NCBI GenBank assembly: GCA_036559465.1 | Contig: DATBTC010000063.1 | Span: forward strand, 2,497 to 66,496 | DNA length: 64,000 nucleotides | Direction of reading: 5' to 3' | Origin: Xanthobacteraceae bacterium | Lineage (GTDB): Bacteria; Pseudomonadota; Alphaproteobacteria; Rhizobiales; Xanthobacteraceae | Shown here: piece after piece, positions 1 through 64,000 of the stretch | Layout of the letters: each line of letters starts with the position of its first letter | How positions within the stretch are numbered: the stretch's first letter is position 1 | Notes under the pieces: model-generated | What the model was told of the DNA's origin: nothing | The model's database searches: none | What the model saw: the letters and a program-made list of their open reading frames with translations, nothing else | Program-made: the position numbers and the translations under genes

Positions 1-2139
<2,139 letters not shown>

Positions 2140-2148
2140 GCGCGCACA

Positions 2149-2592
2149 TTGAACGACCAAGACGAAAATCTGCAGCGCCGTCTATTGGGCACCTGGAAGC
2201 TCGTTTCCGCGGTGCGCGAAGAAATCCCCTCCGGCCGCAAGACCGATTTCTTCGGGCCCGATCCGGTCGGCTACCTCACCTACAGTCCGGAAGGGCGCAT
2301 GTTCGCGCTCATCGTACGCGGCGACCGCAAGCGCCCTAAGGGCGCGGTTGCGGCGCCCTCGGAGATCGAGGCGCTGTTCAAGAGCGCCGTGAGCTACACG
2401 GGGAAATTCACCGTCGAGGGCAACGAGGTCATTCATTACGTTGACGCGTCGATGAACGAGGCCTGGACCGGCACCGTGCAGCGCCGCACCGCGGCTTTCG
2501 AGAATGGGCGTCTCGCACTCTCGACGCCGCCGTCGCCCGATCCGCTCGATGGCCTGCACAGCGTCCGCACCATGACCTGGGAGCGGGCCTAG
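2149..2592 (+). CDS. lipocalin-like domain protein, function unknown
   Basis: 147-aa ORF with a TTG start 9 nt after the gyrB stop. N-terminal LLGTWKLVS...GYLTYSPEGRM pattern recalls bacterial lipocalin-like beta-barrel domains. Family call is from motif recall only. Confidence 0.55.
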   Translation: MNDQDENLQRRLLGTWKLVSAVREEIPSGRKTDFFGPDPVGYLTYSPEGRMFALIVRGDRKRPKGAVAAPSEIEALFKSAVSYTGKFTVEGNEVIHYVDASMNEAWTGTVQRRTAAFENGRLALSTPPSPDPLDGLHSVRTMTWERA

Positions 2593-3587
2593 GGCACGAG
2601 CAGCAGCGAGCCGGTCGATTTCCGCGCTTCAAGGTCGCGATGCGCCTCGGCCGCGTCCTTCAATGCGTAAGTCTTGCCGATCTCGACCTTGAGCACGCCT
2701 TTTATCACAAGCTCGAACAGCTCGACCGCCGCTGTGCGCATGGTCTCCGCGTCGCGGATATAAGTGCTCAGGCCCGGCCGGCTCACGGACAATGAGCGCT
2801 TGGCGAGCAACAGAAGATCGAGCGGCGGCACATGCCCGGAAGCATTGCCGTAGTTCACCGCCATCCCGAATGGCTGGATGCATTCGAGCGAGGCCTGGAA
2901 CGTATCCTTGCCGACGCCGTCGAACACCGCCGCAACGCCTTGCGGCGCGAGCTGCTTCACCGCGGCGACGAAATCCGTCTCGCGATAGAAAATCGTATGG
3001 TCGCAGCCATGCGCCTTGGCGACCCGCGCCTTTTCCGCCGAGCCCACCGTGCCGATCACCCTGGCGCCGAGATGCTTGGCCCATTGGCAGAGGATCAAGC
3101 CGACGCCGCTCGCGGCGGTGTGGATCAGGATGGTGTCGCCGGGCTTGGGTTTGAAGACGCGGTTGATGATGAGCGATGCCGTGAAACCCTTGACCATCAG
3201 CGCCGCCGCTTGCCGGTCGGAGACACCGTCCGGAAGCGCAATCAGCCGCTCCACCGGAACATTGCGTGCCTCTGCGTAAGCGCCGCTTGCTTGAAAAAAC
3301 TCGCCCTTCATTCCGGCATAAACGATCCGGTCACCGGGCTTGAACCCGCCGGCGCCCGCTCCGACGCTCTCGATGACGCCGGCCGCCTCGTTGCCGAGGA
3401 TGATCGGGAATTCCTGCGGCTTGGCCAGATAAAAGCCGCCGCGCCGCACATTGACGTCGGAATAATTGATCCCGATCGCGCTATGGCGGATGCGCGCCTC
3501 GCCGGCGGCGAGCGGCGAAAGCTCGATCTCTTCCCAACGCATCACCTCGGGCCCGCCATTGGCGTGGATGCGGATGGCGTGCGTCAT
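2589..3587 (-). CDS. qor: NADPH:quinone oxidoreductase (zeta-crystallin-type medium-chain dehydrogenase/reductase)
   Basis: ORF 2589..4190 trimmed to the ATG at 3585-3587 (MTHAIRIHANGGPEVMRWEEIEL...). GNEAAGVIESVG and the nucleotide-binding stretch AASGVGLILCQWAKHLGARVIGTVGS. 332 aa. Confidence 0.8.
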   Translation of the reverse strand: MTHAIRIHANGGPEVMRWEEIELSPLAAGEARIRHSAIGINYSDVNVRRGGFYLAKPQEFPIILGNEAAGVIESVGAGAGGFKPGDRIVYAGMKGEFFQASGAYAEARNVPVERLIALPDGVSDRQAAALMVKGFTASLIINRVFKPKPGDTILIHTAASGVGLILCQWAKHLGARVIGTVGSAEKARVAKAHGCDHTIFYRETDFVAAVKQLAPQGVAAVFDGVGKDTFQASLECIQPFGMAVNYGNASGHVPPLDLLLLAKRSLSVSRPGLSTYIRDAETMRTAAVELFELVIKGVLKVEIGKTYALKDAAEAHRDLEARKSTGSLLLVP

Positions 3588-3598
3588 CGGTCCGTCCG

Positions 3599-4240
3599 TC
3601 AGCCTTGCAGGAACTGGTTGATGCGCCGTTCCTTGCCGATCGTTGAAGCTGGGCCATGGCCGGGCAGGATCGCGAACTCGTCGCCGAGCGGCAGCAACCT
3701 CGTCTTGATCCCGGAGATCAGCAGCGCGTGATCGCCATAGGGCATGTCGGTGCGTCCCACCGAGCCCGCAAACAGCGTGTCGCCGACCAGGGCGAGCTTT
3801 GACGGCGCATGCACGAATACCACGTGCCCCGGCGTATGGCCGGGCACCTGCAGCACGTCGAGCATAAGCCCGCCGAACTCGACCGTGTCGCCTTGCTTGA
3901 GCCAGCGTCCAGGCGTGACCGGCCGCGCGTCGGCCATGCCGAATTTCGGGCCGCTCTCGGCCAAACGATCGAGCAGAAAGCGATCCGCCTCGTGCGGGCC
4001 CTCGACCGGGATCGAAAGCGATTCCGATAGCTCCGCCGCACCGCCAGCATGGTCGATATGGCCGTGGGTGAGAAAGATTTTCTCCGGCTTGACCTTCAGC
4101 TCGTCGATGGCGGCCCGGATGCGGGCGACCTCGCCGCCCGGGTCCACGATTGCCGCCCGCCCGGTCGCCTCGGCGACCAGTATCGAGCAATTCTGCGCGA
4201 ACGGGGTGACGGGCAGGATCGCGACCTTGATTGCAGGCAT
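3599..4240 (-). CDS. MBL-fold metallo-hydrolase (glyoxalase II / YcbL-like)
   Basis: 213 aa. HxHxDH motif THGHIDHAGG, later GHTPGH and a DTLF..GSVGRTD segment typical of small glyoxalase-II-like hydrolases. Confidence 0.8.
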   Translation of the reverse strand: MPAIKVAILPVTPFAQNCSILVAEATGRAAIVDPGGEVARIRAAIDELKVKPEKIFLTHGHIDHAGGAAELSESLSIPVEGPHEADRFLLDRLAESGPKFGMADARPVTPGRWLKQGDTVEFGGLMLDVLQVPGHTPGHVVFVHAPSKLALVGDTLFAGSVGRTDMPYGDHALLISGIKTRLLPLGDEFAILPGHGPASTIGKERRINQFLQG

Positions 4241-4356
4241 GGACCTCTCGCGGCTTTGTGCATCCTGCTAGCGGTCCGGCACGGCCTGCGCAATCGCCGA
4301 GCCGAGCCTTTCTCCTGCGCCCGGGACTTGGTCTAAGGTGGGGGCAGGTGCATGCG

Positions 4357-5151
4357 ATGAGTCTCTCCGCCGAAGAGCTAGAGCGCTATGCCCGCCACAT
4401 CGTGCTGCGCGAGGTGGGCGGGCCGGGCCAGCAACGCTTGAAATCCGCGCGCGTGCTGGTGGTAGGCGCAGGCGGTATTGGCTCGCCGGCGTTGCTTTAT
4501 CTTGCCGCCGCCGGTGTCGGCACGCTCGGTGTCGTCGATGACGACAAGGTTTCGCTGTCCAATCTGCAGCGCCAGGTCATCCACGCGACATCCGACGTCG
4601 GCCGGCCCAAGACCGAAAGCGCCGGTGCGGCCATCCGCCGCCTCAATCCGCACGTGGCCGTCGAGCCGCACGCGGTGCGGCTGGAGGCGGGCAACGCGCT
4701 CGCGCTGATCTCGGCCTATGACGTGGTGCTCGACGGCTCGGACAATTTCGCCACCCGCTATCTGGTTTCCGACGCGTGCTTTTTCGCCAAGCGCCCGCTG
4801 GTGACCGCCGCACTCGGCACCTTCGATGCGACGCTGACCACGATCCGCGCCCACGAGACCGGCGCCGACGGCAAGCCGAATCCGACCTATCGCTGCCTGT
4901 TCCCTGAGCCGCCGCCGCCGGGCACGGTGCCGGCCTGCGCCGAAGCCGGAATCCTGGGGGCGCTCGCAGGCGTCGCCGGGAGTCTTGCGGCGCTCGAGGC
5001 GATCCGCGCGATCGTCGGCTTCGGTGAGGGTCTTGTCGGCAAGCTCTTGATGATCGACGCGCGTTCCATGCGCTTCGAGACGCTCAGCTATGGCTGGGAC
5101 GAGAACAATCCACTTTCAGGGAAGAAGCCGGCGATAAAGCCACCGTCTTGA
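4357..5151 (+). CDS. HesA/MoeB/ThiF-family adenylyltransferase (probable molybdopterin-synthase adenylyltransferase)
   Basis: ORF 4231..5151 trimmed to MSLSAEELERYARHIVLREVGG. Rossmann motif VLVVGAGGIGSPALLYLAAAGVG, VSLSNLQRQ, YRCLFPEPP...CAEAGILG. Collinear with E. coli MoeB/ThiF from memory. Confidence 0.75.
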   Translation: MSLSAEELERYARHIVLREVGGPGQQRLKSARVLVVGAGGIGSPALLYLAAAGVGTLGVVDDDKVSLSNLQRQVIHATSDVGRPKTESAGAAIRRLNPHVAVEPHAVRLEAGNALALISAYDVVLDGSDNFATRYLVSDACFFAKRPLVTAALGTFDATLTTIRAHETGADGKPNPTYRCLFPEPPPPGTVPACAEAGILGALAGVAGSLAALEAIRAIVGFGEGLVGKLLMIDARSMRFETLSYGWDENNPLSGKKPAIKPPS

Positions 5152-5160
5152 GGTGCTCAA

Positions 5161-6165
5161 TTAAAGCGTCGCCGGCAGAACTCTATCCGGCGGGCGGTGC
5201 CCATCCATGAAGGTCTTGATGTTGACGATGACCTTCTCGCCCATGTCGACGCGTCCCTCGATCGTCGAAGAAGCCATGTGCGGCAACAGCACGACCTTGT
5301 TTTGACGCGCGAGCTTGACGAGCTTGGGGCTCACTGCCGGCTCGTGCTCGTAGACGTCGAGCCCTGCGCCGCCGAGTTCGCCGGCTTCGACCATGCGCAC
5401 CAGCGCGTTCTCGTCGATCACCTCGCCGCGTGCGGTATTCACGACATAAGCCTCGGGCCGCATCAACTTCAGCCGTCGCGCCGAGAGCAAGTGGTACGTC
5501 GCCGGCGTATGCGGGCAATTGACCGAGACGATGTCCATGCGCGCCAGCATCTGGTCGAGGCTTTCCCAATAGGTCGCCTCGAGCGCTTCCTCGATCTCGG
5601 GCGCCACGCGACGGCGGTTGTGATAATGGATCTGCAATCCGAACGCCTTGGCGCGCCTGGCGACCGCGGCGCCGATGCGGCCCATGCCGATGATGCCGAG
5701 CCGCTTGCCGCCCATGCGGTGTCCGAGCATCCAGGTCGGCGTCCATCCGCCCCATTCCTTGTCGCTCGTGAGCACGCTGGCGCCCTCGGCGAGCCGGCGC
5801 GGCACGGCGAGAATCAGCGCCATGGTCATGTCGGCGACGTCCTCGGTGAGTACGCCCGGCGTATTGGTCACGGTGATACCGCGCGTGAGCGCGGTAGCGA
5901 CGTCGATATGATCCACGCCGTTGCCGAAATTCGCGATCAGCCGCAGATTTTCGCCGGCCTGGGAGAGCACGGCCGTGTCGATGCGATCTGTGATCGTGGG
6001 CACCAGCACGTCGGCGGATTTCGCCGCGGCCACGAGCTCGGCCTGGCTCATCGGCCGGTCGTCCACGTTGAGGCGCGCATCGAACAACTCGCGCATCCGC
6101 GTCTCGACCCGCTCCGGCAGGCGCCGCGTGACCACGACGAGCGGCTTTTTCTTCGAAGTCGGCAT
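5161..6165 (-). CDS. D-isomer-specific 2-hydroxyacid dehydrogenase (glyoxylate/hydroxypyruvate reductase-like)
   Basis: 334 aa. NAD-binding GIIGMGRIGAAVARRAKAFG, VVNTARGEVIDENAL, catalytic-His region LLPHMASST. Confidence 0.85.
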   Translation of the reverse strand: MPTSKKKPLVVVTRRLPERVETRMRELFDARLNVDDRPMSQAELVAAAKSADVLVPTITDRIDTAVLSQAGENLRLIANFGNGVDHIDVATALTRGITVTNTPGVLTEDVADMTMALILAVPRRLAEGASVLTSDKEWGGWTPTWMLGHRMGGKRLGIIGMGRIGAAVARRAKAFGLQIHYHNRRRVAPEIEEALEATYWESLDQMLARMDIVSVNCPHTPATYHLLSARRLKLMRPEAYVVNTARGEVIDENALVRMVEAGELGGAGLDVYEHEPAVSPKLVKLARQNKVVLLPHMASSTIEGRVDMGEKVIVNIKTFMDGHRPPDRVLPATL

Positions 6166-6326
6166 CGTCCTGCGGTGACCTTCCGTTAACCGGGCACTGG
6201 CTTTCTCTCTAGCAGACGGGGTTGCCCGAACAAGACCGGCACCATCGAGCGCGCTCTTGACAGGGGCCGGGGCCGCCGGCCTTCCTGCGGGGCGGGGGAA
6301 TCAAACGGCGAGGGGACGGCGGATCG

Positions 6327-6860
6327 ATGGTAATTCGCACGCACATTGATTGGCCGCAAATTGCGGGGGCGCTCCTGCTGCTCGTATTTTTTGCGGCGCC
6401 GACCGGCGTGTTGGGCCAGACCGCGGGGACCGCGAGCGGCTTGCCGGTTCCGCGCTACGTCAGCCTCAAGGTCGACAAGGTCAATGTGCGCAAAGGGCCC
6501 TCGCGCGAGCACGAGGTGAACTGGGTCTTCACCCGCGCCGGGTTGCCGGTGGAAGTCACCGCCGAGTTCGAGAACTGGCGGCGCATCCGCGACGCCGAGG
6601 GCTCCGAGGGCTGGGTCTTCCACTCCATGCTTTCGGGCCGCCGCACCGCGCTGATCTCGCCCTGGTCGAAGAGCCAGACTTTTACGCTGCACGAGCGGCC
6701 GGACCTTGCAGCGCCGGTCTCCGCGCAATTGCGGCCGGGAGTCTTGGGCACGGTCCGGGGCTGTAACGGCCGCTGGTGCCGCATTTTCGGCGATGGCTTC
6801 GACGGCTTCATCGAGCAGGAACGGCTCTGGGGCGTCTATCCCAACGAAGCGGTGCAATAA
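6327..6860 (+). CDS. secreted/membrane-anchored SH3-like domain protein (DUF1058-type)
   Basis: 177 aa. N-terminal hydrophobic segment ALLLLVFFAAPTGVLGQ, then two SH3-like repeats (RYVSLKVDKVNVRKGPSREHEVNW... and TLHERPDLAAPVSAQLRPGVLGTVRGCNGRWCRI). Confidence 0.7.
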   Translation: MVIRTHIDWPQIAGALLLLVFFAAPTGVLGQTAGTASGLPVPRYVSLKVDKVNVRKGPSREHEVNWVFTRAGLPVEVTAEFENWRRIRDAEGSEGWVFHSMLSGRRTALISPWSKSQTFTLHERPDLAAPVSAQLRPGVLGTVRGCNGRWCRIFGDGFDGFIEQERLWGVYPNEAVQ

Positions 6861-6870
6861 CCTTAGCCAC

Positions 6871-6902
6871 TAAAAAGCAAAATGGCCGGGACGAACCCGG
6901 CC
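6871..6902 (-). terminator. rho-independent terminator of irr
   Basis: Perfect 7-bp stem GGCCGGG-acgaa-CCCGGCC (6884-6902). On the minus strand it is followed by ATTTTGCTTTTT. Lies 30 nt downstream of the irr stop, between convergent genes. Confidence 0.75.
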
Positions 6903-6931
6903 ACGGATCGATCCGCTGCGTGTCTTCGCAG

Positions 6932-7453
6932 CTAGCCCTTGCGGCGCAGGCGCACGACCACATCGACGCGAGAAACCTCGAAGCCCGCGGGCGGCTTCGG
7001 CAGCCGGTCGACCAGAAGCTCGGAACCTGGAATATCGAAGATATTGTTGTCACCTTCGACGAAGAAGTGATGGTGGTCCGAGTTGTTGGTGTCGAAATAG
7101 GTCTTCGACCCGTCGACCGCGACCTCGCGCAACAGCCGCACCTCGGTGAACTGGTTCAGCGTGTTGTAGACGGTCGCCAGCGACACCGGGAAACGCGCGC
7201 GCAGTGCCTCTTCGTGCAGGCTTTCCGCGGTCATGTGCCGGTCGCCCTTGGCAAACAGCAGCCAGCCGAGCGCAAGCCGCTGGCGCGTCGGCCGCAGGCC
7301 CACCTCGCGCAGCATCTGCCGCACGTCATGGAACGGACAGCCGGTACGCCGCCCCGCCGCCGGTTGCGTCTGCAGCCGCTCGACCGGGAGCTCCACGTCG
7401 TCGTCCTCGAACACGGGGCGACGCGGCATGTCGTTGGTAATTGGGTCTGCCAT
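6932..7453 (-). CDS. irr: iron response regulator Irr (Fur family)
   Basis: 173 aa. Close collinearity with Bradyrhizobium Irr as I recall it (GCP.HDV..ML...GLRPTRQR.ALGWLLF.KG.RH.TAE.L.EEA......VSLATVYNTLNQ, DG.KTYFDTN...HHH). Divergent from fabA, as in many Rhizobiales. Confidence 0.9.
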   Translation of the reverse strand: MADPITNDMPRRPVFEDDDVELPVERLQTQPAAGRRTGCPFHDVRQMLREVGLRPTRQRLALGWLLFAKGDRHMTAESLHEEALRARFPVSLATVYNTLNQFTEVRLLREVAVDGSKTYFDTNNSDHHHFFVEGDNNIFDIPGSELLVDRLPKPPAGFEVSRVDVVVRLRRKG

Positions 7454-7619
7454 GTTGTCTCGATAATAGGGAGGCGATGCCCTAGGCGCAACACCCGGCC
7501 CAACAAGGCTTTTTGCGCGAAATCGAGGGCTATTCCACGGACCTCTGTGCCTTTCGGGTATCAGGTTGCTGTGTTAGGAAATTTGCGGCCTGAAACGGGG
7601 CCGGTGTCCCAGAGCGGCA

Positions 7620-8153
7620 ATGAGCGAGCGGCGCGCGAACTACGAATACGAGGATCTGCTGACCTGCGGGCGCGGCGAGCTTTTCGGCGCGGGCAATGCC
7701 CAGTTGCCGTTGCCGCCGATGCTGATGTTCGACCGCATTTCGGAAATCGCCGAGACCGGCGGCCAGCATGGCAAGGGCCTGATGCGGGCCGAGCTGAAGG
7801 TGCGGCCGGATCTGTGGTTCTTTTCCTGCCATTTCAAGGGCGATCCGGTCATGCCCGGCTGCCTCGGGATCGATGCGCTCTGGCAGATGCTCGGCTTTTT
7901 CCTTGGCTGGCTTGGGGCGCCGGGCCGGGGCCGGGCGCTCGGCGTCGGCGAGATCAAACTCTCCGGTCAGGTGCTGCCGACGGTAAAGAACGTCGTTTAT
8001 GGCATCGACATCAAACGCGTGATGCGTTCCAAGCTCGTGCTCGGTATCGCCGACGGGTGGCTCTCCGCCGACGGCGAGACCATCTATCGCGCTTTCGACC
8101 TCAAGGTCGGCCTGTTCCGCGCCGACCAGGAGACGCAAGCGGCGAAAGCCTGA
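7620..8153 (+). CDS. fabA: 3-hydroxydecanoyl-ACP dehydratase/isomerase
   Basis: 177 aa. [12 protein letters not shown] and the active-site region [23 protein letters not shown]. Confidence 0.93.
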
Positions 8154-8201
8154 AGGCGCGCGGCCGAAGCCCGGCCGGCCGCCCGGATCGACGAGGCAGA
8201 C

Positions 8202-9419
8202 ATGCGACGAGTGGTCGTCAGCGGGATGGGCATCGTCTCGTCCATCGGCAACAGCACGCAAGAAGTGCTGGCTTCGCTGCGCGAAGCCAAGAGCGGAATT
8301 TCCGCGGCCGCGGACTACAAGCGCCTGGGGTTTCGTTGCCAGGTGCACGGCGCGCCGACGCTCGATCCGGTCGGCATGGTGGACCGGCGCGCGCTACGCT
8401 TCCTCGGCGGCGGTGCAGCCTGGAATCATGTCGCCATGGACCAGGCGATCCGCGATGCCGGGCTCGAGCCCGGCGAAGTCTCCAACGTGAAAACCGGCAT
8501 CATCATGGGCTCGGGCGGGCCCTCGACGCGCACGCTGGTCGAGGCCGCCGACATCACGCGCGAAAAGGGTCCCAAGCGCGTCGGCCCCTTCGCGGTGCCC
8601 AAGGCCATGTCGTCGACCGCCTCGGCAACGCTTGCCACCTGGTTCAAGATCAAGGGGGTCAATTATTCGATCTCCTCGGCGTGCGCGACTTCCAACCACT
8701 GCATCGGCAACTCCTACGAGATGATCCAGGCCGGCAAGCAGGACATCATGTTCGCCGGCGGTTGCGAGGAGCTCGACTGGACGCTCTCGGTCCTGTTCGA
8801 CGCCATGGGCGCCATGTCGTCGGGCTTCAACGACACGCCCGAGAAGGCGTCGCGCGCCTATGACAAGGACCGCGACGGCTTCGTCATCGCAGGCGGTGCT
8901 GGCGTCGTGGTGCTGGAAGAACTTGAGCACGCCAAGGCGCGCGGCGCGCGCATCTACGGCGAAATCACCGGCTACGGCGCCACCTCCGACGGCCACGACA
9001 TGGTACAGCCTTCCGGCGAGGGCGCGGTGCGCTGCATGCGGATGGCGCTCGACGACGTCAAAGCGCCGGTCGATTACATCAATCCGCACGCGACCTCCAC
9101 CCTGATCGGCGATCTGAAGGAGATCGAGGCGATCCGCGAAGTGTTCGGCGCGAAATGTCCGCCGATTTCCGCCACCAAGTCGCTGACCGGTCATTCGCTC
9201 GGCGCCACCGGCGTTCAGGAAGTGATCTATTCGTTGCTGATGATGCAGAACGGCTTCATCTGCGGGAGCGCCAATATCGAGACGCTCGACCCGGCCTTCG
9301 CCGACATGCCGATTCTGCGCGAACGCAAGGACAATGTTCAGCTCGGCTGCGTGCTTTCGAATTCCTTCGGCTTCGGCGGCACCAACGCCTCGATCGTCCT
9401 GCAGCGTGCCGACGCATGA
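8202..9419 (+). CDS. fabB: beta-ketoacyl-ACP synthase I
   Basis: 405 aa. Active-site Cys in [29 protein letters not shown]-terminal [14 protein letters not shown]. Immediately downstream of fabA. Confidence 0.9.
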
Positions 9420-10273
9420 CCAAGTCGGTACAGGCGTTGTTGGCGGGCAAGCGCGGCCTCATCATGGGGGTCGCCAACGACCATTCCATCGCCTGGGGCA
9501 TCGCCCAGGCGGCGCATGCGCAGGGCGCGGAACTCGCTTTTACTTATCAGGGCGAGGCGCTCGGCAAGCGCGTGCGGCCGCTCGCCGAGTCGCTCGGCGC
9601 CAAGCTCATCCTGCCCTGCGACGTGGAGGACGCGGCCTCGGTCGATCGCGTTTTCGCCGAGCTCAAGCGCGCCTGGGGTAGTCTCGACTTCGTCGTGCAC
9701 GCCATCGCCTTCTCCGACAAGAACGAGCTCAAGGGCCGCTACGCCGATACTTCGCGCGAGAACTTCGTCCGCACCATGCTGGTTTCCTGCTTCTCCTTCA
9801 CCGAGATCGCCAAGCGCGCCGGCAACTTGATGAAACCGGGCGGCTCGATCCTGACGCTCACGTTCGGCGGCTCGGCCCGCGTCATGCCGAACTACAACGT
9901 GATGGGCGTGGCCAAGGCCGCGCTCGAGGCGAGCGTCCGGTATCTCGCCGCCGATTTCGGGCCCAAGGGTATTCGCGTCAACGCCATTTCCGCGGGCCCG
10001 GTGCGCACGCTGGCCGGCGCCGGCATCGCCAACGCGCGCTTCATGTTCAATTTCCAGAAGCGCCATTCGCCGCTGCGCCGCCCGGTCACCATCGAGGACG
10101 TCGGGGGTGCTGCGCTCTTTTTGCTCTCTGGCCTTTCCTCGGCGGTGACCGGCGAGATCGTCTATGTCGATGCCGGGTACAACGTCATCTCCATGCCTAA
10201 TCCCGAAGACTTGAAGAACGGCGAGGACGAGGCCGACAGCAGGAACGGCGTCACCCCTAAGGCAGCAGAGTAG
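9416..10273 (+). CDS. fabI: enoyl-ACP reductase (NADH)
   Basis: ORF 9155..10273 trimmed to the ATG at 9416, which overlaps the fabB stop (ATGA). [20 protein letters not shown] and the Tyr/Lys catalytic region [15 protein letters not shown]. Confidence 0.9.
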
Positions 10274-10305
10274 AAGAGCGACGACGAGCACCGGGAGCAC
10301 CGATT

Positions 10306-11586
10306 GTGACCCGTTTGCATGATCTGATCCGCCATGAACGGCCGCGCGGCTTCGAGCTGCCGCGCTGGCTCGAGCGGATCGTTTCGGCCGGCATCGTATC
10401 GACCGATCCACAAATTATCCGGCGCCAGCGGATCACCAATGTCACGGCGCTCGCCGGATCGCTCAACGCGATCACGCGAATTGTCGCCAATTTTTTCTAC
10501 GACGCCGAAAACTTGCTGCTCATGCAGGTCACCTACGCTGGAATTGCGATCTTCCCCCTCCTGGTTCACCGCCTGCATCGATTTAGCGATATCGCGGGCC
10601 CGGCGGCCCTCACGATCTGGTTCCTGGCGTCCGTGACGCTGTCGTCGACCTTCTACGGATTGCAGGCCCAGACCCAGGTCTATTTCTTGCTCGCCGCCAT
10701 CGTGTGGTTCGTGTTCGGCCTGGAGCACTGGCGTATCGCCATCGGCGGGCTGCTCTTGGCGTGCGCGGTGATGCTGGCGGTGGTCAACTTCGCGCCGCAG
10801 CAAGGCATCGCGGGCATTACAGACGAGCGCGCGATGAAATTTCTGGCGATTCAATCCATGATCAATGCCATCGTCATCAACGCCGGGGTGCTGTTCTACG
10901 CGCTGTTCCTGCTGCGGCGGGCCGAGGACGAGCTGGAACGGCAACGCGTCCGCGCCGAGGCCCTGGTATCGGTCGTGCTTCCCGAGGCGGTGGCGCGGCG
11001 CCTGCGCTCCGGTAGCGAGATGCGGATCGCCGACCGCATCGAGAACGTGAGCGTGCTGTTCGCCGATCTCGCCGGCTTCACGCCCGCCGCGCACGAGGAG
11101 CCTCCGGAAGCGGTCGTCGAATATCTCGATCAGTTCGTGCGTGCGTTCGATCTGATGTGCGAGACCTACGGCGTCGATAAGATCAAGACCATCGGCGATT
11201 CCTATATGGCGGTCGGCGGCCTGAACGGGGGAAGTGTCGGCGGCGTGATCGGGATCGGACGCCTGGCGCTCGAAATGCTTAAGGTTCAGCATCGCCGAGC
11301 GCCACTCGGCCACCGGAAGCTCGAACTGCGCGTCGGCATCCATTACGGGACCGCGATCGCTGGCGTGATCGGCGATACGCGGATCTCCTACGATCTATGG
11401 GGCGATGCGGTGAACATGGCCTCGCGCATGCAGTCGCACGGTATTCCCAGCCGCATCCAGGTGAGCGAGGAATATCGCGCTGCCGCCGGCGAGCGCTTCC
11501 TGTTCGAGGAGCGCGGCGACACCGAGATCAAGGGCATCGGCGTCGCGCACACGTTTTTTCTGCTCGGGCCGCGTGTAAAGGATTGA
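10306..11586 (+). CDS. membrane-anchored class III adenylate/guanylate cyclase
   Basis: 426 aa, GTG start. About 6 hydrophobic helices in the N-terminal 200 aa. C-terminal cyclase homology domain: VSVLFADLAGFT, KTIGDSYMAVGG, LRVGIHYGTAIAGVIG, YDLWGDAVNMASRM. Confidence 0.85.
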   Translation: MTRLHDLIRHERPRGFELPRWLERIVSAGIVSTDPQIIRRQRITNVTALAGSLNAITRIVANFFYDAENLLLMQVTYAGIAIFPLLVHRLHRFSDIAGPAALTIWFLASVTLSSTFYGLQAQTQVYFLLAAIVWFVFGLEHWRIAIGGLLLACAVMLAVVNFAPQQGIAGITDERAMKFLAIQSMINAIVINAGVLFYALFLLRRAEDELERQRVRAEALVSVVLPEAVARRLRSGSEMRIADRIENVSVLFADLAGFTPAAHEEPPEAVVEYLDQFVRAFDLMCETYGVDKIKTIGDSYMAVGGLNGGSVGGVIGIGRLALEMLKVQHRRAPLGHRKLELRVGIHYGTAIAGVIGDTRISYDLWGDAVNMASRMQSHGIPSRIQVSEEYRAAAGERFLFEERGDTEIKGIGVAHTFFLLGPRVKD

Positions 11587-11605
11587 AGCGGAACCGGAAA
11601 AGCAA

Positions 11606-11628
11606 AAGGGCGGCTCGTGGCCGCCCTT
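11606..11628. terminator. hairpin terminator between convergent cyclase and pnp genes
   Basis: Perfect 9-bp stem AAGGGCGGC-tcgtg-GCCGCCCTT. A clear T-tract (TTTTGCTTTTCC) follows on the minus strand, so it terminates pnp. Only a weak T-run follows on the plus strand. Confidence 0.7.
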
Positions 11629-11652
11629 CGCTGTTTAGCCGTGAGCCAGGCG

Positions 11653-13818
11653 TCAGCTCGCCGCTCCCGCCGCTCCCGGCTCCGCGGCCTGCTCGGCCTT
11701 CTGCTTGGCCTCCAGATCCTCGCCGGTCTGCTGGTCGACGACCTTCATTGAGAGGCGCACCTTGCCGCGCTCGTCGACGCCCAAGAGCTTCACCTTCACC
11801 TTGTCGCCTTCCTTGACCACGTCGTTGACCTTGTTCACCCGCCGCGCTGCGAGCTGCGAGATGTGCACTAGTCCATCCTTGGCGCCGAAGAAGTTCACGA
11901 AGGCGCCGAAGTCCATGACCTTAACGACGGTGCCGTCGTAGATCACGCCGACTTCCGGTTCCGACACGATCGACTTGATCCACTTCATCGCGGCGGCGAT
12001 CGACTCGGCGTTGGCCGAGGCCACCTTGATCGTGCCGTCGTCCTCGACGTTGATCTTGGCGCCGGTCTTCTCCACGATTTCGCGGATCACCTTGCCGCCG
12101 GTGCCGATCACTTCCCGGATCTTGTCGGTCGGAATCTTCAGCGTCTCGATGCGCGGGGCGTATTCGCCAAGCTCCGCGCGCGCCGCGTTGAGGGCCTTGG
12201 CCATTTCACCCAGGATGTGCAGGCGTCCGCCCTTGGCCTGGCTGAGCGCCACCTTCATGATCTCTTCGGTGATGCCGGCGATCTTGATGTCCATCTGCAG
12301 CGCGGTGACGCCCTGGTCGGTGCCGGCCACCTTGAAGTCCATGTCGCCGAGATGGTCCTCGTCGCCGAGAATGTCCGAGAGCACCGCGAAACGCTTGTCC
12401 TCCAGGATCAGGCCCATGGCGATACCGGCCGTCGCCCGCTTGAGCGGCACGCCGGCATCCATCAGAGCCAGCGAAGTGCCGCACACGGTCGCCATCGACG
12501 ACGAGCCGTTCGACTCGGTGATCTCCGACACCACGCGGATGGTGTAGGGGAAATCCTCCTTCGAAGGCAGGATCGGCCGGATCGCGCGCCAGGCGAGCTT
12601 GCCGTGTCCGATCTCGCGCCGGCCGGGAGCACCCATGCGGCCGGTCTCGCCCACCGAGAACGGCGGGAAATTGTAATGCAGCATGAAAGCTTCTTTGTAG
12701 GTTCCCTGCAGCGCGTCGATCCACTGCTCGTCCTCGCCGGTGCCGAGCGTGGCGACCACGATCGCTTGCGTCTCGCCGCGAGTGAACAGCGCCGAGCCGT
12801 GGGTGCGCGGCAGGAAGCCGGCCTCCGCGACGATTGGACGAACGGTAGACAGGTCGCGGCCGTCGATGCGCTTGCTGGTGTCGAGGATATTCCAGCGCAC
12901 GATCTTGCCTTCGAGCTCCTTGAACACGCCGACGACCTGCGCCATCGGACGCTCGGGGTTGTCGACGCCGCCCGGGAAGTAGTGCTCCATGGCTTTCTTC
13001 TTGACCGCGGCGACGGCATCCTGGCGTTCTGCCTTGCGCGGGATGGCGTAGGCCTTGCGCAGATCCTTCTCGACGACACCGAGCATTTCCTTTTCGAGCG
13101 CCTTGGTATCCGGCATTGCGAAGTCGCGCGGCTCCTTGGCCGCCTTCTCGGCAAGACGGATGATCATGTCGATGACCGGCTGCATATGCCGGTGGCCGAA
13201 CATGACGGCGCCGAGCATGATCTCCTCGGGCAGCTCCTTGGCCTCGGATTCCACCATCAGCACCGCGTCCTTGGTGCCTGCGACGACTAGATCGAGCTGG
13301 CTTTCCTTCATCTCGTCGAGCGTCGGATTGAGCACGTATTCGTTGTTGGTGAAGCCGACGCGCGCGCCGCCGATCGGGCCCATGAACGGCGCGCCGGAAA
13401 GCGTGAGTGCGGCCGAGGCCGCCACCATGGCGACGATGTCGGGATCGTTCTCCTGATCGTGCGACAATACGGTGATGATCACCTGCGTGTCGCAGCGCCA
13501 GCCGTCGGCGAACAGCGGACGGATCGGCCGGTCGATCAGGCGCGAGGTCAACGTGTCCTTTTCGGTCGGACCGCGTTCGCGCTTGAAATAACCGCCGGGA
13601 ATGCGGCCCGCCGCGTAGTACTTCTCGGTGTAGTTGACGGTGAGCGGCAGGAAGTCGATGCCGGGCTTCGGCTGCTTGGCCGCCACCGCGGTGGCGATCA
13701 CGGTGGTCTCGCCGTAGGTGGCGAGTACCGCGCCGTCGGCTTGGCGCGCGAGTCTTCCGGTCTCTAGGACGAGGCGGCGGCCTCCCCAGTCGATTTCTTC
13801 GCGATGAATGTCGAACAT
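11653..13818 (-). CDS. pnp: polyribonucleotide nucleotidyltransferase (PNPase)
   Basis: ORF 11653..13866 trimmed to [16 protein letters not shown]. Two RNase PH domains, then KH and S1 ([28 protein letters not shown]). Downstream of rpsO, the canonical arrangement. Confidence 0.95.
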
Positions 13819-13955
13819 ATTCGCTTTCTCTTTCCATGGCTTGCGGAGAGGGAAAGCCATGGGCAAGACGGCGAGACGCTCGCGCCGGCGCGCATGCGCG
13901 CTGAGCTTGGAGCGTCCGGCGATCCTGCCATGGCTTACTCTTCCGGGTTGATCGG

Positions 13956-13978
13956 CCGCGCGGAACCGTTCCGCGCGG
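13956..13978 (-). terminator. rpsO-distal GC hairpin (attenuating terminator / start of pnp leader)
   Basis: Perfect 10-bp stem CCGCGCGGAA-ccg-TTCCGCGCGG beginning 7 nt after the rpsO stop. No obvious U-tract, so it is probably leaky or a processing site. Confidence 0.5.
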
Positions 13979-13984
13979 AGCGGT

Positions 13985-14254
13985 TCAGCGGCGGATGTCG
14001 AGCTTGTCGATCAGCTTGCTGTAGCGCGCCTCGTCCCTCGATTTCAGATAATCGAGCAGGCTGCGCCGCTGCGAGACGAGCTTCAACAGTCCGCGCCGGG
14101 AGTGGTTGTCTTTGACGTGGGTCTTGAAGTGTTCGGTCAGGTTCGTGATCCGCTCTGTAAGGATCGCTACCTGCACCTCCGGCGAGCCCGTATCGCCCGC
14201 CTTCGTTGCATACTCTTTCACGAGTTCAAGCTTACGCTCGACCGTCACCGACAT
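13985..14254 (-). CDS. rpsO: 30S ribosomal protein S15
   Basis: ORF trimmed to [44 protein letters not shown]..., 89 aa. Confidence 0.95.
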
Positions 14255-14412
14255 CGGGGCGTCCTTTTGTTGGAGTTTTGGGAACGGCACAGCCGGGATG
14301 TCGTCCAGCAGTGTCGCCAACGCGCGCCTAGGCCCGCGTGATGCGGCGCAATATACATAGAATTGCGCCCGCTTCCAGCACTATATCCCCGCGCCAAACC
14401 TCGCCTTTCGGC

Positions 14413-15336
14413 TCAGCGCGGAAGGTTAAAGATACGCTTGGGCTTCAGCGAGCCTTCCAGCACCTCGGCGATCGCCACCAAGGTGCCCGCGCTCGACACC
14501 GAAACGGTCCCCTGCATGAGAGGGGCGTCGCGGCCGCGCAGCAGCACCGGCTGGCCGAGCATCAGGCGCTGTGCATCGGCGTGGCTGACGCTCAGGCCGG
14601 GCAACAGCTCGAGCCCGGTCTCGACACTTTCGAGCACCGCAAACAGCTCCGGCTCGCCCGCTTGCGCGAGCTTGGCCAATTGCGCGAGCGTCACCGCCTT
14701 GCTCTCGCTGAACGGGCCGACACAGGCGCGCCGCAGGCTCTCGACATGGCCGAGGCAGCCGAGCACGCGCCCAAGATCGCGCGCTATCGCGCGCACATAG
14801 GTTCCCTTGCCGCACTCGGCCTCGAGCACCGCGTGCTCAGCGTCGGGTGTTTCGATCAGCGCAAGCCGGTGAATTTCCACCGGCCGTGCCGCCAGCAAAA
14901 CTTCCTCGCCGCCGCGCGCCAGATCATAGGCCCGTTCGCCCTCGATCTTCAGCGCGGAGTAGCTCGGTGGCACCTGCGCGATGGTGCCGGTGAAAGCCGG
15001 CAGCGCAGCGCGGATCGAATCTGCATCGGGTCGCGCCAGACTGGTCTTCAGCGCGCGGCCCTCGGCGTCGTCGGTATCGGTTTCGATCCCCCAGCGCACC
15101 GTGAAGCGATAGGTCTTGCGGCCGTCCATCACGAAAGGAACCGTCTTGGTCGCTTCGCCGAGCGCCACCGGCAGCACGCCGGACGCCAGCGGATCGAGCG
15201 TTCCGGCGTGGCCCGCCTTTTTCGCGCGGAACAGACGCTTGACCGCGGCTACTGCCTCGGTCGAGGTGCGGCCGACGTCCTTGTCCAGCGCGATCCAGCC
15301 GTGCACGTCGCGCTTGTCGGTTCGCGGCGCGCTCAT
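14413..15336 (-). CDS. truB: tRNA pseudouridine(55) synthase
   Basis: 307 aa. [17 protein letters not shown] and [23 protein letters not shown] (catalytic Asp). The start overlaps the rbfA stop by 4 nt. Confidence 0.92.
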
Positions 15337-15749
15337 CGCGGCTTGCTGTCCTTCTTCGGATCGAGATCGCGCGCCACCTCCGGCGAGCGCAACAGCCGCT
15401 CGATGCGCGCCGCCTCGTCGAAACGCTCATCGATCATGAAGCGGATATCGGGCGCAAACTTCAAGTTGATCCGCCGCGAGATTTCGCCGCGCAGGTACTT
15501 TTTGTGTCGTTCGAGCGCAGCCATGATCTCGGCCTGGTCGCGTCCGCCGAGCGGCATCACATAAATCGTGGCGAGCCGCAGGTCCGGGCTCATGCGCACT
15601 TCCGGGACCGTGACGGTGTGGGCCGCCAGCACCGGATCGTGCACGTCGGCGCGGATCAGCATTTCCGAGAGCGCATGGCGCACCAGCTCGCCGACGCGAA
15701 GCTGGCGCTGGCCAGGGCCTTGCTGTTCTCGATCGCGATGACGCGCCAT
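15333..15749 (-). CDS. rbfA: ribosome-binding factor A
   Basis: ORF 15333..15788 trimmed to [10 protein letters not shown]..., with GGAGA 6 nt upstream. [14 protein letters not shown]...[19 protein letters not shown]. Confidence 0.85.
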
Positions 15750-15815
15750 ATACGTCTCCCCGGATTTGGACCGAGCCGAAGACGTCAAGCAGAAGACGTC
15801 GAGTTTACGAAAGGA

Positions 15816-18407
15816 TCAAAGCGAGCGCTGCACGGATTCGACGCGATAACACTCGATCACGTCGCCCTTGCGAATGTCCTCGAAGTTCTCGAACGACATG
15901 CCGCACTCCTGACCCGCGGCCACCTCGCGCGCCTCGTCCTTGAAACGCTTGAGCGTCGAAAGCTTGCCTTCGTGGATCACCACGTTGTCGCGGATCAGCC
16001 GCACATGCTGGCCGCGCTCGACCTTGCCGTTGGTGACCCGGCAGCCGGCAACCTTGCCGATCTTGGAAACATCGAATACCTCGAGCACTTCGGCGTTGCC
16101 GAGCATTGTCTCGCGCAAGGTCGGCGGCAGCAAGCCGGACATCGCTTTCTTCACGTCGTCCACGAGGTCGTAGATGATGTTGTAGTAGCGGATCTCGACC
16201 CCGGCCTGATCGGCGGCCGCGCGCGCTTCCTTGTGGGCACGCACGTTGAAGCCGATGATCGCGGCGTGTGCGGCGCCTGCCAGCGTCACGTCCGACTCGG
16301 AAATGCCGCCGGCGCCAGCATGGATGATCCGCGCGGCGACCTCCTCGGTGCCGAGCTTCTCGATCGCGCCGACGATCGCCTCGATCGAACCCTGTACGTC
16401 GCCCTTGATCACCAGCGGGAATTCCTTGCGGCCGGCGCTTTTCAGCTGGCTCATCATCTGTTCGAGCGAGCCGCGCATGGCGCCGCGCGCCGGCGACTCG
16501 CGCCGCTGGCGTTGGCGGTATTCGGTGATTTCGCGGGCCTGCGCCTCGCTCTCGACCACCGCGAGCCGGTCGCCGGCATCGGGCGTTCCGGCGAAGCCGA
16601 GCACTTCCACCGGCATCGAAGGCCCGGCCTTGTCGATCTGTTGGCCTTGATCGGTGACCAGCGCGCGTACCCGGCCCCATTCAGCCCCGGCCACCACGAG
16701 ATCGGTCACCTTCAGCGTGCCGCGTTGCACCAGAACGGTCGCGATCGGTCCGCGCCCGCGGTCGAGCTTGGCTTCGATCACCGTGCCCTCGGCGGCGCGA
16801 TCGGGATTGGCTTTGAGATCGAGCAGTTCCGCCTGCAGCGCGATCACGTCCAACAGCTTGTCGAGATTGGTCTTCTTGGTAGCCGAAACCTCGACTTCGA
16901 GGGTTTCGCCGCCCAGCGTCTCGACCTGGATTTCCTGCTGCAACAGTTCGGAACGCACGCGCTCGGGCTTGGCGTCCGATTTGTCGATCTTGTTGAGGGC
17001 GACGATGATCGGAACCTTGGCGGCGCGCGCGTGAGCAATCGCTTCGATCGTCTGCGGCTTCACGCCGTCGTCGGCCGCGACCACCAGCACCACGATATCG
17101 GTCACCTTGGCGCCGCGCGCGCGCATGGCGGTGAAAGCGGCGTGGCCGGGCGTGTCGATGAAGGTGATCTTGGCGCCGGATTTCGTGGTCACCTGATAGG
17201 CGCCGATGTGTTGGGTGATGCCGCCGGCCTCGCCGCCCACCACGTTGGTCTCGCGGATGGCGTCCAAGAGCGACGTCTTGCCATGATCGACGTGGCCCAT
17301 GATCGTGACCACTGGCGGCCGCGGCGCCAGATGCGCCGGATCGTCGGCGACGTCGAACAGGCCTTCCTCGACGTCCGCTTCAGAAACGCGGCGAACCGCG
17401 TGACCGAGCTCCTCGGCGATCAGCTGCGCCGTGTCGGCATCGATCGCGTCGGTGACCTTCAGCATCTGCCCCTGTTTCATCAGGAGCTTGATTACTTCGA
17501 CCGCGCGCTCGGACATGCGATTGGCAAGTTCCTGGATCGTGATCATTTCCGGGATCACGACTTCGCGGACGATTTTTTCCTTCGGCTCGTCGGAGGGCCG
17601 GTGGCCGGTGATGCGTTGCACCCGCCGGCGGAAGGCGGCGACCGAGCGCTGGCGTTCCTCTTCGCTGGCGAACGCGGTAACGACGGTGAGCCGGCCGCGG
17701 CGCTTCTCTTCGCCGCCGAGCGTGCGCGCGGGCTTGGCCGTCACTACGGTCTTGCCGCCCCGGCGGGTGGTGCGCGGGCCTTCTTCCTCTTCTTCGGCCG
17801 CCGCGGCGCGCGCGGGGCCCTTGCCCGGAACCGTCGGGTCGCCGCCGAAGCGCTTGCGGGCTTCTTCCTCGGCCTTGCGTTTTCTCTCTTCCTCGGTCGC
17901 GCGGCGGGCGTCCTCGTCACGTTTGCGCGTGTCGGCGGCCTCGCGCTCGGCGCGGTCGCCGGCGGCGAGGGCGGCGCGGCGGCGCACATCCTCCTCGGCG
18001 ATACGGCGTTCCTCCGCCTCGCGCACGCGCGCGTCGGCGAGCGCCTTGCCGCGAAGATCGCGCTCTTCTTCGGTGAGCGTCCTGAGCACGACGCCGGAGG
18101 GCTTGAGCCCGGCGGCGGGATCGGCGGCGGCGGCCTTGGTGGTCGCCGGTGCCGCTTTTGGCGCCGCAGTCGGCGCGGGCTGGGCCGGGACCGCGCGCGC
18201 GGTAGGCCGCTTGGACGCAGGCGCCGGATCGGGCTCGGAGCCGGGACCGACCGGGCGGCGCCTGACCTTCTCCACCACCACCTGCTTGGAGCGGCCGTGG
18301 CTGAAGCTCTGGCGCACGGTGCCGCTCTCGACCGAGCGCTTGAGCGTCAAGGTCTTGGGCCGCGCCGTGCTCAGGGTCTTTTCGCCGGTGTCCTTCGTGT
18401 CGGTCAT
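15816..18407 (-). CDS. infB: translation initiation factor IF-2
   Basis: ORF trimmed to [13 protein letters not shown]. Low-complexity Ala/Pro/Arg/Glu N-terminal region. G domain [26 protein letters not shown]. Confidence 0.95.
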
Positions 18408-19090
18408 TCGTTTTCCAGTTTCGAAGAATTGCCCGTGCTGTCGCCGGAAGAACCGGTGCGCCAGCTCACGAGGCGCAGCCAACGCACGAGAAATCCCCGG
18501 CTCGCCGGATGCGCGAGCAGGGCAGCATGTACCACATTTGACCGGCCAAGCGCCAAGTCCAATTGCTCTCCGCTGAGCGCGCGGACCCGCACTGGCGCTG
18601 CATTTCCGGCGCTCTCGGCGCGGGCGGCGACGCCGTCGAGCTTTGCGATCCCGTCGGCCGCCGCTTCGCGCGCATGCACGAGCGCGATCACGCTCCCGCT
18701 CGCAAGCGCCGCCTCGACCCGGGTGAAACCGTTGACGACCTGTCCCGCCTTGTTGACGAGCGAGAGCGATTCGAGCGCCGCCCGTTCCAACAGCCGCTCA
18801 ACCAGATCGGAAAGTTCTGGCGCGATCGTGCCCTTGCCTTGGAACGCGCGGCCGAAGGCCTTGCTCTTGATCGCCGCTTCAAGCGCGTTGCGCGTGGCGG
18901 TCACCCACGCGCCGCGGCCGGGAAGTTTACCCGCCAGATCCGGAACGATGGCGCCGTCCGGCGCCACCACGAAGCGCATCATTTCCTCGACCGGCTTCAC
19001 TTCGCGCGTGGCCAAGCAGAGCCGTTCCGGCGCGCGCCGTGCCGCTGCCGGGCCTTGGTCGGTTTCTTGCGCCTCGATTTGAGTTTGCAC
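18404..19090 (-). CDS. YlxR/DUF448-type RNA-binding protein with C-terminal L7Ae-like extension
   Basis: 228 aa between nusA and inf[19 protein letters not shown]...GRGAWV is the DUF448 core. Its stop overlaps the infB start (ATGA). Confidence 0.75.
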
Positions 19091-19102
19091 GGGCCATCAC
19101 CG

Positions 19103-20734
19103 TCAGCCTTGCGGCGCTGTCGTCGGCACCGCTTCGGCATCGACGTCGACTTCGATTTCAGCCGGCGGTTCCGGCGGCGTCAGCGCTGTTTCATCGACCC
19201 AGCCTGCCTTGACGCGCGCCTGCATGATCATCGCTTCGGCTTCCTCGCGCTCGAGCGGGAAGCCTTCGAGGAAGCCCGGATGGCGAATCGCCTCGCTCTC
19301 CTTGCGCTCGACCCAGCCGACCAGGTCGTCGGTGGCGCAACCGGCCAGATCCTCCACCGTCTTGATACCGTTCTCGCCGAAGGCAACCAGCATCTTGCTG
19401 GTGACGCCAGGCACTTCCTTGACCGCATCCTCGACGCCGAGCTCCTTGCGCTTGGCGTCGATCTCGGCCTCGAGCTTGGCGAGGTATTCCTGGGCGCGGG
19501 TCTGCAATTCGCCCGCGGTATCCGTATCGAAGCCTTCGATGCTGGCGAGTTCATCGACCGGCACGAAAGCCAGCTCCTCGATCGAGCCGAAGCCTTCCGA
19601 GGCGAGCAACTGGCCCACCATTTCGTCGACGTCGAGCGCGTCGATGAACAGCTTGCTGCGGTCGGCAAATTCCTTCTGGCGCCGCTCGCTCTCTTCCTGC
19701 TCGGTCATGATGTCGATGTCCCAGCCGGTAAGCTGCGAGGCGAGCCGCACGTTCTGGCCACGCCGGCCGATGGCGAGCGAAAGTTGCGCGTCCGGCACCA
19801 CGACCTCGATGCGCTCGCGCGTCTCGTCGAGCACGACCTTGACCACTTCTGCGGGCGCCAGCGCGTTGACCACGAACGTCGCCACGTCCTGCGACCACGG
19901 GATGATGTCGATCTTTTCGCCCTGCAGCTCGTTGACCACCGCCTGCACGCGCGAGCCGCGCATGCCGACGCAGGCGCCGACCGGATCGACCGAGGAGTCG
20001 CGAGAGATCACCGCGATCTTGGCGCGCGAGCCCGGATCGCGGGCGACCGCCTTGATCTCGACGATGCCGTCGTAGATTTCCGGTACTTCCTGCGCGAACA
20101 GCTTGGCCATGAATTGCGGGTGGGTGCGTGACAGGAAGATCTGCGGCCCGCGCGGCTCGCGCCGCACGTCATAGACATAGGCGCGGACACGATCGCCGTT
20201 CCGAAACACCTCGCGCGGCAGCAGCTCGTCGCGCCGCACCATGGCCTCGCCGCGCCCGAGATCGGCGACCACGTTGCCGTACTCGACGCGCTTGACGATG
20301 CCGCTGACGATATCGCCGATACGGTCCTTGTATTCCTGATATTGCCGGTCGCGCTCGGCCTCGCGCACTTTCTGCACGATCACTTGCTTGGCGGACTGCG
20401 CCGCGATGCGGCCGAACTCGAGCGGGGGCAGCGCGTCGGCGATGGTGTCGCCGATCTGGGCGGCCGGATTGTGCCGCCGCGCGGTCTCGAGTTCGATCTG
20501 GATCGCCGGATTCTCTACGGCCTCGACCACGAGCATGTGACGCGCCAGCCGAAGCTCGCCGGTCTTGGCGTTGATCTCGGCGTGGACATCGGTCTCCGCG
20601 CCGTAGCGCGAGCGCGCGGCCTTGGCGATCGCATCCTCCATCGCCGTGATGACGATCGAGCGGTCGATCGACTTCTCGCGGGCGACCGCTTCGGCGATCT
20701 GCAGCAACTCGAGCCGGTTTGCACTGACGGCCAT
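19103..20734 (-). CDS. nusA: transcription termination/antitermination factor NusA
   Basis: 543 aa. N-terminal [23 protein letters not shown], then S1 and two KH domains, then a C-terminal acidic repeat region. Confidence 0.95.
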
Positions 20735-20751
20735 TTCAATCTCTCCTGACT

Positions 20752-21360
20752 TCAGACCCGGCCTTCGGCGGCCGTGCTTTGGGGTTCATTGTGCGCGGCT
20801 TGTTTGCTGCGCTTGAGCGCCTGGGCGACCAGCTCATCGGTGAGCACCAGCTTCGCCTCGGCGATATCGTCGAACGGCAACAAGACAGTCTCGGTTACCG
20901 CTTCGCGCGTTTCAAAGCGAAGCTTCGCGCCATTGCCTTCGGCGCCGAGCAGCTCGCCGCGGAAGCGCTTGCGGCCGGCAATGCCGGTCGCCATCTCGAC
21001 CTTGATCTCGTGGCCGGCGTAGCGCTCGAAATCGGAGCGTCGCGCCAACGGTCGGTCGATGCCGGGCGAGGACAGCTCTAACCGATAGGCGCCCGGGATC
21101 GGATCTTCCACATCGAACGCAGGCGACAGCGTACGGCTCGCCAGCTGGCAGTCCTCGATCGTGAAGCTGCCGTCGGGCCGCTCGGCCATGATCTGCACCG
21201 TGCAGCCGTCGCGGCCGGAGACCCGGATGCGCACCAGGCGGAATCCGAGACCTGCGAGCACCGGCGCCGCGATCGCGGCGAGACGGGCGGCAAGGCCCGT
21301 CTCCGCGATCAGGCGCGGCTCGTCGAGTGCGGAAGCGGCAAATGTTTCCGTCGTGTTCAT
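20752..21360 (-). CDS. rimP: ribosome maturation factor RimP
   Basis: ORF trimmed to [10 protein letters not shown]... . LEVSSPG-type motif present as [12 protein letters not shown]. Directly upstream of nusA. Confidence 0.85.
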
Positions 21361-21390
21361 CGCTCTGGCGCGCCTTGCGCGCGGGCTAAC

Positions 21391-21422
21391 AAAAAAGAGC
21401 GGGTCCCGGTCGGGGCCCACTC
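21391..21422 (-). terminator. rho-independent terminator of trmB
   Basis: On the minus strand GAGUGGGCCCC-gacc-GGGACCCGCUC (10 of 11 pairs including one G-U, with one mismatch), followed by TTTTTT. Confidence 0.7.
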
Positions 21423-21504
21423 TCCACGTTCGATCCGAGGATCGCGTTGAGATGTACGTTCTTGTTTTGGGAATATAGCGCAGGCCGCGCGCGGCGCAAG
21501 CCCT

Positions 21505-22203
21505 TCAGAGGCGCTGAAAGCGCAAATAAGTTGGCTTTCGGCCAACAGTTAACGCCTTGGCCTCGTAGCGCGTGCTCGGAAACTCCGCCCAGGGCAGCCG
21601 CCAGTCGTCGGCTCGCTCGGCGGTCCAGGCGAGACCCGGCGCGCGGAGCAAGCGCAACAGCGCCCATTCCGCGTAGCTCGCAATGTCGGTGGCGAAGCGG
21701 AGTTCTCCGCTTGGCGCAAGAATTTTCGCCAGCCGCGCCACGCGCTGATCGGAAATGAAGCGGCGCTTCCAGTGACGCCGCTTGGGCCAGGGATCGGGAT
21801 AGAGAATGTCGATGCGCGAAAGCGATGCCTCCGGCAGCCACTCGATCAGGCCGAGTGCGTCGCCGTAGTGCAGTCGGATGTTTTTCAGGCCCTCGGCCTC
21901 GATTACGGCGAGCGCGCGCGCCATGCCGTTTTGATAAGGCTCGCAGCCGATAAAACCTATGCCGGGATTTTGCCGCGCCTCGTGCAGCAGATGCTCGCCA
22001 CCGCCAAAGCCGATCTCGAGCCGGACCAGTTCGACCGGGACCGCAAACAGCGCGCGCAAATCCGAAGCGGGCTTCGAAAGATCGAGGGCGAGGGCGGGTA
22101 GCACCTCGCTCATGAGCCGGGACTGGCCCGGCCGCAATTTGTGGCCTTTGCGCCGGCCGAAAAAGGCCCCGCGCTGCGGTTCCCGCTGCTCGTCTGTCGT
22201 CAT
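21505..22203 (-). CDS. trmB: tRNA (guanine-N7)-methyltransferase
   Basis: 232 aa. EIGFGGGEHL (SAM-binding) and ILYPDPWPKRRHWKRRF. Confidence 0.9.
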   Translation of the reverse strand: MTTDEQREPQRGAFFGRRKGHKLRPGQSRLMSEVLPALALDLSKPASDLRALFAVPVELVRLEIGFGGGEHLLHEARQNPGIGFIGCEPYQNGMARALAVIEAEGLKNIRLHYGDALGLIEWLPEASLSRIDILYPDPWPKRRHWKRRFISDQRVARLAKILAPSGELRFATDIASYAEWALLRLLRAPGLAWTAERADDWRLPWAEFPSTRYEAKALTVGRKPTYLRFQRL

Positions 22204-22257
22204 GGCGTCGGTATCGTCCGCCAGACGACCTTTCGTTTCAATGACGAACGGAATTCC

Positions 22258-23451
<1,194 letters not shown>

Positions 23452-23584
23452 TTTGCGCCACCCCTCTACTCGGAAAAGCATCGCCGCGACCGCGAGCGCT
23501 CGCGGCGGTTCTTGCAGCGTCCGTTTACGCGGTCAAGATGTGGGCTGAATGGGCGCAGGCCCGCGAAATGCGGGGCAAACGCGA

Positions 23585-24010
23585 TCAGCGGTCGTCGTCG
23601 TTGGCGATGGATTGGACCAGATCGACGATGCGGCGGCGCACCTTGGCGTCCTTGACCTTCATGAAAGCCTTGGTCAGCGCCAGCCCATCGGAGGTCGCGA
23701 GGAAGTCGGAAACATAGGCCGGCGAGGGCGATTCGGAGAGCCCTGACGACATCGAATCCGGCGTGGGCGCGCCTTCGAAGAAGAACCCCACCGGAACCGA
23801 AAGCACCAGCGCGATCTGCTGCAGGCGCGAGGCGCCGATCCGGTTGGTGCCTTTCTCGTACTTCTGAATCTGCTGGAAGGTGATGCCGAGTTTGTCGCCG
23901 AGCTTCTCCTGCGACATGGAGACCATCATGCGGCGCATGCGCACGCGCGTGCCGACGTGTCTGTCGATCGGGTTCGGCGACTTCTTGGAAATCTTTTTTT
24001 CTGGGGACAT
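23585..24010 (-). CDS. XRE-family helix-turn-helix transcriptional regulator
   Basis: ORF trimmed to MSPEKKISKK, 141 aa. HTH segment SQEKLGDKLGITFQQIQKYEKGTNRI. Confidence 0.8.
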   Translation of the reverse strand: MSPEKKISKKSPNPIDRHVGTRVRMRRMMVSMSQEKLGDKLGITFQQIQKYEKGTNRIGASRLQQIALVLSVPVGFFFEGAPTPDSMSSGLSESPSPAYVSDFLATSDGLALTKAFMKVKDAKVRRRIVDLVQSIANDDDR

Positions 24011-24087
24011 GCGGGCCAAACTACCCCGATCGCGGGTGCGGCGAAAGCGCCGAGCGCCATCACGCCTGCGACTTGTGCGCGCATCCC

Positions 24088-25713
24088 TCATTGCCGACTA
24101 CCGCTTTCCGTTACGTCGCGCCTTGTCTGCGAACGCTTGGAGAAAAATGCGGCCAATGCGAATGCGACCAGGAAGAGAAAGAAGAGCGCATCGCCGTAGC
24201 GCGCGTAGAGCGGAGACTCTATCGACCTAGGTAGCTGCGAGTCGATAACCCCATCTACCCCGAGAGGCAGCGACCGAACGACGCGGCCCAGCGGATCGAC
24301 CACCGCGGAAATCCCGTTATTGGCGGCGCGCACCAGCGGCAGTCCTTCCTCGATCGTGCGCAGGCGCGCTTGCACGAAATGTTGATAAGGCCCCGGCGAG
24401 CGGCCGAACCAGGCGTCATTGGTGACGTTGAGCAGCCATTGCGGGCGCGGGCCTTCGGGCACGACGGCGCCGGGGAAGATCGCCTCGTAGCAGATCAGCG
24501 GCGCGGCGAGCGGCGCGCGCGGAATCGAAAGCGCGCGCAGCCGCGGGCCCGCGGAAAATCCGCCATGCACGCGCGTGAGTTGCTCCAGACCCAGGCTTTC
24601 GAGGAAGCGCTGAAACGGCAGGAACTCGCCGAACGGCACCAGGTGCACCTTGTCGTAGGTCGCCACAATCGCGCCGTCGTCGCCGAGCACGCGGATGCTG
24701 TTGAAAACCCTTCCGTTTTTTTCGCCGGCAGGCGGCTCTTCGAGCCGCACCGCGCCGGTAACGAGCACCAGGCCCGGCGGCAGCAGATCGCCGATCCTGG
24801 TCAGTGCGTCCGCTTCCCGCTCCAAGAAGAAAGGGAATGCCGATTCTGGCCAGATCAAGAGCGTGACGTCGCGCACGCCGGTGGTCTGCGGCCCGGTGGC
24901 GCGGTCGCTGATCGAAACATAGCGATCCATCACCTGCTGCTTGGCCGCCGGGCGGAACTTCTCGTCCTGCGGCAGGTTGGGCTGCATGATCCTGAGCCGG
25001 ACGCCCTCGACCGCGCTCACTTCCGTGGTTGCCAGCCGGTGCGCGCCCCAGCCGCCGAGCACGGCGAGCACGAGTGCGGAAAGCAGAACCGGCAGCCACG
25101 GTCGGCGTGTGGTTTCGCGCCCATCGGCGAGCGTGGCGGGGCTTGCGAAAATCGCGAGCGCCAGGAGCGTCAGGCCCCAGAGCCCGACCAGCGCGGCGCC
25201 TTGCGCGAACGCCGGCACGGCCGCCAGCGCATAGCCGAAACTGTTCCACGGGAAGCCCGAGAGCAGGTGGCCGCGCAGCCACTCGGCGAGCGCCAGTGCC
25301 GCGGCGAAAGCGAGAATTCGCGCGGGTCCTGTCGACCATAGCCAGCGCGCCAGCGCGGCGCCGAACCCGGTGAACAGCGCAAGCCCCGCCGGAATGGCGA
25401 GGACGGCAAGCGGCAAAGCCCAGGCGAAGCGGTCGGCCTCGATCAGCAGCGAGTTGCCGATCCAGTAGAGCCCGGCGACGAAATAGCCGAAGCCGAACCA
25501 CCACCCGGTGGCAAACGCCGCACGCAGCCCAGCCCGGCCCGAGCCGGTGCCGTCCAGGAGCCACACGAAGACCGGAAGTGTGATCAGCAGCACCGGGATA
25601 AGATCGAACGGCGCCATGGCGAGCGCCGATACGGCGCCGGCCGCGAGCGCGATCAGGCGCCGTTGCCATCCCCAGGCGAGCACGACCCGATGAGCAAGCG
25701 CCGCAAGCCTCAC
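24088..25713 (-). CDS. lnt: apolipoprotein N-acyltransferase
   Basis: 541 aa. Multi-pass membrane N-terminal half plus a CN-hydrolase domain (WPESAFPF, ICYEAIFP with catalytic Cys). Located in the ybeZYX-lnt block. Confidence 0.9.
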   Translation of the reverse strand: MRLAALAHRVVLAWGWQRRLIALAAGAVSALAMAPFDLIPVLLITLPVFVWLLDGTGSGRAGLRAAFATGWWFGFGYFVAGLYWIGNSLLIEADRFAWALPLAVLAIPAGLALFTGFGAALARWLWSTGPARILAFAAALALAEWLRGHLLSGFPWNSFGYALAAVPAFAQGAALVGLWGLTLLALAIFASPATLADGRETTRRPWLPVLLSALVLAVLGGWGAHRLATTEVSAVEGVRLRIMQPNLPQDEKFRPAAKQQVMDRYVSISDRATGPQTTGVRDVTLLIWPESAFPFFLEREADALTRIGDLLPPGLVLVTGAVRLEEPPAGEKNGRVFNSIRVLGDDGAIVATYDKVHLVPFGEFLPFQRFLESLGLEQLTRVHGGFSAGPRLRALSIPRAPLAAPLICYEAIFPGAVVPEGPRPQWLLNVTNDAWFGRSPGPYQHFVQARLRTIEEGLPLVRAANNGISAVVDPLGRVVRSLPLGVDGVIDSQLPRSIESPLYARYGDALFFLFLVAFALAAFFSKRSQTRRDVTESGSRQ

Positions 25714-25730
25714 GGTGCCTCGTTTTTCTG

Positions 25731-26840
25731 TCAGGCCGGCGGCTCGTCCCGTTTGCTGGCCGGGGCTCCCGCCGATTCGGATATCGGCGGCGAAGCTACC
25801 ACGTTCGCTTCGTCCTCGGCCCGCTTGCGTCGCGCCTCGCGCCGCGGCTCGGCCGCACGGCGATAGATGCGCAGCCGCTTCACCCGGCGCGGATCGGCAT
25901 CCAACACCTCAATCTCGAAATTCTCCGGTCCCTTCAGGATCTCGCCGCGCACCGGCACGCGACCCGCCAGCGTCACCATGAGCCCCCCGAGCGTATCGAT
26001 TTCGCCGTTCTCCTCGGTGGGTGCGAAAGCTGGGCCGATTTTCACAGCGGCCTCGCCCAGACTCGCGCGCGCGTCGGCCAGGTAGCTGCCGTCGCCCTGC
26101 GTCTGGATATGCGTGGCTTCGGCGTCGTGCTCGTCCTCGATATTGCCGACGATCTCCTCGACGATGTCCTCGATCGAGACCAGACCGTCGGTGCCGCCAT
26201 ATTCGTCGATCACGAGCGCCAGGTGAATGCGGGTCGCCTGCATGCGCACCAGCAGATCGACCACCGGCATGGAGGGCGGCGCGAACAGGATGCGGCGCAC
26301 GATCCGTGTCGCCGATAGCGGCAGCGCGAGATCGACGTGCTTGAGGTCGAGGTCGGCGGGCAGCGGCTTTTTCCGGCGCGCGTTCTTCGCCGGATCGATC
26401 GAAGCGCGTTCGGTCATATAGGTGACGAGATCGCGGATATGGACCATGCCCACCGGATCGTCGAGCGTATCGTCGTGTACCACCAGCCGCGAATGGCCGG
26501 CATTGGCGAACAGCTTCAGCAGGTCGCCGAGCGCGATATCCTTCTGCACAGCAATAATGTCTGCGCGCGGCACCATCACGTCGCCGATGCGCCGCTCCCG
26601 CAGCGTTAGGATATTGCGCAGCATCGCCCGCTCGGTCGGCGAGAACTCGCCTTCGGCGGTCTTGCTCTCCTCCAGCACCTCGGTGAGATCGGTGCGCAGC
26701 GAGCCGGAACTGCGCAAGCCCACGAGCGTCCGCAGGCGCTCGATCAATCCTTCGAGGCCCGAGCGCTGCGTCTCGGACGCGGCTGCGTCCTTGTCTTCGG
26801 GGGCCGCCGGTTTCGGCGGATATGATTCGTTCGCGCTCAT
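25731..26840 (-). CDS. corC: CorC/YbeX-type CBS-domain protein (hemolysin/TlyC family)
   Basis: 369 aa, no TM segments. A CBS pair (IGDVMVPRADI..., MVHIRDL...) and a CorC_HlyC C-terminal domain. Conserved position between ybeY and lnt. Confidence 0.8.
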   Translation of the reverse strand: MSANESYPPKPAAPEDKDAAASETQRSGLEGLIERLRTLVGLRSSGSLRTDLTEVLEESKTAEGEFSPTERAMLRNILTLRERRIGDVMVPRADIIAVQKDIALGDLLKLFANAGHSRLVVHDDTLDDPVGMVHIRDLVTYMTERASIDPAKNARRKKPLPADLDLKHVDLALPLSATRIVRRILFAPPSMPVVDLLVRMQATRIHLALVIDEYGGTDGLVSIEDIVEEIVGNIEDEHDAEATHIQTQGDGSYLADARASLGEAAVKIGPAFAPTEENGEIDTLGGLMVTLAGRVPVRGEILKGPENFEIEVLDADPRRVKRLRIYRRAAEPRREARRKRAEDEANVVASPPISESAGAPASKRDEPPA

Positions 26841-26845
26841 GGCGG

Positions 26846-27325
26846 TCAGATTACCGGCGCTTCGGTGCGGGCATAGGGATCGGGTACTCCGAGCCGGGCG
26901 AGAATCTCCCGCTCCAGCCGCTCCATGATTTCAGCGTCGCGATCGTTTTCGTGGTCGTGACCCAGAAGATGCAGCATGCCGTGCACGGTCAGATGCGCAA
27001 GATGGTCGCGCGCGGAAATCCGCTGCTCGGCTGCTTCGCGCGCGATGGTCTCGTAGGCCAGCACCACGTCGCCGAGCAACCGCGGCTCCGCGCTCCCACC
27101 GGCGGGCGCGGGGAACGAGAGCACGTTGGTGGCGCTATCCTTTCCGCGCCAGGTGCGATTGAGCGTACGCATTTTCGCATCGTCCGTGAGCACGACGCCG
27201 ATCTCGACGCCGGAAGCATTGGTGTCGGCGAGCGCCGCTTCGGCGGCGCGGCGCACGATCGCCTCGGCGCCGGAGAAAAGCTGCCAGGCGCCCGCTTCGA
27301 CGGAAATCTCGATTGCGAAGCTCAC
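26846..27325 (-). CDS. ybeY: rRNA maturation endoribonuclease YbeY
   Basis: 159 aa. Zinc motif HGMLHLLGHDH. Confidence 0.92.
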   Translation of the reverse strand: MSFAIEISVEAGAWQLFSGAEAIVRRAAEAALADTNASGVEIGVVLTDDAKMRTLNRTWRGKDSATNVLSFPAPAGGSAEPRLLGDVVLAYETIAREAAEQRISARDHLAHLTVHGMLHLLGHDHENDRDAEIMERLEREILARLGVPDPYARTEAPVI

Positions 27326-28368
27326 GCTTTCTTCTCCTTCGTCGCCTTCGCCTTGGTCGCGGCGGCGTCATAGGCATTGACGATGCGCGACACCAGCTCG
27401 TGGCGCACCACGTCGGCGCTGGTGAAGGCGACGTGCGCGATGTCTTCGATTTTGGCTAACAGCTCCACCGCCTCGTTGAGCCCCGAGGTCTGGCCCGGCG
27501 GAAGGTCGGTCTGCGAAAGGTCGCCGGTGACGATCATGCGCGAATTCTCGCCGAGCCGGGTCAAGAACATCTTCATCTGCATCGAGGTCGTGTTCTGCGC
27601 CTCGTCGAGGATGACGGCGGCATTGGCGAGCGTGCGGCCGCGCATGAACGCAAGCGGTGCGATCTCGATTTCGCCGGCTTGCAGCGCGCGCTCGACCATA
27701 CCGCGGTCCATGACGTCGTAGAACGCGTCGTAGATCGGCCTGAGATACGGATCGACCTTCTCGCGCATGTCACCGGGCAGAAACCCGAGCCGCTCGCCGG
27801 CCTCGACCGCGGGGCGAGATAGGATGATGCGGTCGATCTCACGCCGCTCGAACAGGTGCACGGCGTACGCTACCGCAAGCCACGTTTTGCCGGTGCCGGC
27901 GGGGCCGGTGGCGAGCACCAGCGAATGGCGCTTCAGCGCCCGGAGGTAAGCATTCTGCATCGGCGTTCGCGCGCGCACTGCGCGCTTGCGAAGCTTGATC
28001 TCCTCGAAGCGGCTGTTCGCGGAGGCGCCGGCGCCTTCCGCCTCGAACAGAGAGGCCTGCGCCACCACTTGGCGGATCGCGCCTTCGATGTCGCCGGTAC
28101 CGATTTCATGGCCGTTGCTCAGTTGTTCATAGAGCGACGTGAGCACCAGCCGCGCCTGCTCGCAGGCGAGCTTTTCGCCCTCCAACGACGCGTGGTTGCC
28201 GCGGTGGTCGGCCACTACATTGAGACGGCGCTCGATCAGCGCGAGATTCTCGCCGTAGCGACCGAACAAGGTGCTCGCCAGCCGGTTGTCGTCGAAGGCG
28301 ACGTCGATGCGCGCCGAACCTTCTCTGTCCTTGGCGGAAACTGCGTTGCGCGTATCGGGATTGCGCAT
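27322..28368 (-). CDS. ybeZ: PhoH-family ATPase (YbeZ)
   Basis: 348 aa. Walker A GPAGTGKTWLAVA, VILDEAQN. Overlaps the ybeY start by 4 nt. Confidence 0.9.
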   Translation of the reverse strand: MRNPDTRNAVSAKDREGSARIDVAFDDNRLASTLFGRYGENLALIERRLNVVADHRGNHASLEGEKLACEQARLVLTSLYEQLSNGHEIGTGDIEGAIRQVVAQASLFEAEGAGASANSRFEEIKLRKRAVRARTPMQNAYLRALKRHSLVLATGPAGTGKTWLAVAYAVHLFERREIDRIILSRPAVEAGERLGFLPGDMREKVDPYLRPIYDAFYDVMDRGMVERALQAGEIEIAPLAFMRGRTLANAAVILDEAQNTTSMQMKMFLTRLGENSRMIVTGDLSQTDLPPGQTSGLNEAVELLAKIEDIAHVAFTSADVVRHELVSRIVNAYDAAATKAKATKEKKA

Positions 28369-29765
28369 CAGGCGCCACCTGTGGCGAGTTCCGCGTGTTG
28401 CGGCTTGCGCGCATGCGCTTCGGTCACGATCTCGCCGAGCAAGCTTTTTGCTCCGGCCTCGACGACACGCACCGCGGTGATAGTGCCGATGCGGTCCTGC
28501 GGCGCGTTCACCTGCACCGGCTGCTGATACGGCGAGCGACCGACGATCTGCCCCGCAAGCCGGCCCGGCTTATCGAACAGAACGTCGAGCGTGCGGCCGA
28601 CAAGGGAGCGGTTGAACGCCCGCTTCTGCTGCTCAAGCAGGTCTTGCAACCGCGCCAGGCGCTCCGCCTTCACGGCTTCGTCGATCTGCGCCATTTCCGC
28701 CGCCGGCGTGCCGGGGCGGGGGCTGTATTTGAAGGAATAGGCCTGGGTGAAAACCACGCGCTCGATGAGATCTATAGTTGCCGCGAAGTCGTTCTCCGTC
28801 TCGCCCGGGAAGCCGACGATGAAGTCGGACGAGACCGCGATATCGGGCCGCGCCGCGCGCACGCGCTCGATGACAGAAAGATACAGGCCGCGATCATGAC
28901 CCCGGTTCATGGCCTCAAGCACCCGGTCCGAACCCGACTGCACCGGCAGATGCAGGCAGGGCATGAGCTTTTCGAGATCCCGGTGCGCGAAAATCAGGTC
29001 GCCCGCCATGTCGCATGGATGGCTCGTGGTGTAGCGCAGCCGTTCGATCCCCGGCACTTCTGCGACACGTGCCAGCAAATCGGCAAGGCTGGCGCTGCGG
29101 CCGTTCCGCTCTAAGCCATGATAGGCGTTGACGTTCTGACCGATGAGCGTGACCTCGACGACGCCGGCCTCAGCCAGCCGTTCCACTTCTTCCACGATCT
29201 TCCCGACCGGCCGCGAGACCTCAACGCCGCGCGTATAGGGCACGACACAGAAGGTGCAGAACTTGTCGCAGCCCTCCTGCACCGTCACGAACGCGGCGAC
29301 ACCGCGGGCGCGCGTGGCATCGTGGCTCGGCGGCGCCAGACGGTCGAACTTGTCCTCGAGCGGGAATTCGGTATCGACGACGGTCTTTCCTTTGCCGGCA
29401 CGCGCGAGCAGTTCCGGTAGGCGATGGATGCTTTGCGGCCCGACTACGATGTCCACGGTCGGCGCGCGCCGGACGATCTCATTGCCCTCGGCTTGCGCGA
29501 CGCAGCCGGCGACCGCGACGAGCACGCCGCGCCCCTTGCGCGCCGCATCCGCCTTGATGCGGCGCATACGGCCGAGCTCGGAATAGATCTTCTCCACCGC
29601 CTTCTCGCGGATATTGCAAGTGTTGAGGATGATCAGGTCGGCGTCCTCGGGCTCCGCGGTCTCGACGAATCCATCGCGCGCCAAGCTGTCCACCATGCGA
29701 TGCGCATCGTAGACGTTCATCTGGCAGCCGTAGGACTTGATGTAGAGCTTGCGGGTTTTGCCCAC
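28368..29765 (-). CDS. miaB: tRNA-i6A37 methylthiotransferase
   Basis: 465 aa. [13 protein letters not shown] (UPF0004 domain), radical-SAM cluster CDKFCTFC, C-terminal TRAM domain. Confidence 0.93.
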
Positions 29766-29774
29766 GGCTACCTC

Positions 29775-30593
29775 TTACCGGGTTTCGACCGGCAAGGGAA
29801 CGGCCCCGCCGGAAACCTCGATACGGCCTGAAAGCGCGGCCACCGTCATGCGGCGTACCGCCGCTTCGGCAATGCGCGCCAGCAACTTGCGATCTGCATC
29901 CGCATCCACCGAAATTATCGGCCCGAAAGTCACGATCACATCGATCGCGCCCTCGCGCAGCACTCGGAAAAAATGCCTGGTCAGTCCGATATCGCCGTAC
30001 CACGCTGCGACCGACCGGAATTGGCGGCCCATGGGTAAGCCGTGCAGGCGCGTATAGGCCACCGACACCGGTTGCATATAGACCCGGCCCTTGTCGCCGA
30101 GCGCGTCGCGCACCGCGCCGAACAGCGCCGTGCGGAACGGCATCACGGTATTTCCGTCGCTGGACGTGCCTTCGCCGAACAGCACCACCGGGTCGCCGTC
30201 GATCATGCGCGAAGCGATTTCTCGATTGACGTCGGCGGTCGCCTGCCGCCGCGATCGATCGATGAACACGGTGCGCTGCAGCCGCGCCAACAGGCTTACG
30301 ACCGGCCAGCGCCCGATCTCGGCCTTGGCGGTGAAGACGAGCGGCGTGATCGAGCTCAGGACCGGAATATCGATCCACGAGCAATGATTGGAGACGTACA
30401 TTAACGGGCGCTCCGCCGCAGGCGCGCCGCGAACATGCACGCGCACGCCCAAGAACACGAGGCAGAGCTTGTGATAATACATCGGGATCGACCGCCGCAG
30501 CGGCAACTTCAGCTTGAGCGCGATCCACTGCGCCGGGATCCCGAACAGCGTGGCTATCGCCCAGCCGACGAGCGCGATGATCGTGCGCAGCAT
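29775..30593 (-). CDS. lysophospholipid (1-acyl-sn-glycerol-3-phosphate) acyltransferase family protein
   Basis: 272 aa. N-terminal TM helix, HX4D motif NHCSWIDI and FGEGTSSDG. Confidence 0.8.
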   Translation of the reverse strand: MLRTIIALVGWAIATLFGIPAQWIALKLKLPLRRSIPMYYHKLCLVFLGVRVHVRGAPAAERPLMYVSNHCSWIDIPVLSSITPLVFTAKAEIGRWPVVSLLARLQRTVFIDRSRRQATADVNREIASRMIDGDPVVLFGEGTSSDGNTVMPFRTALFGAVRDALGDKGRVYMQPVSVAYTRLHGLPMGRQFRSVAAWYGDIGLTRHFFRVLREGAIDVIVTFGPIISVDADADRKLLARIAEAAVRRMTVAALSGRIEVSGGAVPLPVETR

Positions 30594-30597
30594 CGGA

Positions 30598-31047
30598 TCA
30601 GGACTTCTTGTCTTTGACCGGCACAGCGTAGAGCTCGAGCCGGTGATCGACGATCTTGTAGCCGTGGCGCCGAGCGATCTCGTCCTGCAGCTTCTCGATC
30701 TCGTCGGATTGGAACTCGATCACCTTGCCCGAGCGCAGATCGATTAGATGGTCGTGGTGCTCGTGCGGCATTCGCTCGTAGCGCGAGCGGCCGTCGCGGA
30801 AATCGTGCCGCTCGATGATGCCGGCGTCCTCGAACAGCCTGACCGTGCGGTAGACCGTCGAAATCGAGATCTTATCGTCGATCGCGACCGCGCGCTTGTA
30901 GAGCTCCTCGACGTCGGGATGGTCCTGCGAGCGGCCCAAGACGCGCGCGATCACGCGGCGCTGCTCGGTCATGCGCAAGCCCTTGGCGATGCACGCCTCT
31001 TCGATGGAGCTCAGCTTTGCGCCGCTCACGATACTCATCCTTCGCAC
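30598..31047 (-). CDS. fur: ferric uptake regulator family protein (Fur/Mur)
   Basis: 149 aa. RMTEQRRVIARVL....DHPDVEELY, ISISTVYRTV.LFEDAGIIERHDF, HEHHDHLID. Confidence 0.88.
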   Translation of the reverse strand: MRRMSIVSGAKLSSIEEACIAKGLRMTEQRRVIARVLGRSQDHPDVEELYKRAVAIDDKISISTVYRTVRLFEDAGIIERHDFRDGRSRYERMPHEHHDHLIDLRSGKVIEFQSDEIEKLQDEIARRHGYKIVDHRLELYAVPVKDKKS

Positions 31048-31130
31048 GCCTCAGGAGGTCCATATTTTAGGGTCGTGGACCCGAGGCGTCCATCTTGTTT
31101 AAGCCAAGCCTCGTTCAAGCTAGGTCTTGT

Positions 31131-31622
31131 TCAAATCAGGTCGCGGCGCAAGACGCGCGCGACGGCGGTGCCAGCAGGCTTGGCGTAATAGCCCTCACGG
31201 CGGCCGACTTGGCTGAATCCGGCGCGCTCGTAGAGTCGTAGTGCCGGGCGGTTACCGTCCTCGACCTCGAGGAACAGACGCGCGACGCCGAGCGCTGCGA
31301 GTCTCGACAGGTGCCGCCGCACGAGCGAGGAGGCAAGACCGCGGCCGCGCTCGGCAGGCAGCACTGCGACGGTTAGAATCTCCGCCTCGTCGGCGGCGCG
31401 GCGGGAAAGAATGAATCCGACGATCCTGCCGCGGCCGCCGTCGCTGCGGCCGACTTGCGCAATCACCGAGCGATCCGCAAGCAGCTGCTCGAATTCAGCT
31501 TCGCTCCAACCGTGACGGAAGCATGTTGCATGCACGATCGCGAGCGTTGCAGCATCCTGCGGCCGCGCATCGAGGATCGCCGGCTCGCTCTTGCCGAACA
31601 GGCGGGAGAAGAAACCCATCAT
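31131..31622 (-). CDS. rimI: ribosomal-protein-alanine N-acetyltransferase (GNAT)
   Basis: ORF 31131..32267 trimmed to MMGFFSRLFGK, 163 aa. GNAT motif A: AVLPAERGRGLASSLV. Overlaps the tsaB stop by 4 nt, the usual tsaB-rimI pairing. Confidence 0.8.
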   Translation of the reverse strand: MMGFFSRLFGKSEPAILDARPQDAATLAIVHATCFRHGWSEAEFEQLLADRSVIAQVGRSDGGRGRIVGFILSRRAADEAEILTVAVLPAERGRGLASSLVRRHLSRLAALGVARLFLEVEDGNRPALRLYERAGFSQVGRREGYYAKPAGTAVARVLRRDLI

Positions 31623-32302
31623 CGCCGTGGCAGGCGGCTCGCGTCCTGCGGCTTGGCATCGGCCGGACGCAGATAAAGCGGACGCGGCTTGGCGTGCGCG
31701 GGATCGGCCGCTGCGCCCAGCCGCGCGACCCAGATGATGTCGGGCGCCGGCCGCGGATCGACTACCAGCGGCGGGGCTACATTTGCCGGCCAGTGCGCCG
31801 CCAGCATCGCCGCGCCCGAGCCCGCGATGCGGACCGGACCGAGCGCCACCGCACGGATCGCATCGCGCAGGCTCGATGCGCGCGGCGCCACCAACGTACG
31901 CCCGCCGGCGCCGACCATTTGCAGGTAGAGATTTCCGTGCTTCGCATCGAGCGCGGCCACCACCGGCACCGCGTCGCTCTCGGTGATGTAGGGCGCGATC
32001 AGCGCCGCCAGCGTCGTGACGCCGACCGCAGGCTTGCCCGAAACCAGCGCCAGGCCGCGGGCCGCGGAAATGCCAACGCGCAGGCCGGTGAAACTGCCCG
32101 GCCCGATGGTGGTGACAATACGGTCGACGGAATCGAAACCCGCGCCCGCGTTCTTCAACACCCGTTCGATGAGCGGGATCAGCGCCTCGGCATGGCCACG
32201 GTCGAGATCGAGCGATTGGACGGCAAGCGGCTCCGGGACCGTGGTGTCGATCAATGCCGCCGAGCAAGCCTCAAGCGCAGTATCGATTGCAAGGACGCGC
32301 AT
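31619..32302 (-). CDS. tsaB: tRNA t6A37 biosynthesis protein TsaB (YeaZ)
   Basis: ORF trimmed to MRVLAIDTALEACSAAL. GPGSFTGLRVGISAARGLAL. Confidence 0.85.
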   Translation of the reverse strand: MRVLAIDTALEACSAALIDTTVPEPLAVQSLDLDRGHAEALIPLIERVLKNAGAGFDSVDRIVTTIGPGSFTGLRVGISAARGLALVSGKPAVGVTTLAALIAPYITESDAVPVVAALDAKHGNLYLQMVGAGGRTLVAPRASSLRDAIRAVALGPVRIAGSGAAMLAAHWPANVAPPLVVDPRPAPDIIWVARLGAAADPAHAKPRPLYLRPADAKPQDASRLPRR

Positions 32303-32321
32303 TTCGACTGGCCGGCCTCCG

Positions 32322-32879
32322 TCAGACCGGACGCACCTCGACCACATCGGGGACGAAGTGGCGCAAGAGGTTCTCGATGCCGTTCTTCAGCGTTGCTGTC
32401 GATGACGGGCAGCCCGCGCAGGATCCCTTCATGTCGAGATAGACGACGCCGTCGCGGAAGCCGCGGAAAGTGATGTCGCCGCCGTCATAGGCCACCGCCG
32501 GGCGCACGCGCGTCTCCAGCAGTTCCTTGATCGTGACAACGAGCGCCTCGTCCTTGGCGTCGAAGAATTCTTCGGTGCCCACCACGGCCGCGGCGTCGCT
32601 GCGCACGAGCGGCTCGCCGGAGAGGTAATGCTCCATGATCGCGCCGAGGATCGCGGGCTTCAGGTGCGACCAGTCGCCTTCGGCCTTGGTGACGGTGACG
32701 AAATCCTGGCCGAAGAATACGCCGCTGACGCCGGGCACGGCGAACAGCTTGGCAGCGAGCGGCGAACGCTCCGCCGTGCTCGCGTCGCGCATGTCGAGCG
32801 TGCCTTCCGGAAGCACGGTCCGCCCGGGCAGGAACTTGAGCGTTGCCGGATTGGGGGTCGTCTCGGTCTGGATGAACAT
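32322..32879 (-). CDS. NifU-family Fe-S cluster assembly protein (Nfu_N + NifU C-terminal domain)
   Basis: 185 aa. MFIQTETTPNPATLKFLPG (Nfu_N) and the C-terminal CxxC motif GSCAGCPSS. Confidence 0.88.
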   Translation of the reverse strand: MFIQTETTPNPATLKFLPGRTVLPEGTLDMRDASTAERSPLAAKLFAVPGVSGVFFGQDFVTVTKAEGDWSHLKPAILGAIMEHYLSGEPLVRSDAAAVVGTEEFFDAKDEALVVTIKELLETRVRPAVAYDGGDITFRGFRDGVVYLDMKGSCAGCPSSTATLKNGIENLLRHFVPDVVEVRPV

Positions 32880-32955
32880 TGCTTTCTCCCGGGCGCGAGT
32901 CGGCGCCCGATTTCTCCTCTAATGTAGGGCTTCCGGGCTTGGTCCGAAAGGCCGC

Positions 32956-33450
32956 TCAGGAAAGGGCGTCGATCTGGGCGTCGGTCAGATGTCCGGGCAC
33001 GATCGTGATCGGGATCGGGAAGGTTCCGGAGCCGCCCCCGGCCAGCGAGGAAACCAGGGGGCCCGGCCCTTCGGCGCCGGTTCCGGCCGCCAGAACCAGG
33101 ATCGCGATCTCGCGGTTTTCCTGGATCAGCTTCAGAATCTCTTCCGGCTTCTTGCCCTCGCGAACTACTCGTTGCGGATCGATGCCGGCCAGGTTACGGG
33201 CGCGCGCGGCGAATTCGTCGAGCCGGCTCTCGGCCTCCTCGAGCGCTTCCGCGCGCATGAGTTCGCTCACACCGAGCCACTCCTGGTTGCCGCCCGGCGG
33301 CGAGGCGACCGCGACCATGACGAGCTTGCCGCTGGTACGCGCCGCCCGCCGGCTCGCGTAATAGACGGCGCGGTCGCACTCCGGCGTCTCGTCGATGACG
33401 ACGAGGAACGTGCGCGGATACTCTGCGGGCATCTCTTTGGGTCGGCTCAT
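32956..33450 (-). CDS. universal stress protein family protein
   Basis: ORF trimmed to MSRPKEMPAEYPRTFLVVIDETPE, 164 aa. C-terminal ILVLAAGTGAEGPGPLVS...PITIVPG resembles the UspA ATP-binding region. Confidence 0.7.
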   Translation of the reverse strand: MSRPKEMPAEYPRTFLVVIDETPECDRAVYYASRRAARTSGKLVMVAVASPPGGNQEWLGVSELMRAEALEEAESRLDEFAARARNLAGIDPQRVVREGKKPEEILKLIQENREIAILVLAAGTGAEGPGPLVSSLAGGGSGTFPIPITIVPGHLTDAQIDALS

Positions 33451-33513
33451 GCAATCGGTCCGCCGAACACGCGAATGCTGCCACGCTCGGGCCGAGCGCG
33501 CAAAGCGCACAAA

Positions 33514-34551
33514 TCAAGCACGCACGAAACCGCAGATGTCCTTGACCGCCTTCATGGTTTCGGCGGCGATGGCCCGCGCACGAGCCGAACCATCGGCGAG
33601 TACCCGGTCGAGTTGGGCGGGGTCCTGCATCAGCCGCTTCATCTCACCGCCGATCGGGCCGAGCTTCGCGACCGCGCGTTCGGTCAGCGCGTCCTTGAAT
33701 CGGGAGAACTGGGCGCCGCCGAATTCCTTCAGCACTTCGGCGTTGGTCTTGCCGGTGAGCGCCGAATAAATGCCGACGAGGTTCTCCGCCTCCGGCCGCG
33801 TCTCGAGTTCCTTCTCGTCGCTCGGGAACGGCAGCGGGTCGGTTTTTGCTTTCTTGAACTTCTGCGCGATCGTGTCGGCATCGTCGGCAAGATTGATGCG
33901 CGAATAGTCGGAGGCGTCCGACTTCGACATCTTCTTCGTGCCGTCGCGCAGCGACATCACGCGCATCGCCGGGCCCGAGATCAGCGGTTCGGTGAGCGGA
34001 AAGAAAGCGTCGCCGTGGCCGAGTGCGGCGATGCGTTTGGCAAAATCGTTGTTGAATTTCTGCGCGATGTCGCGCGTCAGCTCCAGATGCTGCTTCTGGT
34101 CCTCGCCGACCGGAACGTGCGTCGCGCGGTAGGCCAGAATGTCGGCGGCCATCAGGCATGGATACGCGTAAAGGCCGACCGAGACATTCTCGCGGTCCTT
34201 GCCCGCCTTCTCCTTGAACTGGGTCATGCGGTTGAGCCAGCCCACGCGCGCGATGCAACTGAACACCCAGGCGAGCTCCGCGTGCTCGGAAACTTGGCTC
34301 TGGTTGAAGATGATGTGCTGCTTCGGATCGATGCCGGAGGCGATGAAGGCCGCGGTCACCTCGCGGATGCTCTTGGTCAGCTCGTCCGGGTCCTGCCAGA
34401 CCGTGATCGCGTGCAGATCGACGACGCAATAGATGCAGTCGTACTTCGCCTGCAGCTCGACGAAGCGCTTGATGGCGCCGAGATAATTCCCGAGATGCAG
34501 ATTGCCGCTGGGCTGCACCCCTGAGAAAACGCGCTGCTTGAACTCGGCCAT
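33514..34551 (-). CDS. trpS: tryptophan--tRNA ligase
   Basis: ORF trimmed to [25 protein letters not shown] (HIGH-type motif). KMSKS is present. Confidence 0.93.
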
Positions 34552-34697
34552 CGCTGCCCCCGTGCGGGCCGCCTCATGCCACGCGAACGCCGCGCGAAGC
34601 AAGGGGATGGGCCGAGGCCCAAGCTTATACCGCACGCGCCGTGCGGTTGCGGGCACAGGGGCGCCTTGCTAGGCCGATGCGCTGACTGGAGAAGACC

Positions 34698-35699
34698 ATG
34701 GCCGCTCCCCGCTACGACGTCATCGGCATCGGCAACGCGATCGTTGACGTGCTCGCGCGCACCGACGACGATTTTCTGGTGCGCCAGAAAATGCCGAAGG
34801 GCTCCATGTCCCTGATCGACGAGGCGCGCGCCGAGGCGATCTATTCGGCCATGGGCCCGGCGACCGAAATCTCCGGCGGCTCGGCGGCCAACACCATGGT
34901 GGGCGTAGCGAGCTTCGGCGGTCGCGCCGCTTTCGTCGGCAAGGTCAAGGAAGACGGCTTGGGCCGGGTGTTCGCGCACGATATCCGCGCGGCCGGCGTC
35001 GTCTTCACCACCAAGGCGGCGAGCGACGGTCCTTCGACCGCGCGCTGCTACATTCTGGTGACGCCCGACGGTGAGCGCACCATGAACACCTATCTGGGCG
35101 CGGCGCAGAATCTGTCGTCCTCCGATGTCCTGGCCGAGGAGATCGCCGCCGCCGCGATCACGTATCTGGAGGGCTATCTGTGGGACCCCAAGGACGCCAA
35201 GGAAGCCTTCCGCAAGGCCGCGAAAATAGCCCATGACGCGGGCCGCACCGTGGCGCTTACTCTTTCCGATTCCTTTTGCGTCGATCGCTTTCGCGGCGAG
35301 TTCGTGGCGCTGCTGCGCGATCGCGTCGTCGATCTTATGTTCGCCAATGAATCGGAATTGAAGAGTCTCTACGAGACCGCTGATTTCGACACCGCGCTCG
35401 CTGGCTTGAAGAAGGACGCCAAGCTTGGCGTCGTCACCCGCAGCGAGAAGGGGGCCGTTGTGGTAGATGGCGGCAAAATGGAATCAGTGCCGGTCTTTCC
35501 GGTCGAGCGGGTGGTCGATGCGACCGGCGCCGGCGACTTGTTCGCCGCGGGCTTCCTTCACGGCTTTGCGCGCGGCTTGCCGCACAAGGCCTCGGCGCAG
35601 CTTGGCGCGCTGGCGGCGGCCGAAGTGATCTCGCACATGGGCGCGCGGCCGCTGCGGAAGCTTTCCGATCTCGCGCGCGAGAATGGCCTCAAGGCCTGA
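34698..35699 (+). CDS. adenosine kinase (PfkB carbohydrate/nucleoside kinase family)
   Basis: 333 aa. DVIGIGNAIVDV, GGSAANT, C-terminal DATGAGDLFAAGF. Confidence 0.8.
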   Translation: MAAPRYDVIGIGNAIVDVLARTDDDFLVRQKMPKGSMSLIDEARAEAIYSAMGPATEISGGSAANTMVGVASFGGRAAFVGKVKEDGLGRVFAHDIRAAGVVFTTKAASDGPSTARCYILVTPDGERTMNTYLGAAQNLSSSDVLAEEIAAAAITYLEGYLWDPKDAKEAFRKAAKIAHDAGRTVALTLSDSFCVDRFRGEFVALLRDRVVDLMFANESELKSLYETADFDTALAGLKKDAKLGVVTRSEKGAVVVDGGKMESVPVFPVERVVDATGAGDLFAAGFLHGFARGLPHKASAQLGALAAAEVISHMGARPLRKLSDLARENGLKA

Positions 35700-35702
35700 T
35701 GT

Positions 35703-37994
35703 TCAGCCGCTGATGTTGTAGGCCGCGAGCGCGGCCATGTTCACCAGATCGGAATCCTTGGCCGACAGCGGCACGATCTGCACCGGCTTGTCGAGGCCGA
35801 CGAGCAGCGGGCCGATCACCGTGGCGCCGCCCAACTCCTGCAGCATCTTAGTCGAGATCGCGGCCGAGTGGAACGCCGGCATCACCAGCACGTTTGCCGT
35901 GCCGGTGAGCCGGTTGAATGGATAAGCGGCCGCAAGCTCGCGGTTGAGCGCCACGTCCGCCGCCATGTCGCCGTCCACCTCGAAGTCGATCGTGCGCTCG
36001 TGCAGGATCTTCACCGCCTCCTGCACTCGCGTCGCGCGGTCGCCCGGCGGTTGGCCGAAGTTGGAGAAGGCGAGCATGGCGACTCTCGGCTCATAGCCGA
36101 GCCGGCGCGCGACGCCGGCGGCCTCGATCGCGATCTCGACCAGCTCGTTTGCTGTCGGCATTTCCGTCACCGCCGTGTCGGCGACCAGCACCGTGCGGCC
36201 GCGCGCGTGCACCAGCGAGACGCCGATCACCCGGTGGCCGGGCTTGGGGTCGATCACGCGCCGCACTTCCTCGAGCACCACCGAATAATTGCGCGTGGCG
36301 CCCGAGACCATCGCATCGGCATCGCCGAGCGCCACCATGGCGGCGGCGAAAATGTTGCGGTCGATGTTGATCATCCGCTGGCAATCGCGGAACAAGAAGC
36401 CCTTCCGCTGCAGGCGCTCATAGAGAAAATTCGCGTAGTCGGCGTTGCGCTTGGAGAGCCGCGCGTTGTGGATTTCGATGCCGTCGTGGATGTCGATATT
36501 CGCGTTCTTCGCCGCTGCGCGCACCTGTTCCTCGCGGCCGACCAGCACCGCCGTGCCGAGCCCCTGATGGACGAAGCTCGCAGCCGCGCGCACCACCTGC
36601 TCCTCTTCGCCTTCGGCGAACACGACGCGTTTGGGCTGGCGCCGAAGCCGCTCGAATACGCGCGCCAAGACGCTGGCGACCGGATCTAGCCGCGTGCGCA
36701 GCTGCTGGGCATACGCGTTCATGTCGACGATCGGTCGCCGCGCGACGCCGGAGTCCATCGCGGCTTTCGCCACTGCGGGCGGGATAAAGGAGATCAGCCG
36801 CGGGTCGAACGGCACAGGGATGATGTAGTCGGGCCCATATTTCGGCCGTGCGCCATAGGCGGCGGCGACCTCGTCGGGTACGTCTTCCCGCGCAAGATCG
36901 GCGAGCGCTTTGGCCGCGGCGATCTTCATCTCCATGTTGATGGTCTTGGCGCGCACGTCGAGCGCACCGCGAAAGATATAGGGAAACCCGAGCACGTTAT
37001 TGATCTGGTTCGGATAATCTGAGCGCCCGGTCGCCATGATGGCGTCGTCGCGTACCGCCGCGACGTCTTCGGGCGTGATCTCGGGATCGGGATTGGCCAT
37101 GGCGAAAATGATCGGGTTTTTCGCCATCGACTTGATCATATCCTGCGTGAAGGCGCCCATCGCAGAGAGGCCGAACAGGATGTCGGCGCCCTCGATCGCT
37201 TGCGCCAGCGTTCGCGCCTTGGTTTCTACCGCGTGCGCCGACTTCCATTGGTTCATGCCCTTGGTGCGGCCCTTGTAGACCACGCCATTGGTGTCGCAGA
37301 GCACGACGTTGTTGTAGCCGAGCCCGAGCGATTTCAAGAGCTCGACGCAGGCGATGCCCGCGGCGCCGGCGCCGTTGATCACGAGCTTGGCGGTCTTTAG
37401 GTCGCGGCCGGTCAGGTCGAGCGCGTTGATGATGCCGGCCGCGGCGATGATCGCGGTGCCGTGCTGGTCGTCGTGGAACACTGGAATGTCGAGCAGCTCG
37501 CGCAGGCGCTGCTCAATGATGAAACACTCCGGCGCCTTGATGTCTTCGAGATTGATGCCGCCGAAGGTGGCGCCGAGATAGCGCACGCAATTGATGAATT
37601 CGTCCGGGTCCTCGGTATTGACCTCAAGATCGAAGGCATCGATGTCGGCGAAGCGCTTGAACAGAACCGCTTTGCCTTCCATCACCGGCTTCGAAGCCAG
37701 CGCGCCGAGATTGCCCAGGCCCAGAATGGCGGTGCCGTTGGTGATGACGCCGACCAGATTGCCTTTCACCGTGTAGTCGTAGGCGAGGCCGGGATCGGCG
37801 GCGATTGCCAGCACGGGTATGGCGACGCCCGGCGAATATGCCAACGACAGGTCGCGCTGCGTCGCCATGGGCTTGGTGGCGACGACCTCGAGCTTCCCGG
37901 GCCGGCCTTGGCTGTGGAACTGCAGCGCTTCCTGGTCGGTGAAGTGGGGCCGGGTCTGGCCTTTTTTGCCCGCGGACATCGATACTCCTGACAC
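35703..37994 (-). CDS. maeB: NADP-dependent malic enzyme (malic enzyme + phosphotransacetylase-like domain)
   Basis: 763 aa. [21 protein letters not shown]-terminal PTA-like half. The start could be the second Met (MSAGKK, 37979). Confidence 0.9.
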
Positions 37995-38103
37995 ATCTTC
38001 TTCCGGCGCGGTCGCCGGAATTCCGACCTTAGCGGAGCGTCAGGCTGTTGCTCAAGGACGAAGGCCCGATGAAAGGGCTGGGGCCATCTGCTAGCGTCGA
38101 TGC

Positions 38104-40818
38104 ATGGATATCGAGCGCGCGCCAGTGCCTTCCGACGCCGGCCCCGAGGCCGATACGCCGGCGCGCATTACACCGATGATGGAGCAATATATCGAGATCA
38201 AGGCCGCCAATCCCGATTGCCTGCTGTTCTACCGGATGGGCGATTTCTACGAGATGTTCTTCGACGACGCCGAACTAGCTTCCCGCGCGCTTGGCATCGT
38301 GCTCACCAAGCGCGGCAAGCATCTGGGCCGCGACATTCCGATGTGCGGCGTGCCGGTCGAGCGCTCGGAAGAATATCTGCATCGCCTGATCGCGCTCGGC
38401 CACCGGGTCGCCGTCTGCGAGCAGATCGAGGACCCGGCCGAAGCGCGCAAGCGCGGCTCCAAGTCGCTGGTGCGCCGCGACGTCACCCGTCTCGTGACGC
38501 CAGGCACACTCACCGAGGACACGCTCTTGGAGGCCCGCCGCAACAATTGGCTGGTCGCCATCGCGCGCGGCAGGCCCGCTAGCGACGCCGAGGCGCTATT
38601 CGGCATTGCCTGGCTCGACATCTCCACCGGTGAGTTCTTCGCCACCGAATGCGATCGCATAAGGCTCGGCGCGGAGCTCGCGCGGCTGGAGCCCGGAGAG
38701 GTCGTGATCGCCGACAATCTTTACGAGGACGCGGAGCTGAAACCGCTGTGGCGGTCCTTGGCGGCGGTGAGCCCGGTTACCCGCGACCTGTTCGACGGCG
38801 CGACGGCGGACCGCCGGCTGGCTTCCTTCTTCAACGTGGCGACGGCCGATTCCTTCGGTGCGTTCTCGCGTCTCGAGCTTTCCGCGGCGGCCGCGGCCGT
38901 GACCTATGTGGACCGCACGCAGCTTGGCAAGCGTCCGGCGCTTTCGCCGCCGGCACGCGAGCGCGCGGCGGTGCTCGTCATCGACGCGCCGACGCGCGCC
39001 AATCTCGAATTGATCCGCACGCTTTCTGGCCAAACGCGCGGCTCGCTGCTTTCCGTGATCGACCGCACCATGACCGCCGCCGGCGCTCGTATGCTCTCCG
39101 CGCGGCTGGCGAGCCCCCTGATCGAACCCGATGCGATCAACGGACGTCTCGATGCGGTCGCGCTCTTGGTCGAAGACGCGCGCTGCCGCGCCGAACTGCG
39201 CGAGGCGCTCAGCAAGACGCCCGATCTTTCGCGCTCGCTTGCGCGGCTCTCGCTCGGCCGCGGCGGGCCGCGCGATCTCGCCGCCGTGCGCGAAGCGCTC
39301 GGGTCCGCCGAGAATATTGCCGATGTTCTTGGTGGCGCGGTGAAACTGCTGCCGGAACTGGCTTCCGCGCTCAAGGCGCTCGAGGCACCGGGCGGCAAGC
39401 TCGCCGGGGAGCTCGCCGCCGTCCTCGCCGACGATCTGCCGCTCTTGAAGCGCGACGGCGGTTTCGTACGCGCGGGCTTCGATCCGGACCTCGATGCCGC
39501 GCGCAAGCTGCGCGACGACGCCCGCCACGTGATCGTCGGTTTGCAGACGCGCTATGCCGAGGAGACCGGCATCCGCTCACTCAAGATCAAGCACAACAAT
39601 GTGCTCGGCTATTTTGTGGAAGTTCCTGCCGCCCAGGGCGAGCGGCTCCTGGGCGGTCCCGCGCGCGAGACCTTCATCCACCGTCAGACGCTGGCCGGCG
39701 CCATGCGCTTCACTTCGTCCGAGCTCGGCGAATTGGAGTCGCGCATTTCTTCAGCCGGCGAACGCGCGCTTGGCTTCGAGCTTTCGATCTTCGACCAGAT
39801 GACGGAGAAAGTGATCGCTTCTGCGAAGAGCCTCGAAGCCGTCGCCGACGCCCTCGCGCGCGTCGATGTAGCCTCCGCACTCGCCGAGCTTGCCGCGGCT
39901 GAAGCCTGGACCCGGCCCGAGGTCGACGCCTCGCTCGATTTCCGCATCGAAGCCGGCCGCCACCCGGTCGTGGAGGAGGCGCTGCGGCGCGAGCACGGGC
40001 CGTTCGTGGCCAATGATAGCGATCTGTCGCCGCCTGCGATCGAAGAAGCGGGCCGCATCTGGCTCGTCACCGGCCCCAACATGGCGGGCAAGTCCACGTT
40101 TTTGCGCCAGAACGCGCTGATTGCGATCCTGGCGCAAATGGGCAGCTTCGTGCCGTCGCGGCGCGCCAAGATCGGCGTGATCGACCGGCTGTTTTCGCGC
40201 GTCGGTGCGGCCGACGATCTTGCCCACGGCCGCTCCACCTTCATGGTCGAGATGGTGGAAACCGCGGCGATCCTGCATCAGGCGACCGAGCGCTCGCTGG
40301 TGATCCTCGACGAGATCGGCCGCGGCACTGCGACCTTCGACGGACTATCGATCGCCTGGGCGTCGCTCGAGCATTTGCACGAGAAGAACCGCTGCCGGGC
40401 TTTGTTCGCCACGCACTTTCATGAGCTGACCGCGTTGGTAGCCCGCCTGAAGCGGCTGGTGAACGCCACCGTGCGGGTCAAGGAGTTTCAGGGCGACGTG
40501 ATTTTCCTGCACGAGGTGACCGAAGGCGTCGCCGACCGCTCCTACGGAATTCAAGTGGCGAAGCTCGCGGGCCTGCCCATGGCCGTGATCGAACGGGCGC
40601 GCCTGGTGCTCGCCGAGCTTGAAGCTTCCGACCGTGCCGCGCCGACGCACAAGCTCATCGACGACCTTCCGCTGTTTTCCGCCGCGAGGAGCGCCTCGCC
40701 GCCCGAGGATCCGCTGAAAGACGAGCTCGACCGGGTCGATCCCGACGCGCTGTCGCCGAAGGAAGCGCTCGAGGCGCTCTATCGGCTTAAGTTATTGAGA
40801 AAGCAGCAGGAAAAGTGA
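38104..40818 (+). CDS. mutS: DNA mismatch repair protein MutS
   Basis: 904 aa. [11 protein letters not shown], mismatch-binding GDFYEMF, Walker [24 protein letters not shown]. Confidence 0.95.
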
Positions 40819-40833
40819 GCGACGGAAATGCAA

Positions 40834-40858
40834 ACGGCGCCGCGTTTAGCGGCGCCGT
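40834..40858. terminator. GC hairpin between convergent mutS and SBP-like gene
   Basis: Perfect 10-bp stem ACGGCGCCGC-gttta-GCGGCGCCGT. Flanking T-tracts are weak on both strands. Confidence 0.55.
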
Positions 40859-40878
40859 CTCGATTCGTGCGCTCAGGG

Positions 40879-41751
40879 TTAGGCCAGCGAAACGACCGAG
40901 TCCTCATATTTGCCGGAACCCATCTGGCCCTCGGCGAAAATCTCGTGCTTGGCGATCCAGTCGAAGGATTCCTCGAACACTTCCTTCGAGTAGGGCTCAA
41001 ACACCAGCCGCTCGCCCGGTCCCCAGCGGCGCGTATCCATCTTGTCGTGGTAGCGCTCGGGAAACTCCTTCTTGTAATAATGCGTATAGAGTTCGGGCCG
41101 CAGATCGATGTCGCGCTGAGCGCGCCGCAGCGCCCGGAAATACTTGCGGATATCCTCCGGGTCCGGGTCGCCGTTGATCATGGTCGAGATCATGAAGGTG
41201 GTGTCGAGCACTTTGCGGAAGCCGAGTTGCTCGGCGAAATAATAAGGTCCGCTGAACAGCGCGCAGGCCGGTATCTCGCCGTCGATCAGCATTTCCATGC
41301 GCTTGAACAGCATGCCGTCATTGAACGAGAGATTGATCTTGTCGGCCGGCATATATTGCTCGAGCGCCTGAATGGTCGAGTAGTGGCTGCCCGACTGGAA
41401 GCCGACCGAGACCGGAACGCCGGCGAGGTCGGCCGGCGTCTGCACCGGCGAGCCCAGCGGCACGAACACGCCCGAGGGCGACACCGAATAAACGTCGCCA
41501 TACATCTTGGTATGGCCTTTGGAGGCGGCGACGTTGACGGTCCAGTGGCAGGCGCAGGTGACGTTCGAGGGTCGCCCTTGCTCGATGGCCTGGAAGGCGC
41601 CGACCTTGGCGCCCTTGTCGTGAATCTTGCCGTCGGTCTTGCGCACCATCTCGCGGAACTCGTATTCGAGTCCTTCCTTGCGGAAATAATCTTTCTCCTC
41701 GGCTACCCATTCCTGCAGCCGGAAATGCGGTTCGATGACGAATTTGGCCAC
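40879..41751 (-). CDS. cytoplasmic protein of unknown function, possibly periplasmic-binding-protein type 2 (NMT1/THI5-like) fold
   Basis: 290-aa ORF with normal codon bias and no signal peptide. Sits 27 nt downstream of the gntR-family gene. The fold guess rests only on weak resemblance to sulfonate/nitrate-SBP-like enzymes (VSVGFQSGSHYSTIQALE). Confidence 0.6.
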   Translation of the reverse strand: MAKFVIEPHFRLQEWVAEEKDYFRKEGLEYEFREMVRKTDGKIHDKGAKVGAFQAIEQGRPSNVTCACHWTVNVAASKGHTKMYGDVYSVSPSGVFVPLGSPVQTPADLAGVPVSVGFQSGSHYSTIQALEQYMPADKINLSFNDGMLFKRMEMLIDGEIPACALFSGPYYFAEQLGFRKVLDTTFMISTMINGDPDPEDIRKYFRALRRAQRDIDLRPELYTHYYKKEFPERYHDKMDTRRWGPGERLVFEPYSKEVFEESFDWIAKHEIFAEGQMGSGKYEDSVVSLA

Positions 41752-41778
41752 GGTTTCCTCCTCGTTTGATTTTGATAA

Positions 41779-42549
41779 TTAGCAGCAACTCGGATCGTTG
41801 GGTTTTCCCTTGGCGTGCTCGGTGACGCGTCGGGTGCGGATCATTTTCACGTGGTCGTCCATCAGGCGCCGCGCTGCGGCGGCGTCGCGCGCCTCGATCA
41901 AGTCCACGAGTTCCCGGTGCACGTCGACGATGTGGCGCGCGACCGGAGGGGTGAGCGTCCGGTTCCGCGTCGGCCACGAGACATGCTGCAGCGAAATGAG
42001 TTCGGCCACGAGCACGCGGTTGTGCGAGGCCTCGGCGATCGCCAGATGAAAGTCGCGGCTCGAACGCGTCAGTCCGTCCACGTCGTCGATCTTGTTCTCT
42101 GCGTCTTCCAAGAGGGCACGCAATTTGGCGATGTCTTGGGCGGTGGCGTTCTCGGCCGCTAGCTCGGCGGCGATGCATTCGATGCCGCGTTGCGCGTCCA
42201 TGATCTCGCGCACTTCGACGCCGGTCAGCTCCAGCTGCACCGCCAGCGCCTCGGCGAACAGCCGCGGATTGCCATGCGCGATGCGCGCGCCACCCTTGGC
42301 GCCCATTCGGATCTCGACCACGCCGAGCGCTTCCAGCGTACGCAGTGCGTCGCGCGCTACGATGCGGCTCACGCCGTATTTGGCGGCAAGCTCTTTTTCA
42401 GTGTCGAGGAAATCGCCGGGCTTGAGGCGCTTTTCGAACAGCGCCTCGCGCACCTCGGCGATGATCTGGTTGGAAAGCGAGCTGCCGCGGCCGGGCAGCG
42501 CGGACCGCTCGTCGATGCCGGATTCGATGACGACTGGACGCCAGGACAT
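41779..42549 (-). CDS. GntR-family transcriptional regulator (FadR/FCD subfamily)
   Basis: 256 aa. Winged-HTH LKPGDFLDTEKELAAKYGVSRIVARDALRTLEALGVVE followed by an all-helical FCD-type domain. Confidence 0.88.
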   Translation of the reverse strand: MSWRPVVIESGIDERSALPGRGSSLSNQIIAEVREALFEKRLKPGDFLDTEKELAAKYGVSRIVARDALRTLEALGVVEIRMGAKGGARIAHGNPRLFAEALAVQLELTGVEVREIMDAQRGIECIAAELAAENATAQDIAKLRALLEDAENKIDDVDGLTRSSRDFHLAIAEASHNRVLVAELISLQHVSWPTRNRTLTPPVARHIVDVHRELVDLIEARDAAAARRLMDDHVKMIRTRRVTEHAKGKPNDPSCC

Positions 42550-42601
42550 GAAGTAGCTTCCCGCTGAGGAGGCTAGAACCTAGCAGGCAAGTTTAAAATG
42601 A

Positions 42602-42618
42602 TAAAGATACTATCTTTA
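42602..42618. promoter_or_regulatory. perfect 17-bp palindrome, candidate operator upstream of the gntR-family gene
   Basis: TAAAGATA-C-TATCTTTA (8-bp arms) inside a strikingly AT-rich 110-nt spacer, 53-69 nt upstream of the regulator start codon. Confidence 0.4.
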
Positions 42619-42659
42619 GAATTTTACTTACATAACCCTTTGATTTTGTTGATAAACCG

Positions 42660-43172
42660 TCAGCGCTTACGGACGATTTTTGCCTCCGCTACCGGCACGC
42701 CCTTACGTATCGTCTGCAGCACCACGCAATAGCGCTCGGTGACTGCGAGCAACTTGTCGAGCTGCTCCTGGGTGGCGTCGGTGTCGATATTGAAGGTGAC
42801 ACCGATGCGCTCGAAGCCGACCGCCGCCTCGCGATCGACGCCGAGCGTGCCGCGAAAATCGATGTCGCCCTCGGCCTCGACCTGGCCCGAACGAATCTCG
42901 ATGCCGAACGCGGTCGCTACTGAGTTCAACGTGACGCCGGCACAGGCGACGAGAGCCTCGAGCAACATATCGCCTGAGCACAGTTCATGACCTGAGCCGC
43001 CGGTCGCAGGATGCAGTCCAGCGAGTGCGATGGCGCGGCCGGTCTCTACCTTGCAGGTGAGGCCCTCGTTGAGCACGCCCTTGGCCTTCAGCGTGACGAG
43101 CGCGGCGTTCGGCTCTTTCTTGTAGCGATCCTTCAAAGGCGCTTGCAGTGCGCGCAGTTCGGTCGCGTCCAT
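42660..43172 (-). CDS. OsmC-family peroxiredoxin-like protein
   Basis: 170 aa. Two conserved Cys contexts (ELCSGDMLLEALVAC and ERYCVV) typical of the OsmC/Ohr fold. Confidence 0.8.
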   Translation of the reverse strand: MDATELRALQAPLKDRYKKEPNAALVTLKAKGVLNEGLTCKVETGRAIALAGLHPATGGSGHELCSGDMLLEALVACAGVTLNSVATAFGIEIRSGQVEAEGDIDFRGTLGVDREAAVGFERIGVTFNIDTDATQEQLDKLLAVTERYCVVLQTIRKGVPVAEAKIVRKR

Positions 43173-43378
43173 CGTTCATCTCCCGGCCGAAGCTTGTCGC
43201 CTTGGCGCCTGTTAAGTCCATATCATATAATTAATTTCAGTATATTGTCTCGAAGGCCAATCACTGTGGGCCCCGCGCTGAAAGCGCTACTCGGTCTAAG
43301 AACATGCCGATCGGTAGCCTGCGGTGACTTGGCTCTTGTGATCGGTTATGCCGCGCCAGGAAAGGCCGCGTTGCCACT

Positions 43379-46198
43379 ATGCTCGAGACCAGCCGCCGGC
43401 GCCGGCCCGAAGCCGCACACGCCGAAATCATCGATCTCAAAGCGACCCGTGCGCGGCTTGCGGCGCTGGCCCAGAAGCATGCCAACAACGAGCAGGAGCT
43501 GCGCGCCGCGGTCGCCGCGCAGCTGAAGCGCACCTATCTGGAGGGCCGCGCGACTGCCGAGAAGCTGCTTGTCGCCGATCGCTCCGGCCGTGCCTGCGCC
43601 GAGCGGCTGTCGCGGCTGATGGACGGCATCGTCGGCCTCGCCTTCGAGGTCGCGACCGGCGTCTATCGTTCGGCCAATCCCTCCTCGAGCGAGCGCATGG
43701 CGATCGTCGCCATAGGCGGCTACGGCCGCGGCATGCTGGCGCCCGGCTCCGATATCGATCTCCTGTTCCTGCTCCCTTACAAACAGACCGCATGGGGCGA
43801 GAGCGTCGCCGAATCCGTGCTCTACGCGCTCTGGGACATGGGCCTCAAGGTCGGTCACGCGACGCGCTCGATCGACGAATGCATCCGTCAGGCCCGCGCC
43901 GACATGACGATCAGGACGTCGCTGCTCGAGGCGCGCCACTTGTTCGGCGACCGCGCGCTGTTCGAGGAGTTCGATCGCCGCTTCGACAAGGAAATCGTGC
44001 AGGGCACCGCGCACGAGTTTGTCGCCGCCAAGCTCGCTGAGCGCGCCGAGCGGCACCGCCGCGCCGGCCAGTCGCGCTATCTGGTCGAGCCGAACGTCAA
44101 GGACGGCAAAGGCGGGCTGCGCGATCTGCATACGCTGTTCTGGATCGCCAAATACGTCTATCGCGTGAAAACCGCCGATGAGCTCGTGGAAAAAGGCGTC
44201 TACTCGCGCGCTGAACTATCGCTATTCCGCCGCTGCGAGGAATTCCTATGGGCGGTGCGCTGCCATCTGCATTTTCTCGCCGGCCGCGCCGAGGAACGGC
44301 TCTCGTTCGAGGTGCAGCGCGATATGGCAATCCGGCTCGGCTACACCGAGCATCCGGGCCAGCAGGACGTCGAGCGCTTCATGAAGCACTACTTCCTCGT
44401 CGCCAAGGACGTCGGCGATCTCACCGCCATCGTCTGCGCCGAATTGGAGGAGCGTCACGTCAAGCCGGCCCAAGGCTTGACCCGCATGGTCGCGCGCCTG
44501 GTGCGCCCCAAGCGCCGGCCGATGAAGGACTATCCCGATTTCGTCGTCGAATACGACCGCATCAATATTTCCGATCCCGAGGCGTTCGCGCGCGATCCCG
44601 TGAACCTGATCCGCATGTTCCACTTGGCAGAACGTCATGACCTCGACTTCAAGCCCGACGCGCTCCGCGTCGTCCGCCGCTCGCTGAAGCTGATCGACAC
44701 GGAACTGCGTGCCGACGAGACCGCTAACCGGCTGTTTCGCGAGATTCTGACCTCGAAAAACGCCCCCGAACAGGCGCTGCGCAAGATGAACGAAGCCGGC
44801 GTCTTGGGCCATTTCGTGCTCGACTTCGGCCGCGTCGTCGCGATGATGCAGTTCAACCTCTATCACCACTATACGGTCGACGAGCATCTGATTCGCTGCA
44901 TCGGCGTACTGTCGGAGATCGAGCGCGGCACCAATCCCGAATACGGTCTGGCCAACGAGCTGATGGCCGGAATCATGAACCGCGATCTGCTCTATGTCGC
45001 GCTATTCCTGCACGACATCGCCAAGGGTCGGCCCGAGGATCATTCGGTCGCGGGCGCCAAGGTCGCTCGCCGCTTCTGCCCGCGCCTCGGCCTCAGCGTG
45101 GCCGAGACCGAAACCGTCTCCTGGCTGGTCGAGCAGCATCTGGTCATGTCCACCATCGCCCAGTCGCGCGATCTGGCCGACCGCAAGACCATCGAGGACT
45201 TCGCCGCGGTCGTGCAGAATCTGGAACGTATGAAGCTCCTGCTGATCCTTACCACCGCCGACATCCGCGCCGTAGGCCCCGGTGTCTGGAACGGCTGGAA
45301 GGCGCAACTCCTACGCAATCTCTATTACGAGACCGAGCCGACGTTGACCGGCGGCTTCTCGGAAGTGAATCGCGCCCGCCGCGTCGAGTTCGCGCAAGCG
45401 GAATTCAAGACCACGCTTTCCGGCTGGCAACCCGCCGAGATCGAGCGCTATGTCGCCCGCCACTATCCGCCTTACTGGTTGAAGGTGGATCTGGAGCGCA
45501 AGCTCGCGCACGCCGGGTTCCTTCGAAAGGCCGAGACCGAGGGCCGCCGGCTCGCCACCGCCGCCAAGATCGATGCTGCACGCGGCGTGACGGAGCTCAC
45601 CATTCTGGCGCCCGACCACCCGCGTCTGCTTTCCATCATTGCAGGCGCCTGCGCCGCCGCCGGCGCCAATATCGTCGATGCGCAGATTTTCACCACCACC
45701 GACGGGCTCGCGCTCGATTCGATCTCGATCTCGCGCGAATTCGAGCTCGACGAGGATGAAGAGCGCCGCGCGCGGCGCATCGCCGAAAGCATCGAGCAGG
45801 CGCTTAAGGGCGAGCGGCGTCCGTCCGACGCAGTCGCCCGCCGCGCCAAGCCGCGCCACAGCGCGTTCTCGATCGAACCCGAGGTCAACATCAACAATGT
45901 CTGGTCGAACCGCCACACCGTGCTCGAGGTTTCGGGGCTCGACCGGCCCGGCCTTCTGCACGACCTCACGCACGCGATTTCGCGGCTCAATCTCAACATC
46001 GCCTCGGCGCATGTCGCGACCTTCGGCGAGCGCGCGGTTGACGTCTTCTATGTCACCGACCTGATGGGCGCCAAGATCATCTCGGCGCCGCGCCAGGCCA
46101 CGATCCGCCGCGCGCTGTTGGCGATCTTCGAGCGCAAGGAAGAAGAGGCGCCCCGGGCCAAGCCGGGCCGGCCGCCGGTGCCTGCCGTTTTGCGGTGA
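43379..46198 (+). CDS. glnD: [protein-PII] uridylyltransferase/uridylyl-removing enzyme
   Basis: 939 aa. Nucleotidyltransferase motif GGYGRGMLAPGSDIDLLFL, HD domain LFLHDIAKG, two C-terminal ACT domains. Confidence 0.93.
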   Translation: MLETSRRRRPEAAHAEIIDLKATRARLAALAQKHANNEQELRAAVAAQLKRTYLEGRATAEKLLVADRSGRACAERLSRLMDGIVGLAFEVATGVYRSANPSSSERMAIVAIGGYGRGMLAPGSDIDLLFLLPYKQTAWGESVAESVLYALWDMGLKVGHATRSIDECIRQARADMTIRTSLLEARHLFGDRALFEEFDRRFDKEIVQGTAHEFVAAKLAERAERHRRAGQSRYLVEPNVKDGKGGLRDLHTLFWIAKYVYRVKTADELVEKGVYSRAELSLFRRCEEFLWAVRCHLHFLAGRAEERLSFEVQRDMAIRLGYTEHPGQQDVERFMKHYFLVAKDVGDLTAIVCAELEERHVKPAQGLTRMVARLVRPKRRPMKDYPDFVVEYDRINISDPEAFARDPVNLIRMFHLAERHDLDFKPDALRVVRRSLKLIDTELRADETANRLFREILTSKNAPEQALRKMNEAGVLGHFVLDFGRVVAMMQFNLYHHYTVDEHLIRCIGVLSEIERGTNPEYGLANELMAGIMNRDLLYVALFLHDIAKGRPEDHSVAGAKVARRFCPRLGLSVAETETVSWLVEQHLVMSTIAQSRDLADRKTIEDFAAVVQNLERMKLLLILTTADIRAVGPGVWNGWKAQLLRNLYYETEPTLTGGFSEVNRARRVEFAQAEFKTTLSGWQPAEIERYVARHYPPYWLKVDLERKLAHAGFLRKAETEGRRLATAAKIDAARGVTELTILAPDHPRLLSIIAGACAAAGANIVDAQIFTTTDGLALDSISISREFELDEDEERRARRIAESIEQALKGERRPSDAVARRAKPRHSAFSIEPEVNINNVWSNRHTVLEVSGLDRPGLLHDLTHAISRLNLNIASAHVATFGERAVDVFYVTDLMGAKIISAPRQATIRRALLAIFERKEEEAPRAKPGRPPVPAVLR

Positions 46199-46220
46199 TT
46201 ACGCAAGGCTCGGCTACCGC

Positions 46221-46235
46221 TTAACCGCCCCTTAA
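46221..46235. promoter_or_regulatory. CtrA-box-like motif TTAA-N7-TTAA upstream of the PBP gene
   Basis: TTAACCGCCCCTTAA(AC) 74-88 nt upstream of the PBP start. A further TTAAC lies at 46256-46260. Motif match only. Confidence 0.35.
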
Positions 46236-46308
46236 ACCGCCGCTTTTAGGGTTCCTTAACCTCAGGGGCTGAGGCGAGCCGGCGCTGGGAGCCGGACCGG
46301 ATAGAGGA

Positions 46309-48393
46309 ATGTTCGTCAGAAAGCGCAAGGCCCGCCGCGAGCCCGCGCTCGGCACCTTCGGCACGCTGTTCGATTTCGGCTTGCACACGCGCGATCGCAT
46401 CGGCGCCGACGGCTCCGCCGCGCGCGAAGCACTGGCGCCGCGCAACGCGAACAAAAAGCCGCGCCGCAAGAAGTCCCGCCGGGGCGCCATTCGTCGACTT
46501 CTCTATTGGAGCTTCGTGCTCGCACTCTGGGCCGGGCTCGCGTCCGCCGGTTACGTCGGTTATCAAGCCTCGCGGCTGCCGCCGCTCGCGACGCTCGTCG
46601 TGCCCATTCGCCCGCCGACCGTCTCTATCCTCGGCATCGACGGTAAAGTGATCGCGACCCGCGGCGAGATGGGCGGCGTTGCCGTCCCGTTGCGCGCGCT
46701 GCCGCCCTATCTGCCGCAGGCCGTCATCGCCATCGAGGACCGCCGCTTCTATTCCCACTTCGGCCTCGACCCGATCGGGCTCGCGCGCGCACTCTATGTG
46801 AACGTCACCTCCCGCGCCGTGCGCGAAGGCGGCTCGACGCTGACGCAGCAATTGGCCAAGAATCTGTTTCTGACGCAGGAGCGCACGGTCGCGCGCAAGG
46901 TGCAGGAACTGATTCTCGCGCTCTGGCTCGAGCGCGCCTATTCGAAGGACCAGATTCTCGAGCTTTATCTCAATCGCGTCTATTTCGGCTCGGGCGCCTA
47001 CGGCGTCGAGCCGGCGGCGCAACGCTATTTCGGCAAGTCCGCGCGCGTCGTGACGCTTGCGGAAGCCGCGATGCTCGCGGGTCTTGTGAAGTCGCCCTCA
47101 CGGCTCGCGCCCACGCGCAATCTCGCCGCAGCCCGCGAGCGCGCCGAGCTCGTGCTTGCCGCGCTGGTGAGCGAGAAGTTCATCTCCGACGCCATGGCGC
47201 GCACCGCGCGCGGTCGCCAACCCGCGATCGTGCGGAGCAACGGCCTAGGTTCCATCGGCTATGTCGCCGACTGGGTGATGGACGCGCTCGACGACTATGT
47301 GGGCCCGCTCGAGAGCGACGTCACCGTGCAGACCACGATCGATCCAGTGCTCCAGGTCGCCGCCGAGAAGGCGCTTTCAGAGGAACTCGGGAAGCAGGGC
47401 GAACGCTACGGAGTGACGCAGGGGGCGCTCGTCGCCATCGACCCGGATGGCCGCGTGCGCGCGCTGGTCGGTGGCCGCTCCTACGCGGAGAGCCAGTTCA
47501 ACCGCGCCATCGCCGCCCATCGCCAGCCCGGTTCGGCCTTCAAACCGTTCGTTTATCTCACCGCGCTCGAACGCGGGCTGACGCCGGAGAGCGTGCGCGA
47601 GGACGCGCCGGTCGACGTGCGCGGTTGGCGGCCGGAGAATTTCACTCGCGAATATTATGGTCCGGTGGCGCTTTCGACAGCCCTCGCCCATTCGCTGAAC
47701 ACCGTCGCCGTCAGGCTCACGCTTGAGCTCGGCCCCAGGAACGTTGCCGCCACGGCACTCCGGCTCGGCATTGCCTCCAAGCTCGATCCGGTTCCCTCGC
47801 TCGCGCTCGGCACCTCGGAAGTGACGCCACTAGAGCTCACCACTGCCTTCGCGCCATTTGCCAATGGCGGGATCGGCGTGATCCCGCACGTGATCGATCG
47901 CGTGCGCGGACCGGGTGGAAAAATTCTCTTCGCCCGCACCTCGAACAGCCTGGGCCGCGTGGTCATGCCGGCGCACGTGGCGATGATGAACCGCATGCTC
48001 GCCGAGACGCTTGCGACCGGCACCGCGCGCCGCGCGTCGCTGCCTGGCTGGACCGCGGCCGGGAAGACCGGAACGAGCCAGGATTTCCGCGACGCCTGGT
48101 TCGTAGGCTATACCGGCCGGCTCGTCGCCGGCGTGTGGCTCGGAAACGACGACGGCACGCCCACCAAGCGCGCGTCGGGCTCCAATTTGCCGGTCGAGAT
48201 CTGGAGCCGCTTCATGCGCACTGCGCACCAGAACATGCCGGTCGTGGACCTGCCGGGCATCGGCGCCGGTACCTTGCCCGGCGCCCTTCCGCCCGCGGAC
48301 GTGCCGGGGGCTCCCACGCCCACGCCGGAGCGCGAAAGCCCCGGCATGACGCTCGACCGTTGGCTGTTCGACAAGCTGTTCGGCCGCCGCTGA
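46309..48393 (+). CDS. class A penicillin-binding protein (bifunctional glycosyltransferase/transpeptidase, PBP1A family)
   Basis: 694 aa. Basic cytoplasmic tail plus one TM. GT51 motifs AIEDRRFYSHFGLD and GGSTLTQQ. Transpeptidase motifs SAFKPF, SLN, KTGTS. Confidence 0.9.
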   Translation: MFVRKRKARREPALGTFGTLFDFGLHTRDRIGADGSAAREALAPRNANKKPRRKKSRRGAIRRLLYWSFVLALWAGLASAGYVGYQASRLPPLATLVVPIRPPTVSILGIDGKVIATRGEMGGVAVPLRALPPYLPQAVIAIEDRRFYSHFGLDPIGLARALYVNVTSRAVREGGSTLTQQLAKNLFLTQERTVARKVQELILALWLERAYSKDQILELYLNRVYFGSGAYGVEPAAQRYFGKSARVVTLAEAAMLAGLVKSPSRLAPTRNLAAARERAELVLAALVSEKFISDAMARTARGRQPAIVRSNGLGSIGYVADWVMDALDDYVGPLESDVTVQTTIDPVLQVAAEKALSEELGKQGERYGVTQGALVAIDPDGRVRALVGGRSYAESQFNRAIAAHRQPGSAFKPFVYLTALERGLTPESVREDAPVDVRGWRPENFTREYYGPVALSTALAHSLNTVAVRLTLELGPRNVAATALRLGIASKLDPVPSLALGTSEVTPLELTTAFAPFANGGIGVIPHVIDRVRGPGGKILFARTSNSLGRVVMPAHVAMMNRMLAETLATGTARRASLPGWTAAGKTGTSQDFRDAWFVGYTGRLVAGVWLGNDDGTPTKRASGSNLPVEIWSRFMRTAHQNMPVVDLPGIGAGTLPGALPPADVPGAPTPTPERESPGMTLDRWLFDKLFGRR

Positions 48394-49170
48394 TCAGCTG
48401 GCGCCGAAGCGGTGCAGGCCGTTGCCGTGCGCCTTGAGCCAGGCTTCCGCGCGGCGCCATTCCGGAAAGAGCCGCTCCACCACCCGCCAGAAGCGGCGCG
48501 AATGATTGAGCTCGACTCGGTGCGCTACTTCGTGCGCTGCCAAATAATCGAGCACATAGGGTGGCGCCAGCACGAGCCGCCAGGAGAACGAGAGCGAGCC
48601 TTCGAACGAGCACGAGCCCCAACGGCTCCCGGTGTCGCGCACGCCGATGCGGCCGATCTTGACCTCGAGCATGGCCGCGTAGCGGCGGCTCGCCTCGACG
48701 AGTTCGCGCCGCGCTTCCCGTTTTAGAAAATCCATGAGGCGGCGCCGCAGGTGCTCGGGCGGCCCAGTCACGCACAGGATTGCCTGCCCGTCGTTCTCCT
48801 CGGTCCAGACCGTGCCGCGCGCCTTTGGCCGATGCTCGATCGCATGCGAAATGCCGTGCAACGGGATCGAAGAGCCGGGTGCGAAAGGCACCGGCACCGG
48901 CAGGCGCGAAAGCCGCGCTGAGATCCACGCAGCATTGCGTTCGGCAAATGCCCGCGCCTCGCGCAGACTCCCGCGCCGGGGCATGGTCAGCACCGCCTGG
49001 CGGCTCGATTCCTTGACACGCAGATTGTAGTTGCGGGCGCGCGGATGGCGAACGATTTTTACTTCGACTGCCTCATCGGCGCACGAGACCAGGAACCGGT
49101 CGGATGTCCCCGGTTGCGGCGCGGGCCGCAGGAACGGCAGGAGAAATTGCGCAGCGGTTTCGAATCGCAC
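48394..49170 (-). CDS. M48-family/DUF45 (YgjP-like) metal-dependent hydrolase
   Basis: HEVAHRVELNHS (HExxH) near the C-terminus. The ORF-track start at 49401 would overlap phaZ. The only canonical in-frame start below the phaZ stop is the GTG at 49168-49170, so the start is uncertain. Confidence 0.7.
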   Translation of the reverse strand: MRFETAAQFLLPFLRPAPQPGTSDRFLVSCADEAVEVKIVRHPRARNYNLRVKESSRQAVLTMPRRGSLREARAFAERNAAWISARLSRLPVPVPFAPGSSIPLHGISHAIEHRPKARGTVWTEENDGQAILCVTGPPEHLRRRLMDFLKREARRELVEASRRYAAMLEVKIGRIGVRDTGSRWGSCSFEGSLSFSWRLVLAPPYVLDYLAAHEVAHRVELNHSRRFWRVVERLFPEWRRAEAWLKAHGNGLHRFGAS

Positions 49171-49208
49171 CGCCGGAGAAGAATCGAAACGCCTGATTCG
49201 GGCAAGCG

Positions 49209-50615
49209 CTAGCGCACTGCGGCGCGCCTGGGTTTGGCAAGTGCCGGAGCCGCGGCGGCAAAGGCGCGGTTGTTGGACAACATGAAGTCGGACATGCGCG
49301 GCGCGATTTCGGCGCGGAAACGCGAGCCGTTGAACACACCATAATGGCCGACGGTCGGCTGCAGGTAATGCGCCTTGCGCTCGGTCGGGATATTCACGCA
49401 CAGCCGATGCGCTGCTTCGGTCTGGCCGACGCCGGAAATATCGTCGTTCTCGCCCTCGATCGTGAGCAGCGCGACGCGGCGGATCGCCGCCAGGTCCACC
49501 GGCCTGCCGCGGTGAGTCATCTCGCCCTTCGGCAATGCGTGGCGGACGAACACGGTATCCACCGTCTGCAGATAGAACTCGGCGGTGAGGTCCATGACGG
49601 CGAGATACTCGTCGTAGAATTCGCGGTGCTTCTGCGCCGAGTCGCCGTCGCCGGCGACCAGGTGATTGAACATCTCCTTATGCGCGTCGAGATGGCGTTC
49701 AAAATTCATTCCGACGAAGCCAGAGAGCTGCAGGAAACCCGGATAGACATCGCGCATGAAGCCCGGGTGCGGCCACGGCACCTTGGCGATGACGTGGGTC
49801 TTGAACCACTCGATGCCGCGCTCGACCGCGAGCTTGTTAACCGCCGTGGGCTTCTCGCGGGTGTCGATCGGCCCGCCCATCAGCACCATGGAACTGGGAA
49901 CGTAAGGATCGTCCTCGGCCTCCATGCGCGCGACTGCGGCCAACACCGGCACCGATGGCTGGCAGACGGCGACCACGTGGCAGTCGCCGCGCAGAAAATG
50001 CAGGATGCTGATCACGTAGTCGATATAGTCGTCGAGGTCGAAACGGCCCTCGCTGACCGGCACCATGCGCGCATCGATCCATTCGGTGATGTAGACGTCG
50101 TGCTTGGGCAGGAACGCCTCGACTGTGCCGCGCAGCAGCGTCGGATAGTGTCCCGACATCGGCGCTACGATCAGCACGCGCGGTTGCGGCACCCGCGGCT
50201 TGTGCTCTAGCTTCCGCTCGAAATGCAGCAACCGGCAGAACGGCCGCTCCCACACGGTCTTGATATTGACCGGGACCCGCTCGCCGCCGACTAGAGTCGA
50301 GGAAATTCCCCACTCGGGCTTGCCGTAGCGCCGCGTCGAGCGCTCGAACATCTCGGCGGCGGCCGCGATCTGTTTTCCGTACTGCGTGTGGGCGAGGGGA
50401 TTGATCGGATTCTTAAAGTAGAGCTTGGTCAAATCCGCGAACGCGCGCGACGGATTGAGCGCCGCCTGGCTCATTTCGTAGAACCAGTAGATCGGGGTCG
50501 TTAGATAAGGAGCATCGACGGCCGCGCTCGAAGGCGCGCCGCCAAAAACCCCGATCCCTGCCGAATCCCAGCCGTTTTTCTGCTGCACCGCAGCAGAGTG
50601 TCGTTTTTTTGTCAT
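49209..50615 (-). CDS. phaZ: intracellular polyhydroxyalkanoate (PHB) depolymerase
   Basis: YWFYEMSQAALNPSRAFADL...ERPFCRLLHFER, as in the TIGR01849-type PhaZ family. Start placed at the first ATG (MTKKRHS); the ORF-track TTG at 50648 is also possible. Confidence 0.85.
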   Translation of the reverse strand: MTKKRHSAAVQQKNGWDSAGIGVFGGAPSSAAVDAPYLTTPIYWFYEMSQAALNPSRAFADLTKLYFKNPINPLAHTQYGKQIAAAAEMFERSTRRYGKPEWGISSTLVGGERVPVNIKTVWERPFCRLLHFERKLEHKPRVPQPRVLIVAPMSGHYPTLLRGTVEAFLPKHDVYITEWIDARMVPVSEGRFDLDDYIDYVISILHFLRGDCHVVAVCQPSVPVLAAVARMEAEDDPYVPSSMVLMGGPIDTREKPTAVNKLAVERGIEWFKTHVIAKVPWPHPGFMRDVYPGFLQLSGFVGMNFERHLDAHKEMFNHLVAGDGDSAQKHREFYDEYLAVMDLTAEFYLQTVDTVFVRHALPKGEMTHRGRPVDLAAIRRVALLTIEGENDDISGVGQTEAAHRLCVNIPTERKAHYLQPTVGHYGVFNGSRFRAEIAPRMSDFMLSNNRAFAAAAPALAKPRRAAVR

Positions 50616-50658
50616 GGGGTCAATGGATTGCGAAAGCCCGCAGTGCAATGTCCAGCGC

Positions 50659-51471
50659 TTATTCGCCGACCTGGATAAGCGAGCCGGCGCGCCGCGCGGA
50701 GTTCAACAGCATGGTGAAAGCGACGGACGCGGCGGCGATCCAAAGCACGTTGAGTGCGAACGCCCAAACCATCAAGTCCGCGCGAAACGTCTGCTCGAGC
50801 ATGAGCGCGCGCATGCCCTCGAACACGGAAGTCGGCGGTAAGGCCCAGGCGATCGGCTGCAGCCACGCGGGCAGCGTCGAGACCGGATAGTAGACACAAG
50901 TCAGCGGTAGAAAGATGAACATCAGACTCCACGTCAGCCCCTCAGCGCCGAGGCCGTTTCGCAGCACCAGCCCCGAACAGAACATTCCGACCGCCCAACT
51001 CGTCAGCAGCAGATTTGCGAAGAAGGCAGCGAGCGCGAAACCGAGACTCCAGAAGTTGAATCCAAAGAACAAGATCGCCAGGAACGTCACCGGAACGAGT
51101 CCGATCGCCATGCGCACTGTGCCCATGACGATCAACTGCAGCACGAACTCGAGCGGTCTGAGCGGCGAGATCATCAGGTTCGGCATATTGCGCGACCACA
51201 TCTCCTCGAGAAACGACATGGAGAAGCCGAGCTGGCCGCGAAACAGAATGTCCCACAACAGGAACGCTGCGAGGAACGTGCTCGCCGCTTGTGCCAGCAC
51301 GCCCGCCTGCGGCGCGATGCCGATCTGCAGGAAGCCCCACATCGTCATCTGCACCGCCGGCCAGTAGACGATCTCCAAGAGCCGCGGCCAAGATGAACGC
51401 AGCAGATAAAAATGCCGCAGCACCATGGCGGCGACACGCCGCGGAGAGAAAGCAGGGGAGGTTGTGCTCAT
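50659..51471 (-). CDS. ABC-2-type transporter permease
   Basis: 270 aa with about 6 TM helices. Translationally coupled (4-nt overlap) to the upstream ATPase gene. Confidence 0.8.
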   Translation of the reverse strand: MSTTSPAFSPRRVAAMVLRHFYLLRSSWPRLLEIVYWPAVQMTMWGFLQIGIAPQAGVLAQAASTFLAAFLLWDILFRGQLGFSMSFLEEMWSRNMPNLMISPLRPLEFVLQLIVMGTVRMAIGLVPVTFLAILFFGFNFWSLGFALAAFFANLLLTSWAVGMFCSGLVLRNGLGAEGLTWSLMFIFLPLTCVYYPVSTLPAWLQPIAWALPPTSVFEGMRALMLEQTFRADLMVWAFALNVLWIAAASVAFTMLLNSARRAGSLIQVGE

Positions 51472-52280
51472 GACGCGGCCTCTTTCGCGGGCTCGTCCGC
51501 CGGCTGGCGCCGGTTGCGTGCGACATCGAGGAAGACTTCCTCGAGCGTGCTGCGGCCATAGCGCGCCAACAGGCCCTCGGGTGTGTCGTCATCGACGATC
51601 TGGCCGAGCTTCATCATGATGACGCGGTCGCACAGCCGCTCGACCTCGCTCATGTTGTGGGACGCCAGCAATATCGAAGCGCCGCGCCGCTCCCGATAGC
51701 GCTCAAGATGCGTTCGCACCCAGTCGGCCGTATCGGGATCGAGCGAGGCGGTCGGCTCGTCGAGGATCAGGATTTCCGGCTCGTTGATCAGCGCCTTGGC
51801 CAGCGCAACGCGCGTCTTTTGGCCGGCCGAGAGCTTTCCGGCCGGCCGGTCGATGAATTCGGTAAGCGCCAGGTCCGCGGCCAACCGCGCGATGCGCGCG
51901 GCCACGTCCGCCACTTCATAGAGCATGGCGAACACCAAAAGATTCTGCCGCACAGTCAGCCGGTGCGGCAGGTCCACATAGGGGCTTTCCAGATTAATGC
52001 GATGGAGCACACGATAGGGCTCCTTCTCCATATCGGCGCCGAGCACCTTCACCCATCCCGCGGTCGGGGCGACGAGCCCCATCATCATGCCGATGGTCGT
52101 GGTCTTGCCGGCGCCGTTGCCGCCGAGCAGACCGGTCACCGAGCCCTGCGCCAGCGAAAACGAAATCCCCGCCACGGCGATTGTCTCGCCGTAGTGCTTG
52201 GTCAGCTGTTCGGCTTGAACAGCAGGGAGTGGATCGGCGGTCTTATTCATGGGGGCCGGAAGTCGCATGGCGAGGGGCAA
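51468..52280 (-). CDS. ABC transporter ATP-binding protein (ABC-2 exporter type)
   Basis: Walker A GGNGAGKTTT, signature LSAGQKTRVALA, Walker B ILILDEPT. The start may be the internal Met at 52250 (MNKTAD). Confidence 0.88.
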   Translation of the reverse strand: MPLAMRLPAPMNKTADPLPAVQAEQLTKHYGETIAVAGISFSLAQGSVTGLLGGNGAGKTTTIGMMMGLVAPTAGWVKVLGADMEKEPYRVLHRINLESPYVDLPHRLTVRQNLLVFAMLYEVADVAARIARLAADLALTEFIDRPAGKLSAGQKTRVALAKALINEPEILILDEPTASLDPDTADWVRTHLERYRERRGASILLASHNMSEVERLCDRVIMMKLGQIVDDDTPEGLLARYGRSTLEEVFLDVARNRRQPADEPAKEAAS

Positions 52281-52377
52281 AAACGCAAGCCAGTCGGTGC
52301 CGCGCCGCTTTAACCTAGGCCCGAGGCCGATCGCCGCGGCAGTTTCGCCGCGTACCGTCTGTGCGTAGATTGATGTT

Positions 52378-53760
52378 ATGGCGATTGAATTCGACCGTCC
52401 CGTGACCGAGCGGCCCTTCGGACTCCGGCTCGATACGCTCGTCCGCTTGCGTTGGCTGGCGGTTGTGGGCCAATTGATCGTGCTGGTCGCGGTCTATTGG
52501 GGCCTCGGCTTCGATCTACCGATCGTGCTTGCGCTGGGTATCGTTGCGCTCACTGCCGCGATCAATGTTGCACTCGGAATCCGCTTCGCGGCCAGCCGCC
52601 GCCTGGACGATCGAGAAGCGGCCATCTTGCTCGCTTACGATATCGCTCAGCTCGCGCTTCTGCTTTATTTGACCGGCGGGATTACAAATCCTTTCTGCGT
52701 TTTGTTCCTGGCGCCGGTTCTGATTTCGGCCGCCGCACTTTCACCGCGCACCACGCTAGCGCTCGGGGCACTGACGGTCGCGTCGATCACTGCGCTCGCT
52801 TTCTTCCATTATCCGCTGCCGTGGTATCCGGGCGCCGAGGCTAAAGTCCCGGTGATCTATCGGGCCGGCATATGGCTTTCGTTGCAGCTTTCGGTCGTCT
52901 TCATCGGTCTCTATGCCTGGCGGATCGCCGAGGAAAGGAGCCAGCTCTCCGACGCGCTCGCCGCCACCGAGCTCGTGCTCGCGCGCGAGCAACATCTGTC
53001 GGCGCTGGATGGATTGGCCGCCGCGGCGGCACACGAACTCGGCACGCCGCTTTCGACCGTCGTGCTCGTCGTGCGCGAGCTCGAACGCGCCATGCCGAAG
53101 GACGGGCCGTACGCCGACGACATCAAGCTCCTGCGCGAGCAGACTGAACGCTGCCGCTCCATCCTGGCGACGCTTGCAACGCTCGGTTCGGGCGATGCGC
53201 CATTCGACCGCATGCCGCTTTCGCTCTTGTTGGAGGAAGTAGCCGCGCCCCACCGGCCGTTCGGCCTCGAGATCAAACTCGATCTTCCGAAAGAGCGCGC
53301 TGACGAGCCGATAATCGCCCGCAATCCCGGCATCATCTATGGGCTCGGAAATTTTGTCGAGAACGCCGTCGATTTCGCGCGCGGGCAGGTGGTGGTCTCC
53401 GCCCATTGGCATGCCGACACGATCGCGATCGAAATCTCCGACGACGGTCCCGGCTTCTCGCCTGCTGTGATCGACCGAATCGGAGAGCCCTACGTGACGA
53501 TGCGCGGGTCGCGGCGCGACCGTGCGGCAGTCGACGGCCCTGGTGGACTCGGCCTTGGCTTCTTCATCGCCAAGACTCTTCTGGAGCGGACCGGTGCCAA
53601 GCTCGATGTCGCCAATCGTCCGGCTCCGGCCGTGGGCGCCATCGTGCGGGTGAGCTGGCCGCGCCGTGTACTGGAACAGGCCGTAGCCGTGCTGCCGGTT
53701 CGTCCCTCGCTCCAGGACGCCGAGGCAGCCGATCTCTCCCCGCGACCGGTTGCGACGTAA
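52378..53760 (+). CDS. regB: redox-responsive sensor histidine kinase RegB/PrrB/ActS/RegS
   Basis: 460 aa with about 6 TM helices. Contains the conserved GGITNPFCVLF segment, H-box AAAAAHELGTPLSTV, and HATPase region GLGLGFFIAK. Confidence 0.85.
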   Translation: MAIEFDRPVTERPFGLRLDTLVRLRWLAVVGQLIVLVAVYWGLGFDLPIVLALGIVALTAAINVALGIRFAASRRLDDREAAILLAYDIAQLALLLYLTGGITNPFCVLFLAPVLISAAALSPRTTLALGALTVASITALAFFHYPLPWYPGAEAKVPVIYRAGIWLSLQLSVVFIGLYAWRIAEERSQLSDALAATELVLAREQHLSALDGLAAAAAHELGTPLSTVVLVVRELERAMPKDGPYADDIKLLREQTERCRSILATLATLGSGDAPFDRMPLSLLLEEVAAPHRPFGLEIKLDLPKERADEPIIARNPGIIYGLGNFVENAVDFARGQVVVSAHWHADTIAIEISDDGPGFSPAVIDRIGEPYVTMRGSRRDRAAVDGPGGLGLGFFIAKTLLERTGAKLDVANRPAPAVGAIVRVSWPRRVLEQAVAVLPVRPSLQDAEAADLSPRPVAT

Positions 53761-53905
53761 ACAACCTGGGATCTAGGCTGTTTTCTCGGGCCGACACGAC
53801 ACGCGCGGACCGCTAACCAAGATTTGGTCGGAAAGTAGGTATTATCGTAGGAAGCGCCTAGATGTAGTTATGGTTTGAAACTAATTTGCGGAGCTCCGCT
53901 TTTTG

Positions 53906-54460
53906 ATGTCCCACGCGTCCACAATCGAAAAATCACCCGATCGCAGCCTGCTGATCGTCGATGACGACAAGCCGTTCCTGCAACGCTTCGCGCGCGCGAT
54001 GGAAAGCCGCGGCTTCGACGTGAAGACGGCCGAGTCGGTGGCCGAGGGTCTGGCGCAGGTGGCCTCATCGCCGCCGGCCTTTGCGGTGGTCGACATGCGG
54101 CTCGGCGACGGCAGCGGGCTCGACGTGATCTCCGCCTTGAAGGAGCGCCGCCCCGACGCGCGCGGCATCGTGCTTACCGGCTACGGCAACATCGCGACTG
54201 CTGTGAATGCCGTCAAACTCGGCGCCGTCGATTATCTCGCCAAGCCCGCCGATGCCGACGACGTCTGCGCGGCGCTAACCGCCAAGCATGGGGATAAGGC
54301 GGTGCCGCCGGAGAACCCGATGTCGGCCGACCGCGTTCGCTGGGAACACATCCAGCGCGTCTACGAGCTGTGCGGCCGGAATGTATCAGAGACCGCGCGG
54401 CGGCTCTCCATGCATCGGCGCACGCTGCAGCGCATCCTCGCCAAGCGCGCGCCGCGCTGA
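53906..54460 (+). CDS. regA: response regulator RegA/PrrA/ActR/RegR
   Basis: Receiver domain (LLIVDDD, VVDMRLGDG, KP). The near-invariant RegA-family HTH is NVSETARRLSMHRRTLQRILAKRAPR. ATG at 53906, one codon inside the ORF-track TTG. Confidence 0.92.
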   Translation: MSHASTIEKSPDRSLLIVDDDKPFLQRFARAMESRGFDVKTAESVAEGLAQVASSPPAFAVVDMRLGDGSGLDVISALKERRPDARGIVLTGYGNIATAVNAVKLGAVDYLAKPADADDVCAALTAKHGDKAVPPENPMSADRVRWEHIQRVYELCGRNVSETARRLSMHRRTLQRILAKRAPR

Positions 54461-54467
54461 ACCGGGT

Positions 54468-55469
54468 TCAGGCCGCGGCCTTCTCCATATAGCGATAAGC
54501 GTCGGCCAAGAGAGCGCGGCCCAATGTGGTCGGGCGCGCATGCGCGGCAAAGGTCGCATGTCCTTCGAAGAACGCTTTGCGCGCGGCGCCACGGCATTCT
54601 TGCGCGACTGCTTGCTCCTCCGGATTGAGCAGGCTCGAGGCGAGCAGCCGATCGAGCGCGTAGTACATCCGTGCCGATACGAAAGTCGCGTGTGTGATGC
54701 CGTCCATCGGCCGTGGGTCGATGCGCAGCGGCGAGCGGTAACGCTCCTCGTTCGGATTATCGACCAGGGGTTCGCCGAGCGCGAGGCCGTAGAGATGCGA
54801 ATGTGCGCCTTCATGGGCAATCGCTTCGGCCATAGCGACCGCGGTCTTATGCTTGTCTGCATTGAGGAAGAGCGAGCCCCAAGCATAGAACGACGTCGCG
54901 CCATCGAGACTCATAGCCGCCTCGGAGCCATCGCATACCAGAACGATCTCTTTAACCAATGCGCGGATTTCGGCCGAGACCTCGGGCGCGCCACGGTCCA
55001 GCAATTCGAACGCGCGCTCCAGCAGGCGTGAAGCTCGATCGAAAATCGCCGTTTCTGGACGCTCCAGCACCAGTTTTGAAGCCGGGTCGGCATTGACCGA
55101 GCGCGAATAGCGGTCCGTTTCACCGGCGGTGAAGGTCTCGTCCGCATACTTTCTCAGCCGGAAGGCTGGCGCGGCGACCGGCGCTCCAGCGAGAACTTCG
55201 AGCGAGTGCGTCAAAACCTCAAGATTACCGCTGCGCGCCGCCGCGAGGCAGTCGTAATAAAGCAGAAACACGTCGGGTCGCACCGCCGGTGAGGATTCAA
55301 TCTCGGCAATGCGCGAGGTAAGCGCCGCCTCGTCCATGCTTACATGGCCGCGGCTTGCCCGAACGATTTCGCCTAGAGCTTCGGCGAGCCTATGCGCGAT
55401 GTCCCGATAAATCCGAGCACCGCGGTCGCCATCGGGCCGAAAGCTGGTTTCCGTCGTCAACAAGGACAC
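54468..55469 (-). CDS. HExxH-motif protein, resembling the aKG-HExxH-type peptide-modifying (beta-hydroxylase) family
   Basis: 333 aa, GTG start 54 nt downstream of the repeat-peptide gene on the same strand. AIAHEGAHSHLY (HExxH at 54801-54815), followed by ERYRSPLRIDPRPMDGITHATF. This matches my recollection of the HExxH...Y.(S)PWR.DPRP..G..H pattern of the TIGRFAMs mod_HExxH family. No HMM was run. Confidence 0.5.
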   Translation of the reverse strand: MSLLTTETSFRPDGDRGARIYRDIAHRLAEALGEIVRASRGHVSMDEAALTSRIAEIESSPAVRPDVFLLYYDCLAAARSGNLEVLTHSLEVLAGAPVAAPAFRLRKYADETFTAGETDRYSRSVNADPASKLVLERPETAIFDRASRLLERAFELLDRGAPEVSAEIRALVKEIVLVCDGSEAAMSLDGATSFYAWGSLFLNADKHKTAVAMAEAIAHEGAHSHLYGLALGEPLVDNPNEERYRSPLRIDPRPMDGITHATFVSARMYYALDRLLASSLLNPEEQAVAQECRGAARKAFFEGHATFAAHARPTTLGRALLADAYRYMEKAAA

Positions 55470-55523
55470 GAGATCACTCGAACTCTACAGATACCGCGGC
55501 AAGCGATCTCTCGTCCCGTACGC

Positions 55524-55892
55524 CTACTTAGGAGCGTCCTGCGAGGACCTCGGTGCGACTTTTTCGCCGATCGCGAAACCGTTCGTGCGGAGGCCGAGCA
55601 GTTTCGTCTCGTCGAGCTTAAGCGCCGCTTCGGGAGTCCCTTCCTCCTTGGTACCCACGGCATATCCGTTGGTGCGCAAGCCGAGCAGCTTCGTTTCGTC
55701 GAGCCTGAGTGCCGCTTCGCGGGGGCTGTCCTTGCCGCCCACGGCATATCCGTTGGTGCGCAAGCCCAGCAGCCTTGCTTCGTCGAGTTCGATCCTCAGC
55801 TGCTTTGGCGTCGTGGGGGTTTTAAGGCCGACCGCGTAGCCATTGGTGCGCAGGCCCAGCAATTTGCTCTCGTCGAGCTTGATAACTGACAT
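55524..55892 (-). CDS. 122-aa tandem-repeat protein, candidate multi-core peptide precursor
   Basis: ATG..TAG ORF. Four copies of LDE[SAT][KR]LLGLRTNG[YF]A[VI]G at residues 6-22, 36-52, 64-80 and 93-109, separated by 11-13-aa Pro/Thr/Lys/Glu-rich linkers. Differences between copies are mostly synonymous in this frame. No signal peptide. Confidence 0.7.
   Translation of the reverse strand: MSVIKLDESKLLGLRTNGYAVGLKTPTTPKQLRIELDEARLLGLRTNGYAVGGKDSPREAALRLDETKLLGLRTNGYAVGTKEEGTPEAALKLDETKLLGLRTNGFAIGEKVAPRSSQDAPK
55566..55877 (-). repeat. four tandem ~84-90-nt coding repeats
   Basis: Spacing between copies is 30, 28 and 29 codons. The conserved 51-nt block reads CTC GAC GAR nnn AAR/AGG YTG CTS GGC YTS CGC ACS AAY GGN TWY GCS RTS GGY in all four copies. 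Confidence 0.9.
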
Positions 55893-56034
55893 TCACTCAG
55901 CCCCCGGCAGAAACCCTGGGACGGGCCGATTGCTGACCCTTCCCCCAAGGGCATGCTAGCAACGGCGTTGGGCCGCTTCAACCGGGTGGCTAGGTCGCGC
56001 TCGGCGCCCGGCTGCGGAAACGCATAGGTTTCGC

Positions 56035-57030
56035 ATGATCGTTTTTCTTGTGACGCCGCCCCACTATTACACTTTAAAGGCTGTGGAAAAGGCGCTGCCG
56101 CGCGTCGTTCGGGTCATCGATTACCACGAGTTCTTCGCGGCCGACCGCCTGCTGGGCGGCACTTATATCTTCTGCGATCTGGAGCGGCTTTCGGAGCACG
56201 AGCTGCGAATTGCGGCGGAGGCCTATCGACAATTGGCGGCGCAAGCCGGAGTCCGGGCGCTCAATGATCCCGCGCGCGCGCTCACTCGCTACGCACTTCT
56301 GCGCGCGCTGTTCGAAGCCGGGATCAACGATTTCGACGTCTATCGCGCGGACGCTTTACCCAAGCCGCGGCGCTTTCCCGTATTTGTTCGCTGGGAGCCA
56401 GGCCACGACAAGCCGTCCGAACTCCTGCACGACCAGACAGCGCTGGACGCGGCCTTGGCGGAGCTCGTGGTCAAGGGTGAGCCGTTGCGGGGCATGCTCG
56501 TCACCGAGTATGCGGCGGAGCCGGTGATTCCCGGCGTGTTCCGCAGGCATGCCACGTTCCGGATCGCGGACGAGTTTCAGCTATTCGCCCCTTCATCGGA
56601 ACGCGATTGGCGCGTCAAATATGGCGAACGCGGACTCGTGAGCGAGGACATCTATCTCGACGATGAACGCGCCATGCAGGAGAACCGTTTCGGAGAAACT
56701 TTGCGGCGCACGTTCGAGATCGCCGGCGTGGAGTATGGGCGGGCCGATTTCGGTCTGGTCGGCGGCAAACTGCAAATCTACGAGATCAACACCAACCCCA
56801 GTGTTGGAGTTCCGGCACCGCACGACTCGCCCGCGCGAACTCGCGCGCTTGCCCGCTGCTGGTCCTGGTATTTGGAGAAAATCGCCGCGCTGGATACGGC
56901 CACCTGCGCCCGGAAAATCAAGATCGATTCGCCGCTGCTGTCGCTCTACCGAAGCGCATTGACAACGAAATATCGCACCCTATTCGGTTGGCGCTTGCCC
57001 AGAGGCGACCGGCTGATACGCCGGCCCTGA
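56035..57030 (+). CDS. ATP-grasp fold ligase (substrate unknown)
   Basis: 331 aa, divergent from the repeat-peptide gene across a 142-nt spacer. LNDPARALTRYALLRALFEAGI, FPVFVRWEPGH, MLVTEYA and YGRADFGLVGGKLQIYEINTNP follow the order of ATP-grasp motifs. The last contains the E-x-N Mg/ATP motif at about 56782-56790. Confidence 0.6.
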   Translation: MIVFLVTPPHYYTLKAVEKALPRVVRVIDYHEFFAADRLLGGTYIFCDLERLSEHELRIAAEAYRQLAAQAGVRALNDPARALTRYALLRALFEAGINDFDVYRADALPKPRRFPVFVRWEPGHDKPSELLHDQTALDAALAELVVKGEPLRGMLVTEYAAEPVIPGVFRRHATFRIADEFQLFAPSSERDWRVKYGERGLVSEDIYLDDERAMQENRFGETLRRTFEIAGVEYGRADFGLVGGKLQIYEINTNPSVGVPAPHDSPARTRALARCWSWYLEKIAALDTATCARKIKIDSPLLSLYRSALTTKYRTLFGWRLPRGDRLIRRP

Positions 57031-57219
57031 CGGCGGCACCTGCCACAATTCCGACCGGGTCGAACGGCCCTCCGTCCGGGCCGGCAGCAAGTCTGACCTT
57101 TCCCCGCCGAATCGCGCCACGAATTTAGCCGCAGCCGGCCGTGCTTCCTTCCCGCTCGGGCCCGGATCGCCGCTGAGCATCCGAGCGCCTGTTGCAACCT
57201 GATTCTGTGGGGAGATCCG

Positions 57220-58332
57220 ATGCTTGTTCACACTCTTCGCGCCGCGCTCGCGGCCGCGTTCTTCTGCTTTATCGCCGCGCCGGCGGCATTCGCCGGAAGG
57301 ACCGTGGTCGAGGTCGCTTTCGTGCTCGACACCACCGGCTCCATGGGGCCGCTGATCGAAGGCGCCAAGCGCAAGATCTGGTCGATAGCGACCTCGATCG
57401 TCGACGCCAATCCCGAGGCTGAGGTTCGCATGGCGCTCGTCGCCTATCGCGATATCGGCGACGAGTACGTGACCAGGAAGTTCGACCTCACCACCGACAT
57501 CCAGGATCTCTACGGCGAGCTGCTCGCGTTCCGCGCCCGCGGCGGCGGCGACTGGCCCGAGAGCGTGAACGAGGCGCTCGATGTGGCGGTGACCAAGCTC
57601 TCCTGGTCGAAGGGCCGCGAAATCTGCCGGATCATCTTCTTGGTCGGCGACGCCCCGCCGCACATGAACTACGCGCAGGACCGCAAATACCCCGAAGTCG
57701 TCGCCGACGCGCACCGGCGCGGCATTATCGTCAACGCCGTGCAGGCCGGCGACGCGCGCGACACCGAGCGGGTGTGGCGCGAGATCGCCCAGCGCGCCAA
57801 CGGCGAGTACTTGCGCATTCCGCAGCACGGCGCGGTCGTGGTGATCGAGACGCCCTATGACCGCAAGATCCACGGGTTGCAGATCGAGCTCAACAAGACC
57901 GTCATTCCCTACGGCAAGCGCGCAGAACAGCGCGCGGTGCAGGACAAGCTGGAGCGCTCGGTGGCGGCACCCGCGCCCGCGGCTTCCGACATGGCGGGTT
58001 ATCTGAGCAAGAAGGCGGGCGCGCGCGAGCTGGTAACCGGCGGTGGCGATCTGGTCGGCGACATGATCGCCGGCCGCACACGGCTCGATTCCGTGCCCGA
58101 GACCGACCTGCCCGAAACGTTGCGGCCGCTGGCGCCGGCCGAGCGCAAGGCGCTGATCGAGACCCAGACCGCAGCGCGCAAAGCGCTTGATGAACGCATG
58201 TCAGAACTCGTCAGGCAACGCGACGCCCATATCGCCGCTGAGCGCGCCAAGCAGCCGCAGGCGAAGGACTCCTTCGACCGCGTGGTCGAGGACACGCTGC
58301 GGAAGCAGGTCACGCGCCCGGCCACGAACTGA
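57220..58332 (+). CDS. secreted von Willebrand factor type A (VWA) domain protein
   Basis: 370 aa. Sec signal peptide MLVHTLRAALAAAFFCFIAAPAAFA|G. MIDAS-like VLDTTGSM, then LVAYRD and FLVGDAPPH. The C-terminal ~120 aa is charged and probably helical. Confidence 0.8.
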   Translation: MLVHTLRAALAAAFFCFIAAPAAFAGRTVVEVAFVLDTTGSMGPLIEGAKRKIWSIATSIVDANPEAEVRMALVAYRDIGDEYVTRKFDLTTDIQDLYGELLAFRARGGGDWPESVNEALDVAVTKLSWSKGREICRIIFLVGDAPPHMNYAQDRKYPEVVADAHRRGIIVNAVQAGDARDTERVWREIAQRANGEYLRIPQHGAVVVIETPYDRKIHGLQIELNKTVIPYGKRAEQRAVQDKLERSVAAPAPAASDMAGYLSKKAGARELVTGGGDLVGDMIAGRTRLDSVPETDLPETLRPLAPAERKALIETQTAARKALDERMSELVRQRDAHIAAERAKQPQAKDSFDRVVEDTLRKQVTRPATN

Positions 58333-58338
58333 GAATTG

Positions 58339-58367
58339 GACCCTCTCCCCAAAGCGGGGAGAGGGTC
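58339..58367. repeat. REP-like palindromic element, copy 1
   Basis: GACCCTCTCCCC-aaagc-GGGGAGAGGGTC, a perfect 12-bp stem 7 nt after the VWA gene stop. Same arm sequence as the element at 60581-60608. Confidence 0.75.
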
Positions 58368-58423
58368 TCTTGCTCCCGGTACGCCGATCGCGGACATTCC
58401 CGCCAAGAACGGGGGCAGGGATA

Positions 58424-59254
58424 ATGGCGATCGATTACGAAGTCGAATACAACAACCGCGCGCGGGTGCCGGAGCATCCAGCGATCCTGGCGCGCTGGCA
58501 GCGCGATGCGGCCGCTTTTCGTGCCTCACACAAGAACAGCGAACTCGGCCTTGCTTACGGCAAGAGCGAGCGCCAGAGGATCGATCTGTTCTGGCCGGAC
58601 GCCGTGCGCAACACACGGATCGCGCTCTTCATACATGGTGGCTACTGGCGCGCGCTTGAGCGCGAAAGCTTCAGCCATCTGGCCGCCGGCGCCAACGCCC
58701 GCGGACTCGCCTTCGCGCTTGCAGGCTATGATCTATGCCCCACGGTCATGATCAGCGAGATCATCGAGCAAGTGCGCGCCGCGGCGGCTTTTCTTGGCCG
58801 CCGCCATGGCGGCCCGATCGTCGCCTGCGGACATTCCGCTGGCGGGCATCTAGCTGGTTGCTTGGTCGGCACCGATTGGAAGAAGCGCGGCGCCGATCTG
58901 CCTGCTGACCTCACGCCTGCCGGCCTTTCGATCTCGGGTCTGTTTGACCTCACGCCGCTTTTGCAGACCAGCATGAACGCTGACCTCAAGCTCGATGTCG
59001 CCGAGATACAACGCACCTCGCCGATTTTCTGGCCCGTGCCGCCTGCCGCCCACGCCTTCGATGCCTGGGTCGGGGCCGACGAGAGTCCGGAGTTCCTGCG
59101 CCAGAGCCGGATCATCGCCGATGCGTGGCAGCAGAAGGGCATAGCGACCCGCTATGAAGCGGTCACCGGCGCCAATCATTTCACCGTGCTCGATCCATTG
59201 GCCAAGCCCGATAGCCCGCTCACGGCGCGGCTGGTCGAGCTGGCCCGGATCTGA
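58424..59254 (+). CDS. alpha/beta hydrolase (arylformamidase / esterase-lipase family)
   Basis: ORF 58187..59254 trimmed to MAIDYEVEYNNRARVPEHP, 276 aa. Oxyanion-hole HGGYW and nucleophile elbow GHSAGGH. Confidence 0.8.
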   Translation: MAIDYEVEYNNRARVPEHPAILARWQRDAAAFRASHKNSELGLAYGKSERQRIDLFWPDAVRNTRIALFIHGGYWRALERESFSHLAAGANARGLAFALAGYDLCPTVMISEIIEQVRAAAAFLGRRHGGPIVACGHSAGGHLAGCLVGTDWKKRGADLPADLTPAGLSISGLFDLTPLLQTSMNADLKLDVAEIQRTSPIFWPVPPAAHAFDAWVGADESPEFLRQSRIIADAWQQKGIATRYEAVTGANHFTVLDPLAKPDSPLTARLVELARI

Positions 59255-59390
59255 AATCCATTTCTTAGCAAGGCATTAGCCTCAGGACTCGGGCGGCGAA
59301 ATGCTTTATCTATGGCCCGGGTCCGCGCGCGGCCGGTCCGTACGCGGCACGATAAGCGGGCGAAGTCCCGCCAGGGAGAGAGGGGTACTC

Positions 59391-60563
59391 ATGCGTAAGT
59401 TTCTCGCAACTGCAGGAATTGCGGGCGCGTTCGCGCTCGCGGCCATGGGCGCGCAAGCACAATCGGTCAAGGTCGGGGTGATGCTGACGCTCTCCGGCCC
59501 GGCCGCCGTGCTCGGCCAGCATGCCCGCGACGGCTTCCAGCTCGGCATCAAGCATCTGGGCGGCAAACTCGGCGGACTGACCGCCGACATCATCGTGGTC
59601 GACGACGAGCTCAAGCCGGACGTCGGCGTGCAAAAGGTGCAGGCGCTCTTGGAGCGCGACAAGGTCGACATCGTGGTCGGCGTCATCTTCTCGAATGTCA
59701 TGATGGCGATCGCCAAGCCCGTGTTCGATGCGAACACGATCCTGGTGAGCCCCAACGCCGGCCCGTCGCCGCTCGCCGGCCGCGGCTGCTCGCCCTGGTT
59801 TTTCTCCACCGCCTGGCAGAACGACCAGAACCACGAGGCCATGGGCAAGTACGCCCAGGACGCCGGCTACAAGAAGGTCGTGCTGATCGCGCCGAACTAT
59901 CAGGCCGGCAAGGATTCCATGGCCGGCTTCAAGCGTCACTTCAAGGGCGAGATCGTCGAGGAAATCTTCAATCAGGTGAACCAGCTCGACTTCGCCGCCG
60001 AGATCGCGAAGATCGCCTCCCTCAAGCCCGACGCTGTGTTCGCCTTCGAGCCGGGCGGCATGGGCGTCAACTTCGTCAAGCAATATGCCCAGGCCGGCCT
60101 GGCTGGGAAAATTCCGTTCCTCTCCGCCTTCACCGTCGACGAGACCACGCTTCCGGCAACCCAGGACGCGGCGGTAGGACTGTTCGCCGGCTCGCAGTGG
60201 GCGCCGAACCTCGAAAATCCGGTGAGCAAGAAGTTCGTCGCCGATTACGAGAAGGACTACGGCAAGGTGCCCGCGATGTATGCCGCGCAAGGCTATGACG
60301 CGGCGCTTCTGATCGACGCCGCGATCAAGGCTGCGGGCGGCAAGGTCGCGGACAAGGCGGCACTGCGCGACGCCTTCAAGAGGGCGAGCTTCGCCTCGAT
60401 CCGCGGAGCGCCGTTCAAGCTCAACACCAACGGCTTCCCGATCCAGGACGTCTATGTCGTCAAGGCGGTGAAGCGTGCCGATGGCAAGTTCGCGACCGAG
60501 ACCGTCGCCAAAGTGTTTACCGGCTATACCGACGCCTACGCTAAGGATTGTCCGCTCAAGTGA
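59391..60563 (+). CDS. ABC transporter substrate-binding protein, Leu/Ile/Val-binding (HAAT) family
   Basis: ORF trimmed to MRKFLATAGIAGAFALAAMGAQA (signal peptide), with the GGGAGAGAGGGG SD-like tract upstream. Type I PBP fold pattern. Followed by LivHMGF-like genes. Confidence 0.88.
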   Translation: MRKFLATAGIAGAFALAAMGAQAQSVKVGVMLTLSGPAAVLGQHARDGFQLGIKHLGGKLGGLTADIIVVDDELKPDVGVQKVQALLERDKVDIVVGVIFSNVMMAIAKPVFDANTILVSPNAGPSPLAGRGCSPWFFSTAWQNDQNHEAMGKYAQDAGYKKVVLIAPNYQAGKDSMAGFKRHFKGEIVEEIFNQVNQLDFAAEIAKIASLKPDAVFAFEPGGMGVNFVKQYAQAGLAGKIPFLSAFTVDETTLPATQDAAVGLFAGSQWAPNLENPVSKKFVADYEKDYGKVPAMYAAQGYDAALLIDAAIKAAGGKVADKAALRDAFKRASFASIRGAPFKLNTNGFPIQDVYVVKAVKRADGKFATETVAKVFTGYTDAYAKDCPLK

Positions 60564-60580
60564 CGCGGTCTGTTTGAATG

Positions 60581-60611
60581 ACCCTCTCTCCGCTTGCGGG
60601 GAGAGGGTTTT
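60581..60611 (+). terminator. REP-like palindromic element, copy 2, acting as rho-independent terminator after the SBP gene
   Basis: ACCCTCTCTCCG-cttg-CGGGGAGAGGGT (one mismatch) followed by TTTT. Lies 18 nt after the SBP stop. Confidence 0.7.
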
Positions 60612-60629
60612 GATTGACCGGCGTTCCTG

Positions 60630-61553
60630 ATGTCCACCACCCTCTTCATCGTCCAAACGCTGAACGGGCTGCAGCTCGGCGTGCTGCTGTTCCTGATCGC
60701 CGCCGGGCTGACGCTCGTGTTCGGCGTGATGGACTTCATCAATCTCGCCCATGGCGTGCAGTACATGCTGGGTGCGTATCTGGCCGTCACCTTCTACGGC
60801 CTCACCGGAAATTTCGGCTATGCGCTGGTGCTCGCGCTCATTGCCGCACTGCTCATCGGGCTGCTCGTCGAGGTGCTCGTGTTCCGGCATCTCTACGAGC
60901 GCGACCATCTCGATCAGGTGCTTGCCACCTTCGGCGTGATCCTGTTCGTGAACGAAGGCGTGAAGATCGTCTGGGGAGCGGCGCCGCGGAACTTGCCGAT
61001 ACCCGACTTTTTCTCCGGCTCCTTGCGGCTGATTGACGGGCTGAACTACCCGATCTGGCGGCTCTGCATCATCGCCTCCGGGCTCTTGGTCGCGGCCGGC
61101 CTGTGGTTCGTGGTGACCAAGACCCGCATCGGCATGCGCATTCGCGCCGGCGCCACCAATGCGGCCATGGTTTCGGCGCTCGGCGTCGACGTACGGCGGT
61201 TGTTTACCGTCGTGTTCGGCTTCGGCGCCATGCTCGCGGGTTTCGCCGGCGTAATGGTGGCGCCGATTCTCTCGGTCGAGCCCGGCATGGGCGACAGCGT
61301 ATTGATTCTGGCCTTCGTCGTGATCGTGATCGGCGGCATCGGCTCGATCCGCGGCGCCTTCCTCGGCGCGCTTTTGGTCGGCCTCGTCGATACGCTCGGC
61401 CGCTCGTTCGCGACCGATCTATTCCGGCTGTTTCTCGACACGTCCGCCGCGCGCCAGGTAGGTCCGGCCGTCGCGTCCATGCTGATTTATCTCTTGATGG
61501 CGCTCGTGTTGCTGCTGAAACCGGCAGGCCTGTTTCCGGCCAAGGGGCGCTGA
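60630..61553 (+). CDS. branched-chain amino acid ABC transporter permease (LivH-like)
   Basis: 307 aa, multi-pass membrane protein. VFGVMDFINLAHG motif typical of LivH. Confidence 0.88.
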   Translation: MSTTLFIVQTLNGLQLGVLLFLIAAGLTLVFGVMDFINLAHGVQYMLGAYLAVTFYGLTGNFGYALVLALIAALLIGLLVEVLVFRHLYERDHLDQVLATFGVILFVNEGVKIVWGAAPRNLPIPDFFSGSLRLIDGLNYPIWRLCIIASGLLVAAGLWFVVTKTRIGMRIRAGATNAAMVSALGVDVRRLFTVVFGFGAMLAGFAGVMVAPILSVEPGMGDSVLILAFVVIVIGGIGSIRGAFLGALLVGLVDTLGRSFATDLFRLFLDTSAARQVGPAVASMLIYLLMALVLLLKPAGLFPAKGR

Positions 61554-62521
61554 TGACCGAGCCCAAATCCAGCGCCCGCGCGGACCGTTTCGCGATCACG
61601 CTTCCGCTAGCACTTTTTATCGTGCTCGCCCTGATGCCGCTGCTTGCCCATTATCTTCCAGGCGAGCGCTATGTGATCGGGCTGTTCGCCCGCGTGATGA
61701 TCTTCGCCATCGCCGCAATCAGCCTCGATCTGATTCTCGGCTATGGCGGGCTGGTGAGCTTCGGCCACGCGGCCTTTCTCGGCCTTGGCGCCTATGCGGT
61801 CGGCATAACGGCTGCGCACGGCATCACAGACGTGACCGTTGTGCTGCCAGTCGCACTTGCCGCCGCCGCGTTGTTCGCGCTTGCCACCGGCGCCATCGCC
61901 ATGCGCACGCGCGGCGTCTATTTTATCATGATCACGCTCGCTTTCGGCCAGATGGCCTATTACACGGCGACCTCGCTTTCGCAGTACGGCGGCGACGACG
62001 GCTTGCGGTTGGCCGCGCGCTCTACCGTGCTCGGCCTTCCGGTGCTCGCCGATTCGCGCGGGTTCTACTTCGCGGTGCTCGCTGCGCTTGTCGTCGTCTA
62101 TCTCCTGTGCCGCATGATCGTCGCCTCGCGCTTCGGCCGCGTGTTGCGCGCCGCGCGCGAGAACCCGGTGCGCACGGAGACCATGGGCTACAACGTCCAT
62201 GCCTTCCGCCTCACGGCCTATGTGATCTCGGGCTGCATCTGCGCGATCGCGGGCTTTCTGCTCGCCAACCAGAATTCGTTCGTCAGCCCCGCCTATATGT
62301 CATGGCAGCGCTCCGGCGAGCTGATCGTGATGGTGATCCTGGGCGGCATGGGCTCGCTGCACGGAGCGGTGCTCGGGAGTCTCGTCTATCTGCTGCTCGA
62401 GGAGCTGCTTTCGGGGTTCACCGAGCATTGGAAGGTGATTTTCGGTCCGCTCCTGGTGCTGGTGGTCTTGTTCGCGCGTGGTGGGCTCATGGGACTGTTC
62501 GGGGGAGGGCGCCGTGGCTGA
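61553..62521 (+). CDS. branched-chain amino acid ABC transporter permease (LivM-like)
   Basis: ORF 61103..62521 trimmed to the ATG at 61553, which overlaps the LivH-like stop (TGATG). LDLILGYGGLVSFGHAAFLGLGAY. Confidence 0.88.
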   Translation: MTEPKSSARADRFAITLPLALFIVLALMPLLAHYLPGERYVIGLFARVMIFAIAAISLDLILGYGGLVSFGHAAFLGLGAYAVGITAAHGITDVTVVLPVALAAAALFALATGAIAMRTRGVYFIMITLAFGQMAYYTATSLSQYGGDDGLRLAARSTVLGLPVLADSRGFYFAVLAALVVVYLLCRMIVASRFGRVLRAARENPVRTETMGYNVHAFRLTAYVISGCICAIAGFLLANQNSFVSPAYMSWQRSGELIVMVILGGMGSLHGAVLGSLVYLLLEELLSGFTEHWKVIFGPLLVLVVLFARGGLMGLFGGGRRG

Positions 62522-63266
62522 GCCGATCCTTCGCCTTGAGAGTTTGCGTAAGAATTTCGGCGGGCTCCGCGTCACCGACGACGTATCACTCGAGATTCAG
62601 CCGGGCGAGGTGCATGCCATCATCGGTCCCAATGGCGCCGGCAAGACGACGCTGTTGAACGAGATTTCCGGGCTGGTTCCGGTCGATGCCGGACATATCC
62701 GTTTCGAAGGAACGGATATTACCGGCACTCCTGCGCACCACCGCGCGCGCCTTGGAATCGCCCGCAGCTTCCAGATCACGTCGATCATCCCCGGCTTCTC
62801 GGTGCAGGAGAACGTGACGCTCGCAGTTCAAGCGCGGTCGGGTTCGAGCTTCCGCTTCCTCTGGCCCGCAGCGAGCGAGCGGCGTCTCGAGGAAGCGGCC
62901 GAGGATGCGCTCGAACAGGTCGGCCTTTCGGTTCGCGCGCGGCAGCCTGCCGGCACCCTTTCGCACGGCGAGAAGCGCTCGCTCGAGCTTGCGATCACGT
63001 TGGCGCTACAGCCGAAACTCTTGCTGCTCGACGAACCCATGGCCGGCACTGGCCGCGGCGAGGGCGAGCGATTGATCGAGACGCTGCGCACGCTCAAGGG
63101 CCGCTTCACGTTCCTGCTGGTCGAGCACGACATGCGTGCTGTCTTTGCGCTCGCCGATCGCATCACGGTGCTGGTTTATGGCCGTGTGATCGCGGCGGGC
63201 ACGCCCGACGAAATCCGCGCCAATGCCGAGGTGCGCAACGCCTATCTCGGAGAGGAGGCGGCCTGA
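62514..63266 (+). CDS. ABC transporter ATP-binding protein (LivG-like)
   Basis: GTG at 62514 preceded by GGGGGAGGG. Walker A GPNGAGKTT, signature LSHGEKRSLELA, Walker B LLLLDEP. Confidence 0.88.
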   Translation: MAEPILRLESLRKNFGGLRVTDDVSLEIQPGEVHAIIGPNGAGKTTLLNEISGLVPVDAGHIRFEGTDITGTPAHHRARLGIARSFQITSIIPGFSVQENVTLAVQARSGSSFRFLWPAASERRLEEAAEDALEQVGLSVRARQPAGTLSHGEKRSLELAITLALQPKLLLLDEPMAGTGRGEGERLIETLRTLKGRFTFLLVEHDMRAVFALADRITVLVYGRVIAAGTPDEIRANAEVRNAYLGEEAA

Positions 63267-63961
63267 TGCTGGTCGTCGAGGGTCTTGAGACATCCTACGG
63301 CTCGAGCCAGGTACTGTTCGGCGTTTCGCTTCAAGTCGGCCCCGGCGAGGTGGTGACGCTGCTGGGCCGCAACGGCATGGGCAAGACCACCACGATCAAG
63401 ACCATCTTCGGCCTGGTGCCGGCGCAGACCGGCCGCATCGCCTTCGAAGGTCGCGAGTTGCTCGGCGTTCCGCCCTACCGGATCGCCCAGGCCGGCCTTG
63501 GCCTGGTTCCGGAAGGTCGGCAGATTTTTCCGACCCTGACGGTCGAGGAGAACCTCGTCGCCACCGCCTCGACGCGCTCCGGCGCGCATTGGACAATGGC
63601 GCGTATCCTGGAAATGTTTCCCGAACTCGCCGAGCGGCGAAAGAACTACGGCGGCGAACTTTCCGGCGGCGAGCAGCAAATGCTCGCGATCGGCCGCGCG
63701 CTGATGACCAACCCCAAGCTTCTGGTGCTCGACGAGGCGACCGAGGGGCTGGCGCCGCGCGTGCGCGCGGAGATCTGGAGCTGCCTCGCGCGCCTCAAGG
63801 CCGAGAAACTGTCGATCTTGGTGATCGACAAGAACGTCGACGCGCTGATCGCGCTCGCCGATCGCCACGTGATCCTGGAAAAGGGCCACGTAGTCTGGAG
63901 CGGAACCAGCGCGGCGCTCGCCTCCGACCCGGTCGCTAAGGAGCGCTATCTCTTGGTCTGA
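63266..63961 (+). CDS. ABC transporter ATP-binding protein (LivF-like)
   Basis: 231 aa. The start overlaps the previous stop (TGATG). Walker A GRNGMGKTT, signature LSGGEQQMLAIG, Walker B LLVLDEAT. Confidence 0.9.
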   Translation: MLVVEGLETSYGSSQVLFGVSLQVGPGEVVTLLGRNGMGKTTTIKTIFGLVPAQTGRIAFEGRELLGVPPYRIAQAGLGLVPEGRQIFPTLTVEENLVATASTRSGAHWTMARILEMFPELAERRKNYGGELSGGEQQMLAIGRALMTNPKLLVLDEATEGLAPRVRAEIWSCLARLKAEKLSILVIDKNVDALIALADRHVILEKGHVVWSGTSAALASDPVAKERYLLV

Positions 63962-64000
63962 GCGGTCCGTTGCGGGGAGGGCGGGCTTCGTTTAAGTCAG

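Follow-up and report, generated by a model that had tools for sequence, protein, structure and literature searches.

The three genes at positions 54468 to 57030 of the window (the whole 64,000-nt stretch of Xanthobacteraceae DNA that was analysed) probably belong, with a probability of roughly 70%, to a widespread three-gene peptide-modification (RiPP-like) cassette, in which the 122-aa gene product would be the substrate. The other two genes encode a putative aKG-HExxH-type peptide hydroxylase and a predicted ATP-grasp ligase. The cassette is widespread yet undescribed in the literature that we found: searches on the two enzymes together, on their family accessions, on DUF6065 and on the motifs of the peptide returned no published description of it.

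All three ORFs of the original prediction are present at the locus, with the gaps of 54 nt and 142 nt that it gave. The precursor peptide gene (122 aa, four tandem modules; 55524..55892, minus strand) was delimited by its ORF, its repeats and its codon-position GC. A 54-nt spacer by ORF coordinates (55470..55523, minus strand) runs from its stop to the start of the HExxH protein gene (54468..55469, minus strand), which encodes 333 aa from a GTG start with HEGAH at residues 219-223. As the precursor and hydroxylase genes lie on one strand, a single transcript is probable, and the same peptide-then-HExxH order recurs in loci L086-L091 and in the majority of loci. The ligase gene (331 aa; 56035..57030, plus strand) is transcribed divergently from a 142-nt intergenic region (55893..56034, no strand assigned) that, judging from the gene arrangement, presumably holds the promoters of both transcription units. 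No sigma-70 match was found in this region by consensus scan, and scanning for promoters and terminators gave no useful information. The VWA and alpha/beta-hydrolase genes next to the trio were rejected as cassette parts because they are not conserved with the cassette, and PADLOC returned no defence-system matches.

The peptide had been described as four copies of a 17-aa block; the four copies stand, and the unit is instead 21 aa long, (I/L)xLDEx(K/R)LLGLRTNG(Y/F)A(V/I)GxK. The modules cover 84 of the 122 residues, and the repeat period in the gene is 84 nt (TRF). Module 1 (residues 4-24, IKLDESKLLGLRTNGYAVGLK; 55821..55883) was placed by its alignment to the docking motif and GxK site of the peptide family described below. 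Module 2 (residues 34-54, IELDEARLLGLRTNGYAVGGK; 55731..55793), module 3 (residues 62-82, LRLDETKLLGLRTNGYAVGTK; 55647..55709) and module 4 (residues 91-111, LKLDETKLLGLRTNGFAIGEK; 55560..55622), on the minus strand like module 1, were placed by the repeat together with the family alignment. Identity between modules is 67-81% in protein and only 65-83% in DNA, with 2-12 synonymous and 4-7 non-synonymous codon differences per pair, and synonymous changes equal or outnumber non-synonymous ones in 5 of the 6 pairs. From this we conclude that the repeats are old and have been kept under protein-level constraint.

This pattern also bears on whether the 122-aa ORF could be a chance frame in GC-rich DNA with a non-coding repeat. 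Long spurious ORFs are indeed frequent in the window, and a word-indexed homology search started from the peptide gave no homologues. Against this, GC at codon positions 1/2/3 of the peptide gene (0.62/0.46/0.76) is like that of real window genes and unlike that of the overlapping alternative frames, and dozens of distant genomes have a protein-level homologue at this same place. Together with the synonymous changes, these results effectively refute the chance-frame reading. An exact-sequence cluster look-up gave no entry for the peptide, though the identical gene, in the same synteny, sits on 10 metagenome contigs. In an exhaustive phmmer search the sole true relative was P0242; the other match, P0241, was rejected as a spurious repeat protein.

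Small peptides encoded in the spacer between the two enzymes usually share the motif (I/V)xLDxS(K/R)LLGF, followed by a (V/I)GxK(P) site. The Leu, the Asp and the Leu-Leu-Gly of this docking motif are kept in at least 90% of the family sequences, and the Gly-x-Lys downstream is kept amid variable sequence, its Lys being nearly invariant. The window modules carry the same elements, namely I/L-x-L-D-x-x-K/R-L-L-G and, 14-17 residues after its Leu-Asp, a hydrophobic residue followed by Gly-x-Lys. The family thus has the layout asked of a RiPP precursor, a conserved recognition region joined to a more variable one. The alignment holds no conserved acidic residue in the target region or core, and the C-termini are not conserved and lack Glu. 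The sole conserved Asp, that of the docking motif, gives way to Asn in every precursor at L017 and L018, two loci from Verrucomicrobia. Several loci (L036, L048, L054, L057, L067 and L017/L018) carry tandem precursor genes, and related precursors with 2-5 modules exist. Elsewhere in these loci motif-bearing ORFs are rare, at 3-4 chance matches in ~1 Mb.

Seen against this family, LDExKLLGLRTNGYAVG, originally put forward as an unrecognised core, is instead the docking (leader-type) motif, which every repeat joins to a short site. The residues to which reactive roles had been given, Asp/Glu as acceptors, Thr/Lys as donors and an Asn-Gly, fare no better: the Thr, the Glu and the Asn-Gly are not conserved, leaving only the docking Asp (Asn in some members) and the Gly-x-Lys. 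Nor is this a multi-core peptide of the plesiocin kind, as the docking motif recurs in all four repeats. Because each repeat combines a compact docking motif with one GxK site, the arrangement points to a multi-module precursor rather than to one leader with several cores. By its sequence, the 122-aa peptide is a multi-module precursor within a whole peptide family.

The HExxH protein scored 97.1 bits (E=1.2e-27) against NCBIfam TIGR04267, for which the curated cutoff is 40 bits, with residues 150-323 aligned to model positions 1-176 of 177. A phmmer search of the PDB matched it to ChlH (8s5f; E=0.002) in an alignment that pairs the HExxH and SPxRxDxRPxxGxxHAxFV motifs; the downstream segment SPLRIDPRPMDGITHATFV falls on the conserved SPxRxDxRPxxGxxHA of ChlH. 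As the original prediction had supposed, the protein is therefore placed, by sequence similarity, in the aKG-HExxH peptide beta-hydroxylase family (TIGR04267 / IPR026337). Public gene calls start it later (289 aa versus 333 aa), and we favour the 333-aa start because homologues align from residues 1-10. Its single-sequence AF2 model (pLDDT 41.9) was too low in confidence for fold comparison.

For the 331-aa protein, no Pfam or NCBIfam model matched at E<=1, and among 25 members of its family no graspetide or ATP-grasp Pfam model was matched, apart from one weak match to Dala_Dala_lig_C. The ligase family profile, in contrast, matched the C-terminal region of Ddl (E=5e-4), aligning GRADFG...YEINTNP, which carries the R-x-D ... 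E-x-N signature of Mg/ATP binding and is invariant across the 25 homologues, with the Mg/ATP motif of Ddl. The invariant residues of ATP-grasp catalytic type, present in the window protein too, are K195, E158/E162, R236, D238, E250 and N252. The AF2 model (pLDDT 90.5, pTM 0.87) gave 286 PDB matches at E<=0.001 in Foldseek, the best being RimK, Ddl and LysX/ArgX (E ~1e-9). Profile, model and fold search bear out the earlier ATP-grasp call. The protein is predicted to adopt an ATP-grasp fold and lies in a clade outside all curated models.

Relatives of the ATP-grasp protein numbered 247 in species-level genomes from at least seven phyla. An HExxH homologue, usually divergent, was encoded within 1.7 kb of the ATP-grasp gene in 57 of 80 examined loci, and in 40 of the 52 loci where at least 2.5 kb was present on both sides; the HExxH gene was missing from the 12 remaining full-flank loci. 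An earlier count of 77/80 from ORF clustering was discarded, as antisense ORFs had inflated it. Metagenomes were also scanned from the peptide side, using a narrower peptide alignment since the broad one was too variable. At least one enzyme was found in 30 of the 38 evaluable loci and both enzymes in 5 of the 6 with long flanks, while neither was present in the short flanks of 8 contigs. Both were absent at one long locus, L130, and at the P0179 locus. The peptide genes P0185, P0173 and P0145 are each flanked by both enzymes; in P0242 the HExxH gene follows downstream, and the contig ends in a cut gene fragment at the place expected for the ligase. A small precursor gene beside modifying enzymes, co-conserved across taxa as expected of a RiPP system, was thus recovered both enzyme-first and peptide-first. 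The prediction would have failed had peptide homologues been widespread without the enzymes; instead peptide, hydroxylase and ligase co-occur across phyla, and the trio is not unique to this genome.

No third gene family recurred in more than 17 of the 80 loci, and the one that reached this number, an ABC ATPase cluster, was rejected as a cassette member because it appears generic. Protease, exporter and immunity genes were not conserved. A dedicated leader protease or exporter, common but not obligatory in RiPP cassettes, was found neither at the locus, in agreement with the original prediction, nor as a conserved gene in the 80 loci. This absence of export, protease and immunity genes, here and elsewhere, would suit a small protein that is no natural-product precursor at all, but one that is modified and stays inside the cell, or that acts as partner or regulator of two enzymes whose main substrate is another. 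The few peptide genes found apart from the enzymes and the ordinary housekeeping genes that flank the trio in the window fit this too. We nevertheless consider it very improbable, given that a conserved motif with a variable tail, tandem precursor genes and tight linkage to two peptide-modifying enzymes are precursor-like, and that all characterised aKG-HExxH enzymes compared here have ribosomal-peptide substrates.

Among known systems, the aKG-HExxH RiPP hydroxylases (ChlBH/ChlH, BpmH, PflC/PosC and the nitrilobacillin proline hydroxylase) share with the window protein the family TIGR04267/IPR026337 and an adjoining precursor gene. The likeness to the solved structure of ChlH lies in the HExxH and the downstream His-containing motifs, in a match of only ~E=0.002. 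Their partners, however, are rSAM, MNIO or asparagine-synthetase-like proteins rather than an ATP-grasp ligase, and they modify Asp, His, Gln or Pro in peptides of other families; PflC/PosC additionally cleave the backbone oxidatively. The best structural matches of the ligase, RimK and LysX/ArgX with LysW, resemble it in being ATP-grasp ligases whose substrate is a protein or peptide and not a pair of small molecules, at 12-18% identity to the window ligase. RimK and LysX/ArgX extend or load a C-terminal Glu, whereas the C-termini of the window family are neither conserved nor end in Glu; that RimK and LysX act on protein C-termini counts against the cassette reading. PGM1 of pheganomycin biosynthesis is an ATP-grasp enzyme that joins a non-ribosomal acid to the amine of a ribosomal peptide, at the peptide N-terminus and without a hydroxylase partner. 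By this description it is a precedent for non-cyclising ligation.

The original prediction assigned the trio to the graspetides, with the ATP-grasp enzyme closing macrolactone or macrolactam rings between side chains inside each repeat (Asp/Glu to Thr/Lys) and the HExxH enzyme beta-hydroxylating Asp or the Asn of Asn-Gly. The locus resembles those of plesiocin and thuringinin in having an ATP-grasp gene beside a tandem-repeat precursor with a leader-type motif. In every window module, and likewise in the closest relatives, the Lys comes exactly 17 residues after the Asp, and in the compact clade a Ser/Thr stands 1-2 residues ahead of the first Gly of the site. Judged from the described graspetides, however, an 18-residue ring is large, which counts against this reading. 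Plesiocin and thuringinin have one leader and several cores, whereas the window peptide repeats its docking motif in every module. The window ligase also matches no NCBIfam or Pfam graspetide maturase model, and its best 50 fold matches in the PDB consist of RimK, Ddl, LysX/ArgX and synapsin, with no described graspetide maturase among them. Across the family, the window repeats' Asn, Thr and Glu are not kept, the core has no conserved acid/hydroxyl pair, and the docking Asp is Asn at the two Verrucomicrobia loci. The published graspetide census, which covers 174 families, has none of six family motifs in its 187 supplementary files and mentions HExxH neither in its text nor in its associated-family table (Makarova et al. 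2022). There is precedent for the enzyme pairing: Asp hydroxylation by aKG-HExxH enzymes is known (PMC12636437), and the group 18 graspetide cluster SmaO/SmaX combines an ATP-grasp ligase with an iron/ketoglutarate peptide (Asp) hydroxylase in one RiPP cluster (PMC12186529). That cluster differs from the window in its double-glycine leader cut by a transporter-peptidase, its HD-domain partner and its Asp in Gly-rich cores; its authors present SmaO as a typical Fe(II)/2-oxoglutarate enzyme, and their text makes no mention of an HExxH motif (PMC12186529). With the ligase outside the maturase models, no acid conserved in the core and no family motif in the census, graspetide membership is not supported, and we regard the reading as unlikely.

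Under the cassette reading that we prefer, the 122-aa product would be the substrate, each module offering a docking motif and a Gly-x-Lys target site. The modification chemistry is what we infer from the enzyme families. The aKG-HExxH enzyme, going by its family membership, would, with Fe(II) and alpha-ketoglutarate, place a hydroxyl on a side-chain carbon within or beside the target site. The ATP-grasp enzyme would activate a carboxylate as an acyl-phosphate and join it either to the invariant Lys, as an amide, or to the new hydroxyl, as an ester. In the four-module peptide, a candidate acyl donor is each module's own Asp, always 17 residues before the Lys, which would give four lactam rings. 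As this Asp is Asn in the precursors of the two Verrucomicrobia loci, an intramolecular Asp-Lys link is not the family-wide reaction, and the family-wide data favour an acyl donor other than a conserved peptide side chain. The outcome would be one small protein with up to four equivalent modified sites. Since the cassette lacks protease and exporter genes, release and export, if any, would depend on genes elsewhere.

We tentatively raise the possibility, at somewhat less than even odds, of a new RiPP class, in which the unmodelled ATP-grasp clade and the aKG-HExxH hydroxylase act jointly on the Gly-x-Lys of a precursor that repeats docking motif and target as a unit four times, with chemistry unlike graspetide rings. 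Examples would be a free acid acylating the Lys side chain or ATP-dependent esterification of an enzyme-installed hydroxyl. The same ligase clade also occurs in a sister system with a DUF6065 protein and GPxPPP-repeat peptides; DUF6065 had no sequence match in the PDB. If the new-class reading is true, this sister system would point to a general scheme in which an oxygenase is paired with a ligase.

RiPP enzymes regularly yield new peptide chemistry and biocatalysts. In the pair described here, an oxygenase family that gained recognition recently meets an ATP-grasp clade outside the curated models; neither Pfam nor NCBIfam captures the pair's substrate peptide family, which the graspetide census also lacks. 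With three genes, a 122-aa substrate and four equivalent sites, the system is small and tractable for co-expression and mass spectrometry. As hundreds of genomes carry the cassette, ranging from Alphaproteobacteria to Verrucomicrobiota, Myxococcota, Acidobacteriota and Gemmatimonadota, one characterisation would annotate many loci.

The ORF list placed the three genes of the cassette exactly where the original prediction had put them, with the same gaps of 54 nt and 142 nt: the HExxH protein (333 aa; 54468-55469, minus strand), the small precursor peptide (122 aa; 55524-55892, minus strand) and the ATP-grasp ligase (331 aa; 56035-57030, plus strand, annotated as hypothetical by NCBI). The source record is a Xanthobacteraceae metagenome-assembled genome. 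The HExxH gene appears as a 289-aa version in NCBI and public gene calls. The GTG start at 55469, giving the 333-aa protein, is more likely because homologues align from residues 1-10 of this longer form, including the 44 residues upstream of the shorter start (window 54468-55469; L001 8556-9425). GC at the third codon position is 0.69-0.76 in the three cassette genes versus 0.84-0.87 in regA and the adjacent VWA gene, which weakly suggests separate acquisition of the cassette. Just downstream of it lie genes for a secreted-type VWA-domain protein (57220-58332) and an alpha/beta hydrolase of the hormone-sensitive lipase family (58187-59254; NCBIfam NF058665, 257 bits, under the cutoff of 320), neither of which is kept beside the cassette in other genomes.

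A 21-aa block, (I/L)xLDEx(K/R)LLGLRTNG(Y/F)A(V/I)GxK, occurs four times in the 122-aa protein, at residues 4-24, 34-54, 62-82 and 91-111, with linkers of 7-9 residues in between; the TRF period of the repeat in the gene is 84 nt. Pairs of block copies differ by 2-12 synonymous and 4-7 non-synonymous codons, and GC at codon positions 1/2/3 (0.62/0.46/0.76) resembles that of neighbouring genes, not that of overlapping frames. The ORF is therefore a genuine gene constrained at the protein level. No match was obtained with this peptide in a word-indexed protein search or an exact-sequence cluster look-up, despite an identical copy of the gene on 10 contigs of the contig index; such searches may systematically miss short repetitive proteins.

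The HExxH protein scored 97.1 bits (cutoff 40) on NCBIfam TIGR04267, the aKG-HExxH-type peptide beta-hydroxylase model, and its HExxH and SPxRxDxRPxxGxxHA segments align with those of ChlH in the solved structure 8s5f. Enzymes of this family hydroxylate several residue types in ribosomal peptides, namely Asp and His (ChlBH), Gln (PflC/PosC) and Pro (nitrilobacillin), and PflC/PosC additionally catalyse oxidative cleavage of the backbone (PMC12636437, PMC13060819). The 331-aa protein and 24 of its homologues had no match in Pfam or NCBIfam, a single weak Dala_Dala_lig_C match in the family aside. Its family profile matched the C-terminal Mg/ATP region of D-Ala-D-Ala ligases (E=5e-4), the ATP-grasp signature residues were invariant in the homologue alignment, and a confident AlphaFold model (pLDDT 90.5, pTM 0.87) was assigned to the ATP-grasp fold by Foldseek, with RimK, Ddl and LysX/ArgX nearest (E ~1e-9, TM ~0.5, 12-18% identity). 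Taken together, these data support the proposed identity and point to an ATP-grasp ligase of a clade outside every curated model; it is an orthologue of no primary-metabolism ligase. More than 730 relatives were found in the protein collection, none above ~52% identity, and 247 in species-representative genomes.

Starting from the ligase, an HExxH homologue was located within 1.7 kb in 57 of the 80 loci analysed, and in 40 of the 52 with at least 2.5 kb on both sides. Most often the two genes diverge from a spacer of 300-600 bp; five loci have them co-directional and abutting or overlapping. Hosts include several orders of Alphaproteobacteria, Gammaproteobacteria including Burkholderiaceae, Verrucomicrobiota, Myxococcota, Acidobacteriota and Gemmatimonadota, as well as planctomycete MAGs (Planctomycetales, Tepidisphaeraceae), a Flavobacteriaceae MAG and Candidatus Aquilonibacter. 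The 80 ligase loci had no third gene family in common.

Eight of the 12 full-flank ligase loci without an HExxH gene carry a DUF6065 protein in its place (PF19541, E=1e-92; for example L050 9302-10135, minus strand). In four of these the ligase and DUF6065 genes are separated by a small ORF built from three to five tandem (Y/F)GPxPPP modules (L050 8982-9296, L052 4274-4585, L082 8976-9167 and L084 9028-9411, all minus strand), and this motif was found in no locus without DUF6065. These loci may represent a sister system with another partner enzyme and another repeat peptide. The 640-aa DUF6065 ORF of L030 has an extra C-terminal region that looks cupin/JmjC-like by eye.

Between the ligase and HExxH genes there are usually one to five small ORFs, which are encoded on the same strand as HExxH and matched no model in Pfam or NCBIfam. 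Their products share an N-terminal, leader-type docking motif, (I/V)-x-L-D-(W/R)-S-(K/R)-L-L-G-F-(D)-Q, followed by 10-30 variable residues and at least one (K)-(V/I/L)-G-x-K-(P) unit, the putative target (GxK site). Across the aligned sequences, Leu, Asp, Leu-Leu-Gly and Lys reach 90% conservation or more, and one Gly never varies. A profile search returned ~120 called proteins at E<2e-4, all of 44-105 aa and none with a source name beyond "hypothetical protein". The window block aligns with this family residue for residue, its first 10 residues being the docking motif and its last four the GxK unit, with the long variable linker deleted. One module (docking motif plus GxK site) is the commonest precursor state, and the four of the window are near the maximum; two to five occur in P0121-P0123, L074 and P0242. 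The ligases nearest to that of the window (48-50% identity) accompany peptides with two or three equally compact modules (L006, L009, L012, L008, L078). Two Verrucomicrobia MAG loci have four to six tandem precursor genes (L017 585-1623, L018 338-2679; minus strand), each with the docking motif LNWGKLLGF, in which Asn replaces the near-invariant Asp. On L099, a contig too short to reach the enzyme genes, three tandem plus-strand ORFs of ~130 aa (1-393, 394-792, 813-1111) carry a normal docking motif and AKIGxKP site, fused at the C-terminal side to a self-cleaving chaperone domain of the Peptidase_S74 type (Pfam E=4.8e-8). This domain begins at SDVRLK, directly after the site. Self-cleavage there would free a peptide with its C-terminus just past the GxKP unit, where most family members simply stop.

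Had the peptides occurred widely without either enzyme, the predicted cluster would have been in doubt. When the search was started from the peptides, P0185, P0173 and P0145 each proved to sit between a ligase gene and an HExxH gene. P0242 lies on a short contig with HExxH downstream of it; the position expected for the ligase is taken by a gene fragment cut off by the end of the contig. A metagenome scan with D[WR][SA][KR]LLGFD gave 41 confirmed peptide loci. Of the 38 whose flank reached 700 bp or more on one side, 30 had at least one enzyme, and of the six with flanks of 1.5 kb or more on either side, five had both; many contigs were too short to judge enzyme absence. Neither enzyme was found at P0179 or at the scan locus L130. 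A canonical Asp/Asn beta-hydroxylase gene (PF05118) lies 1 kb from P0179, and in L130 (4974-5237, 6215-7225) the peptide adjoins a sulfotransferase-looking ORF with a KSGTTW motif by eye. In L101 (314-547) and L112 (993-1223) the place of the HExxH gene after the peptide and ligase genes is taken by a ~390-aa ORF that appears membrane-protein-like by eye; L124 and, within its available flank, L121, whose peptide is the scan's own match, have the HExxH gene without a nearby ligase. Pairing of ligase and HExxH gene is therefore not obligatory, and the linkage of peptides to enzymes is strong though not absolute.

The cassette fits RiPP pathway logic and agrees with general RiPP criteria. The original prediction took it for a possible graspetide-like, multi-core cluster, a reading that the data do not favour. 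The ligase and its family members match none of the graspetide maturase models in NCBIfam or Pfam, the peptide family shows no conserved acid/hydroxyl pair in its core, where Lys is nearly invariant, and none of its motifs occurs in the 187 supplementary files that accompany the 174-family graspetide census (Makarova et al. 2022), the text of which does not mention HExxH. Plesiocin-type graspetides have a single leader and multiple cores, whereas the window peptide repeats the docking motif in every block. The nearest precedent for a ligase with a hydroxylase is the group 18 graspetide cluster, although the hydroxylase there is a typical Fe/2OG enzyme. A literature text search found no paper with the ATP-grasp and aKG-HExxH pair or the motif; most subscription papers fell outside this search and a prior description is possible. 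We rate the cassette as RiPP-like, an assembly of known superfamilies in which the ligase clade and the precursor family are new.

From the established enzyme families, conserved gene trio and conserved docking motif with its Gly-x-Lys site, a mechanism can be proposed in which the docking motif would recruit both enzymes, the HExxH enzyme would hydroxylate a residue at or near the Gly-x-Lys site and the ATP-grasp ligase would join an acyl group either to the invariant Lys, as an amide, or to the newly made hydroxyl, as an ester. A candidate acyl donor is the Asp of the same module, in an intramolecular Asp-Lys link. The core without a conserved acid and the change of Asp to Asn in every precursor of L017 and L018 argue against such a link across the whole family, but the fixed spacing of the compact clade, with exactly 17 residues from Asp to Lys in every module of the window peptide and in L006, L009 and L012, argues for it in the window peptide. 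Because every repeat has its own docking motif, the four sites of this peptide would be open to independent processing.

Follow-up and report, generated by a model that had tools for sequence, protein, structure and literature searches.

A probable precursor peptide of four leader-plus-core cassettes encoded beside an HExxH-type hydroxylase and an ATP-grasp ligase

Results

Gene organisation and the four units of the precursor

We analysed a 64,000-nt stretch of Xanthobacteraceae DNA (the window), in which a short ORF on the minus strand is followed by the gene of a predicted HExxH-type hydroxylase and faces, across a divergent intergenic region, the gene of a predicted ATP-grasp ligase (Table 1). 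The product of the ORF, which we call the precursor in line with the role proposed for it below, reads MSVIKLDESKLLGLRTNGYAVGLKTPTTPKQLRIELDEARLLGLRTNGYAVGGKDSPREAALRLDETKLLGLRTNGYAVGTKEEGTPEAALKLDETKLLGLRTNGFAIGEKVAPRSSQDAPK.

Table 1. Features of the locus and its surroundings, with positions in the window
Feature	Position	Strand	Description
Precursor gene	55524..55892	-	122 aa, ATG start; four leader-plus-core cassettes; found by ORF calling
Cassette 1	55821..55883	-	aa 4-24: IKLDESKLLGLRTNGYAVGLK
Cassette 2	55731..55793	-	aa 34-54: IELDEARLLGLRTNGYAVGGK
Cassette 3	55647..55709	-	aa 62-82: LRLDETKLLGLRTNGYAVGTK
Cassette 4	55560..55622	-	aa 91-111: LKLDETKLLGLRTNGFAIGEK
Hydroxylase gene	54468..55469	-	333 aa, GTG start at 55469; predicted aKG-HExxH-type peptide beta-hydroxylase (TIGR04267)
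HEGAH motif of the hydroxylase	54801..54815	-	predicted metal-binding motif (H219-E220-x-x-H223); motif, homologue alignment and ChlH profile
Ligase gene	56035..57030	+	331 aa, divergent from the precursor; predicted ATP-grasp ligase; AF2 fold, Foldseek and profile search
Intergenic region	55893..56034		142 bp, between the divergent precursor and ATP-grasp genes
RegB/RegA (ActS/ActR)	52378-54460		flank the locus on the hydroxylase side
ABC-2 exporter	50659-52280		beyond RegB/RegA

The precursor contains four copies of a 17-aa block with the consensus LDExKLLGLRTNG[YF]A[VI]G. All four 51-nt blocks quoted in the sequence-only reading of this DNA are present letter for letter (55827-55877, 55737-55787, 55653-55703 and 55566-55616), and the three linkers that it gave are correct. 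The block is indeed conserved, but its boundary was drawn too short: the real unit comprises 21 aa, [IL]-x-L-D-E-x-[KR]-L-L-G-L-R-T-N-G-[YF]-A-[VI]-G-x-K, and extends from a hydrophobic residue two positions ahead of LD to a lysine two positions past the final glycine. The lysine of GxK is invariant across the units of the window and belongs to the unit, and each cassette has exactly one LDE and one GxK lysine at fixed spacing. At the other end, the (A)L[KR] lead-in noticed previously is the hydrophobic-x pair that stands ahead of LD in the motif of the wider family. Tandem Repeats Finder reports just 2.4 copies of the repeat (period 84, 81% matches), because synonymous divergence between the copies is high.

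Neither a signal peptide nor a known domain was found in the precursor. Pfam returned sub-threshold noise only (DUF3933, 17 bits versus 25; APP_amyloid, 15.6 bits versus 27), and the repeat matches no known structural repeat family in Pfam or NCBIfam, a possibility that the sequence-only reading had raised against itself. Its suggestion of an amphipathic helix found no support, as the single-sequence AF2 model of the precursor shows short strands only and has a pLDDT of 42; at such low confidence, the model neither backs nor excludes local helices. Gene calls for the identical protein exist on 10 public metagenome contigs, where the synteny is also the same. Metagenome contigs L001-L005 match the window at 99.9% identity or more and show 0 differences in the precursor, and thus carry no evolutionary information.

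Codon-level evidence for coding and selection

The precursor ORF is a real coding feature. Across the four units, 19 columns of the 51-nt block are variable, and these are distributed 4/3/12 over the three codon positions, so that 12 of the 19 fall on third positions (hypergeometric P = 7.6e-4 for the excess). Silent variation had been claimed for at least 11 codons; we count 12, the additional one being Lys AAA/AAG, while the number of residue-changing codons is four, as stated before. The frame is equally clear. Pooled pN/pS is 0.15 in the frame of the ORF, compared with 1.3 and 4.5 in the other two minus-strand frames and with 0.35, 1.4 and 3.9 on the plus strand, where the frame at 0.35 contains a stop. 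The earlier assignment of the minus-strand frame as the coding frame thus holds against all five others. Since a low pN/pS is confined to this frame, the 165-aa plus-strand ORF at 55392..55889 is a shadow ORF.

Comparison of the units with each other by the Nei-Gojobori method gives pS values of 0.21-0.85 and pN values of 0.04-0.15. The dN/dS calculation that had been suggested for the four units yields 0.05-0.22 for the pairs where it is computable. With pS mostly at 0.5-0.85 and pN at or below 0.15, the units are old copies kept by purifying selection, which bears out the proposal that selection acts on each of them and that they do not stem from a recent duplication. Units 2 and 3 are the closest pair (pS 0.21), indicating that some later duplication or gene conversion occurred.

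The neighbouring hydroxylase and ligase

The hydroxylase gene follows the precursor gene on the same strand, 54 nt after its stop, and a terminator scan of the stretch between the two genes found no terminator-like site. Its product scores 97.1 bits against TIGR04267 (IPR026337; cut-off 40, E = 1.2e-27) over profile positions 1-176 of 177, and a family profile built from 25 homologues matches the solved structure of ChlH (8s5f; E = 2.3e-9). Residues H219, E220, H223, S246-R249, D251, R253 and H260 are invariant in the 25 homologues, and the SPLRxDxRP...HAT block downstream of HExxH is conserved and aligns to ChlH 8s5f. Judged by these matches, the downstream gene product is a member of the aKG-HExxH family. 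An N-terminal FxPD is also conserved among the homologues, which favours the 333-aa start over the public 289-aa annotation.

No Pfam or NCBIfam model matched the ligase, and the graspetide and microviridin ligase models of these collections gave no match even at permissive thresholds. The AF2 model of the protein is of high confidence (pLDDT 91, pTM 0.88) and is matched by Foldseek to many ATP-grasp structures with a probability of 1.00, the best matches being Ddl, RimK, LysX and ArgX (E of about 1e-9 to 1e-10, TM of about 0.5, 13-17% identity). A profile search aligns the ligase with the C-terminus of Ddl (E = 4.8e-4), with GRADF...YEINTNP placed at the Mg/ATP site, and residues D238, E250, N252 and K195 are invariant in 30 homologues. 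The upstream gene product is thus predicted to have an ATP-grasp fold with conserved Mg/ATP-binding residues. Since it resembles amino-acid ligases (Ddl, RimK and LysX) and not the known peptide macrocyclases, its role on the precursor is a guess.

Promoters are presumed to lie in the 142-bp intergenic region, in which a scan for the sigma-70 consensus found no match; an Rfam scan of the locus returned nothing relevant. Genes for a VWA protein and an alpha/beta-hydrolase adjoin the ligase gene. Along with the ABC-2 exporter, these two were considered as parts of the system and rejected, as they are not conserved with the cassette elsewhere; nor are RegB/RegA.

Recurrence of the three genes in other bacteria

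A scan with the hydroxylase alignment, covering one genome per GTDB species, found at least 250 relatives. We examined 81 loci, namely those of 80 of these relatives (L007-L086) and L006, the locus of the remote precursor relative P0122 (see below). The loci come from Proteobacteria, Acidobacteriota, Verrucomicrobiota, Myxococcota and Planctomycetota. Cultured carriers include Rubellimicrobium arenae, Parvibaculum sedimenti, Dongia deserti, Lichenicoccus roseus and Phreatobacter oligotrophus. In 62 of the 81, an ATP-grasp gene of the window type lies no more than 4 kb from the HExxH gene, and two gene orders occur, with the ligase gene either divergent upstream of the hydroxylase gene or directly downstream of it. 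Nine loci that lack the window-type enzyme have instead a protein of about 600 aa with homology to the N domain and the ATP-grasp G domain of cyanophycin synthetase (E = 6e-74). An ATP-grasp enzyme of either type is therefore found in at least 71 of the 81 loci, and its non-orthologous replacement in nine of them speaks for ligation by an ATP-grasp enzyme as an integral part of the pathway.

The association also holds in reverse: starting from three ATP-grasp homologues (from a Solemya symbiont, Phreatobacter and a MAG), a divergent small ORF and an HExxH gene were found in all three cases. The neighbourhood of P0125, whose HExxH protein is 44% identical to that of the window, contains neither an ATP-grasp gene nor an obvious precursor. 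All-against-all clustering of the ORFs around the 81 loci revealed no further conserved family, and no protease, exporter or RRE protein among them.

The precursor family

Most of the 81 loci have an ORF of 45-120 aa directly upstream of the hydroxylase gene on the same strand. The consensus of 56 such precursors shows the N-terminal motif [IV]-x-L-D-x-S-[K/R]-L-L-G-F-[K/R/D]-[I/Q/L], which is followed by repeats of G-A-K-[I/V/L]-G-x-K-[V/P]-G (consensus of 173 cores). An HMM of the leader motif, built from the other loci and run on all six-frame segments at a threshold of E<0.01, identifies a small ORF in 56 of the 81 loci, in every case on the strand of the HExxH gene and upstream of it. With the same HMM, the ORF of the window yields four domains (E = 4e-7). 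More diverged precursors were recognised by eye in Hyphomicrobium, Mesorhizobium and others, and in about 8-10 of the 81 loci no precursor could be recognised. At motif position 4, 51 of the 56 precursors have D and the others E, Q or N. In the family majority, the residues after the leader include a median of 6 Lys versus 2 acidic residues.

The larger part of the 17-aa block (LDExKLLGL) has its counterpart in a motif that most relatives possess only once, at the N-terminus, and the units of the window are thus leader-plus-core cassettes, in which the leader-like motif of the family (xLDxx[K/R]LLG) and one [V/I]-G-x-K at a fixed distance occur together four times. The earlier proposal of a multi-core precursor stands: the enzyme neighbours and the recurrence across phyla back it, with the correction that the units are not bare cores. 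The cassette form is shared with several other Hyphomicrobiales. Among the related loci, three units are present in L094 (ISVDLDTLLKVSSTGVSVGLKP) and in L029, two each in L016 and L025, four in Bauldia (L020) and five in L006, and the Hyphomicrobium loci L014, L017 and L028 have units of the form ALxxRSGTKVGKPP. Between-cassette pN/pS is 0.14-0.47 in all of the other multi-cassette precursors, and orthologous first cassettes give values of 0.00-0.49.

The sole close orthologue of the precursor, in L087, is a fragment of 32 codons whose accompanying hydroxylase is 62% identical to that of the window. A broken frame in orthologues would have spoken against the coding assignment; the fragment keeps the frame and reads ...SLRTNGTAVGNK..., ...SLRTNGTAVGNKIGGLAKSKRA*. 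Run exhaustively against 1.84 billion representative proteins, a phmmer search with the precursor as query found one true relative, P0122, which is remote; it is a real five-unit relative and adjoins an HExxH gene. A further candidate from this search, P0121, was rejected as spurious, since it consists of a eukaryote-like GLKVDGKEAL low-complexity repeat. Two metagenome scans, with the precursor and the hydroxylase as queries, gave nothing that passed confirmation, and Pfam and NCBIfam hold no curated model for the precursor family. As far as these searches reach, precursor sequences of the window type are rare.

Discussion

Proposed role of the precursor

We consider it probable that the ORF encodes the substrate peptide of a conserved trio, in which the precursor is served by the aKG-HExxH hydroxylase and the ATP-grasp ligase. 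Precursor and hydroxylase would be transcribed together, and each cassette would dock through its xLDxx[K/R]LLG segment. Each cassette would have one of its side chains hydroxylated by the Fe(II)/aKG-dependent HExxH enzyme. The near-invariant Asp of LD is the best candidate, since position 4 of the motif is nearly always D and otherwise E, Q or N, and since Asp, Gln and Asn are hydroxylated by characterised relatives of the enzyme. The Asn of TNG, the Val/Ile of [VI]G and a nearby Pro are alternative candidates, and the residue at position 4 may have a pure recognition role.

The invariant Lys of GxK would take part in an amide bond made by the ATP-grasp enzyme. Of two possible reactions, both proposed with low confidence, we rank the attachment of a free carboxylate or amino acid to this Lys above a macrocyclisation, because most family members combine one LD with many Lys and because the ligase is related to Ddl, RimK, LysX and the G domain of cyanophycin synthetase (CphA).

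In the window, as in several other Hyphomicrobiales, a unit made up of the docking motif and one [V/I]-G-x-K would have been multiplied, giving four independently recognisable substrates per translation product. Four separate substrates in one product would explain why each unit is kept by purifying selection while the linkers drift. The view that each unit is individually functional is supported by the purifying selection on every unit and by the conserved enzyme neighbours. The four units might later be cut apart. Nevertheless, as no protease or exporter is conserved at the loci, a release of four separate peptides and their secretion are unsupported. The rarity of precursor sequences of the window type, the single fragmentary close orthologue and the loci with no recognisable precursor also count against the proposed role.

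A more ambitious version of this scheme, to which we give limited credence, extends it to the whole family. The trio would then define a phylogenetically broad RiPP-like class, in which the ligase acylates the Lys epsilon-amines of K-phi-G-x-K with a free carboxylate (such as Asp or Glu) and no macrocyclisation takes place, and the HExxH enzyme then generates beta-hydroxy acid groups. The result would be a poly-branched, possibly metal-chelating peptide, and the Hyphomicrobiales would have evolved a bacterial precursor of leader-plus-core cassettes in which the recognition motif is itself repeated. Given the lack of a conserved protease or exporter, the product of such a class would act inside the cell as an intact modified small protein.

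Alternative explanations

The strongest competitor to a hydroxylated and Lys-ligated substrate is a graspetide-like product, in which a side-chain macrolactam made by the ATP-grasp enzyme links the Asp or Glu of LDE with the Lys of GxK within each cassette. The block would then be core and not leader, and four rings of about 18 residues would be formed and subsequently decorated by the hydroxylase. Bonds of this type are made by the ATP-grasp enzymes of microviridins, in each cassette of the window a single LDE stands at fixed spacing from a single invariant GxK Lys, and the 1:1 pairing of motif and GxK recurs in other cassette-type precursors. The majority of the family, however, has one LD motif and many Lys (the median of 6 versus 2 acidic residues given above), and a 1:1 Asp-Lys crosslink thus cannot be the general chemistry. 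Nor does the ligase match any NCBIfam or Pfam model for graspetide or microviridin ligases; in fold it comes nearest to Ddl, RimK and LysX, and in nine loci its place is taken by an enzyme resembling the amino-acid-adding G domain of cyanophycin synthetase. We regard this explanation as unlikely.

The remaining two alternatives do without a substrate altogether. If the ORF encoded a small repeat-fold or disordered protein with a structural or regulatory role of its own, its adjacency to the enzymes would be incidental; the missing conservation of a protease or exporter, the length of 122 aa, which is long for a RiPP precursor, and the flanking RegB/RegA, which are housekeeping regulators, would all fit. 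Against this stand the linkage of motif-bearing ORFs with HExxH and ATP-grasp genes across phyla and in two gene orders, the failure of the repeat to match any known repeat family and the lack of a confident predicted fold (pLDDT 42, from the single sequence only), and we judge such a role highly improbable. Still less credible is a recent tandem duplication or a non-coding repeat with unselected units, the ORF being an accident of high G+C content. Long shadow ORFs are indeed numerous in the high-GC DNA of this region, and units 2 and 3 form the closest pair, but synonymous divergence is near saturation for most pairs with little change at the protein level, and the motif is common to distant genomes. 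The clustering of the variable columns at third codon positions rules this explanation out.

Comparison with known systems

The aKG-HExxH enzymes are reported to carry out beta-hydroxylations on His, Asp, Phe, Gln/Asn and Pro (PMC12636437, PMC13060819), and recent literature says of their reactions that these "at present cannot be predicted" (PMC13060819). The window resembles the HExxH RiPP pathways (ChlBH/ChlH of the triceptides, BpmH of biphenomycin, PflC/PosC, and PesO of nitrilobacillin) in the enzyme family, TIGR04267/IPR026337, and in the small precursor gene directly beside the enzyme gene. In those pathways the HExxH domain is fused to a radical SAM enzyme (ChlBH) or is partnered by an MNIO (BpmH), an MNIO-nitroreductase (PflC/PosC) or an MNIO and an Asn-synthetase-like protein (PesO), whereas the HExxH enzyme of the window is stand-alone and has an ATP-grasp ligase as its sole constant partner. 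The precursor family, with its LDxSKLLGF leader and K-phi-G-x-K cores, is also unrelated to published HExxH precursors. The aKG-HExxH enzymes were reportedly recognised as peptide hydroxylases only in 2024. A literature search for the combination of HExxH enzyme, ATP-grasp ligase and such a precursor, or for the motif strings, found no description, with the neighbourhood survey of the 2024 Nat. Chem. ChlBH paper lying outside its scope. The system is thus most likely an uncharacterised HExxH/ATP-grasp variant of peptide modification, present here in the leader-plus-core cassette form.

On the side of the ligase, graspetides (microviridins and the multi-core plesiocin) also combine an ATP-grasp enzyme with a short precursor carrying repeated cores, and they have no separate RRE protein. 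The window is similar in both respects, but the cores of its family are rich in Lys and Gly and poor in Asp/Glu/Thr/Ser pairs. To our knowledge, the core of graspetide precursors is repeated behind one leader, and the leader motif itself is not repeated. Among the best structural neighbours of the ligase are RimK and LysX/ArgX (which act with the carrier LysW). Like the G domain of cyanophycin synthetase, which is homologous to the alternative ligase of the nine loci, and PGM1 of pheganomycin, they are ATP-grasp enzymes by which amino acids are attached to proteins or peptides. All of these have a small dedicated protein or peptide partner, as is proposed for the ligase of the window. These enzymes, however, act on the C-terminal or side-chain carboxylate of an acidic tail, whereas the precursors described here are rich in Lys and lack a conserved acidic tail.

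The locus offers a compact three-gene system around a stand-alone HExxH enzyme whose relatives are widespread among the scanned species genomes. Its ligase lacks a family model, its precursor family shows a clear docking motif, and the system seems not to have been studied so far. The form with four cassettes represents a natural experiment on leader-core spacing and recognition, and the precursor would be a convenient substrate for heterologous reconstitution, as it carries four reporters per molecule.

The closest parallels to the cassette arrangement are found in other peptide classes. In the cyanobactin precursor PatE, each core is flanked by recognition sequences, and the precursors of fungal dikaritins, such as UstA of ustiloxin, consist of many repeats of a spacer and a YAIG core. 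As in these, one product of the window contains several units that each have their own recognition element, and the units are conserved while the spacers drift. The enzymes differ, with an HExxH hydroxylase and an ATP-grasp ligase in place of heterocyclase, proteases and DUF3328 oxidases, and no cassette-cleaving protease is encoded at this locus. The likeness of YAVG/FAIG in the precursor to YAIG of UstA is probably coincidental, because the consensus of the family at this position is Lys.

Ligase type and core spacing

Nine loci without an ATP-grasp ligase of the window type (L022, L032, L039, L040, L041, L052, L062, L068 and L085) encode a different protein of ~600 aa. It shares homology with cyanophycin synthetase over that enzyme's N and G domains (NF010623, E = 6e-74) and lacks the M domain. 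This cyanophycin-synthetase-like protein is the predicted ligase of these loci, swapped in by non-orthologous replacement. The precursors of L022, L039, L052 and L062 have K-[IV]-G-K cores, in which G and K are directly adjacent. Since all four of these loci carry the cyanophycin-synthetase-like ligase, comparison of the loci suggests that ligase type and core spacing co-vary.

The window precursor

The cassettes of the window precursor contain the tetrapeptide YAVG three times and FAIG once. The fungal ustiloxin precursor UstA also consists of many cassettes, and its YAIG and YVIG cores are similar to the window tetrapeptides. This likeness is probably a coincidence, because in the position of Tyr-Ala the precursor family has Ala-Lys as its consensus.

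Neither a word-indexed protein search nor a 50%-representative library returned the precursor's own cluster, although the exact sequence is recorded on 10 contigs. Searches of both kinds thus seem to under-recover short repeat peptides.

The hydroxylase and its neighbors

In public records, the window hydroxylase is a protein of 289 aa that starts at an internal ATG. The GTG at 55469, which would give 333 aa, is the more probable start, since the N-terminal residues 1–44, with a conserved FxPD, can be aligned to homologs.

The hydroxylase orthologue on the L087 fragment (62% identical) likewise adjoins a response-regulator gene, and no such synteny was seen across the wider hydroxylase family. 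Being common to the window and L087, the association of RegB/RegA with the hydroxylase is, as judged from gene order, best described as lineage-local. The ABC-2 exporter pair is not conserved with the cassette at other loci; it may play a local part in export.

Locations of hydroxylase, precursor and neighboring genes
Feature	Location	Strand	Remarks
ABC-2 type exporter pair (ABC_tran + ABC2_membrane)	window 50659..52280	-	~2.2 kb from hydroxylase, past RegB/RegA
RegB/RegA (ActS/ActR) redox two-component pair	window 52378..54460	+	directly beyond hydroxylase
Peptide beta-hydroxylase	window 54468..55469	-	
Precursor	window 55524..55892	-	
Response regulator	L087 1110..1661		
Variant precursor	L083 (Novosphingobium MAG) 165..413		cores GAKNG / GSKDG

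The hydroxylase homolog P0125 (44% identical; L088–L091) adjoins a giant Big_13-repeat protein, and neither an ATP-grasp gene nor a recognizable precursor was found nearby. P0125 may be an orphan member or one that is organized differently.

Precursor variants at other loci

In Dongiaceae and Rhodospirillaceae MAGs (L034, L057, L067 and L072), a single hydroxylase gene is preceded on its 5' side by a tandem array of three or four precursor genes. One of these precursors (~150 aa) has two leader motifs, LDRSKLLGFDQ and LDW[ST]HLLGFDQ, with a conserved TSVETASGFRST spacer between them. The L083 precursor has a polar residue between K and G of its cores in place of the usual Ile, Val or Leu.
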